DNA of 61,757 nucleotides, the filler included, from Blastocystis sp. subtype 4 (Eukaryota), in the NCBI RefSeq assembly GCF_000743755.1. It is 8 parts of 8 records of this genome, joined end to end, with 100 filler letters (N's around TTAATTAATTAA, not from the genome) between each part and the next. Parts side by side here need not be neighbours in the genome. Positions count along the whole stretch, not along the records: positions 15,590 to 23,245 come from NW_014569156.1; 7 more parts are not named here. One strand, written 5' to 3'. Positions 1 to 61,757 of the stretch are shown in pieces. How positions within the stretch are numbered: the first letter of the stretch is position 1; every line of letters begins with the position of its first letter. Both the position numbers and the translations under genes were made by a program. The notes below the pieces were generated by a model. It searched no databases. It saw only the letters and a program-made list of their open reading frames with translations, and was not told where the DNA came from.

Positions 1-117
1 CAAATCTCGGTGGGACCTTTCTTTTCTCCATTCACGATTGTCCTTTTCTCAAAACTGAAAGATGCAAGCAGTGAAGAAGATCATTAGTGTTGAGTTTGAA
101 GTTTTAAGAAATGATCC

Positions 118-1400
118 TCACAGATGCGAATCCAAACAAGAAGAGTATACTAAATGATACATATTTAACACAAATTTAATGCGACGGAGTAATGGACTGA
201 TTGAACAAATGTAGAGATGACGACGTTCTCCTTCTTCTAATATCGATAGTAAATTCATTAAATATTGAAGAATAGCAGGAATGTAACGATGACCTCGTTT
301 GTTCTATATGTAAGAATTAATGATTCATTCGCACTCGATAATCCCATTCCAAAACTTTACATAATGATATAAGGAACTTCAAGATAGATGGACTCTCATT
401 TAGAAGACTGATAACAACATCAGGATCAGAATCTGTTCTCATCATGAACATGAAAGTACTATTATATAAATCCATATGACTGTGATCTCCATTTTCTCGT
501 TTCCACAAACTTAAATCAGCAATCAAGCAAAGAACCGTCATCATGTTTGTATCCTTTTCCTCAAGACATTGAATGATTTCATTATTGTCTGTTGTAGGAC
601 ATTCTAAACAGACACCTGTTGTACAGAGAAATGATGGACTTCGACATTCCCATGCTATTTGGTAACAGGTGAGAATATACCAAGCCTTATTCTTTTCTTG
701 ATTCGATCGGAGTAATGCTCGGAACTGAATAGATCTCTCATGAATATAATTGGATATCCAGAATAGTGCTTTATAATAGTAATCCTTCTGAGTACAACTG
801 TCCATGTGCTTCAAGATATACCCTGTAAGGAGAGACACTAAGCTATCTGTTGCTTCTTTCTTATTCTCAGCAAGTACTCGAATAATTCGTTCAATTCCGT
901 GACAATTACATACTTGAGCGTCAACTGTGAGGAGTCTCATCAATAGCACATTCAAGTGAGAAAAAGACCATGGTGGAAGAGGATTTTGATTTCGTAGGAT
1001 TCGAATGAGGAAATGACATTCCCAATCATCTACATGAAAATAGAGAAATTGGAATACTATGAGGACATATCCGGGTAAGGATTGAAGATAAGACTAGTTC
1101 GGCAACTTCTGGTTCTGCCACTTTCACATACTCGAGAAATATATTCTCGATAAGATGTAATTCCATTTTATTTAGCTGTGGAGTCTTCCAATATGCGGAA
1201 ATCAAAGGTTCCATCCAAGCATTACCATGCAAGCTAGAGGCCCCCTCTTTGGTAGTTATGGACATGCGAATAGATGATAATATGAGCAATCGTCCTTTCA
1301 AGTCATTGTTTACCTATGATAGTCAAACCATCATAAAACAAACCAAAAACTGCTGTATTTTATCCTCAATCGTTCGATTATCCCCTTGATTTGGTTCCAT
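118..1400 (-). CDS. Multi-exon protein with possible Lines (LINS1)-like C-terminal region
   Basis: ORFs 1026-1301 and 317-955 joined by short introns. The last exon, after a 31-nt intron, reads NKRGHRYIPAILQYLMNLLSILEEGERRHLYICSISPLLRRI. This and DSDPDVVISLLNESPSILKFL resemble the Lines C-terminal motifs by eye. Ends approximate. Confidence 0.4.
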
Positions 1401-1540
1401 CAATCTCAATAGGAAAACAGTATTCGATCAGCAACACCTGTTAACAATTCTTTCTCATGGTGCAACACTTCCATATACCTTCCTATGTCACTATTTTTGA
1501 AATGTTTGGATTCTAGTATTTGTTTGCATATTAAGCACAG

Positions 1541-3820
1541 ATGCTCACGAAGATTGTTGGTCGCGGGTATGAACTCTATGCATTATGTATAATATATAGA
1601 GCAACTAGGAATCTCATTCGGTGCTTTTCAACAATTCACGATTATGATGTTGTTGTAATTGGAGGAGGACATGCTGGTCTTGAAGCAGCATCTGTTTCTG
1701 CCAGAATTGGTGTAAAAACAGCCCTCATCACAACCAATTTCTCAACAATTGGAGAAATGTCATGTAATGTATTTATTGTGAATGTATTCTCTTTAATGTA
1801 TAGCCTTCCATGGGTGGAATTGGTAAAGGACACTTGATTCGTGAGATTGACGCTTTGGATGGTTTGATTGGGCGTATGACAGATTTTGGTGGTATTCAAT
1901 TCCGTGTATTGAATGCCTCACGTGGACCGGCTGTATTAATTCGTTATGGTTGTGATTGTAGGTTCATGGACCTCGTGCTCAAGTGGACCGTGATCTGTAC
2001 AAGAAGTTTATGCAGGCAGAAGTGCATAATTATCCCAATCTGACTCTTTTTGAAGATGGTGTTCATGTAAGGTTTCTTAGGATCCTTAAGAGTAGGAATT
2101 TGAGATGGATACAGATAACAAATCTGTAATTGGAGTAATCACTCGAAAAGGTGAACATTTCAAATGTCGTGAAGTTGTTTTGTGTACTGGAACCTTTCTA
2201 AACGGTGTTTGTCATATTGGTCGTTGGAATGTTCCAGCAGGGCGATTCTTCGTATGTATAGTTGTTCTGTTTTAGTCTAGCGTGATACATTGAATGCAGA
2301 TCCACCAACTGTCCATTTAGCTCAATTCCTCCATTCACTGAATCTCCCCATGCAACGTTTTACAACAGGGACTCCTCCTCGTCTTGATAAGAATAGCATC
2401 AATTGGTCGATTCTCCAAGAACAGCCTTCGGATGTAGATCCCACTCCGTTGAGTTTTATGAATATTTATAATAATAACTACATCCCCAATCGTGACCATC
2501 TCCAGATCTGTCACATCACATTTACAAATCAAAGAACCCATGACATTTGCAATACTCATCGAGAGGAACTTCCAAGCTTCACAGGAAATGGAGGTCGTGG
2601 TCAGGGTCCTCGTTACTGCCCTTCAATTGAGAAGAAAGTCCTTCGTTTCCCTGAGAAGAAACGACACATGATCTGGCTAGAACCAGAGGGATTGGAGACT
2701 GATGTGATCTATCCAAATGGATTAGCTACAGCCTATAATGGCGACACACAGTTAGCGATGTTAAGAACAATGGAGGGTCTGGAGAAGGTTCATATGATTC
2801 GTCCTGGTTATGCTGTGGAGTACGACTATGTTGATCCTACTGCTATCCTTCCTTCTTTTAGATTGCGAACTATTCAGAATCTGTATATATTGTTGAAATC
2901 TCTCATGGGTAGCTATTTGGCAGGTCAGATCAATGGAACTACAGGCTATGAAGAGGCTGCAGCTCAAGGTATTGTTGCTGGTATCAATGCGGCATTTGAT
3001 GTGCTTGGAAAGCCTTCAATTCAGTTTGAGCGTTCTCAAGCCTTAATAGGAGTACTGACAGATGATTTGACTCGTGGAGGTTATCGGTAGAAGACGACAT
3101 ATGAATTTAGGTGTAGTACTGATCTGACACGTGAACCCTTCCGAATGTTCACATCAAGATGTGAATATCGTCTCACAGTACGTGCTGTATGGAATGAGAA
3201 GATTCATGAGGAGTAGGATAATGCAGATCTCCGATTAACAGAGTGGGGATATAAGAATGGAATTGTGGGAAAGACTCGTTATGAGGCATTTATGAAGAGA
3301 AAAGAGGAATTGCTAAGGGTACAAATGAACACAATCCAGTTAGTAATAGTGTAATGAATTTTTGAAGTCTTATCGTCTTCATAACACTGAATGGGGAATT
3401 GATGGAGAGAAGAAGTACATTTCGGCATATGATGCGATTGCCTATCCACAAATGAGCATTGAAAAAGTAGAAGAGATTGTGACAAATAAGGAAGGAAATA
3501 CCGTTCTTTCAGGTGGTTCTGGATTTGGATTGTGATTTGTAGAAACGAGTAAGGGAGTCAAGAAAACGGTTGGAATCGAATCTAAATATGCTGCCTATTT
3601 GGATCGACAACAGAAGGATATTGCTTTGTATCAGAAATCGAATGCATTGAAGATTCCTGCGGATTTTGACTTCGAAAGCCTCCCAATATCCCAGGAAGAA
3701 AAGGATAAATTAAGTACAACACATCCAACTTCGATTGAAGAAGTGAAACACATTCTTGGAATTAAACCTTCGACTCTTCTGTTTATCATTAAGACGATTC
3801 GAAAGAGTCATTCGTCGTAA
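1541..3820 (+). CDS. MTO1: tRNA uridine 5-carboxymethylaminomethyl modification enzyme GidA/MnmG, mitochondrial-type
   Basis: [60 protein letters not shown]-terminal presequence-like extension; many ~30-nt introns; TAA at 3818-3820 followed by TGTTTGTT. Confidence 0.95.
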
Positions 3821-3852
3821 CTTTAGTTTGTGTTTGTTGAGAGATCTTTTCT

Positions 3853-6132
3853 ATGTATTTGGAACGAATCGCTGTTTCGGAGTTTGCGAATCGCCTTTCA
3901 AATACTGACGTTAATTCACTAGATGGTGTGTTGTATCTCTTGGGTGAATATGAAGTAGCTTTGAATATGTTAAATTAACCTAACAGGCCCTTTGCGAGTT
4001 GCGAAGAAATGAAATTGATGGATTGGAACATGAAGATAACGAAAACGCGTATGCTGCTGAATATGAATATATAAACGGTGAAGAAAACCTATGGTCCGTT
4101 GTTTGAAATGGCTGGACTCATGTTTAGGTGTCTATTACGAGAGATGGTTAATTTGGTCATTGCAGAGATCAATCAACAAAATGATAAGAAGTATTGTGAT
4201 GAAACAAATTATGTTTGCAATTTTCCTTCTATTTCATTGTAGAAAGGGCTGAATAGCCTTCTTCGTGATCCTGTGTTTCTTTTCTGGTCTTGTGTTCAGT
4301 CTTATCTTCAAGTTTATCTTTTATCCGATTCTGACGTGTAGAAAATGAAACGGAAGACAACAACAATCACCATGTATTCAGAACCGTTACAGGATAGTGA
4401 GATGAGTTTCAGTTCTCTTTTCCAACGGTCTTCGGATCCCACATCTGTCCGTGAAGTACAACTCATTCGTACAATGTATTCAGCCTTACGAACGGGAGCC
4501 TTTGACGACCCCTCAATGGGTACTTCAGAAGACTGGAATACCTTATTTGATAACTACAACAACCTCTGGCGACAATGTTCGCTTCAAGGAGCTGGTGACG
4601 GTTCTACTCGCGAAGTGTTTCGATCTATGTGTCGATCCTTCCGTTCCGACAATCCCACGGAGCGTCTTTTGTATCTCTTACATACTGCTGAGACCCCTGA
4701 TGATCTCGAGATGATCTTCTCACTCCAGGAACAACAGGAAGAGCAATGTCGACAGCTGGATCATCTCTGTGATCAACTCTGGGCATGCACCTTCTGTCTT
4801 CTCTCTCAGTACTCCTTACAGTCACAAGGGAAGCCTCATGGAGAGCTGGAGCCACTGCTACAAGTGACTAGAAGAATTGTATCCTCAATAGGGCGTTTGC
4901 CTTCTCTTCCTTGCAAACTACTCTGTGAACTGATTCTCGGGAATGATCAACAAGCTATGTTACTGTGCGAGAATGATTCAGATCTGGATCATCAGAGGTT
5001 TATCACTCATTTTCTCCTTCTTTTCTCTTCTATCCATTCTCACGTATCTTTGTATGTACTTCCTGAGCATTCTCCTTTCACTTTCATTCATACCCCAGTT
5101 GATATTACATCTTCTCTTCTTCACTATGTCCATTCTCTCACTACTCTCTTGGATGTGATACTATCTGCTTCCAATTATCATTAGGTTGAAGCTTGCATCT
5201 GTTATCTTCCCATTCTCCATGAAGACAATGTGACTCACATTCTATGTCAGTTGTTGCATGCGATACTTGCCCAATGGACTACCTCTCTTGAAGCAGATAA
5301 ATTGCTGGTGAATAAGATTCAAATGATCATGAATGCAACATATCAACAGTCCATTTCTGTTCAGAGTTCTGTTCTTATTTGGATCCATTCTCTTACTAAT
5401 TGTCATTCAATATCACCTAATTATTGGGTCATTTTTTTGGAATTACGATTATTCGTAGATTTCTCTTTCAACTTTCACAATGACCTGCCTTCAAAATTCT
5501 TCAGTTCCTTCTCCATTTCTTTGGAACTGTCTGATTGATCTATTCGATTCCAGCATAACACAAGTGAAATCTGAAGAAGGAATTGGATTGTTGGTGGCTA
5601 TCCAATCTGTTATGAAGGATCGTTCCATTCCTTGTCTTCCTTCAGAACACTGGGATCTCTGCGACTTCTATTCGATGACAGAAGCAGAGATACGTCTGGG
5701 TGTACAGTTGTATCAAACCCTTGGAGATGGAATACAAATGTTAAGAGATAGTACTCGTACTGATGAAATGGCGTCCATTACTAAGGTCGATGTACAAAGA
5801 TGAAGTAATTTGTAGAATCTTTTTGCACAATTGGAAATTGATCGGAATAGTACCGAATTAGTGATTCAGAGTCTTCTTTGTGCATTGATTCGGGAGATCG
5901 ATAATCATATTATGCATTGTATTCAGAAGGCAAATCAAGGTTTGATTTAAACGTTCTATTAATTGTAGATGCAGTTCAATTGAATAATCTACGACTTGAT
6001 ATAATGAAGTCTATTGCATCATGCCATTGTTCTCTTCGGAATCATGTATCACCAGAATTAAGTGATTTCTTTGTAAAGATGACACATCAAGCGTTCATTG
6101 GGATGATGGATAAAACCACATCCAATATTTAG
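3853..6132 (+). CDS. Divergent helical protein, possibly nucleoporin NUP107/Nup84-like
   Basis: Exons in ORFs 4345-5184, 5230-5538, 5480-5803 and 5917-6132. The motif run MYSALRTG...LWRQCSLQG...REVFRSMC...ERLLY resembles Nup107 (LRxG...WRAAxLxG...RxLWKxxC...ERAIY). Confidence 0.45.
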
Positions 6133-6398
6133 TCTTTTTATCTCTTGTTTGTTTTAACAACTTTTAAGAAGTCAGATTGATTGATAGATTTCGTAGCGAT
6201 GAGAAATCTGTGTAGATATATCTTGAAGTGGTAATCTTATTTATTTATTTTTATAAGAATTATTATGACTAGTTTACGAACGCAACAGTGGTAATATAAA
6301 GTACATTTGGGGAAACATAGTAACTTCATGTAACACATTATGAATTAGTGTTCATGCGTCATGTTCATTTTTTTCATTTATTTATTTACTCTTTAGTC

Positions 6399-6939
6399 AT
6401 GCCAATTGGCAAAAAAGACTACTCTACACCTGGAAGCGCAGTACTAAAGCGGTGTATTGCCTGTAGACAGGTGAAACACATTTCGGCTTTTACTAAGACA
6501 GTTCTTAACTACTGTCATTCTATCTGTAATAGCTGCTCATCTAGAAGCCAATGCTATAGTAAAAGTGGGACACATTCTTATTCGTTTATATGTAGTGATT
6601 TACCAGACAAATACCTGGGATAACAAAGAAATTGACAGTCCTAAAGAGACTACTGGTCTTTCGTCAACCTCAATAGATGACATAATCCCACTGGATACAC
6701 CTGTTACAACTTCTATGGAACCCAAATTTGTAGTCCCATACTCCAAATGGATTGTTGTGAAGTGTTTTTCGTGTGATGCAAGTGATTCTGTATACGTCGC
6801 TAGAGTAATACCTGTGTCTCAACGATGAGTTCATCGAAGTACTATATAGCTGCTATAGGATTGCTTTGTTTTCTCTTTTCTTTATATTTGAAAGAACAGT
6901 TTAATCTGTTCATGTTTTATTCTATAGTTTTATACCATG
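6399..6939 (+). CDS. Small hypothetical protein with N-terminal C2-C2 zinc-ribbon-like motif and possible C-terminal hydrophobic segment
   Basis: CIACRQVKHISAFTKTVLNYCHSICNSC in exon 1; continues in ORF 6565-6828; TGTTTGTT at 6944-6951. 3' exon structure uncertain. Confidence 0.4.
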
Positions 6940-7107
6940 TATCTGTTTGTTTCGATTGCGTGCGAGATTGATTGGAAAGAGATTTGGAAGATCTTACTAT
7001 TATTATCATGACTATTTTATTTTAATTATACCATATTTGTATGTTGTACAGATCTTTGAAAACGTGGAAACAGAGGTGAACTTTCATATTCTTTTTTGAT
7101 TTAATAG

Positions 7108-7452
7108 ATGGAGGGAAATATAGATGAGTGGATAGTTCAATGGAACCGTGATCTGTAGACAGTTAGCAAAGGCTTCCGATGATCACTATGTATGGAAGAT
7201 TTTTTACTATGACCCTAATGTATGGATTACATATCCAATAGTATGTAGGATTCGCGCGTTTTCGTTCCCAAGAGATGCAAGTGGCTGGGTTGGACTCTCA
7301 ACTTCGGCAATAAGAAGTCTTGGGGCTGGATTGCAGGAATTACTGCTGCTATAGTTGGAACAGCTATCTATGCTAAGAGGAATGGCAAGAAGATGCACTA
7401 TTCTTTTGATGAGTTGAAGGAAATCTTCTCGAATGCATTTAAGAAGGAATAA
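7108..7452 (+). CDS. DUF5808-like small membrane protein (~95 aa)
   Basis: Introns 7128-7158 and 7220-7248 splice to MEGNIDEQLAKASDDHYVWKIFYYDPNDSRVFVPKRCKWLGWTLNFGNKKSWGWIAGITAAIVGTAIYAKR..., matching the FYYNPxDxRxFVPKRxGxGWTLNF signature followed by a TM helix. Extra upstream exons are possible. Confidence 0.7.
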
Positions 7453-7461
7453 TCCGCAGTT

Positions 7462-7477
7462 TATTTGTTAACAAACA
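7462..7477. terminator. Back-to-back 3'-end motifs of convergent genes (TATTTGTT|AACAAACA)
   Basis: The + motif at 7462-7469 abuts the - motif at 7470-7477. Confidence 0.7.
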
Positions 7478-7481
7478 ATCC

Positions 7482-7672
7482 AGAATCGGAACACATCCTT
7501 CAAGCGATCTTCCATACCCAGATTCTCAATGGACACTGTTGATTTTCTATTCTCTGTAGGTAAGAAAGGACCCACAGGTAACTGAGGTCCAGGTGCTGGT
7601 TCAGAAGTGGTATCTATTCCAGTGATTGATCTACATTTCATCATATTCGTTCATATCTACTTATAGAATCGT
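7482..7672 (-). CDS. 3' fragment of an unknown gene, cut by the contig end
   Basis: Open last exon ...SIENLGMEDRLKDVFRF, then T + 4 nt + TGTTTGTT (forward AACAAACA at 7470-7477). Confidence 0.45.
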
Positions 7673-7772
7673 NNNNNNNNNNNNNNNNNNNNNNNNNNNN
7701 NNNNNNNNNNNNNNNNTTAATTAATTAANNNNNNNNNNNNNNNNNNNNNNNNNNNNNNNNNNNNNNNNNNNN
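7673..7772. other. Artificial contig spacer
   Basis: 44 N + TTAATTAATTAA (stops in all six frames) + 44 N. Confidence 0.99.
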
Positions 7773-8441
7773 GCTTCTGTTCAATGGCATTATTGAAGTC
7801 AGATCCGAAGGCCAGATGAGTAATTGACACATCATCCAACTTGATGTGATACTTCTCAGCACGCTCCTCCAGAAGTTCACTGATACGCTCAGATACCTTC
7901 TCTCGTTCTGTTAACAACTGTTCGGCGTTGTATTGAGCTACCACTGCCTTCATGATCTCGTTACCCAGAGAAGGAAGCACACGATCACGATAATCAGGAC
8001 CCACTTCACGGTGAATTGTCGACAGATGATCCAAATCAGGATGTGTCAACACTCGAAGAGAAATGCCCACTGTCTGCAAATCCTTTGTACCAGTCTCTGT
8101 AGAAATCTCACGAGGAGTGGTACGAATATCATAAATATAAGGGTACTAAATACTTCACCAAACCAACCATTTCCTACCTGAATCAGAGGAATTCGGAAAT
8201 GAGTTCCCTCAGCAACTGTTTTAGGCAACACTCCACGGAAACGATCAAAGATGACGGCTCGTTCGCCTCCATCAACTACAATCATTACATTTCCAATATG
8301 GTCAAAGCCTACCATCGTAAATACACTGATCGAAACAGACCAAACCGGCTCCAATACCAATGGACCATTTCGCCACCTTTGTTAACTAGGATTCATTATA
8401 GAACATCTAAACAATCCTACCATACGAGCAGCTTCTGCCAT
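7773..8441 (-). CDS. PHB1: Prohibitin 1 (3' end truncated)
   Basis: [62 protein letters not shown]. Confidence 0.93.
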
Positions 8442-8559
8442 GATAAAAATAAAGGACTATATGAAGAAAACGGTGGAAACGATACCAGAAAAAGTCTCGA
8501 TTCTATGACCTCTTTTTGTGACAACAAAAAAAATAGCATATTCGATACTAGGAAACTCC

Positions 8560-9960
8560 TTAGGGATAGTAGCACATCCGTAGAATGCATGGACGCTTTG
8601 TTGTCTTAATCCTATTGATAAGAATATCATTATCATATCCCTGGAGAGATCGACCCCCAATGGATACTAGGATGTGATTAGGTGCGATGTTAGGATGGAT
8701 CTGTTTTTTCTTCTCAAGGCTCTATTCTTAAGTCCAGAAAGCAGAGAGTACTTTTACTCGAAGAATGGTCCTTCCATCCCTATCTTCATCTGTCTCAACG
8801 GTTAGATACAGCTGCTGACGATTGCACTGAATGTCATAGTATACGGGTTTGGGGTCAAATGAACACGGGTAGTGCATCAAAGGCACATCAAAACACTCCA
8901 GTGGAGTCTTGAGACAACTGAGATGATGATTGGTGAGACAGTGGAAGTAGGCATTTCTCTTGATTTCGACTCCTGTCACATCCCCAGTACAGTAGAAGAT
9001 AGAATAGCGCATTAGACCTCTAATATCATAATGAAAAATGAAAGGGGAACGCTATTATGAACGAATCTCTATCATCCACTTCTGTGTCGATGGAAGACGA
9101 ACTAGGAGGAGCAAATAATGGTTTGGTGAAGAAGGATAATAAGGAAGGAGTACACTCAGGAGTAATCCGCAATACTGTTGCAATATCCAGAGTTACATGT
9201 GCAGAATAGTCAATAGCGATACGAACTGGATTTGTTGGTGTAACGACAGTAGTTAAAAGGGTTTCAGCAGGAAGCAGACTGCGAATGATCGTGAAGAGAT
9301 CTCCCTAGTTGTAAGAAAAGTTGAAATTCTCAACTCCTGCCTCAGTTCTACATAGGAATGTGAGTAAATGACGGAGAATAGCGAGTGAAGCAAGATTCCC
9401 TCGACTGAAGACTTGAATCTGAGAATTATACATCCATTTCATATCAACTTTATTCAACAATTGCCTTCTTAATTGGGGTAGATCAATAACCGATTGTCCA
9501 TTGACACTCACTTCTTCTCGTTGGAGATCCTTATAGATTTGTTTTCTGCAAATATCGGTATTTGAGATGTTCTCCGTTTCGACTCCATACAACTCGTCAC
9601 ATATCTTCCTTAGTGTGTGATACAGAAGTGGCAGTTGAACGGCTCGTGCTATTTTCGTTTTAATTTCCTCATAGCTGGAGGGATCCACAGCGATTCGGAG
9701 ATGATTTCCTCCATAATCGATTTGCGTAAACGGTTGAAGCAAACCTTCATGAAGCAAACTGTTTGAGGGAAGGTTTATATCATCAAACACCAATATATTC
9801 TACGGTGAAGCAATGGAAATAACCAAACATCCACTGAATAAGCGTCATCACGACTCTTAATGCGACGCTTTGGGTTGGGTTTCAATAAGGGTGTCCCTAA
9901 ATCATTATCCTGAGACTGTAGGCGTCTTGTTAGTGAAGGAAAACAACCTCGATGACTCAT
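8560..9960 (-). CDS. Hypothetical protein with possible PDZ-like C-terminus
   Basis: ORFs 9775-9960, 9305-9793 and 8728-9012 linked by short introns; last exon ...HILVSIWGRSLQGYDNDILINRIKTTKRPCILRMCYYP*. Confidence 0.5.
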
Positions 9961-10063
9961 GGAAATGGCTATGTATCTTCAGAGTGTAGGATATACAAAT
10001 ATCCCTAGATCGACCATAGGATAGATTACGTTGTTTTTCTGTTCCCATAATAATCCTCATCAA

Positions 10064-10900
10064 ATGGAAGAAGCACACCTTTCCCTTGCCGAAAAGATAT
10101 CTCAAGGTGTGTGTCTTGATTCACTCCCCTATGTGGATACGGAAGTTTGTGTAGTGAAGAAATGGTGATGTGTAGTATGAGGAGCCAGGGATGCAGGAAT
10201 TGGTAGATAATATGATCCAAGAAGTAATAATATAACGAGTTTGTATTATTCCTTCGTAGGAAATGAAAACGTTCCGTCCACGGAATTACTTGGAAGAATG
10301 GCCGATGCCTGCTGTTAAATTTGAAGATGACCTTGCTCTCCAAGTACGTTTCCATTTCTGCGTTTGTAAGACACTAGCAAGAATGGGAGCGAGTTCGAAT
10401 GAAGCAACCGTTGAAAGGATTTGATGTGAACCGATATACATTAGAGGAGCCATCAGGTGATGCTGTGAGTGATGAAGCTGCTTGGAAGAATAGTGTCGAT
10501 GTAGCTCGACTGCAATTAGAATACCAGAAAGAAAAGTGCGTGATTGGAGATGAAATGAAAGGTAGATTAGAGAACTTGCAGCTTTTAGAGAAGTTTGGGA
10601 GCAACGCTTGGAGAATTCACAATGATGATTTAGAAGGGATGATAGAACTGTAGGACCATGTAGAGTATATGATCTATAGCATGGACCGTGAATTGGGTTC
10701 TCTTCAGGAGAAAACAGAGATAATTAATCGAAAACGTAAACAGACACAGGAAGAAAGTTCAGAGAAGTTATTTACTACACAGTGGCAAGCTTTGGAATTG
10801 CAAATGAAGAATTATCAAATTGAGGTAAGGGTATGAGACTGAAGTGATGTGTAGAGGTCATGTGAAGCAATGGAAAAGAAAGTGAAAGTAGATGCTGCTT
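10064..10900 (+). CDS. BCAS2: Pre-mRNA splicing factor SPF27/BCAS2
   Basis: LDSLPYVD, RYTLEEP, AW...ARLQLEYQ...LENLQLLEKFGSNAWRIHNDDLE, INRKRKQTQ. The stop is predicted to be completed by poly(A) at T10900. Confidence 0.9.
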
Positions 10901-10945
10901 TCTCTGTTTGTTAAAAAAGAATTCCAATTTAGAGGAGTAAAATAA

Positions 10946-12012
10946 CTAATTCTTCTTGGTCTGATTAGCGACCTTGTTGATCTTAGCACGAATGGCATCC
11001 TGATCACCCAGATAATGTCCACGAAGAGGAGCAATGGCATCCGGATGAGGAATCACATTACCCTGTTCATCGAAGTCATATACCAAAGGACAAGCTGTTG
11101 GAATATTGAGTCCAGTAATATCCTTTTCACTAATATGATCCAAGTACATAACGAGAGCACGAAGCGAATTACCATGAGCAGAGATGATAAGACGTTCGCC
11201 TTTCATCACTCTAGGGAAGATTTCCTCCTTCCAATAAGGAAGGAAACGATCAGCAGTCGTCTTGAGAGATTCAGTCAAAGGAAGCTGTTCCTTCGGAATA
11301 TCAGCATAGCGACGATCATTTCCAGGATAATACTCGGATTCCGGAGTTACAGGTGGAGGAGGAATATCGTAGCTACGTCTCCAGATCATCACCTACACAA
11401 GATAAGAACAGAGATTCATGCTTCAAACACCACAAAACACTCAAACATGTATCACACCAATTACTATGAATCCAAAGAAACACTCATTGCCTCAGTAAAG
11501 TTTGTCTTCACAGATGGAAATCACCATCAGACTAACATGCAAATAAAATCATCGGCAATAAAAAACAGTCAGTTACCTACCTGCTCAATTCCATGCTCAT
11601 TGACAGTTTCCTGTTTGTTAAGTCCAGTAAGAGCTCCATAATGACGTTCGTTGAGTCTCCATGACTTGGTGACAGGAATCCACAACTGATCAGATTCCTC
11701 CAGAGTAAGGAACAACGTTTTAATAGCACGCTTCAGACAAGAGGTATAAGCAGCATCAAACTGGAGTCCTTCCGCTTTGATGAGTTTTCCTCCATTTCTC
11801 GCCTCTTCCACACCTATTTATCATTCGATCTGTATACAAATACCCTTATCCGAAAGAGGAACATCATACCATCCAGTGAAACGGTTTTCCTTATTCCACT
11901 GAGATTCACCATGGCGAACAAGGACCAGTCTATTGAAAGGCTTAACAGAAGTGGCCATTCCTCTAGTTGCAATCGAAGCCGATGACATTAAAAATCTTGA
12001 AGCAGCAAGCAT
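10946..12012 (-). CDS. PGAM: 2,3-BPG-dependent phosphoglycerate mutase with N-terminal mitochondrial-type presequence
   Basis: [62 protein letters not shown]; presequence [24 protein letters not shown]; unusually long intron at 11393-11580. Confidence 0.95.
11486..11559 (-). ncRNA. Candidate intronic box C/D snoRNA
   Basis: In the 188-nt PGAM intron: terminal inverted repeat ATTGCC/GGCAAT, C-like box (C)GATGA next to the 5' arm, internal CTGA (D') and terminal CTGA (D) next to the 3' arm. Confidence 0.7.
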
Positions 12013-12394
12013 GGCCTGGCAAAGAAAATGTGTGGTATCAAAATGAGGGTTCGGAAGTGGTAATCCGCGGGAATTTAAATAATCATAGATTCGATAATAG
12101 AGCCGAACGAAGGTCTCTATAGATGCGAAACGGTTTAGCACAAAAGATAGATGGGGCAGATATTGCTGAAAGAACGAAGAGAGTTCAGTTGTCATTTGTG
12201 TTTATGTCTCAAAGGAGATTCCTTCTCACTTCTTTGATTCCAGCTTTCAAAATGGTTCGTAAAAACATGTTCCGTTGAATCTAACCATGATAACCGAACC
12301 AGTCTACAGTCCGCCAAAATATGTATATTCCCGCGGTATTTGCTTGCTGTTCTGTTGAGACCGTTGAAGAAATCAATATTTATTTTAACTAGAA

Positions 12395-13960
12395 ATGATA
12401 GCTAAGAAATTTATCATTACGTTTTTAATCCTTTCACTGGTCAAAACACAGGAACTAGAGTGCAGTGATGATGTCTATGGAACTGTAGCTAATGGAGAGA
12501 AGGGTTATGCCGGATGTGAGACTGGCTATGATGGATTCCGTTTTTCTGTGTGCAACAACGGAGTTTTCGCGGAGCCTGATTTGTCTCATTGTGTTTTACG
12601 TGATGCTACCGTGTTTTCATATGGTGTGACATCAGCTCAGTTTTATGTTAGTGAGCCTGTCAATCCTCTTTATTTACGTGCCAATGGTATAGTTGATTCG
12701 TTTACTGTTTCTCCAGCATTACCCGCTGGATTGATTCTGGATACTACTTCCGGTGAGATTAGTGGTACTCCCTCTGCTGCAGCTGAGAGTCAGGAGTATA
12801 CTATTACCGCTATGAATGGAGAGAGAGTGAAGACAGTGACTCTCACGATTACTGTGAGCCACGTTATGTGTGAAGCTTATGATACGTTCCCAGCTACTCG
12901 CTCAGGAGAAGTTGCATCAAGTACAAGTGCTTGTCCCGAGAATTATGAAGGTACTGCAACACGTACTTGCACAAATGGTGTTTTTGGAGCGTTGGATATA
13001 ACGGGATGTACACTGAAGGCTCCCACCAATTTGGTTTATTCTCCAAGTTCCAGTACGGTACAACGTAACGAGCCTCTTACTATGACTCCGACTGTTTCAA
13101 ATGTGGTGACCTCGTGGAGTATTCAACCCGCTCTTCCTTCTGGTCTCCAACTGACAAATAAGGGTTCGATTGTCGGAGTTCCTACAGTTACTTCAACAAC
13201 TCGTACATACACAGTAACTGCCAGTAATGCTGCTCATCAAACAACGGCCACAGTAACAATCACAGTGAATCCCGCGTCGTGTTCTGGTATGGTGAATTTA
13301 GGTGGAAGTCAGGTGACGATCGATCACAATAGCGTGCTGGAGGAGAATTGTCCTGCTGGTTATAGTGGAACTGCCTCTCGTCTCTGTACGGATGGTACTT
13401 ATGGAGAGGTGACCTATGAGAACTGTAGAGCTTTGAAGCCTACAGGTCTTGCGTATTCTGTGTCTTCGTATGTGTTAGATCAAAATGAAACTATGTCAAC
13501 TGGAAGACCTTTGTATGGAAACATCATTACGGCTTTCTCTGTGGAACCTCTGCTTCCTGAAGGCTTGAGCTTAGATACTACAACAGGTGTGATTTCGGGA
13601 ACTGCTACTGAACTGAAGGAATCTACTTCGTACACGGTAACGGGTGCGAATAATGATGATTCTACGACAACAGTTATTACCATTGCAGTTGTTCTTCCTT
13701 CCTGTCAGGCAACGGAGGAGTTTGCTTCTGTTCCTGTTGGCGAATCTAGTACATATCAGTGTAATCGCGATAGTTATTCGGGTCAGATGACTCGTACTTG
13801 CGAGTTGGTGGAGGGAAAGGCTCAATGGTCTCTGCCTGATACATACTGCCAGAAGGATCCGAACTACACATTGTTGTACATCGCAATTGTTGTGTGTGTG
13901 ATTTGTATCGCTCTCCTCATCTTTGTGATTGTGAGTAAGAAGAGTAAAAAGAGCAAGTAG
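12395..13960 (+). CDS. Intronless type I membrane surface protein: four Cys-rich modules alternating with three putative-Ig (He_PIG-like) repeats
   Basis: Signal peptide; repeats SPALPAGLILDTTSGEISGTP / QPALPSGL / EPLLPEGLSLDTTTGVISGT; Cys modules CPxxYxGTAxRxCxxGxxG; C-terminal TM then KKSKKSK. Confidence 0.85.
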   Translation: MIAKKFIITFLILSLVKTQELECSDDVYGTVANGEKGYAGCETGYDGFRFSVCNNGVFAEPDLSHCVLRDATVFSYGVTSAQFYVSEPVNPLYLRANGIVDSFTVSPALPAGLILDTTSGEISGTPSAAAESQEYTITAMNGERVKTVTLTITVSHVMCEAYDTFPATRSGEVASSTSACPENYEGTATRTCTNGVFGALDITGCTLKAPTNLVYSPSSSTVQRNEPLTMTPTVSNVVTSWSIQPALPSGLQLTNKGSIVGVPTVTSTTRTYTVTASNAAHQTTATVTITVNPASCSGMVNLGGSQVTIDHNSVLEENCPAGYSGTASRLCTDGTYGEVTYENCRALKPTGLAYSVSSYVLDQNETMSTGRPLYGNIITAFSVEPLLPEGLSLDTTTGVISGTATELKESTSYTVTGANNDDSTTTVITIAVVLPSCQATEEFASVPVGESSTYQCNRDSYSGQMTRTCELVEGKAQWSLPDTYCQKDPNYTLLYIAIVVCVICIALLIFVIVSKKSKKSK

Positions 13961-13980
13961 ATGTAAATTCTCATCCGGAT

Positions 13981-13996
13981 TGTTTGTTAACATACA
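13981..13996. terminator. Back-to-back 3'-end motifs of convergent genes (TGTTTGTT|AACATACA)
   Basis: The + motif at 13981-13988 abuts the - motif at 13989-13996. Confidence 0.75.
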
Positions 13997-14000
13997 TGAA

Positions 14001-14619
14001 ATAGTTCTAGAGGACTGATGTCGATACTGTGTTTAGGTATTAACCGACTGAAATCAGGTGATGACACAGTCCGTCGGGCCATTCGCAATACGTTCACCGC
14101 ACATAAACGTTTCTCACACACAGATAGATTGAAAAAGACACGATCACCCACACGAATCGTTGGTTCCTCTCCATCTTCTCTTAGACAATCATAAGAATGG
14201 AAATAGAACTCATGCAAATGTAACACTGGTTCTAGTGTTCGTATACACCCATAGTCACCATCAAACCAAACGACTTTTCCGTGCTGTGGATCCTTGGGAA
14301 GCATATCAATGTCAACAGACATCCCCTGCATTATCTGGTCATAGGCCCTTTGCTCCTCCTTGTCTAAACGAGTCTTTGAATAGTTAACACGCGAAAAACG
14401 AGAGTGACGAGAAGAATAACCGCGTGATGTCTCCATTGTCATTCTCCTAGTGAGATCGGGAGTGACTGGACGAATGTCCGAAGAGAGGGAGGAAGCAATC
14501 GTAGACGTGAAGCTCTGAGTATCATCTGGAGTAGAACTCCGTTGTGCTGTCGGTATCCTCTCGTAACCAAACGAATACCAATCAGCATCAGTCTTCGCAA
14601 TATTCTTATAATTTTGCAA
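14001..14619 (-). CDS. Cold-shock (OB-fold) domain protein; start unresolved
   Basis: GKVVWFDGDYGCI...FYFH...VGDRVFF...AVNV; in-frame T14001 + 4 nt + TGTATGTT. Confidence 0.7.
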
Positions 14620-15083
14620 ATCGTCTACCGAATAGCGAATTTTGCTTTCATGAGGATCAAACCCTACTCCTTACATTCACAGTCCTTTCGTACATTTCGT
14701 ATCATTTACATGAATGATAATATTTAACCCATTAGTATACGCAGAAAGAATGCAATAGCCAAAGTATAACACAATACCACCAAACAATAGATCAAGAAGA
14801 GTTGAACGCAAAATAGACAGCTGGAAATAAATAGCAATTACGAGCTACTTCATTACAACCTCAATTTAGCAAGATGTACTAATAGAACAAAGTGAGTATC
14901 TGACAAGACTAAACTATTATCTTTATTCTTCTCCATGATTGCAGTCATTTTCGACTACAATAGCCTATTCTTGATGATGAATCTGAGTTCATTGTTCCAT
15001 AATTACAAGTATCATTTCAATATTTCAGATACGTGTGGTTTGAAACAAACAGTCAAGACCTCTGTGGTTCCAATTCTCAACAA

Positions 15084-15489
15084 TTACGCCTTCGAGAGTC
15101 TCTTCGACACACGAGCACTCTTTCTCTCCTTGTTCAGCTGCTCCAGACGCTGTTTGTACTCAGCAGCCTCCACACGAGCCTTCTCCATAGCAGCCTTCTT
15201 CTCAGCCANACGAGCACGCTTGTGGCACAACACACGATGAGTCACCAGACGCTGGATCTTTGGAGCCTTGTCTCGCTTGTGACCATTATGTTCGAAGGTA
15301 CGACGAATCACGAACTTGCGAACATCATCCTCCTTCGTCAGACCAAACAACTTCCGAATGTGACTAGCTCTCTTAGGACCCAGACGACGAGGCTTTGCAG
15401 ATGCTTCGTCTGTCAGACCCGGAATCTCCTGTTCACCCTTCTTCACAATCATCAAGTTCAGAACACAAATGTCCGAACCCACAATACAA
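15084..15489 (-). CDS. RPS6: 40S ribosomal protein S6, 3' part
   Basis: [45 protein letters not shown]. Confidence 0.97.
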
Positions 15490-15589
15490 NNNNNNNNNNN
15501 NNNNNNNNNNNNNNNNNNNNNNNNNNNNNNNNNTTAATTAATTAANNNNNNNNNNNNNNNNNNNNNNNNNNNNNNNNNNNNNNNNNNNN
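15490..15589. other. Artificial contig spacer
   Basis: N44-TTAATTAATTAA-N44. Confidence 0.99.
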
Positions 15590-15758
15590 AGTGGCGAAAG
15601 GAACTTCGTTTTATGGGACTCTACCAGAAGCTTGTGGGTGTGAGAGTGGAGGATTAAACACAAAGCAATTTTTAGAATCTGTTTGTTTTCCAAAACGCCT
15701 TCTTGTTGTGGGGGAGTGATGACAAACGAAAACAGAGAGACAATCACACAATTCGTGA

Positions 15759-16442
15759 ATGAAGCATCGAGTGAACTACCGAAAGCTTGGACGCAAAACT
15801 TCTCACCGAATAGCGATGTTGAGGTTGGAAAGGGGAGGTTTGGATGAAGAATAGGAACATGACAACATCTCTAATTGAACATGAGAGAATTCGAACTACT
15901 GTTACTCGAGCAAAGGAAGTGAGAAGGTTTGCAGATCATATGGTCACATTGGCAAAAAAGGGTAACGGTACCTATTTGTGTTTTAGAAATAGGTGATTCT
16001 GCTGCCTATCAGCGGGCCGCAGTAACTGTTCAAACAAAAGAGGCAATGGACAAGCTCTTCGATGTTCTTGCGAATCGTTACAAGTATTCTGTTCATATTT
16101 GCATAATAGGTTCTAGAGATCGAAATGGAGGGTATACAAGAATTATGCGTTGTGGATATCGTGATGGGGACAAAGCTCCAATGTGCTACATTGAGTATAT
16201 CGATCGGTAATAGTTGTAATGAGAAATTGATATACAGGGAAGGTGAGTTGCGTATGTGCAAGAAGGTAGGAGGAGAGGTAGTGTCAGAATCCACGACTCC
16301 CTCGACAGAAGTGCAGGAGAAGAGTGCTGCAGAGACAATTGATGAGGAGATTCAAAAGATTGTTCAAAAGCCTAGTCTGGAAGGAATCCCAGAAGTGAGC
16401 TTATCAGAAGAAAAGACTCGAAAGAACGTAATTGAGTTCTGA
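15759..16442 (+). CDS. MRPL17: Mitochondrial ribosomal protein bL17 with acidic C-terminal extension
   Basis: Spliced [43 protein letters not shown]...[29 protein letters not shown]. Confidence 0.9.
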
Positions 16443-16506
16443 TTGTGGTTTTAGTCCATGTATTGTTACAAACATGTCGGAAAGGGTAAAACAACACTAA
16501 ATACAC

Positions 16507-18432
16507 TTATCGAGAGAACTGTCGGTCATCCTTCTTCCTACGCTTATCATTGAATCCCTTTCCTTTCTCTCGTGTATTCTTTCCACTATTCTTTACAAAA
16601 GACATATTAATCATTGGTGGAACTTCAAATCCGAAGCTTGTTGCAACAGCCTTCAAATCCAAATTATTCACATTGAATATATCCTTCATACTATGTGAAG
16701 CATATGCCATAATGTAACTTCGATATGCATCTCGAGCCGCTTTATGAAGATAATAGTTTCTTGATATCAATTTCGTTAACTGCCCTTGAATATTCGCCAC
16801 TTTGTTCGTTGGAAACTCATATTCGTTTAACGAAACCTTTGCAGCTCGCAAATACTTTAAAAACATAACTTCCTATGATAATCAAGGATCACTAAACAGT
16901 ACCTCTGGAAGAAGGAAGAGAAGAGCACGACCTGCTCCCTTCTCACCACGTGCTGTTCGTCCAACACGATGAATATACTCCTTAGGATCATCAGGAGGAT
17001 CAAACTGAATAATCCAATCAACAGCGGGAATATCCAATCCTCGTGCAGCAACATCAGTACACAATAACACACCCTTTTCAGCATTCACGAATTCAAGGAA
17101 AACGGCGGTTCGGCGCTGCTGTTTCTGTTTCCCATGGATACACATCACCGGAATATCAATGTAGTTCAGCAGTTCAGAGAAATATTGGACTTCGTTGCAA
17201 CTACTGAAAAATACCCTAGAATTCAGGAATTCCATAAATCCATACATGACCTTCTTCTTAAGATAATTCTTCTTCAGGAAGGTGTAGAGAAGAAGGAAAC
17301 GCTGACTACTGGAACAAACGACATATCCTTGCTCCAATCGACTCACAGTTGCTTCTGAGCATGCATCGTGTACACCTACATACACCGGATTCTCCTAATT
17401 CTCAATTCCGTTCATTGTTCCTACGCTCAATGAGAGACGAGCTAAACCCTCAACATTCTTGTCCTGGGTAGCTGAAAACAGCATAGTTTGACGTTTCTTT
17501 GGCAACATCTTCACAATTGCTTTCATATCTTCCTCAAATCCAATTTGAAGAATACGATCTGCTTCATCAATCACAAGACATTGCAGATTCTCATATAAAA
17601 ATCCTTTCGTATTCTGCAAGTGATCAAGAAGACGTCCTGGGGTCGCTACGAGAATCGATACACCCTTAACAAGCTTGGTTGCTTCCGTCTTACGATTCGA
17701 TCCACCCATGATCAGACCATGTGTTAAGTTATGAGCAGTGGCCAGTGCCGAAACTACTCCGAAAGTTTGGAGAACCAGTTCACGAGTTGGAGCAATGATG
17801 ATGGCTCCTGTGCCTTGGCGTTGTTTGAATTTGAGACGAGATAGAAGTTCGACAACCGGAATGACAAAGGCAAGAGTCTTTCCCGAGCCAGTTCTATACA
17901 TCAATTCCAGAGAAGAAGACAACTTGGCAGCTCCTAACACATCCTTTCCACTTAATAAGGCTGGAATAGCTTTTGCTTGAATGGGAGTCATTGTCTTGAA
18001 CTTCATATTGTCCAATACTTCCAATGTCTTTTCTACGAGTCAAATCATATCATTGTGATGTACCACTCAATTCTAAAGAAGAGAAAGGTACATCTGAAAA
18101 GAATTCTGAGTTCTCACTGCTTTCCTCACCTAACCAATCATGCCTTTCATTCTAACAATACTCTTTGCCTCTGGCTTGGTGGGAACCACTTCCTCATCAA
18201 TATGATCTTCCAAAGCCTCATTTGGAGCAACAGGAGTTTCAGGCACTCCCTGATCGACTTTCTGTTCCTATGGTATTACATTCCAAGTCACAGGAATTAC
18301 TCCAGAAATCTCCGATGCCTGACGCTTCATAGAGGTTTTCTTTTCCTCACTATCGTTCTTGTTACTCTTCTTCGAAAGATTTTCTAGTTCATCAGAATTC
18401 CAACAGCAAGTTCAACTCTTCACAGGAGCCAT
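16507..18432 (-). CDS. HAS1: DEAD-box RNA helicase HAS1/DDX18
   Basis: [72 protein letters not shown]. Confidence 0.95.
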
Positions 18433-18990
18433 GGTGAGTGTTTTTGAATAAATGGAAGGGAAAAACGAGACCGCTAGAATAGAAGAAAAACCGTGCCTCT
18501 TCTTAAATCAATGAATACAAAGCGTTTGACATAGAAGAATTTTAGATGCCTTTGGAATGGGTTTTAGAAGCAATTAAAGGGAAATGTCGATATTGAAGGT
18601 GATTCCTACTAGAATCCTATCAAACAATCTAGACAAGTAGAACGAGTGATATGGAGAAAGATGGACGATTATTCAAGTGTTGTGAAAGATGGAAGCTTTG
18701 AAACCGCTAGGAATGTGGATACTCTATTCAAAAACATCTTATATCACAAATGGAGTGTTAGTAGAATCAGTATCAGGACCATGACCCACTCTCGATCCCT
18801 TACGACGGATTCTATTCTCGCATACTACATTAATAACATTTTCGCTATGAATACAATCTCAATAAACTACTCATAGCAAACCAAACAACATTCCAAAATA
18901 ACCCCATATTATGTAACAGTTCTTACGGGAATTTGACCCATTCTGCTATTTGTTCAAGACTAGCAAATATCCATTGTTATTATTCGAAAT

Positions 18991-19247
18991 ATGCATCTTT
19001 ATTACTATCTTGGTGAGGACGGTAAAAGAGTCTATACTCTGAAGGTGAAATTGTGGTTGTTGTGTGATTTCTAGAGAGAATCTCCTACGGGTGGACCAAC
19101 CTTTTCAGCACATCCTGGTATGCATGATTTTACTGAAATGAAAATCTAGCTCGCTTTTCTCCCGACGATAAGTATTCCAGAGAAAGAGTGACTTGTAAGG
19201 AGCGATATGGATGTCTTCTAACCCAGCAACCTGACATGAAGATGTAA
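18991..19247 (+). CDS. NOP10: H/ACA snoRNP subunit NOP10
   Basis: Three exons splice to [64 protein letters not shown]; not in the ORF track. Confidence 0.95.
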
Positions 19248-19370
19248 CTTTATCTATTGTTCTATTTTGCTTGTTTGTTCCACTTACACTTGATTTGTAT
19301 ATATTTTCTTCGGTACACTCTAGTTGATTGCCGATAGTACGTTTCACATTCATAATCCTGTTTGAAGCAG

Positions 19371-21517
19371 ATGGATGATATTGAATTTGATTTCGAAATG
19401 GCAGCATCTCCTGAGGAGACCCATACAAAGCAAGTACTGTTAGAACGAGCTGATGAAGAGTAGAAAAAGGATAAAACGAAGAGAACTGTATGTCGTCACT
19501 GGCTAAAGCATGAGTGTCAACGTGGTGATGCGTGTACATATCTACACGCGATGGATCTTGATAAGATGCCAGACTGTGATCTCGGAGCCAACTGCAATCG
19601 TCCAGACTGCATCTTTAAACACCCTCCCAAACTCAATGATGTGAAGGATGTTTCTTGTTGTGATTTCTTAGAAGGAGTGCCTGTTTTACAAACAAGGATT
19701 TTGTCCATATGGAAAGAGATGTAAATATAGGTAGGGCTATGGCTCCTTGTCAATCATAGACATGTGGTGTATGAGGATGGTTTTCTACCCAGTCGTGTGG
19801 ATATATCTGCTCGAAGACATGAAAGTGAAATAGATCCGAAAGTATGTCTTCGGTTCGTGGGTTAATGGTAGGACAAGACACTCTTTAATTCTGGTATTCG
19901 ACGAAGCAAGTGTAATTCGTACGAAGAAAAAAGACGATGCATTTATGGAGAGAATTGTGTCTACTGTCATGGTGTTTTTGACCCTCGAAGTTATTCTCTT
20001 AGATAATATTGAGTTTTAGTTGCTGCTATCGATCGTCGTACGCCTCATGAAATGAACATGCCTGATTATCCTAAAGATACGTATTCGTACTTCTTCTTCT
20101 GTTTCCCTCATATTACAACACTTTCCGATTTTATTTTACGAGGTGAGTTTGCTGTTCCTTCTCGTTGTGTTGACAAGGTCAATGAAGCATATGATAAGCC
20201 TCAAAACCACGTTTACTTCTTCGTGAGTTTGTTAAGTTCGAAAATCATTTATGTGGGTTTGACTTGGGGTCTTCATGATAGGCACTGGGTGAGATGAAAG
20301 AACGTTGTTCGCGTGACCGGGAAATGTCACATCCGTTTGCGGTAGAATGGTTGAAGGTGGTTCACATGCCATTCATGATCTTTGATCGTCTTGGTACAAA
20401 TGTGTTAATATTATCACCCACAGATCGTCACGTCAAACTAGACAGAATGGAAGATGGAACAGAATTGGATGCTGTCAACGGAGGTGAATTGTTTGAATGG
20501 GTCTGGAGACACCCAAATGTGTGTTTAGTAGCTTGAATTTATCTGTAGACATTGTTAATGCCTCGTCAGAGTATGCTCATTTGTCCAGGTAATCATGTCT
20601 ATGGATTGGGATAGTAGAACCTAAAGAACTTATAAATGACGATGAATTGAATGACTATGTCATTTCTCCAGATCTTAAAGAATCTACTTCGTTCATTCAC
20701 GGGAATTCGCTAATTGTGGGAATGGATCGTCAGGATTTTGAAGCTACTATTGAAAGCGAGCTTCTTCGTCTCCCATATTCTGATATTGCTCTGTTTCTGT
20801 CATTTCTCTCTTTCATTTGTAGCGCAGATAATATCACGATTGGATGTTTCATTCTTGTCAATGATGGAAACTCCCTTTGTGGACTCCTACAAGCAACTTC
20901 TACAGCAAAGAACTATGTAGGGAAAGCCGTTCATAGCTCTACTCTGGCAATTGAGGTGAATGTACGTGTGTGGTATCGTTTCCACTCTCTCCCCTATCGG
21001 AGAGTACCAATTCATTTGAATGCATCTACAAGGTGTTGGATTAGCAAGAAAACGATGACAGCGATTATGGGCGAATTCCTTCATGATAGTGGTCCGATTG
21101 ACTATCCTGTTATGACAATAGTAGAAAATAATTAGTAGAAACGAATGAATATGAAATCCTTGTTTAGCAAGGATATTGATATTGACATTGATGATGATAT
21201 ATTTCAGGCTGGAAGACGTCTACGTGAACATCCTACCTTCCAACGTTTTACTCGTACGAATGGCTGGTGCTATTTAGAGTTAATCGGGAAAGTAGACATG
21301 AGGGTGTGGTTTCAGAGTAGGGAAGTATGGGTTCGGAAGCAACACTTGTTAGAAATAATGAAGGACCATTGCATTTGTGTTTCTATTGTAACGATGGGTT
21401 ACGTTAGCATATATCGAAGTATTAACTATAGGTTTTCGCATTGTGATGAACCAGATCTGGTCCATGGCAAAAGAGATATATTCTGAGTATCAGGAGTGGA
21501 AGAAATCCTCTCATTAG
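19371..21517 (+). CDS. CPSF4: CPSF30/CPSF4-like protein: four CCCH fingers + degenerate YTH + DCD-like + KH-like regions
   Basis: MDDIEFDFE N-terminus; TVCRHWLKHECQRGDACTYLHAMDLDKMP; KECLFYKQGFCPYGKRCKYRH; YTH-like FAVEWLKVVHMPF...DGTELDAVNG. The reading frame is continuous across ~30-nt introns. Confidence 0.75.
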
Positions 21518-21680
21518 ATTTGTTTGTTTCGTACTTATATTTTGTTCTTTTGATTCCCTTTTGTGTGCTTTCATTGCTGTGTTGCCATTATCGTATTAAA
21601 CTACGTAAAGGATGATATTGGGTTCTCACTCTCAGAATCGGTTATCGCTAATAATCCAAGATCTCTTAAGGTAATACAGC

Positions 21681-22894
21681 ATGTCATCAGAGAATCAAAG
21701 TGACTTTGAATCAAATCAAAAAGAGTTATCAATAGAAGATAGAAGTGTGTTCCCGGAAGTATGAATTACTAAATGGAATAAGAGATAGGTAAAGGAAGAG
21801 GTGACGAAATCCATACCTACTCCAACTAGTTCTAATAATTCGAAAGTTGCTACCCAGTCGGCTGTTGTGTTAAACTCCTCATCAATTCCTCAACCAGACA
21901 CTTTTTCTTCTCAGCCACAAGTATATTCTTTGATGTGTTATCATCTAGCATCAACTTTGTCAATTTAATGATGGTAGTAATTCGCAGCCTCCTGTCATGA
22001 TTCAACAACCAGTCTTAAACTTGCCTCCCTCCCCCGTCCCGGTGGAAGCGACACAGGACCCTGTAATGGTAGCAATTCCCTATGGTTCTTCTGAGGGATC
22101 AACAGTCTATAAGCTAGTTCCTTCCTATTTGATGCAATACCCAGTTTGTAATGCATATGTTGTCAATACTACCCCAAATGGCGGTCCTCAACCTACATAC
22201 TCTCCTCGACCAGTATTGGTTGCTTCTCAACCTTCAATGACATTGGCAATTCCAGCTCAATCGTCTGTTCCTATTCAGTCTCCGCAACCTCCAGCATCTC
22301 TTCAATCACCAGCATCTCTTCAGTCACATCCTAAACCTCCACCATCTCTTCGTCCCCAGCCTCAGGTGTCTCTTCAACCTCCGGGATCTTTAACCAAACC
22401 ACTGCCATCGCCTGCTTCCATCAAGCCACAGTCGCAGAATCAAGCTGCACCCATAAATATACCGGAATCAACAAAGCAAGAGGATTCCAACTCAACAAAG
22501 AAAGATGAGACAATTATTCGATGTTCTTGTGCGAAAACACATTGCTTGAAATTGTATCTCTTGATAGATGGATTAATCGTAGATATTGTGATTGTTTGAA
22601 GGCCGGACGAGAATGTGGACCTCTCTGTTCTTGTGTCGATTGTTTTAATCATGCAGACAGGATAGAACGAAAGATGGCAATCCAATTCCTGAAAAGGAGG
22701 AATCCACATGCTTTTCTTCGTCTCACTGGGAATGTAAGATTGTTATCCTATTGTGATGGTAGGAGCAACCGAAACCTTGTGGCTGCAACTGTCAACGGAG
22801 TCAGTGTTGTAAGAAGTATTGTTCTTGCTATGTATCGGGAAAGCCTTGTTGCCCTAACTGCAACTGTGTAAACTGTTCGAATAAACGAAAGTAG
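21681..22894 (+). CDS. Tesmin/TSO1 CXC (CRC) domain protein, LIN54-like
   Basis: CSCAKTHCLKLYCDCL...CSCVDCFN, RNPHAF linker, second CXC GCNCQRSQCCKKYCSCY; Pro/Gln-rich N-terminal half. Confidence 0.85.
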
Positions 22895-23091
22895 TCTGTA
22901 TCTGTTTGTTGGGAATCGCGAATATGGGTCAAATCACTACAAAAGTGACCCCATTTATTAGGGCCAACTTATCGTGTGGCTGGTTAATCCAGAATTCACC
23001 CTATTCCTAATCAATTATAGCGTAGGTAGTTGCGAAAGGATGAATTGGAACTGTGCATATGAGTATATTTGGACTAACGGTGGACTAGACC

Positions 23092-23245
23092 ATGGAGATG
23101 ATTGCTAAGCCCGAAGGCGTCAAGGCCAACGATTTCGAGATCGCTATTGCCAACGAGATTGCTGAGATTGCCAAGAAGACCAAGGATCTTGCTGAGCCTC
23201 TGAAGACGTTCAAGATGACTGCTGCTAAGGAGGTGGAGATTGAGG
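23092..23245 (+). CDS. RPS7: 40S ribosomal protein S7, 5' part
   Basis: MIAKPEGVKANDFEIAIANEIAEI...LKTFKMTAAKEVEI; strongly biased codon usage. Confidence 0.8.
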
Positions 23246-23345
23246 NNNNNNNNNNNNNNNNNNNNNNNNNNNNNNNNNNNNNNNNNNNNTTAATTAATTA
23301 ANNNNNNNNNNNNNNNNNNNNNNNNNNNNNNNNNNNNNNNNNNNN
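23246..23345. other. Artificial contig spacer
   Basis: N44-TTAATTAATTAA-N44. Confidence 0.99.
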
Positions 23346-23460
23346 AGCAATTTCTTCCTTCTCCACAACCTCGTAGAGAGAATAGCCAGAGGCAGACTCA
23401 AAAAGGACATACGTCGTTTTACCCTGTACGTTAAGATGTTCAAACGAATGAATCTACCAT
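23346..23460 (-). CDS. NOP56: Box C/D snoRNP protein NOP56, 5' fragment
   Basis: ATG, an intron, then GKTTYVLFESASGYSLYEVVEKEEIA. Confidence 0.75.
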
Positions 23461-23669
23461 TTGAAAATGTAAAATAGGCTAATTCGATTCAATTCCTGAG
23501 AAAAAGCTATGAACAAAATAGAGTCATATTTGGGCATCATATAACCTTTTCTGTTTGTTGTTATCTAGATGAAGCAAAGATAGTTTTCCTTTAATAGTTG
23601 TGGACGGAACCAGTTTCACAATCAGAAATCTACTAGAGCGATCACATCTTCAAATACAACAAACAATCA

Positions 23670-23998
23670 AATCAGAAGATACTGCACCATCTTCCATTCT
23701 CATATGATTGAATTCGGACTCTCCCTGTCCAACCAAGTATCCGGCAAGGAAACAAGCAAAACCAATAGCAATTCGTTGAAGGAACAACAATCTAAATGAT
23801 AAGGCAATCCTTCGTATCCACGTACCTCTTTCTTCGTCTTTCAGTCAAGAACTTTTGATATTCGGCCTTCCTCTTGGCCTCCTGCTCATCTTTCAGCTTT
23901 GAAGCGCTGTACTTTTTGAACTCGTTGAGGTTGTAAAGATGATACAGTCCAGCGGCAGCACCTGCTGCAATAAACGAAATGATCAATTTGCGATTCAT
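23670..23998 (-). CDS. Small hypothetical membrane protein
   Basis: MNRKLIISFIAAGAAAGLYHLY...RRRKRLLFLQRIAIGFACFLAGYLVG...AVSSD with one intron; T23670 + 4 nt + TGTTTGTT. Confidence 0.6.
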
Positions 23999-24043
23999 AC
24001 AAAACTTCAACCAATCCGGACAAAAGGATTCTGAACAAACACT

Positions 24044-24858
24044 TCACGCTAACAACTTGTGATTGATCAGATAAAAGACTCTTTTCGCTAAGTTCCTCCC
24101 AACTACTGTTATATTCTGTAATGTCTCATCTGTTACACCTCCAAAAGTTCTGAACGATAGCACCTCTCCTGACTCGTTCAACACAATCGTAGCGATTCCA
24201 GAGTTCTAAATAATCACTCTTTACCATTTCCTACACTTCCATCTTCCTCTGCTTTACAAGGGTCTGGAAGAATCTCTCCGTTATCTGATAAAAGGAGGCA
24301 CAGTGCTGCAAATTTGTTGTTGATAGGGATTTCAGAATCATCCAAGGCCAACATCACAGAATTCAATATAACAGCAAATAAGTGTCATGAAGGATACACC
24401 GAATTGTAAATAAAAGGATATAGATCCGTCATCACATATAACTTGAATATACACATTAATCGTTGTTCGCGGAAAGAGAGACCGTTTAATCACATTTTCC
24501 AGTAAACGTTGTATAGAATACTCCATATCCATAAGTGCAGAATCTATTACTCAGTTATGACACCTATAACTACCTTCCTTCTCGTTTGTATATGAAATTT
24601 GTACAGATATATTAGCTTCATCAGAAAACTCCACATTTGTAGTAGAACAACGCTTGGGACCATATATTGAAGCTACTACAACCGTATTACCTAGAAAGTA
24701 ATAATAAGAGACTATTATAAACCTTGGAATATGGTTGCAGATCCATCTGCTCGATAGGTTGACTCTTTCTCCATGCGAAGTGGCCGCATGGCATTCTTTT
24801 CTCTCGAATCAGTTCGTAAGTTAGCTCGAAGAGCTTCTACATCTAAAACAGCCTCCAT
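24044..24858 (-). CDS. RRP46: Exosome RNase PH-like subunit, probably RRP46/EXOSC5
   Basis: RTDSREKNAMRPL, RADGSATIFQGNTVVVASIYGP, FPRTTINVYIQVICDDGS. Confidence 0.8.
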
Positions 24859-24964
24859 CCCACTTTCTATATGAGTCTAGAACGAGTTGTCAAAAACATC
24901 AAGATATTTGGAATTTGAGTATAAAGATTCAATTCCAATAGGGTTTGTCTCATTTTTGTTTTCT

Positions 24965-25709
24965 ATGAGTCGAGAAAGAACTTCGTATGATCAGGCATAT
25001 AAACTGCTTGTTCGTGCATTGAAGAAGGTAAGCGAATAATCAGATGTGTTATCCGATAGGTCGATCTATGGAGAGAATATGAAGAAGTTCTTTGTGATAC
25101 TTTTGGTGCAATGTGTGGTTTAGCGAGACGAATTCAGGTGGTAAAGAAGGGAGAGAATACTTGTGATATTGCTGGTTGCAAATTTGCAGTGGGGGTTCTA
25201 GCATCTTATTCTGGATGTGCTCATGCTTTGTCCCAGCAGCTTACTAATGACATGGACCATAATTGGTCCATCATTTCTCAACAGCTGTATGAATCGGTCA
25301 CTGAGAATAAAAGGTAGGTCATCCATGAATGCATTAGTTGTAAACGAATTACAAAAGATCGAAAATGAAGCAATAAAACTCTTTCCTGTAATGGTAATAG
25401 TGAGAATCATAATTAGACAATTCCTCTTGGTGCCCTTGCTGTTCGAGGAAGTGGGGTATCTCTCACTGTTTCGGAGTGTGTCCTGTGGATATGCAAGATT
25501 AACAAGATGATAACAGCCGAGTAAGGGAAGAGAATTGGTGAAACTGTAGATATCTACGTAAACGGGATCTGTTCACCCAATATACTACTAACGAATTGGA
25601 AGATCTTCTCTCTGCTTCGCTGATTTGGCCAGCTATATCAAGTGAGGGATTCGTAAATGAGAAGGAACTCAAAGCCATTTCAGAACGCTTTGCACTGTTG
25701 AATCGATAG
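24965..25709 (+). CDS. Hypothetical helical protein resembling C1orf109/AIRIM
   Basis: Spliced C-terminus LAVRGSGVSLTVSECVLWICKINKMITAEYLRKRDLF...LIWPAISSE resembles the C1orf109 C-terminal motif by eye. Confidence 0.45.
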
Positions 25710-25740
25710 TCCTTTATCATATGTTTGAACGAAACACTAT

Positions 25741-27262
25741 AAAAGCGAATATACTGATTATACAACTCTTCACGGTATGTCAACATGCTCTTCAGGCTCT
25801 TACGATTAGCTCTAAGATTCAAGTCCAATCCATATACCTACTGGAGACTACCCAAACCATCTTTGGACATAACTGTATAAAAGGACTTGACAAATCGTAA
25901 TAGCCAGAAGACAACCATATTGATTCCTATGAAAATTCCTACAGTACGGATAAAGGGAAGAACGGAGAAAGAAGGGAGATACAAAGAAATATAGTTCTTT
26001 GTTGTTAGCAATAGATCTAATAATGATAACTCCTTCAAATTCTCACTCAACATCTTCGGATTTGAAATCAGTTCTGAATCAGGATTCATAAGATTCACAA
26101 CAAGATATAGAGAGAACAGAATCACTCCCAAAACAAACGAAATACCTTCAAACAACATCATTCGACTAATAGTATTCAAGCGAGCCTTCTTTGTGACATT
26201 CTTTCGGAGAACATTCTCTGTTTGAGTGAGAATTTCTGAACAATCCTTCTCAAGCACACTCAAATTGTCTTGAATCTTCTGTTTTACCACCAAATCAATC
26301 TTGTCGCATGGTTTGGAAATCATATTCACACTGTGAAAGTCGTTATCCACATCTCCATAGTCCTGAGACAGATAGATTGTCGGAAGTTCCCAACCATGGG
26401 TATTCTTTACACGCAAAGCAAGATTCTATTCTTCGACTAATTACACATCCCCCTACTTGCGTAGTCTGATTCGATACTTTCATGAGATCAGCGATACTAT
26501 TCAAAGTGTCAATTTTTGTCAAATAATAGCACATCTTATCATAGTGATCAACCTTCACATCAATACGCATACTCACACCTACATTCAACATTTTGACAAC
26601 TTCCATTGTACGGGATCCAAGAGCCTGTTCATGTGGATCCAGAAATACAAATATCAAATCCACATAATCAGCAAGGAAAAGAAGGACTTGATTAACATCA
26701 AACGGATATTCCACACTCCCGTCTACAAGACCTGGGGTATCAATGAAATCTACGTTCGGAAAACACCGCTCCTGAGACACTGAGACAATGGTACTGAGAT
26801 TTTCGATCAATCCTTTCCCGAATTTTTCGATTCCCTTCAACTGAGGAAAGTACCTTAATGTCGCCTCGCCCTTGAGTGGAGGTGCTTCTTTCATACTCGA
26901 TGTCACAAGTGTAAAACCACGACTCTCGACAGCTGCCCCTGTCGGCAACACATTCTCCTTCAAATACCCTAGATTACAGTCCTACAACAGCAGGTACAAT
27001 TGATGAATGAAGATTTCCCAGAAGAATGATTTCCTAGAATCATGACAGTCGCCTTATTTCGAGGACATAATTTCGATATACCGACATCTCTGGCCATCTC
27101 AACAATCCCCTTGTCTCCACAGTTCTGAGCTGTTGTAGGATGATTATATAAATCATAGACTTTGCGAAGAACTCCCTCTTGGGTTGACAACAATTCCTTT
27201 CCGTCATTTCGGAAACAGATTCCTACTTCTCCTCTGTTCTGTGCAGATCGCTTAGGAGCCAT
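25741..27262 (-). CDS. EHD/sarcalumenin-like dynamin-superfamily NTPase with C-terminal transmembrane segments
   Basis: VMILGNHSSGKSSFIN (G1), FIDTPGL (G3), LTKID (G4); two hydrophobic stretches in ORF 25838-26416. Confidence 0.8.
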
Positions 27263-27724
27263 TCTCGATATATGGTTTGAATCCCGAGTCAATTCTTTAG
27301 GCTCCCGGAATAGGGCTGATTTGGGGATCCTGTACATAAGGGGTTATTTCCATAACTACTTGACTAGGCATCATGGTATCGCTTCGTTTGTTTCTTCAAA
27401 TCACTAGGATTTCAAAGGACAAAAATTGTGTTTCTATCTCTGTTACTTGATTATCATCTCCTTCGCAGTAGTTATAGGGTATTCTGTTGACAGTAGATTA
27501 TTGCAGCAATTGCTGGTATCCTTGCAGATAGTTTCTTCTTGGCTTTTGAGATTGTTTGCTGTGGAGGTATCATCGCTGCAATTGTCTTCTTTTACTTATT
27601 CTCTTATAGGTAGGTATGTATTCCGGATTGGCCAATGTATAACAAAAATCCTGTACAATGGGCAAAGTCGGAGAAGACTGACTAGTGGGTATTTGTATTT
27701 TTCTGGTTTTGTTCCAAACAGAGC

Positions 27725-28161
27725 ATAGAAGTATTTGATCAACTGCGTTTGAGAACTCTTCCATTTCAATAACATCGTTAACTCCCCAATTGGGGTTCTG
27801 AACTACCATATCTGCAAAAACAGAATAAATATTCCACATCTGGGATTCCATATCCCTCGTTTCCAAATCCGTTGTTACAACAATCTTAAACCCACTTGCG
27901 CTTTCTAGATAATGAAACCGATATGTCTTAGTTTGAAATACTCGCAATCCATGCTCTTGTTCTCTAGATCATGAACTGGACATAAATCCATTACTTATCA
28001 GGAGAAAACTTTTGTATGATAGCATTCATTGAGAGAAGAAAACCGCAAATCAACTTTGTCTCCTCATCGGGGTTTCCTTTAAAGGCATTACACGTCCGAT
28101 TATATTCCTTATAGAAGATTCTCTTTCCGTTACGGTTGAACAAGTAACAAGTGAAGATCAT
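27725..28161 (-). CDS. TRAPPC1: TRAPP complex subunit BET5/TRAPPC1
   Basis: MIFTCYLFNRNG..FYKEYNR, EETKLICGFLLSM, FQTKTYRFHYLESASGFKIVVTTD, VVQNP. The ORF overruns the family C-terminus unless it stops at T27725. Confidence 0.9.
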
Positions 28162-28221
28162 GGTTTCTAATCTGAACAATCAGTATTTCCATTTGACAAA
28201 CAAACATAAGACACATACATA

Positions 28222-28610
28222 TTACTGCCAGGCCATTCCCTCGACACTCACAATGTTCAAAGAAGCAAGGAATGAGTTGGATTTCCATCCTGACTGAAAC
28301 ACTATAATCCATACAACAAGGACGATACTCCAAATGATACAACCTATCAAGGCATGTCGAATGTCTACAATAATCGTTACGATCCATTTACTATTATCCC
28401 AACAACATGCCTACATTTTGCCATCCGCTTCCCTTTCTCCGTTGTTAACTTCCTGTAGTTCCACCAATTCAACACAATCAGTAGCCACATCATGGGAAGA
28501 CAGAAGAATCCAGTTATGTAATCTTGTTATTACTAGTGTTTAACTTGATTACAAATCTTCGCAGTTTTCATTTCCTCATCTGGTATATCATTCGTCGGAC
28601 TCTCAGGCAT
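28222..28610 (-). CDS. PSENEN: Gamma-secretase subunit PEN-2
   Basis: Three exons: MPESPTNDIPDEEMKTAKIYYITGFFCLPMMWLLIVLNWW...KYIRHALIGCIIWSIVLVVWIIVFQ...*; aligns by eye with human YYLGGFAFLPFLWLVN...YVWRSAVGFLFW...WITIFQ. Confidence 0.85.
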
Positions 28611-28689
28611 TCTCCAATTCTTAAAAGAAGATCGTCCACTTGGAAGAAATGTGAAGTACAAACAAACAATGATAGTTTCAAGAGTACAC

Positions 28690-30833
28690 CTAAACATATC
28701 GACTCCTAAAGAATTCAACAAATGCAGGGTTATCTATTCCTAACATTAACATTCCATTGTTACCATTCGATATAGAATACAGCTTTCGTAGAGCGTCATT
28801 TTGAAGCTGAATAAGTCTAAGGCTAGGTAGTTCTACAAATTATGTCCTTATCTCAACACCTACCTTGAACAGCAATTCGACCAAAGAAATTGAGACAAGA
28901 GGGTCCATTTGCTGTGATTCTCATGAGATAAGGAAGTTCTATTCCTGAATCAACCGCATCGCCCCTTACTTCTCAAATATATCTCATTGTTAAAAACGGT
29001 TGCTGAATTCACCTTCATAATATGACTCTCATCACCTGCAAGACTTTGGCTTCCTAACTCGATTAGTTGTAGTGATCGTAGATTCTCGAAGACCACGGAA
29101 TGTACTTTCATGAATACCGAACATCCCAACTTAACACTTCCCAGACTGGCTAGATTTGACAGTTTAAGTTGATGAGCATAGGTAAAACAATATGACTGAA
29201 TATTCTCTCCAATTGTAAGTGTCTGTAGCAATGGTAGCTGTTCCAATACCATCTCCGTAAAGGAAACAAATGATAGACTACCAATAGTAATACTTTCCAA
29301 AGCCATACAGTCTTGGATAATCAACGAACACTTATCGTCATAGATAGGAATAGTACTTTGAATAGATGGACTAAAGCAACGACGTCCAATATTCACAGAT
29401 CTCAAATATGGGAGTTTCATAAACTTCAGATTATGAACATACTGAAAGCATGTATCTTCAACAGTGAATTCTATAAGGGATGTAAATAAGCTCATATCAA
29501 GATCAACAATATCACGTTGATTGCAGGTATTCGCTGCAATCAACAAATGAGTCACTTGACGAGGGATTTGACGTAATGAACCGACATGAGGGTCCTGAAG
29601 GATTGGTTGCGGAGGTTGTGGATAGCGAGGCTGGAGAGGCTGTGGGTACTTAGGCTGGAGAGGCTGCTGATAGGAAGGCTGGAGCTGTGGAGGGTATGGT
29701 TGTGGAGGCTGTTGATAGGAAGGCTGAGGTTGTGGAGGGTATGGCTGTGGGGGGTATGGCTGTGGAGGGTGTGGCGATGGAGAGGACGATGGTGAAGGAG
29801 GTATGCGAAAAACTGGATTCCGGGTCCGTAAACGAATGTCCCACTTTGACAAATTGCGACGATGAGGCACTTTGTATACTTGTCGTGTCTCACAATCATA
29901 ATAGCTGTATGGTGGTAACTGTGGGCAATATAAATAACCATTCACCCATGTACCTTCACATATTGGATCTCCATTCTCTGCATAGAGAGTACCCTCACCT
30001 TCAGCAACTCCATTTAACCACGAACCATCGTATAAAAGACGACCATTCTGATCATACGATTTACCTTCCTTTCTACTATCATAGTCAAAAATCCCACGAA
30101 ATATCACAGCACCACTGATTGGATCATGCTCGTCTCCTTTTCCATGTCGTGCATATCGTGACGAAATATGATCATCAAAACATCCTTCATATATCTCTTG
30201 ACCATTCCTATCGTACTCAATCATTATATTGTCATGGAAAACTTTCACCTTCATACGAATAGAACCTCTATCATAGATGCAGAGAGATGAAAGCAACTCA
30301 TTCTCATCTAACTCTATTACTTCTCCATGAAGTCGAAAGTATTCGTCACGCTGGCCAATTTCATCAATCTTTTTGGTTGCTAACAGCTGATGAGCATAAA
30401 AACTTGGATCCTCAAGATGAGGAACGAGTTTGGCCACACGAACCCCATGAGAATATTCCCAAATATCATCAACTTTCTTTTCGGGATTGTATTCCGTACA
30501 AATGCCATCTTTCATTCCATTGCGTACCATTCCCCTAAACACCACATTATCATTCACATCTCGTTTTATACACTCTCCATTTATTACATCACCAGAATAA
30601 TTCAAGGATATGAACGCAATACCACTTGGTGTGAAGATCGTTGCTTCTCCTTCTCTTTTGCCATTTTCCCATTTAGCAACCATATAATATCCACTATACT
30701 TTCCAATATATGATATACGGCCACTGCCATTCTTAATTCGCTGTTCTTTGTCCATTACTATTGATCCCTCTTCAAAACCTTCTAGAAAGGAAAGAGCATC
30801 CTCTTCAAATACAAATAGGATATTATTCACCAT
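28690..30833 (-). CDS. MORN-like repeat + Pro/Gln/Tyr linker + LRR-like repeat protein
   Basis: YDGSWLNGVAEGEGTLY-type repeats; LPxLxSxxIGxxSF-type repeats; two further short exons after ORF 28950-30860. Confidence 0.8.
29590..29800 (-). repeat. Coding tandem repeat (PQPYP / QPSYQQP / QPxYP)
   Basis: Recurring GGCTGTGGAGGGTATGG-type units on the + strand. Confidence 0.85.
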
Positions 30834-30863
30834 CTCAGAAAAGGTATACTTAACAAACAATTA

Positions 30864-31000
30864 ACTGAGTAACAACAATTGGAGAATCTAAAACTGCAAA
30901 TCCAGCAGACACACCTCCTTCCAGAGAATCAGACACTTTTGTTCGAACAAGGACACCAACATCCTTAGCAAACAACATTGACTTCTTGTCAGTGTCAAAC
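30864..31000 (-). CDS. 3' fragment of an unknown gene
   Basis: Only one frame is open (FDTDKKSMLFAKDVGVLVRT...PIVVTQ), then T30864 + 4 nt + TGTTTGTT. Confidence 0.5.
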
Positions 31001-31100
31001 NNNNNNNNNNNNNNNNNNNNNNNNNNNNNNNNNNNNNNNNNNNNTTAATTAATTAANNNNNNNNNNNNNNNNNNNNNNNNNNNNNNNNNNNNNNNNNNNN
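31001..31100. other. Artificial contig spacer
   Basis: N44-TTAATTAATTAA-N44. Confidence 0.99.
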
Positions 31101-31120
31101 CACACTTAACCACATAACAA

Positions 31121-33767
31121 TTACAGTTCATCCTCATCGTCTCCCTCGTTTCTCTCCCGATCTCTCTTCAACTGAGCTCGGAACTCATCCTCATCCATCT
31201 GTTCTGAGTCCTTCATGTCGAACTTGACCGATCCGTCATCTTCCTCCTCCTCCTTCTCTTCCTCAGGCTCCTCTTCAGCAATTTCAATCTCAGGCTCCAG
31301 TTCCAGAGAATCGATCTGAAGTGACTCCTTCATCAGTGAGTACAAACGCGTAGCAAATGTATTTGGCTCCTCAATCATGAATCCAGAGTTCATCAGAGAA
31401 CTATCATACAACAGATTTGCGAAGTCACGAGCCACATCACTCTCAGGATCTTCCTCTACAAGATTCTTCAGATTGACAATAATTGGATGACGAGGATTCA
31501 CCTCCATGATCTTATGTGAACGCATGTACTTTGCTCTCTCTGGATTCTGAAGAGTCTGAGACTTCATAATACGCTCCATCGTAGCTGAATAACCATAACG
31601 ACTTGTTGCCAACACTGCAGGAACTGACTCCAACTTCGTTGATACTTCCACCTTCTCAACCTTATCACCCAACAGCTCCTTCATCCAACTTGTGAACACT
31701 TCGAAGCGACTCTCATACTCCTTCTGAACCTTCTTTGCACGTTCCTTGTCATCACCAAACTCCACACCCTCCTTTGTGATATCCTGCAGACTCTTACCAT
31801 TGAACTCACGCAGGTTCTGAGCCACATACTCATCTATAGGCTCTGTGAAGAACAGCACCTCTACATCACGATTCTTGAACGGCTCCAGGAACATACTTGA
31901 TTGAGCCTTCTCCAGAGTATCTGCACTCACATAATAGATTTGCTTCTGCCATTCCTTCATACGCTCCACATAGTGATCCAGTGAAGTCCACTTATCACCT
32001 GACTTGCTCGACTTGTAACGCAGCAGACGAGCCAATTTGTTACGATTCGCACTGTCCTCAATCACTCCAATCTTCAGCGATCTGCCAAACTGCTCCCACA
32101 ACTCAATGTAGTTAGCATTGTCCTCAGGCTTCTCCTCAGCCTCCTCTGTGGTCTCAGGGGTCTCAGTCTGGGTTTCAGTCTTCTCAGCATCCTCCACCTT
32201 CTCGGCAGTCTCAGCAGCCTTGGCTTCCTTCTCCGCATCACTAATTGCCTCCTCCTCAGCCAACTTCTTGATCATCTCAATCGCCTTACGCACAATCTTC
32301 TTGCCCATAACCTTCAACACCTTATCCTGTGATANAGCAAATCATCGAAGCTGTCCTGGATCAGTACCTTACGCACATACAAATGCAGGTTCTCCATCTT
32401 CTTGTGATAGAAGTCCTCATAGAGATCCACAGCAGCCTTCTTAGGAATGTACAGAATACACTTGAAATCGATCTCTCCCTCAGCCTTGAAGTGAGTCCAA
32501 GTCAAAGGCTCCTGTTCACTATTACGCACCAATGTCTTGTAGAAGTTCTTGTACTCATCCTCAGTAATCTCACTCTTCTCACGAGACCAGATGGCCTTCT
32601 GAGGGTTCATCAACTCCCATGCCCACACTGTCTTCTCCTCAGTACGAGTCTTGGGCTTATCACTCTCAGCACTCTCCTCCTCCTCTTCCTCAGCAGCACC
32701 TTCCTCCTCCAACTCTTCACCATCAAACACATCTTCTTCCTCCTCTTCCTCCACAGGCACCTCTACAGTCTCCGTGTGTGACTTGTAGAGATAGATGGGG
32801 AAAGTAATGAATTCAGAATACTTCTTGATCAATGTCTCCAGCTTGTCCTGGTCCAGATACTCCTTCGCATCATCCTTCAGGTACAATGTGATCTCTGTTC
32901 CACGACCCAGAGTGTTTCCAGCAGGATCCTCTCCCACCTTGAAGGTGGCATCTGCAGATGACTCCCAGATGTGCTGAACATCCTCATCATTCTTCGAACG
33001 CACCATCACACGATCAGCCACAAGATACACTGAATAGAAACCCACTCCAAACTGACCAATCATATTCAAATCAGCACCAGCTGCCATCTTCTCCACAAAC
33101 TGAGTAGTTCCTGATTTAGCCACTGTACCCAGAGACTCAATCAGATCCTGTTTGGTCATACCAATACCACGATCCGTGATTGTCAGCGTTCCAGCCTCTT
33201 CATCGAACTTGATACGAATATCCAGATCATCAGCAGAATCAGAACCCAGAATCTATTGGAGTTAGAAAGAACTCAACAAACACTCAACAAGATCAGACTG
33301 CGTTTCTGCGCACGTGTGTTCATCTGTACGAAGGACCAGATGGGTTCAGAATGCCGAAGCATTCAATCTGGAGAACTTCGCACTCACACAAGTATATCAT
33401 CATTTCAACATAGTTGTCACATCAACTTACACTCTTATCTGTCAGTGAAAGGAAACGAATCTTATCCAAAGCATCAGCAGCATTAGAGATCACTTCACGA
33501 AGGAACACATCCTTGTTCTGATACAAAGAGTTAATGATAATATCCATCAGACGATTCACTTCCGTCTGGAACTCATACGTTTCCATCGTTGGATTATCCT
33601 CAAGAGGATCTACAATGTTTTCAGTCTCTTCTTGAGCTATCTCTTCCTCCTCCTGAGCGAATACCGTCATAGCTAACCTATTATACTGTTATTCAAGTAC
33701 TACTCGGACCAGCAAGGAGGGCAATCATTGCAAGTGAAAGGAACACGTATTTCAGAATGTTCTTCAT
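31121..33767 (-). CDS. HSP90B1: Endoplasmin/GRP94 (ER HSP90)
   Basis: Signal peptide, [45 protein letters not shown]-terminal EDEL; assembly lesion at N32335; 178-nt intron at 33253-33430. Confidence 0.97.
33290..33406 (-). ncRNA. Candidate intronic structured box C/D RNA
   Basis: Canonical box C ATGATGA (33397-33403), terminal box D CTGA (33293-33296), internal CTGA, and hairpins GAATGC-TTCG-GCATTC and CATCTG-N10-CAGATG. Confidence 0.75.
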
Positions 33768-34222
33768 AGTTATTTCCCAATCGAAAATAATTCTGACAAA
33801 TGAACCCGAAATGCATTCTAGAAATCCAATTCCTTCTGGGGGATAATATCCCATATATAGATTTTGAAAACTATTCTGTTCCAAGTTGATTTTTTGTTGT
33901 TGTTTTGATTAGGAGAAAAATATGGAGGGATACAAAATGGAAGATGAGGGGTGTATCTGGAATTGTCTGAGTTGAGGTGTTGTCGAAATAACTAGACAGA
34001 TGGATTGCAAAATAGTAGACAATTCTATCCCCAAAGTAGGAGCTTCTTTGGAAGTGATGATCTCACCTCATGTTAACTGAACAATTCACAATGGATACCA
34101 ACACATTGTCTATCTCGAGAAAAAGAAAGACACTTCAACAAACATACAAAACCAACATAAAAGAAGTATAGCCTCCAAGAGGAAAAATGTTGTCTCATAA
34201 GCATATTACTTTAATAATATAA

Positions 34223-35448
34223 CTAAAACTGTCGTCCATAATATACGTCAGGATTGTGAAGATCCGTTTTTCTACTATGTAAGTGTTGAGAGAACACACC
34301 TTTTGAAGGACCATAGTGTTTCCCATAGTCATAAGGTGCATTACCACTCGGTTGAGACTGAGAATAATAATGGGAGGATTGTGAGAAATCATTCGCAGAA
34401 AACAGGATCCTGGAACGATCTCGGAAGGCTGTATCTGTGTATGGACTGTCGTAGGGGAGCGCATAAGTACTGTGTTCAGGATTCTGCGTTGATACGCCGG
34501 AATAACTGGAACAATAACAGTCTTCAAAAGGAACTCGCCGATATATCGGATTCGTCTCAGAAGTGTTTTGGGGAAGCGAATCTTTCCCACATATTACAGA
34601 ACTCTGTCCTCTATTGGGGAAAAATGGTTGAACAGGTTCTCTAAATTCTGGTGAAAAATAACCACGATTAGTCAATGGAAGTGACATGTTTCCTATAATC
34701 GACTCTGGAGTAAACTCATCAGGTATAGTCCCAGCAACAACACCCCTGTTTGTGCCATCGCTTCTATGAGACTTTTTAGGTCTTATATGATTGGGAACAT
34801 TATAGTGCTGGTCTTGAATATCGGGCACTGAATAACGAGAAGACAAAGACACAGAGGAATTAACACTCTCTCGTTTAGAAAACTGTCCTATTTGAACTTC
34901 ATTCTGTGGAGAACCAAAAGACCTCTTTCCAGTCTTTGATTTCTTTTTCTTCTTATTATTGGGTCTAGAGTGCAGGAAACTGAAAACAGATTCTTCGGGA
35001 CTATCCAAAGCTGCCATCTGCTTTTTCTTATCACAGGCCTCCGAATAGAATCTCTACATGTCAAGCACTCATACAATAAAGACTCTAATCAATTACATCT
35101 CCCAATCACCACTTACGAGGGGAAAGCAACGCCACCTGGAAGAGACACTTCTCGTGCATCCAAGCCTTTGGGAGCACTCACTACAGAATACTCCACCGTT
35201 TCACCTGCAATTAACACAGGTCGCTTTTTGTCTTCTTTGCTGGTGTAAATATTGATCAAGTATACAAATACATCTTCTCCGTTATCTGAAGTAATAAAAC
35301 CGAAACCCTTTTCATCAACACCACTTCAAACACTTACTTTTACAGCATCATACCATTTCACTTTGCCAGTACAACGTATAGTATTTGGAGTAATTCCCGT
35401 GCAACGCTCTTGATTGCAACCCGGATTACTATCCACTGAAGTGCTCAT
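34223..35448 (-). CDS. Cold-shock domain protein with long low-complexity C-terminus
   Basis: CTGKVKWYDAVK|GFGFITSDNGEDVFV...GETVEY...GLDAREVSLPGG, then the Ser/Tyr-rich ORF 34223-35017. Confidence 0.85.
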
Positions 35449-35795
35449 TAGAACTCCCTGTCTTCTATAAATACTAGGGAAAACCCAATCCAAAGATGAT
35501 CTCGAAAGGGACTTGTATTGAGGGGTAATAAACAAAACCCCTCTATTTTATCAGGCATAATGATTGGATGCCCCCAATAGGGGTACTTCTTTATTTTATC
35601 GTTTGATATGCGAATGGATTCGAAATGAAAATGATCTAGATGAGAGAAAAAAACAGAGAAAAGAATAATGTGATCCTAGCTTACTATTGGGGAGCAACGC
35701 TGTTTGCACTCAGGAATCTACAGAAACCCAAATAGAAATGAAAACAAAGGATTTACAAACAAACCAAAAATCACAAGAGTACAAATCAGGACGAG

Positions 35796-36297
35796 TTACC
35801 TTGACATAATATTAATAAACTCATCCAATTCAACAAACCCACTTCGATCATTGTCCGCTACACGCATCATGTTATCGACTTCCCTTTCAGATAGCGGTAT
35901 ACCAATATTTGAGAAGTATGCCTTCAATTCATGCCTATCAATCTTGCCATCTTTCTTAGTATCACATAACTCGAAGGCTTGCTTTACTTCCATCATTCGA
36001 TCTATATATTACAGTCAACAATTAGCAATAAACCTAAACTTGAAGTGTCACGAGTAATGATCTTCAGAAATTCATCAAAATTGATCCTGCCATCTTGGTC
36101 AAGGTCCTTCTCTTGAATCATTTCATTAACATCCTTTAAGCTATGCTCGAAACCGAAACGGGATAGTAGGCTTCGTATTTCTGCACACGAAATGTCACCA
36201 TCATGACCCTTATCGAATACATAGAAAATCTCTTTCAGAAACCTGATCTACCCTAATCATCCACTAGCATTAGTACATCGTCTTCTGATGGATCCAT
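35796..36297 (-). CDS. Calmodulin-like four EF-hand protein
   Basis: Loops DKGHDGDISCAE, DLDQDGRINFDE, DTKKDGKIDRHE, DNDRSGFVELDE. Confidence 0.9.
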
Positions 36298-36381
36298 ATG
36301 ATTCTAAAAATGCGCAGGAACGAGAATACCTCGAAACACAATCCACCCAAAAAATGGTTTGTCACAAACACCCATCAAAGA

Positions 36382-38470
36382 CTAAAGGTATTGGAATGCC
36401 CCTTTACTCATAAACTGAGGCTGATCTCCTCCTTCACTTCCCTTCTTCTTCTTATGCTGCTTCTTGGAACTCCGCTCCTTAGGGCGACGTTGACGAGGCT
36501 TGTGAGCCCCTGTATTCTCCTCCGTCGTCTTCGGCAATTCCGCTACCATTAATGCCTTACAATGCACTTACCAAGCATTTCGGCGTTCATTGTTGTAGGA
36601 TCAATTCCTTCCTCCTTCTGAGGAAGAGACGCAATAGGATTCTCAGGAATCACTCCCATGGAAGGAGGAGGAATATACCACTTCAACACACCATTTAATA
36701 CATCATTCATAATAACAATAGCTCCCCGCGGTTCATTCACACCACTGTGATTACTAGCCATATATCCACGTTGTGTACACATAGCCTAGAATGAAAGGAA
36801 GATAGAAATCCAACCTGCAACAACTGCCGAGGATGTGGAACTGCATTTGGAGGATCTAATGGATTCCTTGGTAATCTGATGTGATAAACACGTTCCAGTT
36901 CTTCACGCTGAATACGTTGACAAACTAGCCGGATTGGCTCAATATAATCACGCATATTCGAAGAAGGAAGCACTCCATTAAACAGAAGATCAGCTTTGGT
37001 ATTCATGAACACAGGGAACACGAGACCTGGACAGTCACACAGCATAAGAGTATCAGATAGAATCACTGTCTGAAGATGCTTGGTCTTACCAGGTGTGGCA
37101 CCTACGGCTACTCGGACTGCACCATGAGATGAAGCCGAGACTCCAAGCAGAACGTTAATTAGAGAGGATTTACCAACGTTCGGGAAACCAACCATACCTA
37201 CGACAGCTCGTCTATCAACCCACTCCAATCCTTCATCAAGAGAATGTTCCCTGATCTCCTCATATGCAAGATTTGTTTGTTCTGAGAGATAACAAAGTAC
37301 TTCTTCACGACTTCGAATTCGATAGCGAGACTGTTCTTCTGGTGTTTCTTTCATGTCTTGCAATATCTTCTCTTCTTCTTCATTCACTTGTTCTTGGTGA
37401 CTCTCTTCATCCACTTGGTCTATGGATACCACTTCAGGAGTACTCACAATATCCTGCTTCTCAGCATCCGATGTGTCTTCAGACACTTCATCTTCAGACT
37501 CTTCTTCTGATTCTTCTGATTCATCCATCAATGAAGCAAAAGCATTTTCTGAATGCTTCTCTATAGGAATTTCCTCCACAGTTTCTTCCACCTTCTCCTC
37601 TGCTTCCTCAGCACGCTTTTCTGCTTCTTTCTCAATCACAGACGAAGACTGTTTTGCACTGAAGAACACAAAACCAATATTCACGGAATCAAAATATCGA
37701 CCCCACTGGAGACGAACGTGTTCAGGTATTAGATCTGCCTTGTTTACTATAAGTACACATCGTTTATGAGGATTGACCTCCTTGGCATACACTTCCACAT
37801 CAGGACATCTAGAATGAAGAATGAACTGAAAATAGACCTGAAAAGAAGAGGATTACGACAATCCACGATTTGAACAATGAGATCGCTCTTCTCAATCACA
37901 CGCCATAATTGTCGCCACACCTCCAAGTTCTTCTCGAAAGGAGCAACTGCACCGTCACTACTCTCCACCTGTCTATGAATCACGTTCCTGGAGAGACATT
38001 ACTGAGCAACATTGCGACGCCAATCCAAAAAGTCCATACGTTCCATCCTATCTTGTTCTTCGGGAGAACGTACGCTGTCCCACTTAGGACGCCTAGGAAT
38101 TTGCATACTCCTGTACTTAGAAGCCAGTTCTGGATCCTTCGTCTGTGTGACGGCTTTAACATCTCGATCAATTATAACAGCACTTCCTTTTTCTGTTTCA
38201 AAGTTTCGTTGAGATAAAGCAACCGTATCAAGGAAATCATCCTAAGAGTAACACGAAACGAACTCCAATCACCAGATTGTTGATATCCAGAACCGAGTGT
38301 AGTCCAGTTTCAGGCAATAGACCAGCAGAAGCCTTTTCAACCTTCTTCCTAGAAGTTCATATCTACATTCATATCTACTTCTCACGCATCTCCTGTTTCT
38401 TGGACCGAACAATAGCAGCTTTATTCTTGATGATTGCCTTTCCAAGCGATTCTTTGGATGTTTTCGGCAT
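36382..38470 (-). CDS. LSG1: Large subunit GTPase 1
   Basis: PFEKNLEVWRQLWRVIEKSD, IVDCRNPLLFR, NKADL, GFPNVGKSSLIN, TPGKTKH, LCDCPGLVFP. Confidence 0.95.
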
Positions 38471-38617
38471 TACCTAAAGAATTAGATCCTATCCTACAAT
38501 TTGGAATACTTGTGATCAAAAGATAACAAATAAATTATAATTACCAAGAGTATCCTAACAAACAAACTACTACGGGCAGAACAACCAAACGAACACTCTA
38601 CGTACTCATGTGAACCT

Positions 38618-38729
38618 TTACTTGGCCTTGTCAAGAATGATACCATCATACTGTTTCTTGAACCATTCCATGGCATCCTCACGAGTTACCTTATGAGAAT
38701 AACCAATTCTGCTACGTTGAGCCTTTCTC
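38618..38729 (-). CDS. RPL11: 60S ribosomal protein L11 (uL5), 3' end
   Basis: RKAQRSRIGYSHKVTREDAMEWFKKQYDGIILDKAK*. Confidence 0.9.
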
Positions 38730-38829
38730 NNNNNNNNNNNNNNNNNNNNNNNNNNNNNNNNNNNNNNNNNNNNTTAATTAATTAANNNNNNNNNNNNNNN
38801 NNNNNNNNNNNNNNNNNNNNNNNNNNNNN
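38730..38829. other. Artificial contig spacer
   Basis: N44-TTAATTAATTAA-N44. Confidence 0.99.
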
Positions 38830-40245
38830 AGACTTACAACCAGGAGGCATTGTCGGGATCTGAGTGGTAGGAACAGGAGTAGTAGGGATTGGTGTAGTTG
38901 GAACAGGAGTAGTAGGGATTGGTGTAGTTGGAACAGGTGTAGTAGGGATTGGTGTAGTTGGAACAGGGGTTGTTGGAACAGGAGTGGTAGGGATTGGTGT
39001 TGTTGGAGCTGGAGTAGTTGGAATTGGAGTAGTTGGAGCTGGGGTGGTTGGAATTGGGGTGGTTGGAACAGGAGTAGTAGGAACAGGTGTGGTAGGAACA
39101 GGTGTTGTTGGAGCTGGAGTAGTTGGAATTGGAGTTGTTGGAGCTGGGGTAGTAGGTACCTCAGTAGTAGGTACTTCAGTGGTAGGTAACTCAGTAGTAG
39201 GTACTTCAGTAGGATAAGAAGGATACTTCAAACCAAAAGCATATCCAGCAACTCCAGCATAATTACCTCCAGTCTCTTCATCCAATACAGGTAACTTTAA
39301 CTCCAAATGTTCACAAGGAGTGATAGCCAGATCTACCAACCAATATCCATTCTCATGATCATCGTCATATCCAGTAACCACACCATATACAGAAGGCTGA
39401 GAATACTTACCATTGAACCATTCATCAGTCTTGTTCATTGTATTAGTATATCGAACTCTTAACAGATTCAAAGCCATCAGACTAATCGTAGCAGCACCAG
39501 AAGACACAAGATTCATCAAACCCCCTCGATTCCATCCCTCAGGCTTTACCACCTCAAAATGATAACGTTTGGCATATGTAGAAGAACACATATTATCACC
39601 CAATCGTTTGGCTTCCTCTTCACTCATTAGTCCCGTTGTCTGAACAAATTCTCGTAAATCTCTCATCCAAACGCCATCGCAAGTATCTTCTCCCATCTCT
39701 TGTTCATAGCAAGTCAGAAGATATTCCAATGACAATTTCTCATCAATACCCTGATTATGAAGTGCAATTTCAGCAGCACTGATCGTTGCTGTTGCCCAAG
39801 ACACAGCACATGTTTGGCTTTGTGCATACTTTAAAAGTTTAGGATGGTCTGCATTACAAAAATCACGTTGCAACACAGGTTGATAGTATTCATGAATATC
39901 AACATCAAGCGGCTCATAATAAGATCCCACACCCAAATATTTGATCTTGAGATCCATCATTTTCAGGATGTCGGATGTTTTGTAATCCGCAAGTATATTC
40001 AAAGACAATGGGAATGACAAAAAACTGCTCTTTTCATTCATTTCTTCACAAGAAATCTGATAGTCAAGATAACTCGTACTAAAAATCAATTTCACGAAAC
40101 ACTCTTACTGTGAATACGTACTACAGTCCGTGTTACATTTCTCAGGATAAAACGCTAGATATTGTAGATATGAATCTATACTGCATGACGTCTCACCCAT
40201 AACTGTAATCAAGCTCAGAACTATCAAAACAAATACATAGTGCAT
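38830..40245 (-). CDS. Secreted papain-fold pseudopeptidase with mucin-like stalk (3' end truncated)
   Basis: Signal peptide MHYVFVLIVLSLITVMG; QSQTCAVSWATATISAAE, LSLEYLLTC, CDGVW, VVTGY, YWLV. Confidence 0.75.
38850..39212 (-). repeat. 15-bp tandem repeat encoding PTT(P/E)(A/V/I), about 24 units
   Basis: Directly visible in the DNA and the translation; synonymous positions vary between units. Confidence 0.95.
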
Positions 40246-40471
40246 TCCTCTTTTGATTTCAGACATAACTATCCAATAACTCTAGAAGAATGGTAAGCAA
40301 TTTGAATAGAATACTATACGACAAGTGGTGGCAAGTGTCGCAACTAGCCTAATAAATGATTCCTATTTATGGCTCCTTTGTATCTAGGATTGGGGCCTTC
40401 TGGATCAAATAACCTTGATTTGTTTCAAATATCACACTTATCCATTTCTATCCTAATGAAGTATTATTTGC

Positions 40472-40479
40472 AACAAACA
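40472..40479 (-). terminator. TGTTTGTT downstream polyadenylation element of the Rab gene
   Basis: Lies exactly 4 nt after in-frame T40484. Confidence 0.85.
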
Positions 40480-40483
40480 ATCA

Positions 40484-41196
40484 AACATTTGCATACTTTT
40501 CGATCATCACCGAGATCGGTAATATCAATAACACCAGGACTATATCTATATCTAAATACACGCTCTCTCTTCCTTACACGTTTTGCCGAAATGAATGTTT
40601 CATCGCTATATCGATAACACAATCAAAAGCTTCGTTGACATAAGCACCTGTCCTTGCACTCGTTTCAAAGTAACAATTTCTGTCAATTCCATTGTTATCA
40701 CACCATGTTAACACATCATCACTGTGGACATCTAACTCTTCTGCGCAGTCACATTTCGTTCCAACAAGAACAAATGGCGAGTCAAGTCGACTTGAAGAAT
40801 CTGTCTGCAAAAGAAATTCGTTTTTCCAAAAAGGGAGATTATCAAATGATGACGCATTGCACAAATCGAATACAAGGATACAGGCATCAGCTCCATGATA
40901 CAAACTTGTCCCTAAACTCTGAAACCGTTCCTGACCAGCTGTATCCCAAAACTAGCATATTATAGAATTCAAAAATCTGAACTTGCAGTTCGATTGTCAT
41001 CCCATCTTCTTCCATAACTTTTGATATCATAGACGCTCCAACAGTTGTCTGGTATTCACAAAAGAAGAATCCATTCACATAACGAAGAAGGAGAGATGAT
41101 TTGCCACAACTATACTCATTATCCTAATAATCCATCTCCTTGCCCCGAATCTCCGATTATCACAACTTTGAAAAAACGACGCGCATGAAGAGACAT
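40484..41196 (-). CDS. Divergent Rab7-like GTPase
   Basis: FKVVIIGDSGCGKSS, YQTTVGA, WDTAGQERFQSLGTSLYHGADAC, GTKCD, FETSA; predicted C-terminus RKVCKC. Confidence 0.9.
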
Positions 41197-41213
41197 GATT
41201 GTTAACAAACATC

Positions 41214-42850
41214 TCAGTATGTGTCCAGATAGGACAGCATAATATCACTCATTTCCCACTTTTTCTGGAGATCGGCTACTACCTTAATCTCACTCTCACT
41301 AAAGAAGAAACAGTCTTGCATTCTAGAGGTCAACTCTACTACAAAGTACACACATTTCAATAGCCTCAGTGATAGTCTGAATTGCAGTTCGGAGAGAGCC
41401 ACTTCGTACAATAATAGAAGCCAGCACTAGCAACTAACTATTAAAGAATAAGCGTATATCAACATCATTAACCAACTCTCTCTTCAAATCAGGTTGATAT
41501 GTTTTTTCGTAATGAACCACGCGACAAGCACAATATTCAGCAAATTCGTAATTCTATACATGAAACACTTTGGTTAAGAGAACATTTGTCAAACAATAAT
41601 GATCACGACATGCTTTGTATAGTAGGAATAAGATATAGTTATCTTCATCTAATTCCTTTTCAGCTTCTCGCACAACTGCATCACAAGATCGACCTTGATT
41701 CTCATATTCTCTAATTCTTAACTAGTGATGACATAATCACTCAAAATCACTTAACATGGTTTCGTAATCAAGACCGTTCATCATATTAACAGGAAACAAG
41801 AATTCGTAATCTTGATTGCATTCAGTACAATGCTGGTTCTCTTTTAATTAACTAACTATCCAAGACTTACGTTCTACACTTTGGGGTTGGATTCGATGTC
41901 CATGAGGACAAAGGAGTCCCATCAAATACCCTGGTCTGTTCTTCTCTTCATCAACGATAGAGTATTCCATGTATCGTTCATGAAACAATCTACATCACAA
42001 CCATTTTTCACAGCTACTTATTCCGAATACATGCTGGATACGAACAACTACAGAATGGAAACTAGAATTAATAAGGATATTCATACTCACAGTGAGTGGC
42101 TCACCTTTGGAAATGGTCTTACTTGCAAAGAGAAGCAAACGATTTCCATCAAATTGATAGCTTGTGTTCGGATCTTCTGAAAATGCACAACTTGAAACAA
42201 AAGGATAGATTCCAACACCAATTTGTTCATTATCGGCGTAAATCGGAATTTCTTTGTTCTTCATCACTTTGTACATCAAAATAACCTCATCCTCATCTGG
42301 AAGAACATCCTTCTCTTCCACTTCTGCGATCAATCCCTGTAGCCACTATTCTTTATCTATCAATCCATTCAATACGATGGAAATATTTGTTTCTTCACAT
42401 GTCTGTTCACAATCGGTATCTAAATCTCAAAGTATCCATTTACATCGACCAAAGTCTTTCATCAAATCCAGCAGATCCATAGTCGTTGCTTTCACGAGCA
42501 ACTGATTCTTCTCAGATTCACTCTCGAGAGAATCATAATCTCGAATGGAAGCCCCTTCGTAATCAATTGCTGTGAATCGATATAGAAGAATATCACGAGC
42601 TAATACTGATGTGGGCTATAGATCAGAAGTCTCCTAAACACAGACATCCACATCAACCATATTGGAAAGGATTTTAAATACAGGACATTCCACTTTATGA
42701 TATTTCCTATGTATCAACAACATGTAATATACGTACCAGTCAGCAATCTGACACTGCTTTGAACAATACCGCACCAACTTGCATCGTGAGCAACGGGAAA
42801 GTGATTTAAATCGTTTAAAGCAATAATGACAAATAGATGGAATGGGCTGA
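41214..42850 (-). CDS. SMYD-like MYND zinc finger + degenerate SET protein; start unresolved
   Basis: CHYCFKRFKSLSRCSRCKLVRYCSKQCQIADW; IGVGIYPFVSSCAFSEDPNT...ASKTISKGEPLTVS. The usual NHSC motif appears as AFSE. Confidence 0.75.
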
Positions 42851-43105
42851 CTGATTGAGTTTATCGTTTTTGCTTGTTTGTTCGAGTAATTTGGTGGAAT
42901 ACTGTCGCCCCTGAAAAGGAGGTATTAATCATCTATTATGATTTGCAAGAATCGAAGAATAGATTTTTAAAACTGGTGAGTCGAAGTAGAAGGAAATCAA
43001 GATGGCTTCTACTTTCGCGGTTTTATTATGCATTTCCGCACTCATCATCACATTCCTTTTCTCTTATTCTCTGTACTTGAAAGTGTTAAGAGGAGAGCAA
43101 GAGAA

Positions 43106-44958
43106 ATGGCTCGGTATGAGATAGTGGGAGAGTACAAAAGATGTAAAAAGAAGGGGGGTCTTTCGTACTTGTTTGATAAAGAATCCAAAGCTCTTGTTCA
43201 GTGTGATACAGTAAGTAACTGTTTCTCTGTAAAAGGATGAGCAAAGGACTATTGATGTTGATGCGCTATGAAGCTGCTCCAAATGATCAATAGTTTTCAA
43301 TCTGATGTTTGCTAATGATTATTCCACTAATGTTCTTGTAGGTCATCATAGGAGATGTCCTTGTTTTGAATAGTACTTCACACGAATTTGCAATTGATAA
43401 GGAAATTTCATTGCCGGTATTATCGAGAAGAATCTTTGAGTCGTAGCATGGAACATTTGTTAACGTTTCTACTCCACTTCTCAAGAAATATGGTATTCTT
43501 ATAAAATTCAATATAAGCCCACTTGTTTCAGAAGAAGTGGAAGTGTATTTTGATAGTCTCTTGATTCGAGAGGATTGGATGAGTAGTTTTTTGCGATATT
43601 CACTACCTGAAAATGTTCCCTGTGAGTTGCATTTGGAATCTTTTATGTAGCTGACCTGTATTCTGAGGAGTTACCAAACGATCTTATCTTTCGTGAACTC
43701 CCATCTATTCTTCGTTTGTATTAGTTCATTGACTCATTGGATAGAAGTACCAGATTACCAAATTCGTCCTCTTTTGTGGCGCAAAATACGCCAGTGTTGT
43801 GTCCGTATCAATTTGGAGGATGAACGATTTGGAAGAGAAATCCGAATTCGTTATAATACGATTCAGGAGTTGATTAACACTTGTGAGGAAGATGGAGATA
43901 TATTTAATTGTAACGGGATTCTAGAAGATTGTTTGAGGTTATTTCAACATGTTTTGTTTCGTTCGCTTCCAATTCCGGAAAAGATTGAGTACAACCCAAT
44001 GGATATTGAAATTCCATTTTTAGACCCAGATTGGGACTATCTGGAATTGGTTCATGACTTTTTCTTGAGATTGGTAGAAGAGGTGATTCTGAATGACGAC
44101 TAGATCACCTGTCCTCACATCCGAATTGATCTGCTTCGTCAATCTATTAGCAATGACTTTATTCGGAATTATCTCTATCTCTTCCTATCCCAAGATGCGC
44201 GAGAAAGATTGATCGTTCGTCTTGTAGCTCATCAGCTATATGGGCGCTTACCAAAACGAAGGTCATTATTTCGACGTGTTTTTGGAGAAATGTTAAGTAA
44301 TGTTCAACAATTGGGTCATCGAGTGACAGGTGTTGACGATATTCTCACAGTGTACAACAGTATTGTATGTGGCTTTGCCCTTCCGATCAAAGCAGAACAC
44401 CTTCATTTCCTTGAACATTGTCTTCTCCCGTTACACAAACTAGATGGATTGGCTGAATTTAGTTCCTCATTGACTCGGTGTCTTTTACTTTTCATTGCGC
44501 GAGATTCTAGTCTGAGTTCTACTGTATGTGTTCGTTTTTGGACTGATGATCAGATTCTACGTGGAATTCTGCATTATTGGCCTCGCAGTAATAGTCAAAA
44601 TGAGATCATTTTGATTGATGAGATTGAGAAGATCATTCAGACAATGAATGGTGAGCAACTGGGATCCGTTCTTCCTCCACTTCTCCATCGATTCCAGCAG
44701 TGTCTTGTGAGTGAGAAATTCCTCGTGAGTGATCAGCTGAGGAATTAGATGTAGGTGGCTCAACGTGTGTTAAAACTATGGGATGGTGATGAATTTGCCC
44801 ATATTGTATTATACCATGACCAAAACTGTACATATTCGTGGAAGTATCTGTCATCTTCGATGCAGCAAGTGGCGAACGATTGTTGGAATAGTCAAGTGCG
44901 CGAGAGTGCTGCTCATGTGATCTCCTTATACATGAAAGTCAGCAGCTGTCAAGACTAA
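43106..44958 (+). CDS. PP2A regulatory subunit B56/B'-like, with N-terminal extension
   Basis: LFRSLP, FLDPDWDYLELVHDFFLRL, SQDARER, IVCGFALPIKAEH, LLPLHK, LHYWPRSNSQNE, FLVAQRVL, WN. Confidence 0.85.
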
Positions 44959-45028
44959 CGCGTCCCTTCAGGGGCTGCTATTTGCACTGTGTTTGTTAAG
45001 TCAACAACGTAATGCAACATAAAGTAAC

Positions 45029-45358
45029 TTAAGAACGATTCCATTGACTCTCTCTCCTTCTTCCTCGACGCCCACATCGTCCAGACATTTCCTGCTCATC
45101 ATCAGTGTGTAATTTCCTCCACTGGTTATTCTGATTCTTCACTTTCTTCACGGTAATGCTCCAATCCTTCACGTAAGGCTTGGGAGTCTGGGGACAGGTG
45201 ATTGCACGCATACGTGCCATATCATGGAGTTCTGTCTTGTTTTTCCATAAAGACTTCATTGGAATACTTCCTGTGTTGCCATACGTCATAGCATTCCAAA
45301 AGGCGTGGGTCATATCAGAAAGAACCGAAAAGGATCTTTTGCATACAAACTTCTGCAT
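45029..45358 (-). CDS. Small basic hypothetical protein, possibly mitochondrion-targeted
   Basis: Intronless ORF beginning MQKFVCKRSFSVLS with an Arg-rich C-terminus. Confidence 0.45.
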   Translation of the reverse strand: MQKFVCKRSFSVLSDMTHAFWNAMTYGNTGSIPMKSLWKNKTELHDMARMRAITCPQTPKPYVKDWSITVKKVKNQNNQWRKLHTDDEQEMSGRCGRRGRRRESQWNRS

Positions 45359-46355
45359 TCTATATTGTCTTACAAAAACAGAGTCACTCACGCTTATGTA
45401 TTCTCGTTTGGTATTACTAATATGACAAAGAACCAATTCTACGATACTTTTATAGATTCCAAAAGAAGACAAAGCGTCTAGTGATCCAAGTCTTGATTAT
45501 CATAGTTTCCAACATGAAAACGTTCCACAGTTCTATTTGTCATAAGTCGATGTGTTCTAATATTTTAGTGAAACGATCTCTGCACCATGCAATTACCATT
45601 TGGGTTACTTGGATCGGATTGCTTCTTGGAAGTACTTCCTAATCTTAATTATACGATTTCATTTCTCAGTTGGCTGCTTGGAATCAATAGATTAGTACAG
45701 CATAATGTTACTGTGATGTCACCTGAATAGAGCATAAAGAATCGATCTCAGCAATCTATAGATGCGTTAAAGTCTATTTGTAGAGACCAAATCGACGATT
45801 CATGATTCACGATACCATTAGAAACTGTTAGTAATAACATTGTTAAAAATAAAATGTATCATAGACTTTGCTTTTTCGTAAATATCAGTGAATTCGTTCC
45901 TATGGCTCTGAATCAATACTACCTTTTATACCCAAGTAAATGTTCATAACTTCACGAAACTGCGTTCTCCTTTCAATGTTAAGGCCTATTATCAAAACTA
46001 TTTCGCTCTTTCTCTATTTCGACTTCTACAAATTACTACAATTCTGGAGATTCACTCATTGTTAGTTTATTCAACTCTATTCACGTACTGATAAAACTGA
46101 CATATATTATTTTCTCGGAAACTTCCTACAACTCTGTTCTGATGCTAACGTTATTACTGATTTATTTTCCAATTCTCTTCTATAATATGGATAGACTAAC
46201 ACTTTTCTATCTGTTCTGAACTTATCGACGTTTATATTGGAAGAAGAGACGATATAATCGAATCGGCATTTCGGTATTGTACCTAATTCGTGAATAAATG
46301 TCATGCGTCATTTGTAGAGGTCGACTCAAAATCATAATTATATTAGTAAGCAAAT

Positions 46356-46438
46356 ATGAGAACTTCTTTCATGATTCTTGCTCTCATTGCAGCTATTGCT
46401 GCTGCTGAGAAGTATGCTATGGTCTTTGGTGGAGCTGA
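46356..46438 (+). CDS. 5' fragment of a secreted protein, probably legumain-like (peptidase C13)
   Basis: MRTSFMILALIAAIAAA then EKYAMVFGGA, comparable to legumain WAVLVAGS. Confidence 0.5.
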
Positions 46439-46538
46439 NNNNNNNNNNNNNNNNNNNNNNNNNNNNNNNNNNNNNNNNNNNNTTAATTAATTAANNNNNN
46501 NNNNNNNNNNNNNNNNNNNNNNNNNNNNNNNNNNNNNN
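46439..46538. other. Artificial contig spacer
   Basis: N44-TTAATTAATTAA-N44. Confidence 0.99.
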
Positions 46539-46773
46539 TGTGGGTCGATTCTAGAAAGCAGTTCTACTAATGTGCTTGGAAAGTCTTTTTCTTTTAGACA
46601 TGGGAATGGGTGATGGCGAATGGTTATGTGTGAATGGATGACATGTTTGTTACAGGATTGAATACTGAAAGGGAATGGGAGTGAAACGATCTCTGTACAG
46701 AAAAGGAATCCCAACTTCCTTGGATTGTACAACAAACAAACGATAAGGCTACGCATCTAATCAATTAGTGGAG

Positions 46774-47312
46774 TTAGTATACACAAATATAGGATGAGTT
46801 GAATAGAGGACGATATTCAGCATTAAAAACATGAATCATATGTGTAGGAGAACCATTGGTATCAACTAATTCCCCCCTATAATCACAAAATAATCCTTAT
46901 TTGTACTTTTCATAATTACACCATTTGATGAGTCCACCTTCAAGACTATAGGCTTTGACACCTTTGGCTAGAAGTTCACTTACTACATGGCAACTCCTTT
47001 TGCCGATTGTTGAATAGAATACAGTTTTAACAAAGGGAAAGTTCTCATTATCCATCCTCTCCATATATTCTGCCTAGAAGTCACTCTAAGATAGAAAGAG
47101 ATTACATATGTTATAGCACCCTTGATTTTGGATACGCTTATCTCCACATCACTACGAGTGTCGACAAGCAAGATATATTCATCCGATTCGTTCATCAATT
47201 TCCATAACTCTTCACATGTAATAAGATTCTCTGGGGCTAAGCCCTTAGTAAATTGAGAGGCAAAGGCCTTCAACTGCCTTACTATTTCTTCAGTGCTATT
47301 TTCAGAACTCAT
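46774..47312 (-). CDS. Single rhodanese-like domain protein
   Basis: LLVDTRSDVEISVSKIKGAI, VFYSTIGKRS, AYSLEGGLIKW. Confidence 0.8.
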
Positions 47313-47513
47313 ATGTTGGAATTATATATGATAATCGAAGAGCAAGATTGAAATAACACAAATAAGTGAATTTCTTCGATTCTTGATTAGAAAGAATCAC
47401 TGTACATGTGCTTACACTCTTGTTGTGAACAGATGAAGAAAAGCATGATTCTAGAACAAAAACGTACGATTGAAACAAAAACAGAATACACTATACCCAA
47501 TATATAAACACAA

Positions 47514-48926
47514 TTAAAAGGTGAAGAAGAAATTGTTCCTGGAAGCAGATCGATAATTCCCTACAAATGAAGAGCAGTAAAAAGTATTACCAAACTTTTC
47601 TTCTAATACCCTCCTTACATTCTCGTACTTCGCACAGTTCCTAAACATTACTGGCTCTTTCTTCACGTACGGTAGTTCCCCTGTTGGTCTTTGCACTTCT
47701 CTCTAATAGTCAAGAGTCTAAAATGGATGTACCTTCTTTTCAGATTGAATTTCTTTGAGACACGCAAACTCAAACTGCTGATAATAATAATCTAACAGAT
47801 CGCGTTCCACAGAGAGGACATTCTTTTGCGATGCATCAAAAGAACGAGTTACATAATATGGAAGATTCGTATCAGGTTGGACTCTCTTCACAGAATAGTC
47901 TCCAGACGGGCGAATACTGAATCATCAACAAATTGCAATGGTACCTGTAGATGGGGGCCGAAGGTCGATTCAGGAAGAACATCAGAACCATATAGCCAAT
48001 AATCATGATAAGAGGAAGCAACCGCTGAAGCAGAGTTGGCTATAAATAAATAGAAGGCACCACGATTACAGGAGTCTGAGTTCCTTGAGGTTGCTGTCGG
48101 AAGAAATGAGTACGAACTCCATTTCCTCCATAGGTTCGATAGACAGTATGAACACCACCCATAAATGGATCCCCACCTAGGATGTACCGAACGAATGGTA
48201 CCTACCAAAGAACATTCGGAAAATATCGTCAGCATCAACTGTAGTGAAATTAGCATATTGGGCAGCATTGGTAGCTGACTGAGAATCACTGAATACATTG
48301 GAATCTCCTGAAGTCCTCTACAGTGAAACCTCTCAGTAATAGAAACCGGTCTATTATCATAATCACGACGTTTCTGTTCATCGCTTAAGGTACTGTAGGC
48401 AGCAGCAACTCTCTTGAATGCTTCTTCTGCCCCAGGAGCCTTGTTCTTGTCAGGGTGAGTGTCTTTTGCGAGCTATAGGAAAGAAGTGTGACATCACCCA
48501 CTTTACGATATGCACGCTTGATATCAGCTGTACTAGCTGTAACTTCAATTCCAAGAATCTCGTAATAGTCGTTTTTTGAGTTGATTTCGTCAGCCAACTT
48601 TTTGTCTTCCTATCTGTAATTGACATAAAATGGTATCACTGGACTAAACTCACCTCGAATCGGCGATTCTTTCGGTTTTGCAGTCTCACGGAAGCGTAAT
48701 TCAGAGGCTGGTTGTTTTGCTATGATTAGTACAGAATACGAAACGTACAATTGCTTTCTTCTGTCCTTTTCTTACCAGCAATAATTGTTAATAACTCTAG
48801 AGCCCGAGTATTTGATGGATCGCGATCCATTGCTTTTTTCAAGTATTTCGTTGCCTTGTCAAGTTCTCCACGAAAGATAAACTCAGAGGCCTTATCGCAA
48901 CACTGACTAACGTAATCTTCAGACAT
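47514..48926 (-). CDS. DnaJ protein, DNAJB12/14-like
   Basis: N-terminal TPR-like helix pair; DYYEILG...IKRAYRKLA...HPDKNKAPGAEEAFKRV; downstream hydrophobic segment. Confidence 0.85.
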
Positions 48927-49030
48927 TTTCTGATGGAAGATGAAGATGGTAAATCATTTCTTGCGATGTCCTTGGAATACAAATGGCAAAATGGACTCGA
49001 GAATGAACTCTTGGTAGTAGTAAACAAAGG

Positions 49031-50016
49031 AATCATCCATTATTTGACCAGGAATATAATATGTGACGCTTCCAACGCTTCGCTTCATGATCACATAGAT
49101 GATCATTGCAACCTCATTGAAACCTACAAGTGAACCTTAAAATCGATTCGTACAAAAGTGTATGGCTCTAGGTTCACTTTGAATGCTAGCAAGAGCTTTC
49201 ATCAACGATTTGATTTCTATCCGCATCCGTATTGATATTACTGTTGTCATGTCGGTATCTACAGCAAAGACGGAAGAAAAGGTAGTTTCCATGAGAACTG
49301 CTACATTATTGCTTCTAGAGATAGATGAAGAAGCACATTAGTACGAGACTTTCAATGTACCTTGGTTATTTGCCTCAATTTTCACCGTTTTATCCACGAT
49401 CTTCATTCGACTCAATACAACTCTCAATTCTTTTGCCTTGCGTACGCAAAGCTTCAACTACAGATAACAAGAGAAGAAAGAATCAACAGATGGAGGAGTT
49501 ACACTAGGTTCATCATAGATACTAAACTCTTGTTGTTGAAGAACATTCACATTGATATCTTGCCGAATGTTAATTCCATCAACCATCTTCTCATCATATA
49601 ACTACTTCATTAGTACTTCCATATCAAAGAGCAATCCAGGAAGTCCACGATAGCAACTCAATTTCATATTAACACTCTTCACAGACTTTGTATTTTTCAT
49701 CGCCTTTGTGAACGACTGGGTTTTGAAAACAATATAGATGTGATTATCAGTATTACTCTCCGAAAGATAGTTGTCGAACATATCCTATACAGTCAAATTG
49801 AATGCATTCACAAACAAGTTTGAATTCTGTGTAGGCAGAAAAAGTGTGATCGGCTTGCATAGAACATGTCATAATCCCATTCATGGATATATGGAAGCAA
49901 ATAGTTTCAGATATCGATGCCAGGGAATTAATGGTTGCTACTCGTCAGTAGTGTAAAGAACTCTCACAGACGAATGTCTCAAAGAACTGAACTCGTATTG
50001 TGGCATGAAATCGCAT
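49031..50016 (-). CDS. HUS1: 9-1-1 checkpoint clamp subunit HUS1
   Basis: Spliced MRFHATI..., FDNYLSESNTDNHIYI, QDINVNVL...YDEPSV, RMKIVDKTVKIEANNQG, VTYYIPG; not in the ORF track. Confidence 0.75.
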
Positions 50017-50108
50017 TATTAGATAAGGATTCTTGGCGGGGAAAAGCCCTTCCAATGATATTGGGGATCCCAACTTTCAGTATCATTTTGTTTTGGAAGT
50101 GATTATCC

Positions 50109-50777
50109 ATGTCATCGCCGTTTGTACTGATTGTCCCTGGATTGCCGATGATTACACAATTTCAACAAATCGATACTACCAAGTTTGATTGTTCGATGGT
50201 TTTAAAGTAGATTCGTCACAATCCTTCCTAATCCTTCATCCATATCCGAGATTTGTTTCTCTGTTGTTTCTGGTATTTCTATTCCTGATTGCGGAAGTGA
50301 TATCTTTGTTACCATATGATTTTAGTTGCATTATATTTCTCGTTCAATGGTGGATCTACATGGTCGATTCTTGGAACAGTAACAACAAGTATTCCGAGGT
50401 AAAATACTATATTACTTTGTTATTCATAGTGGTATTTTCCGAACTGGTTGGAAGACAATGGGAGTTTCTCATTTGGAGACTGTTTCAATCGGTATTTCCC
50501 TAGAAAGGTACATTTGATCAAATCTATTCATCTTTTGTGGAGATTTTGTAATGAATATGAGTTCGGCAATCCCCAATCCTATTGATCGAGAACTACCTAT
50601 CATGAAAGTTGCTCAGGATTTATACAATTTCATTACATCTTATGGCAATTCAAGGTATGCATTATGGGTGGTTATTGTTGTAGTGGAGATAAATTGATTA
50701 TCCCTGCTGATATTATGGATAGATGGCTAGATAAAACAAAGAAGAAGCTAGAGAATGATCCTCAGTGTTTCTTTTAA
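50109..50777 (+). CDS. HIKESHI: Hikeshi/OPI10 (Hsp70 nuclear import carrier)
   Basis: MSSPFVLIVPGLPMITQFQQIDTTKFV..., KVAQDLYNFITSY, IPADIMDRWLDKTKKKLENDP. Confidence 0.8.
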
Positions 50778-50802
50778 TTGATACTGTTTACAACAAAGCA
50801 CA

Positions 50803-52939
50803 CTAATTCTTTCTCTTTCTACTTCGTTTCTTAGCTGCCTTCCGTTCTTCTTTCTCCTTCATCTTCTTTTCAAACTCTTTCTTCTCTCTTTTGCGATTCT
50901 TCTTCTGCTCTTTTCGACTCTGCTTCTCTTCCTCTTCCTCTCGTTTCAGTTTCTTCTGTAGCAACGATTTGAACTTACCCACCTTTTCCTTGGATACCCT
51001 CCAATCATGATCACGATAAGGAGCAAGCTTCTTCATTGACACAAACTGACGTAGATCCTTATCATCAGCTTTCATGATCTCTTCTGTTGACAGTCCATAT
51101 GAGAGAGGTTTCACTTTCGTATAGTGGAATCTTACTGGCATTGAACCAATCATATCTTCATAATCTAATTGGTAGAGTTCATCCATCAGCTTCTCTGCCT
51201 CCTTCCGAGCTTGTTTGGCTTCTTCTGTGTCCTCAGGAGTTTCATCTTCAGTAAGGTTATCTTCACCACTCCCATGGCCAGAAGGTTCACCCTCACTATT
51301 GCCTTCATCATTCAACAATGCATCATCTTCTTCCATCTCCTTGTCCATTTCTGCCATCTCTTCAGGTAACTCGTCCTCATCAAATATCTCCTCCAAATGC
51401 AAATCTGGCTTCTTCAATTCCTCTTGATCATCTATACCTCATTCGCTTTTTTCTTCATCACCTTCAGCATAATAATCGTCATTAAATACACTCTCCATCT
51501 CCTTATCATACTTGTCAGGATCCCAATCCTCATCAAGATTAATCCCTTCCACTTTGTTATTCCCTACATTTGGTTCTCCCCTGTTCTATCCTACCACTAA
51601 TAACACGTATTTTATTCAGTTTACTCTCAATCTCCTGTCGTTTTAATGCACGTAAACGACGTAACTCCTCTTCTCGACGTTTTCTCTCATCCTCCTGTCT
51701 CGTGTAGTGAAGGAATGATTTATAATCAATATGATAGGATATAATCGTTTGGCTTCACGTTCTTGCTTTCGCTTATCCTTCTTACGACGCATTGAACCTT
51801 CAATCTGACTACTATCAACTCTTCCTAAGTAGTCTTACCGCGGATACATCACTAAGTTGTCTTGCTCAAATCGTGTGTTAAACAGGTGCTCGAATCGATC
51901 TTGTTGATCAATATCCTTAATATCTTCATCAAGATCCTCTTCTGGCTTCGCTTCAGTTCCGACAATCTCTGTGTAACTAAAGTGAACAGCTAAGAGGAAA
52001 TAATACCTCGGAACATAATCATCGCCCTCTTCTCTCCAACGCATGTTCTTCACATAATCCAAAAGGAAACGCTCCTTTTCATCCTCTGGGTTGGCATCTA
52101 AGAATCCTTTTACCCGCTCTTTCTTCTCTTCATCCATGTTATTGTTCACGTAGTCCTGAAATAGAGCAGAATCCTCCTCTGCAGTATCTCGTTTTGTAAA
52201 GAATTCATCTTCAGAGTCCTCATCCTCGACTTGATTCCTGACATGAAGGAAGCTAATGAAAACTAGTCACAGGATATTCCTCTTCTTTGATTCCCTGTAG
52301 AACTTCATCTTTCAGTTCTTGCATTTCCTGTGCAAAACTCTTCGGAGGCTGTTCTGCATCATCAGAGTCTTCATCACTTGCCATTTTGCCACTAGATGAT
52401 TACTATTGAATTTCGTGTGTACGATAAAACTTGTTCTCGAATCATATCCTTCGCAGTTCTAATGATCGTTTTCCTGTTTGTACTCCTACAGTTTCTTTCC
52501 ACTACTCTTTGATTTTGGAACTTCCTCTTCACTATCCATGTTATCAAAAGGTTTAAAATCCTTATCATGGATTCTACAAGATAAGGAACCGTCAAGAAAA
52601 AAGAACTTTGGGTCGTGGTTTTTAATCATCTGAATGACGTTCAAAATTTCAGCTTCCTTCCTAAAACTACGTCTCAACAACAAATCTTGTGGTTACGTTA
52701 GTTCTTGTCCCTCGTCTTCAGTCGACGTATCTTCACTCAGGTCAACCCCCAGTTCTCTTGCCCGAGCAAGCTCTTGTCGTTGTTTTCTCTTCTCAAAGCT
52801 ATCTTTCAACTATTACCAACTTCATTTACTTTTCCTTGTACTCTTTGTTCACATGCAATTGGTTAAGGTCATCTGACTCCATACTCTCATCATCGTCACT
52901 AAAGACTTTTTTCTTCTTCTCATAACCCTTATCTTTCAT
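50803..52939 (-). CDS. KRI1: 40S biogenesis factor KRI1
   Basis: LHVNKEY, FLLDYVKNMRW, DELYQLDYEDMIGSMPVRFHYTKVKPLSYGLSTEEIMKADDKDLRQFVSMKKLAPYR. Confidence 0.92.
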
Positions 52940-52999
52940 CCCCTGATTATATTCAAAGAAAATCTTAGATAAGAGAAAACAATCATGAAAACACAAGAA

Positions 53000-53900
53000 C
53001 TAAATAGAAAATGGGATAAATCCACAGCACGATGAGCATCCACAGCGACATGGAACTCGTTTAGAAGGTATAGAAACTCCACCATAATGAATGGTGATTT
53101 CCTCTCCTTTCTTTATCAAACGCTTTGCAATGAAGAAGACATGCGGGATAATAGATCCTTTTCGGACCTACATATTATACCCGTTCATACACCTACAAGA
53201 AGAATCCCACAATTCGATTCACAAGCATGATTAATAAAACGAGACTCATTTCCAAAGTTTGTTGCATCGATACACGTACGAATTGTCATATTCCTTCGGT
53301 TAAAAAGGATTCCGTCAACTACGTGTATTGCTCCCGTATTTCAAGAATGTAGACCATGTCACTGGCTTCAAGTCGTTTGTTTGCTTCCTTGTGTCGAATC
53401 ACCTCTCCCACATACTCAACAACAACACTTCCTGCAGGAATATCAACAGTAGCAAATAATCCATATCCCTTGTCTCTTGTTTTCTGTATCTACAGTAACA
53501 GTGAACATATACACGTACAACAAACGAAGTAACATCCAGTACACGCGATGAATTTCCACACAATAATCCATGGCAACGACATTGTGAATGGCATTCATAG
53601 ATAGAAGGAAGTAAATCAAGTTCCTTCAAGAATTCCGTTCTAATTCGTCCCTGATTGTCGAATATATGTTCTGATAAATAGAGATAGAATACAAACTACC
53701 TGCTCTATGAGATAACTGGCAACATGAACAGTTACCATCACAGTTATTATTGCAAGAACATCCAGAAATTTCCTATAGTTTAGAATACGACTAGAACGAT
53801 ACATAAAGAACAGGAAGAGAGTCAAAGCGGTTTTCTTGAATCCTCTAAAATGAAAGCGATCCTACTCGTATACAGTGACATTCTTCCAACAGTCCTCCAT
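53000..53900 (-). CDS. Pre-SET/SET/post-SET histone methyltransferase (SETMAR/SUV39-like)
   Basis: IYECHSQCRC, KGYGL, EYVGE, IDATNFGNESRFINHAC, KGEEITIHYG, CRCGCSSC. Confidence 0.88.
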
Positions 53901-54107
53901 TATGAATCAGTGAAAATGGTCAATTTTATTTTCATGAGCTGTTGTTATTTCTAGTCTGGATCAACCATTCAAGTTGTGTTTATTCTCCCATCTCCATCAT
54001 AGAATGGCATGGAATCGTATCTATTCTCAGAAGTACTAATTCCTATTTAAAAAGGGTTGAGAAACGCATTGGATAATTAAAATGCCCATTATTAAGATTC
54101 ACTGAAA

Positions 54108-54207
54108 NNNNNNNNNNNNNNNNNNNNNNNNNNNNNNNNNNNNNNNNNNNNTTAATTAATTAANNNNNNNNNNNNNNNNNNNNNNNNNNNNNNNNNNNNN
54201 NNNNNNN
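54108..54207. other. Artificial contig spacer
   Basis: N44-TTAATTAATTAA-N44. Confidence 0.99.
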
Positions 54208-54642
54208 GTGAGACTACTTCAAATCTTCTTCGTAACATTTGTCTTCCTGGACTGAGTGTTCCTAATGTGAACTGGAATGAGATTTGTATGTAAATCATGA
54301 ATTGGTGTTGTTTGTTTTTACAGTTCCTATGCGGATCCTCTCTAACATGATTCCAGATCAAGTGAAAATAGCTTGAACCAATCATTTATACCTGTACCTC
54401 GTCCTTTGTTAATTCAGAATAGGAATCCCTAGTAACTCGCTTCCCAGCTTAGAAACTCATTAGAAACATATCACTTGTGTTTATTCACAAAGAATTGTAA
54501 TAATATCAAGAGAATACGTGAGATGATTCAAAATATGCGATGATATACGTTAATACATGAATCCCCGCGTAAGTCATAGTTTGATATATAAAACCTTGTG
54601 GATCTCACCACAGTCTGAATCTTTTTTTATACTTGTGAGTGA

Positions 54643-56644
54643 ATGGTACCAGCCCGATCGTTTTTCCTTTGTTTATCGGTCGGTCTAGTTCTTATACAAC
54701 TATGTATTAGGTATTGTTGGTACTCCATTGTGTTTGTTGTAGTTTGGGACATTTGAAATTACCTTTTTCGTTACTACAGTTTGGTGTGAGTGTGTTCCCT
54801 TTGGTTGTAGCGAATATGGTTAGGGTAATATCTAGAATGATAGTTCGGTTCATTCTTTGGAGTATGTATTGCAAATGGAATATGATAATCACATATTTCG
54901 TGAGGAAGTAACAATGATCCCAGTGATGGCCCATAAGGAGCCTGACATTGAATTGGATGAAAATAATGGAAATACCACTGTGAGTGTCGATGGTTTCCAT
55001 ATCCTTAAAACGGATAGTCGGAATGGTACAGAAGAACGGACGAAAATACTAACTTATCAAGGTAGTTCGACACTAGAACAAGTGACTCAAGTTCCACTTC
55101 AGCATCCTATGTCATCTGAACCTCCTACGTTCAGTAAGCCAGTGATTCCATCTCGACGTATCCCTAGTCATGGATCTGACTCGTCTCCTTTTGTCTCCAG
55201 TGTGAAATTTTACCCTGTGCCTCAGACTTTCAGTCGTCTACCTCAAGATGGCAATCCCCTCCATTCAAATCTTATTCTGCGTCAACAACGTGATTTTCGT
55301 TATATCTTCATTCTATTATAACGTGTAGTTAAGAAACGATCTCCAGAGTTGTTTGGTCCGGTAATTCAGGATCGAACCAAACAAGGAATTTGTAATTCCT
55401 GTGAGCTATGTGTAGGAGGAGTGAACTGTACATCATACACAACAAAAGCTGAGAGTAGGTCTGATACTTGGAGTTTACACCCAGATTGGGATCTCCCATC
55501 TCGTTCCGTATTTGATGTAACTGCTGTTATTGCTTCCACGTTCTTTTGATGTCTCTTATTGATGTCTAGTGATTCACGGATCCCTTTCTTTCAGTTTCTA
55601 ATTCCTCGTTGGAAGGGGTAACTATGAGTTCTCTCTATCATATTTAGTCCACTGGTTGTTGCTATGCTCGTTCGTAATAACGACGTAATTAGTGTCAAAC
55701 AGAAGCTGGAGGAAGCACATCTGCCTTCTTCCTACCATGTCATTTTAGTGATTGTTAAGAAGAGTAGTCGATTTTACTCCAATTTTCCTGTGAACAAACT
55801 TCGTAACATTGCAATTCGCCATGTTGTCTCATCTCACTTTCTTGTGATGGACATGGATTTGTGGCCTACAGGTATGGCTAATAAGGCTTTCGTTCCATAG
55901 ACAATACATACAATGCATTGCACCATATTCCTTCTCAGATTCTTAATAACAAGACCAGTGCTGTGATTTTACCTGTATTCTTCCTCAATAATCGTGAGGA
56001 GATTTTGAAACAATGTAACTCCATCATAACGTGTGCTAAATTGTCCTTTCTATCAAAATGAGTTAGCTCTAGAAGTAGTGCTCTTTTCCCTTCAACTAAG
56101 CGTAAACTCGTGAGTGCTTTGGCTCGTGGTACAATTTCTTCAATAAAAGGAATTGCAGGCAGTCATGTATATGGCTCTCTTTGCAATGAATTGTAGTTAT
56201 ATGTCACAGACAAGTGGAATAAGCTTCGAAGCCATTCTATTGCTCGTCTGACATGTTTTCCATCCCGATATCAAGAACCGTAGACTATGATTGGATGGGT
56301 AGAGAATAGATATTTAATGATCCGTTATTCTAATGATACAATTCTCTTTGATGAGCGATTCATCAACTATGGTTGTAACAAAGTTCAATACGTTGATTAT
56401 TTGCGTCATTTGGGATATCAGTTTTATATTCTGGGTGATGAGTTTGCTATGGATGTTCTTCATCCAGATTCCAGTCATCGAACTCATTTTCTTGACTATC
56501 GAAAGAGAACTCAGAAACCAGAAATGACGATCGTTTGTTATGACTATCTCGATCGTCTCGATCTTTCATATCCTGCGACTTCTGCTGTTTTGCCCCTTTG
56601 TTATATGCATCAGGCTCCATCATATATTCTAATGAAGTACAGTT
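54643..56644 (+). CDS. GT49 (LARGE/B4GAT1-like) glycosyltransferase
   Basis: FPVNKLRNIA, FLVMDMDLWP (DxD), YQEPY, FDERFINYGCNKVQY; T56644 + 4 nt + TGTTTGTT. Confidence 0.85.
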
Positions 56645-56906
56645 CGCTTGTTTGTTTGGTACCACTGGTGTAGAATCTAAGAAACAAAATTGGGACATTT
56701 TGTGTATCAAATGACCCAATTCCTGTGTTTATCAGAAGAACTGTCTGTCTATCGAATTATCAAGTCTCTCCTTGAGATTATTGAAATTAGTAAATATATT
56801 TTGCTCCAATGTCACAGACGAATTCTTCGAATACAAATAACTCAAATGTACGTCCTATGAATGTCGTTGACTTGCTATTCTGAACTGAAAGCTTACGGAG
56901 ATCTAG

Positions 56907-58030
56907 ATGAATCAGAGTCTCGGAAACACAGAGACTCCGGTAATAAAAGACTGTTATTATTTCCTCACAACGGGATGTCTCAAAGTAAGATGTTAATAGA
57001 CTAGAAGTGGGAATGATACTAACCATTCGAGTAGGGAGATAACTGTCCTTTCCGCCATAATCCAGAAGTGAAAAAAGTCAATATGATCTGTTCAAAATTC
57101 TTAAAGGGTGGTTGTCATGATCCTAACTGCCAGTTCATTCACCTTCCATCTCTTGTATTTCCTTTTGTTTAGTGTTATCTCTTAGCCAACTGTTCCTCAT
57201 CATCCTCATCGTCCTATGGATCATCGTGCTTCTAACCCTCCGGAAAGGACTGACTGCAAGTATTTCAAGCAGGGAAGGTGTAAAAATGGAGACCGATGCC
57301 CATATCTTCATACTACACAGGGTTTGAGTGGTGAGTGTGTGTTCCTGTAGATTCCTCTGCCTTAACCCAGCAGCTGGCTGCCTTGGTTGCTCTGGTGCAG
57401 AATCAGGTGACTACTCCCCAATCGTCTAACAAGTCACAAAAGAGGCCCTATGCTGCTGGAACTCCTTCAAAACGGCTTCAAGTAATTGACACCGATGGTT
57501 CAGATCCACTTGGCTACGCACCTGCTGCTTCGACGACGTCTCCACAGCTGTTGCAAGAGAAAGCAAATCGTGTAAAACAGCAAGTCAACAAGATGGTGGA
57601 AGGTCATTTGACAAAGCAAGGAAAGCGAAATAGCCTGCTAACCCCAACTCATGTTCCTTCAGTCAATGACTTTGTAGTTAGAACCCGAGCAGAGATTCTG
57701 GCAGAGAAGAAGGCGAAGGAGCAAGCTGCCCTGCAGGATTCTTCGAAGATGAGGTCCTCTCCTTCAGCGGAAGGTTCTGCCGTTGCTGTTGTGACTCCTG
57801 CAACTACTGTGGTTCCTGCAACTACAACCACTTCACCGACTACCACTCCTTCCACGATCACTACTCCAACAACTACAGCCCCAATAATTCAGGATGCCAT
57901 TACTGAGCCAGATGAAGCCTCCTTCGATGAAGGAGATGTGGATGATTCAGATTTCAGAGATGGTAACTCCTTCACTTCCTTCTTATATGTAGAGCTGGCG
58001 GAAATTGATAGAGTCATGGGTAGTGCTTAA
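56907..58030 (+). CDS. Three-CCCH zinc finger protein (ZC3H11-like)
   Basis: DCYYFLTTGCLK|GDNCPFRH, ICSKFLKGGCHDPNCQFIH, DCKYFKQGRCKNGDRCPYLH, then a low-complexity tail. Confidence 0.8.
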
Positions 58031-58099
58031 TGAATTGTTTGTTTTTAAGAATCGGTTGGGAAGCCCAATTTACGACATAGATTTTGAAAACGATATCGG

Positions 58100-59633
58100 A
58101 TGTCTGCAAGTGGGATGTTTTCCTTCCCGATCCTATCGGATAAGGAGATTCTCGATACAATGGGTCAGTTGGGAATTGCTTTGGAGATTGGCGATTTGAA
58201 CACTCCTTCCTCCAAGAAAGTTGTGGATACGTTTGTTAGTCTCATGAGCGTAAGTTCAGGTATTCCTTATGACGAAATTTCTGTCTATGACAAGGAGAAT
58301 GCAAAGAAGTTCAATTTAGAAGCTAATTCCCATCTCCTTTCGGTAATCACCGTATTTGGTCCATTGTAAAGGTTCCAGTGGCATCTAAGGAATAGAAGTG
58401 ACTATATGTCGGTCTGTCGAGTCCATGATTTTGCCTTTTCGGATTTACTTCAGCCAACTCCAGCTCGATTCAAAGAACAAATCAGTGCAGCCATTAACTT
58501 TATCATGTTTTCCGATGAAGTTGTGAATCAGCTCCGTGTATACAAAGATAAGAAGGTAGATAGACTGGAACAAGAATTTATCCGTAGGAAGCATTAAATG
58601 AAAAGATACGAAGCATTGAATACGACCTCAAAGTAACCCAGAGTCGTCGCGATGCTTTAGAGTGAGGGACTGAATATACTGTTGATTGAATAGAACACAA
58701 AAGCAAAGAGATCGGGATTTGGTTGTAGAACAGAAAGAAAAGAATAAACGGCTAGAAGAAGAAATTGAAAAGCAGAATATCGAGCAACAACGACTAAAGG
58801 AAACCTCAAATGGAATCAAAGTGGAAATGAAAGAGATCACACGACGAATTGTAGGATTACTTCTTGATAACAAGTTGTAGAATATCCTGGAACAGCAAAT
58901 CCGCGATGAAAACCAAACAACGTTAGAGTTGGGTGAGAAGATCGTGGCTTCGCCTCGTAAGTTGAAGCAAGATGTTTCGGATATGAAGGATGAATATGCT
59001 CGCTTGACGGCAGAATGTCGGACGTTGACTCTTCAAGCAACCGATCTTCAAGCTCAGAACGTGACCGTGAAACAGGCAGCAGCAGTAGAGATGAATAGAG
59101 GATCTAATACTTAGCGTCTTGAAGGGATCCTGCAGAAACTGGAGGAATCTCAACGCATTCTAGAGAGCCGAGACCAGTTGAATCAACAATTGGAAGAGAT
59201 CAAGAATCGAATTCGTGAATTGAAAAAGGAGTTGGAAGATGGATTGATCGAGCAGAAGGTGAGAAATGAGATAGATAATAAGCGATAGAAGTATGAGTTG
59301 CAGCTAAAGAGAGAAGAGGAGGAAGTAGAAGAGTTACGTAAACGAGTTGTAACCAGCTCCAAATCTAGCTCCACATTGTTGGAGAGTTTGCGAGGTGAAA
59401 TTCATGCTCTGGAGGACTCGGTAGCTTCTTTGCGAGAAGAGAAGACTGTGTGGGAGAAGCGATTAGAAGAGATGGATGTAGAGGTTTGTGAGAGGGGTGG
59501 AGATGAGTTGTAGAAGAAGCAACGCGTTAGTGAGAGTCGAGGGCAGCTGGAGAAGCGTATTACAATGATGGAAGAGTTGCTACAGCGAGTGAAGAGTTAT
59601 CAGGAGGTGATGATCCAAAGTGTAACCTTTTAA
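58100..59633 (+). CDS. NUF2: Kinetochore protein NUF2
   Basis: FSFPILSDKEI...DLNTP, DFAFSDLLQPTPARFKEQISAAINF, long coiled coil. Confidence 0.9.
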
Positions 59634-59715
59634 ATCTGTTTCTTTAACTATCTATATTTAGAAGGACCTAGTCTGATTATTGATAACAACGCACAACTAG
59701 AATCGAACAAACAAT

Positions 59716-61273
59716 TCAGTCAAAAGAGATTAAATCCTCAAAGTCCTCTTTCTTGGTTATTACCTCTGGCTTCACTTCAGGCTCCTCCTTCTTCATTTGA
59801 ATATCACGTTTCTTTTCTTCTCGTTTCTTCTGTTTTTCTGCTTCTTGGAGACGTAAACAATCCACATGATATACAGGTCCACCTTTCACAGGCTCCACTG
59901 CATCCTTGAAACTAGATATCAAATTCATTCCCATTTTTCATACAACCAGCCTTTTCGTACCGAATCATCCAATTCCACATATTCCAATTTCTCCCCACAA
60001 AATCCACAGTAGCAACGATTAACATCATATTCCACATATTGAATCTTCTCCTACAAATTACTTCTCTCTCTCATTTTCACCTCTGTCTCTTCTTTAGGTA
60101 TCTCCACCTCCGTTCTCAACACCCATTCACTTCGTGTCTTGTACCATCCTCGATACTGTCGATGGGCCTCGAAGTCCTCATTTACCTTGTGATGCAGAAT
60201 GACATGAGCCGTGTACTATCCATCACTCTTTTACTCTAAACTCACCTCATTCTCCTTCTTGAAGACTATTCCACAACCTGGACACATTGCATAATACCGA
60301 TTGTCCTCTGGTTCCTTTTCAATATCATGGAGCAACTGACGACCCTCAACAAGCAACTTGTCCGTGTCATTCCAGTTGTCAAAAGAATATACTTTGGTTG
60401 TCGATGTGACAACATCCGTAGGAATCTTCGGTACTATTGGAGTTGCTTGCTTCACTCCCATCAACTTATTCTGTTCAGTCTGATATCGAATAACTTGCTT
60501 TATAAAGTCCAAATGGGAACGTACTGTCTGTTTTCAAAACCATACAACACAACTTACGGGATAAACTTGTTGATCTAGCAACTCCTTATTAATTGTGAAC
60601 AAGGGGTTCAGATCATCATCGTCACTTAGCTCACCCAGATTTTCATCATCCATATAGTCAGTAACGCGATAAACTGTAGGTTGACTTGAACGAACTGAAA
60701 CTTGCTGGCGAGGAAGGTTTCCGTACAGTCCATTGTTAAAACTCTGATTCCACACTGCATCAAATGTATGCGCATCTTGACAAATCAAGGAGACTCGTTT
60801 CTACGTAAGCATACTCAGTAACATTCTACGACAATTTCTTCAATCACATGAGCCGGGAAAGTTCTTTGTCTAGCCCAGAGACCCACAATACTCCCCATCT
60901 TACTTCGCATTTCATTATTTGCCTATATGGTAATTAATTTCCATATTGCTCCTACCGATTCAAAGTATGAAGCAATAATTGTAGAGATCGAAGATATAAA
61001 GTAGTCCGTACATTTCCTTCCTATTGTTTTAAACATGTAATCTAATAAATATAAAAGCGGCTTCTTGTTTTGCACCGTTGCCTAGTTTCACAACCACTTC
61101 CTAATTCCTACACTTGCCATGCTCCTTTCAATCAAGTCGCATGCTTGTGTAAATATTGGAGGATTATTCATAATCAGATCCGTGATCTTCTTGATTGTAT
61201 TCAATGGGACATTGGGTCCCATGGCTATGATCATGTCATTAATCTGATTCAATAATCCAGTGAGTGATGCCAT
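59716..61273 (-). CDS. PCF11: PCF11-like cleavage/termination factor (CID + two zinc fingers)
   Basis: N-terminal CID-like TIKKITD...KPLLYLLDYMFK; CPGCGIVF...H...H; CGFCGEKLE...W...FKDAV...YHVDC. Confidence 0.75.
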
Positions 61274-61469
61274 GACTATGAAATGGAAAATGTGATTAGC
61301 TATCTTGCATTTTGGATGGAATTTGTATTAGTATTCAATTTGACTCTTTATATTTTCTTCACCCTTTTCACGAAGTGGGTATTTCCTAGGGGAACACTTT
61401 TGTTGATAATCAAAAGAACAGGAACTACAGTACATTTACCATTGTCATTTTCAATTCCTCCCATTTCCA

Positions 61470-61757
61470 ATGAAATTTTCTCGTCTTGTTGTACTATTTT
61501 TCTTCATTGTTCTTTGTCTTGCTGCTGTACATATCCTTGTTTTGTCTGAATACCGTTGTTACCTTAACCAGTACCTGCTTATGCTGAGGATGCTGCCGTT
61601 GAAGCTGCTATTCCAGAGGATGATGATAATATCGATGACATTCTCGATGCCACTATTGAGGAGCCTGAGGAGGTTGATGATGATGTTTCATATGATGCAG
61701 ATGAGGAGGAGCCTATGGTTATGAAGGCCATTCGTATGCCTGTTCATCCCTTGACTG
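61470..61757 (+). CDS. 5' fragment of a secretory-pathway protein with acidic N-terminus (TRAP-alpha-like possible)
   Basis: Signal peptide MKFSRLVVLFFFIVL, then in another frame PAYAEDAAVEAAIPEDDDNIDD...; intron position uncertain. Confidence 0.4.

What the first reader, a model, noticed from the sequence alone, without database searches (positions are those of the whole stretch)
19371..21517. Remodelled CPSF30 (CCCH x4 - degenerate YTH - DCD-like - KH-like): candidate reader for the stop-creating 3'-end system
Seen: one continuous spliced frame with plant-like CPSF30 features (FDFE N-terminus, VCRHWL...LH..D..KMP, ECLFYKQGFCPYG). Finger 2 is shortened to C-x5-C-x4-C-x3-H (CDLGANCNRPDCIFKH) and lacks the aromatics after the first Cys. 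The YTH-like region has GEFAV where YTH domains have G(V/I)W(A/S)T. It is followed by a DCD-like stretch (LLRLP...LCGLLQATS...IEVNVRVW...LP) and a KH-like stretch without GxxG. Established: human CPSF30 fingers 2-3 read AAUAAA, and Arabidopsis CPSF30-L and Toxoplasma CPSF4 use a YTH aromatic cage to read m6A. Inference: both the AAUAAA-reading finger and the m6A cage look eroded in an organism that places cleavage to the nucleotide relative to a downstream UGUUUGUU, so this protein may have been re-purposed. I do not know of this architecture being described for Blastocystis.
Basis: partly seen in the sequence, partly recalled or inferred. Interest (0 to 1): 0.85.

Follow-up and report, generated by a model that had tools for sequence, protein, structure and literature searches.

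The report
Blastocystis CPSF30 with lost RNA-reading motifs
This is the Blastocystis gene for the mRNA tail-adding factor CPSF30, built with the same extra domains already described in other stramenopiles; two of those domains have lost standard RNA-binding motifs, so it likely serves as a scaffold rather than as the reader of the signal that positions Blastocystis mRNA ends.

Summary
The gene is real: 14 exons, 586 aa, order CCCH x4, YTH, DCD, KH. It was rebuilt in three other Blastocystis lineages, and spliced contigs support it. The architecture is not a Blastocystis remodelling: it is published for stramenopile CPSF30 (Bell 2020, PMC7641849) and was recovered here in an oomycete and an ochrophyte. 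The short finger 2 is shared by 30 of 30 DCD-bearing homologues and has Nab2-type spacing; two of four Blastocystis lineages keep the aromatic said to be lost. A published survey lists METTL3 in 0 of 14 stramenopiles, so decay of the m6A pocket predates the UGUUUGUU system. Blastocystis-specific are the loss of the first cage Trp (0 of 4, against 34 of 37) and deletion of the KH GxxG loop (0 of 4). Fingers 1 and 3 keep the base-stacking and Fip1-binding residues. Best reading: a conventional CPSF scaffold with relaxed upstream recognition, while CstF-64 likely reads UGUUUGUU. A direct role through the TTP-type finger 4 or an Mmi1-like YTH surface is not excluded (about 12%). No binding was tested.

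The parts
19371..21517 (+). CPSF30 (CPSF4) gene, 14 exons, 586 aa. Introns: 19434-19463, 19641-19671, 19731-19759, 19842-19871, 19990-20019, 20253-20281, 20394-20423, 20519-20548, 20589-20617, 20793-20822, 21109-21138, 21292-21320, 21403-21431
   Evidence: intron 20793-20822 seen spliced and five introns supported by length
19491..19547 (+). Finger 1 (C-x7-C-x5-C-x3-H), equivalent to human ZF2; human K69/H70/K77/F84 positions are R/H/Q/Y
   Evidence: 21 of 25 positions invariant in four lineages
19575..19622 (+). Finger 2 (C-x5-C-x4-C-x3-H), positional equivalent of human ZF3, Nab2-type spacing shared with stramenopile-type homologues
19678..19763 (+). Finger 3 (spans intron 3), equivalent to human ZF4; keeps Tyr and Phe at the human Y127 and F131 Fip1-binding positions
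   Evidence: 18 of 22 invariant
19911..19970 (+). Finger 4, TTP/TIS11-type C-x8-C-x5-C-x3-H with invariant Tyr residues and an altered lead-in motif
20079..20515 (+). YTH domain over three exons; first cage Trp replaced by Phe (codon 20148-20150); no Trp in the second cage loop; C-terminal half well conserved
20692..21078 (+). DCD (EVE/YTH-like fold) domain, the fastest-evolving folded domain of the protein
21172..21496 (+). KH domain of KHDC4/SF1 type with the GxxG loop deleted
   Evidence: 76%; homologue KH; fold test inconclusive
21521..21528 (+). TGTTTGTT downstream element; by the 4-nt rule the cut falls after 21516, so the genomic TAG would become UAA in the mRNA
   Evidence: rule and seen at the neighbouring gene; this gene's own cut not observed

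Best explanation
The locus encodes the Blastocystis orthologue of stramenopile-type CPSF30 (four CCCH fingers, YTH, DCD, KH), which likely works as the usual scaffold subunit of the cleavage and polyadenylation complex and likely does not itself specify the cut site. Inferred mechanism: finger 1, helped by a relaxed Nab2-type finger 2, holds upstream RNA without a strict hexamer; finger 3 binds Fip1 and so tethers poly(A) polymerase; the YTH domain no longer reads m6A because stramenopiles lack the METTL3 writer; DCD and the GxxG-less KH are kept as folded structural or protein-contact modules. The fixed 4-nt spacing to UGUUUGUU would then come from a downstream-element reader, most simply the short CstF-64 (RRM plus hinge). 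Shown: gene structure, orthology, domain order, residue states. Inferred: every binding role.
For: Best solved-structure matches are human CPSF30 ZF2-3 and yeast Yth1. The same domain order occurs in Chrysoparadoxa P0013 and oomycete CPSF4 P0020, and is published for heterokonts. Finger 1 keeps R/H/Y at human K69/H70/F84 in 4 of 4 lineages. Finger 3 keeps the Y127/F131 equivalents needed for Fip1. Finger 2 is C-x5-C in 30 of 30 DCD-bearing homologues; both aromatics are present in only 17 of those 30. In 37 short-finger homologues the pocket residues are already decayed: Lys 4, Ser 16, Asn/Asp 13, loop Trp 7, against 12, 15, 16, 16 of 19 long-finger ones. METTL3 is listed in 0 of 14 Heterokonta and was not found in oomycetes. 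DCD (32-38%) and KH (36-43%) identity to the distant lineages lies below the published 59-61% between-subtype median. The CstF-64 orthologue Rna15 binds GUUGU and UGUUGU, and a short Blastocystis CstF-64 is reported.
Against: The Blastocystis stem is long (1.78 changes per column) with short tips, and several positions are invariant in Blastocystis but differ from the homologue consensus, clustered in the C-terminal YTH half and the finger 3-4 linker; this pattern fits a gained function, though general fast evolution of Blastocystis was not controlled for. All domains show fewer amino-acid than silent changes, so none is simply dead. Finger 4 is an intact TTP-type finger. The METTL survey can miss genes: it lists no METTL4 in P. 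infestans while two are reported in P. sojae. CstF-64 binding to UGUUUGUU in Blastocystis is itself only a hypothesis. WDR33, Fip1 and CstF-64 could not be searched here (no genome).
Confidence: 0.7

Rival explanations
1. CPSF30 itself reads UGUUUGUU. The TTP-type finger 4 would bind a UGUU half-site as TTP/TIS11 fingers bind UAUU, or the cage-less YTH would bind unmodified RNA on its opposite face as fission-yeast Mmi1 does.
For: Finger 4's top structural relatives are TTP-family fingers, with Tyr residues invariant in 4 of 4 lineages. UGUUUGUU is a tandem UGUU repeat; that TTP fingers read UAUU half-sites is recalled, not from a call. Mmi1 is a precedent for a YTH domain that dropped m6A binding and reads a plain sequence. 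The C-terminal YTH half is 41 of 62 invariant, 74-82% identical. The stem branch is long.
Against: Finger 4 is present in other stramenopile-type homologues, and the motif is at chance density in diatom and oomycete genomes. There is one TTP-type finger for an 8-nt element. KH has lost its GxxG loop. In human CPSF the fingers bind upstream of the cut. A GU-binding RRM factor is already available.
Confidence: 0.12
2. CPSF30 does not read the motif but acts as a rigid spacer: its re-surfaced YTH-DCD-KH arm would fix CstF-64 relative to the CPSF73 nuclease and so set the 4-nt distance.
For: RNA-binding motifs are lost while folds are kept and new invariant residues appear in YTH and KH. Blastocystis CstF-64 lacks its C-terminal part, which leaves room for a new contact.
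Against: No interaction data. DCD and KH are the least conserved domains between lineages, which is unexpected for a precise ruler.
Confidence: 0.13
3. YTH or DCD still read a modified base (m6A from another writer, or m5C), as proposed for heterokont CPSF30.
For: Bell 2020 predicts modified-base binding for these domains. P. sojae has m6A from METTL4-like and METTL16 enzymes. Phe can partly replace Trp in a cage (inference).
Against: 0 of 4 lineages keep the first cage Trp, the loop Trp, or the Lys, Ser and Asn/Asp pocket residues; W259 and W310 are needed for m6A binding in Arabidopsis; Blastocystis is listed with no METTL3, METTL14 or METTL4.
Confidence: 0.05

Closest known systems
Heterokont CPSF30 orthologues, Znf-YTH-DCD-KH (Bell et al. 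2020, PMC7641849; here oomycete P0020 and Chrysoparadoxa P0013)
   Same: Domain order, short finger 2, fourth TTP-type finger, KHDC4/SF1-type KH, decayed m6A pocket.
   Different: First cage Trp lost (0 of 4 vs 34 of 37); both KH loop glycines lost with a two-residue deletion (homologues: first Gly 8 of 8, full GxxG 4 of 8); DCD and KH too diverged for Pfam; compact linkers.
Arabidopsis CPSF30-L and Toxoplasma CPSF4
   Same: Three N-terminal fingers matching human ZF2-4 plus a YTH domain on one chain.
   Different: They bind m6A through an intact cage and have METTL3; they are described with three fingers plus YTH only, and the plant homologue seen here has the long x8 finger 2.
Human CPSF30 / yeast Yth1
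   Same: Finger 1 = ZF2 with base-stacking residues kept; finger 3 = ZF4 with Fip1-binding residues kept.
   Different: No ZF1 equivalent detected; ZF3 equivalent three residues shorter; YTH, DCD and KH added; Blastocystis has no conserved upstream hexamer.
Fission-yeast Mmi1 YTH (functional analogy only)
   Same: A YTH domain that does not bind m6A.
   Different: Mmi1 is shown to bind an unmodified motif in a separate groove; nothing equivalent is shown here, and the groove could not be modelled.
Nab2 fingers 5-7 and TTP/TIS11 fingers (single-finger relatives)
   Same: Finger 2 has Nab2 spacing, and one Nab2 finger also lacks the aromatic after the first Cys; finger 4 matches TTP-family fingers.
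   Different: Here each occurs once inside a CPSF30, not as a tandem array.

Membership tests
CPSF30/Yth1 family | Tandem CCCH fingers homologous to human ZF2-ZF4 | tested here: met
   (human residues 64-145)
CPSF30/Yth1 family | Fip1-binding aromatics (human Y127, F131) | tested here: met
   Tyr and Phe at the matching positions in 4 of 4 lineages; binding itself not tested
CPSF30/Yth1 family | Subunit of the CPSF complex (with CPSF160, WDR33, Fip1) | not testable with these tools
   no genome held; no biochemistry
AAUAAA-reading CPSF30 (metazoan type) | Long ZF3 (C-x8-C-x4-C-x3-H) with aromatics after the first Cys | tested here: not met
   C-x5-C-x4 in 4 of 4 lineages, as in 27 of 30 DCD-bearing homologues
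Heterokont CPSF30 (Znf-YTH-DCD-KH) | YTH domain after the fingers | tested here: met
   profile-profile 98%, E 1.4e-14; Pfam E 9e-4, below cut-off
Heterokont CPSF30 (Znf-YTH-DCD-KH) | DCD domain after YTH | tested here: met
   profile-profile 96%; model pLDDT 83 with EVE/YTH fold matches, alignment-guided; no Pfam hit
Heterokont CPSF30 (Znf-YTH-DCD-KH) | C-terminal KH domain | tested here: inconclusive
   profile-profile 76%, E 2.3e-5, right position; truncated model pLDDT 66, no Foldseek hit, top VIA row KHDC4 KH at only Z 2.0, rmsd 4.7, 62 aligned
Heterokont CPSF30 (Znf-YTH-DCD-KH) | All domains on one transcript | tested here: met
   fingers and YTH joined on one spliced contig; its 1771-nt length fits the whole frame, but the part beyond YTH is inferred from length
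m6A-reading YTH | Aromatic cage (Arabidopsis W259, W310) and pocket Asn/Asp | tested here: not met
   0 of 4 lineages
Canonical RNA-binding KH | GxxG loop | tested here: not met
   0 of 4 lineages; that the loop is needed for RNA binding is recalled
UGUUUGUU reader | Sequence-specific binding to the downstream element | not testable with these tools
   no binding assay or RNA-complex prediction available
Mmi1-like YTH | RNA groove opposite the m6A pocket | not tested
   the YTH domain is split by a frame-shifting intron and no spliced protein record was found to fold

The most novel reading that the evidence does not exclude
On the stem of human-type Blastocystis, CPSF30 swapped upstream and m6A reading for direct recognition of the downstream UGUUUGUU, using its TTP-type finger 4 and an Mmi1-like YTH surface. 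This would make it the ruler that places cleavage to the nucleotide and lets poly(A) complete stop codons.
Probability: 0.12. Interest if true: 0.8.

Novelty: new member of a known kind. Interest (0 to 1): 0.36.

Why it matters
The protein that reads the Blastocystis element is still unidentified. This work gives a checked gene model and separates old stramenopile features (architecture, short finger 2, no METTL3) from Blastocystis ones (cage Trp, KH loop, re-surfaced YTH C-terminus). Only the latter can bear on the stop-creating system. Tortoise Blastocystis lack the element, so comparing their CPSF30 and CstF-64 is a cheap natural test. If CPSF30 did read the element, it would be a CPSF30 acting downstream of the cut, which I did not find described.

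Tried and rejected
No whole genome is held, so METTL3/14, WDR33, Fip1, CstF-64 and a second CPSF30 could not be searched directly. My first gene model mis-framed the KH end and was replaced. Protein 3 and row 1 were out of frame and were redone. A homologue search with the DCD stretch gave 0 of 391 candidates. The ESM Atlas gave no usable hit. No full-length Blastocystis record was among the proteins fetched. With only 3 (DCD) and 1 (KH) homologues the profile test was weak, 7% and 26%; the deeper sets of 28 and 8 gave 96% and 76%. Direct hmmsearch with homologue DCD and KH profiles stayed under 20 bits on all four Blastocystis proteins. The truncated KH fold was uninformative. The tree is a quick run and the position of the long Blastocystis branch is unsure. 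Silent sites are mostly saturated, so dN/dS is only a bound. Runs X1, X2, X3, X6, X4 and X7 gave no spliced contig over this gene. Weak loci L015 and L016 were not characterised. Earlier scan findings: none returned. No complex prediction was run, as partner sequences were not in hand. Rejected: 'finger 2 is eroded' (it is a shared Nab2-type finger); 'architecture is new' (published); 'locus is several genes' (spliced contig).

Full report
Setting. The window has about 39% G+C and 33 TGTTTGTT sites against 3.95 expected. An mRNA contig of the neighbouring gene shows five introns of 28-31 nt and a poly(A) tail starting four bases before a TGTTTGTT. This is the Blastocystis 3'-end system of Klimes 2014 (PMC4159000; parts 1 and 2 of 3 read). 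The organism name is inferred from these features; the subtype was not determined.

Gene model. Thirteen GT-AG introns of 29-31 nt give one open frame of 586 aa from 19371 to 21517. A metagenome scan returned 16 loci from 151 candidate stretches; 14 match at 67-100% and 2 weakly. Spliced alignment of 7 of the 16 loci, those long enough to hold the whole gene, gave full-length frames that fall into the window's own lineage and three others, 47-65% identical to the window protein. Ten of 13 intron positions are shared by all four lineages. One contig skips the intron at 20793-20822. A 1771-nt contig of a sister lineage links the finger exon to the YTH exon with 552 letters between, exactly the genomic 701 minus five predicted introns. 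Of 8 runs laid, these 2 gave spliced support; the other 6 gave unspliced pieces or nothing over this gene.

Domains. Fingers 1-3 align with human CPSF30 ZF2-ZF4; Farhat 2021 pairs the third finger of plant and apicomplexan proteins with ZF5 instead, and both bind Fip1. Finger 4 is closest to TTP/TIS11 fingers. Blastocystis YTH, DCD and KH profiles match the same domains of homologues at 98%, 96% and 76%, with cross-domain and shuffled controls far lower. The DCD stretch, folded with its in-frame intron retained and an alignment of 33 sequences, reached pLDDT 83 and matched YTH and EVE structures, TM about 0.55-0.64; the alignment guided this, so it is not independent. A KH model lacking its last helix, from lineage L012, was inconclusive.

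The architecture is old. The same order occurs in Chrysoparadoxa australica and in Hyaloperonospora and Peronospora CPSF4. [quoted passage not shown] That paper does not mention Blastocystis in its main text or in the 3 supplements held. Searches for Blastocystis with CPSF30 (3 papers), with CPSF4 and YTH (1 paper), with METTL3 and YTH (1 unrelated) and for CPSF30, YTH, stramenopiles (0) found no description of the Blastocystis protein; subscription papers are not covered.

Finger 2. Of 153 non-Blastocystis proteins examined, 76 matched the finger 1-2 pattern and 30 of those carry a DCD; all 30 have C-x5-C (27 with x4, 3 with x5 next). The search profile was built from short-finger proteins and most hits are unnamed, so 'stramenopile-type' is inferred for them. 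Both stacking aromatics are present in 17 of 30, neither in 8; each Blastocystis lineage keeps one of the two. The finger's best solved relative is yeast Nab2, one of whose fingers also lacks the first aromatic. So this is a shared finger type under relaxed constraint, not a Blastocystis erosion. Finger 1 keeps R, H and Y at human K69, H70 and F84; its HE pair and the Arg at human K78 were seen in none of the 76 others.

YTH and m6A. The first cage Trp is kept in 34 of 37 short-finger and 19 of 19 long-finger homologues but in 0 of 4 Blastocystis lineages (F, F, F, L). The rest of the pocket is already decayed in short-finger homologues. Supplementary Table 1 of PMC12695648 lists METTL3 in 0 of 14 Heterokonta and METTL14 in 1 of 14, with Blastocystis 0 for both; a Phytophthora study also found none in oomycetes (PMC11449341; passages). 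The two sources disagree on METTL4, so absence calls are imperfect. Loss of m6A reading therefore needs no link to UGUUUGUU.

KH and DCD. The KH loop has its first Gly in 8 of 8 homologues and a full GxxG in 4 of 8; all four Blastocystis lineages lost both glycines and two residues. DCD and KH are the least conserved domains between distant lineages (32-38% and 36-43%), YTH is 59-60% overall and 74-76% in its C-terminal half, fingers 1 and 3 are 82-88%; the published between-subtype median is 59-61% (PMC5608401; passages). Amino-acid changes are fewer than silent ones in every domain.

Mechanism. The best-kept surfaces are those of the conventional job: finger 1 and the Fip1 finger. I infer a CPSF scaffold that holds upstream RNA loosely and brings in poly(A) polymerase, while a GU-binding RRM reads the downstream element. 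Klimes proposed a 142-aa CstF-64 for this, and the yeast orthologue Rna15 binds GUUGU and UGUUGU (PMC2875009; passages). Against this stand the long Blastocystis stem and the clusters of Blastocystis-only invariant residues in the YTH C-terminus and the finger 3-4 linker, the intact TTP-type finger 4, and the Mmi1 precedent (PMC4737157; passages). These keep direct reading (0.12) and a spacer role (0.13) alive. Tortoise Blastocystis lack the element (PMC12129017; passages) and are the natural test.

Other papers seen: passages of PMC11529991, PMC6117058, PMC8313237, PMC5760199, PMC12626882, PMC9512404; passages and section 6 of PMC9745836. Recalled, from no call: that TTP fingers read UAUU half-sites and that the KH GxxG loop is needed for RNA binding. 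Supplements of Lind 2025, Klimes 2014 and Gentekaki 2017 were not read and may list 3'-end factors.

Verdict. It is a new, strongly diverged member of a described family, with two Blastocystis-specific motif losses and no evidence yet that it reads the stop-creating signal.

Noticed in passing
L005:3137-3165 (also L003, L004, L006); equivalent to window intron 20394-20423: In one sister lineage this intron reads GT...CG instead of GT...AG in 4 of 4 loci, and a transcript contig (run X8) carries the spliced junction: a likely functional non-canonical acceptor.
   Followed up: partly
window 21515-21528: By the 4-nt rule this gene's own genomic TAG would be cut after TA and completed to UAA by the poly(A) tail; Klimes 2014 counted 90 such conversions among 2,419 genes. 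Not observed directly.
   Followed up: partly
window 21541-22910: Tesmin/CXC-domain gene with five spliced introns and a poly(A) tail after 22898, four bases before TGTTTGTT; its transcript contig begins 13 bases after the CPSF30 downstream element.
   Followed up: yes
window 17395-19279: NOP10 and a DEAD-box helicase lie upstream; the upstream region is syntenic in L013 and L014.
   Followed up: partly
window 23004-23200: Very deep short contigs (about 25,000 in the last bin) with adapter-like loose ends in run X1; no Rfam match at E 0.1 and no tRNA. Possibly the start of a highly expressed transcript or an undescribed small RNA.
   Followed up: partly
P0020, P0013 and other short-finger homologues: Stramenopile-type CPSF30 keeps the first YTH cage Trp in 34 of 37 cases although METTL3 is listed as absent from all 14 Heterokonta surveyed; what that pocket binds is open.
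   Followed up: no
L015, L016: Two weak CCCH matches in high-GC contigs without TGTTTGTT; not characterised.
   Followed up: no
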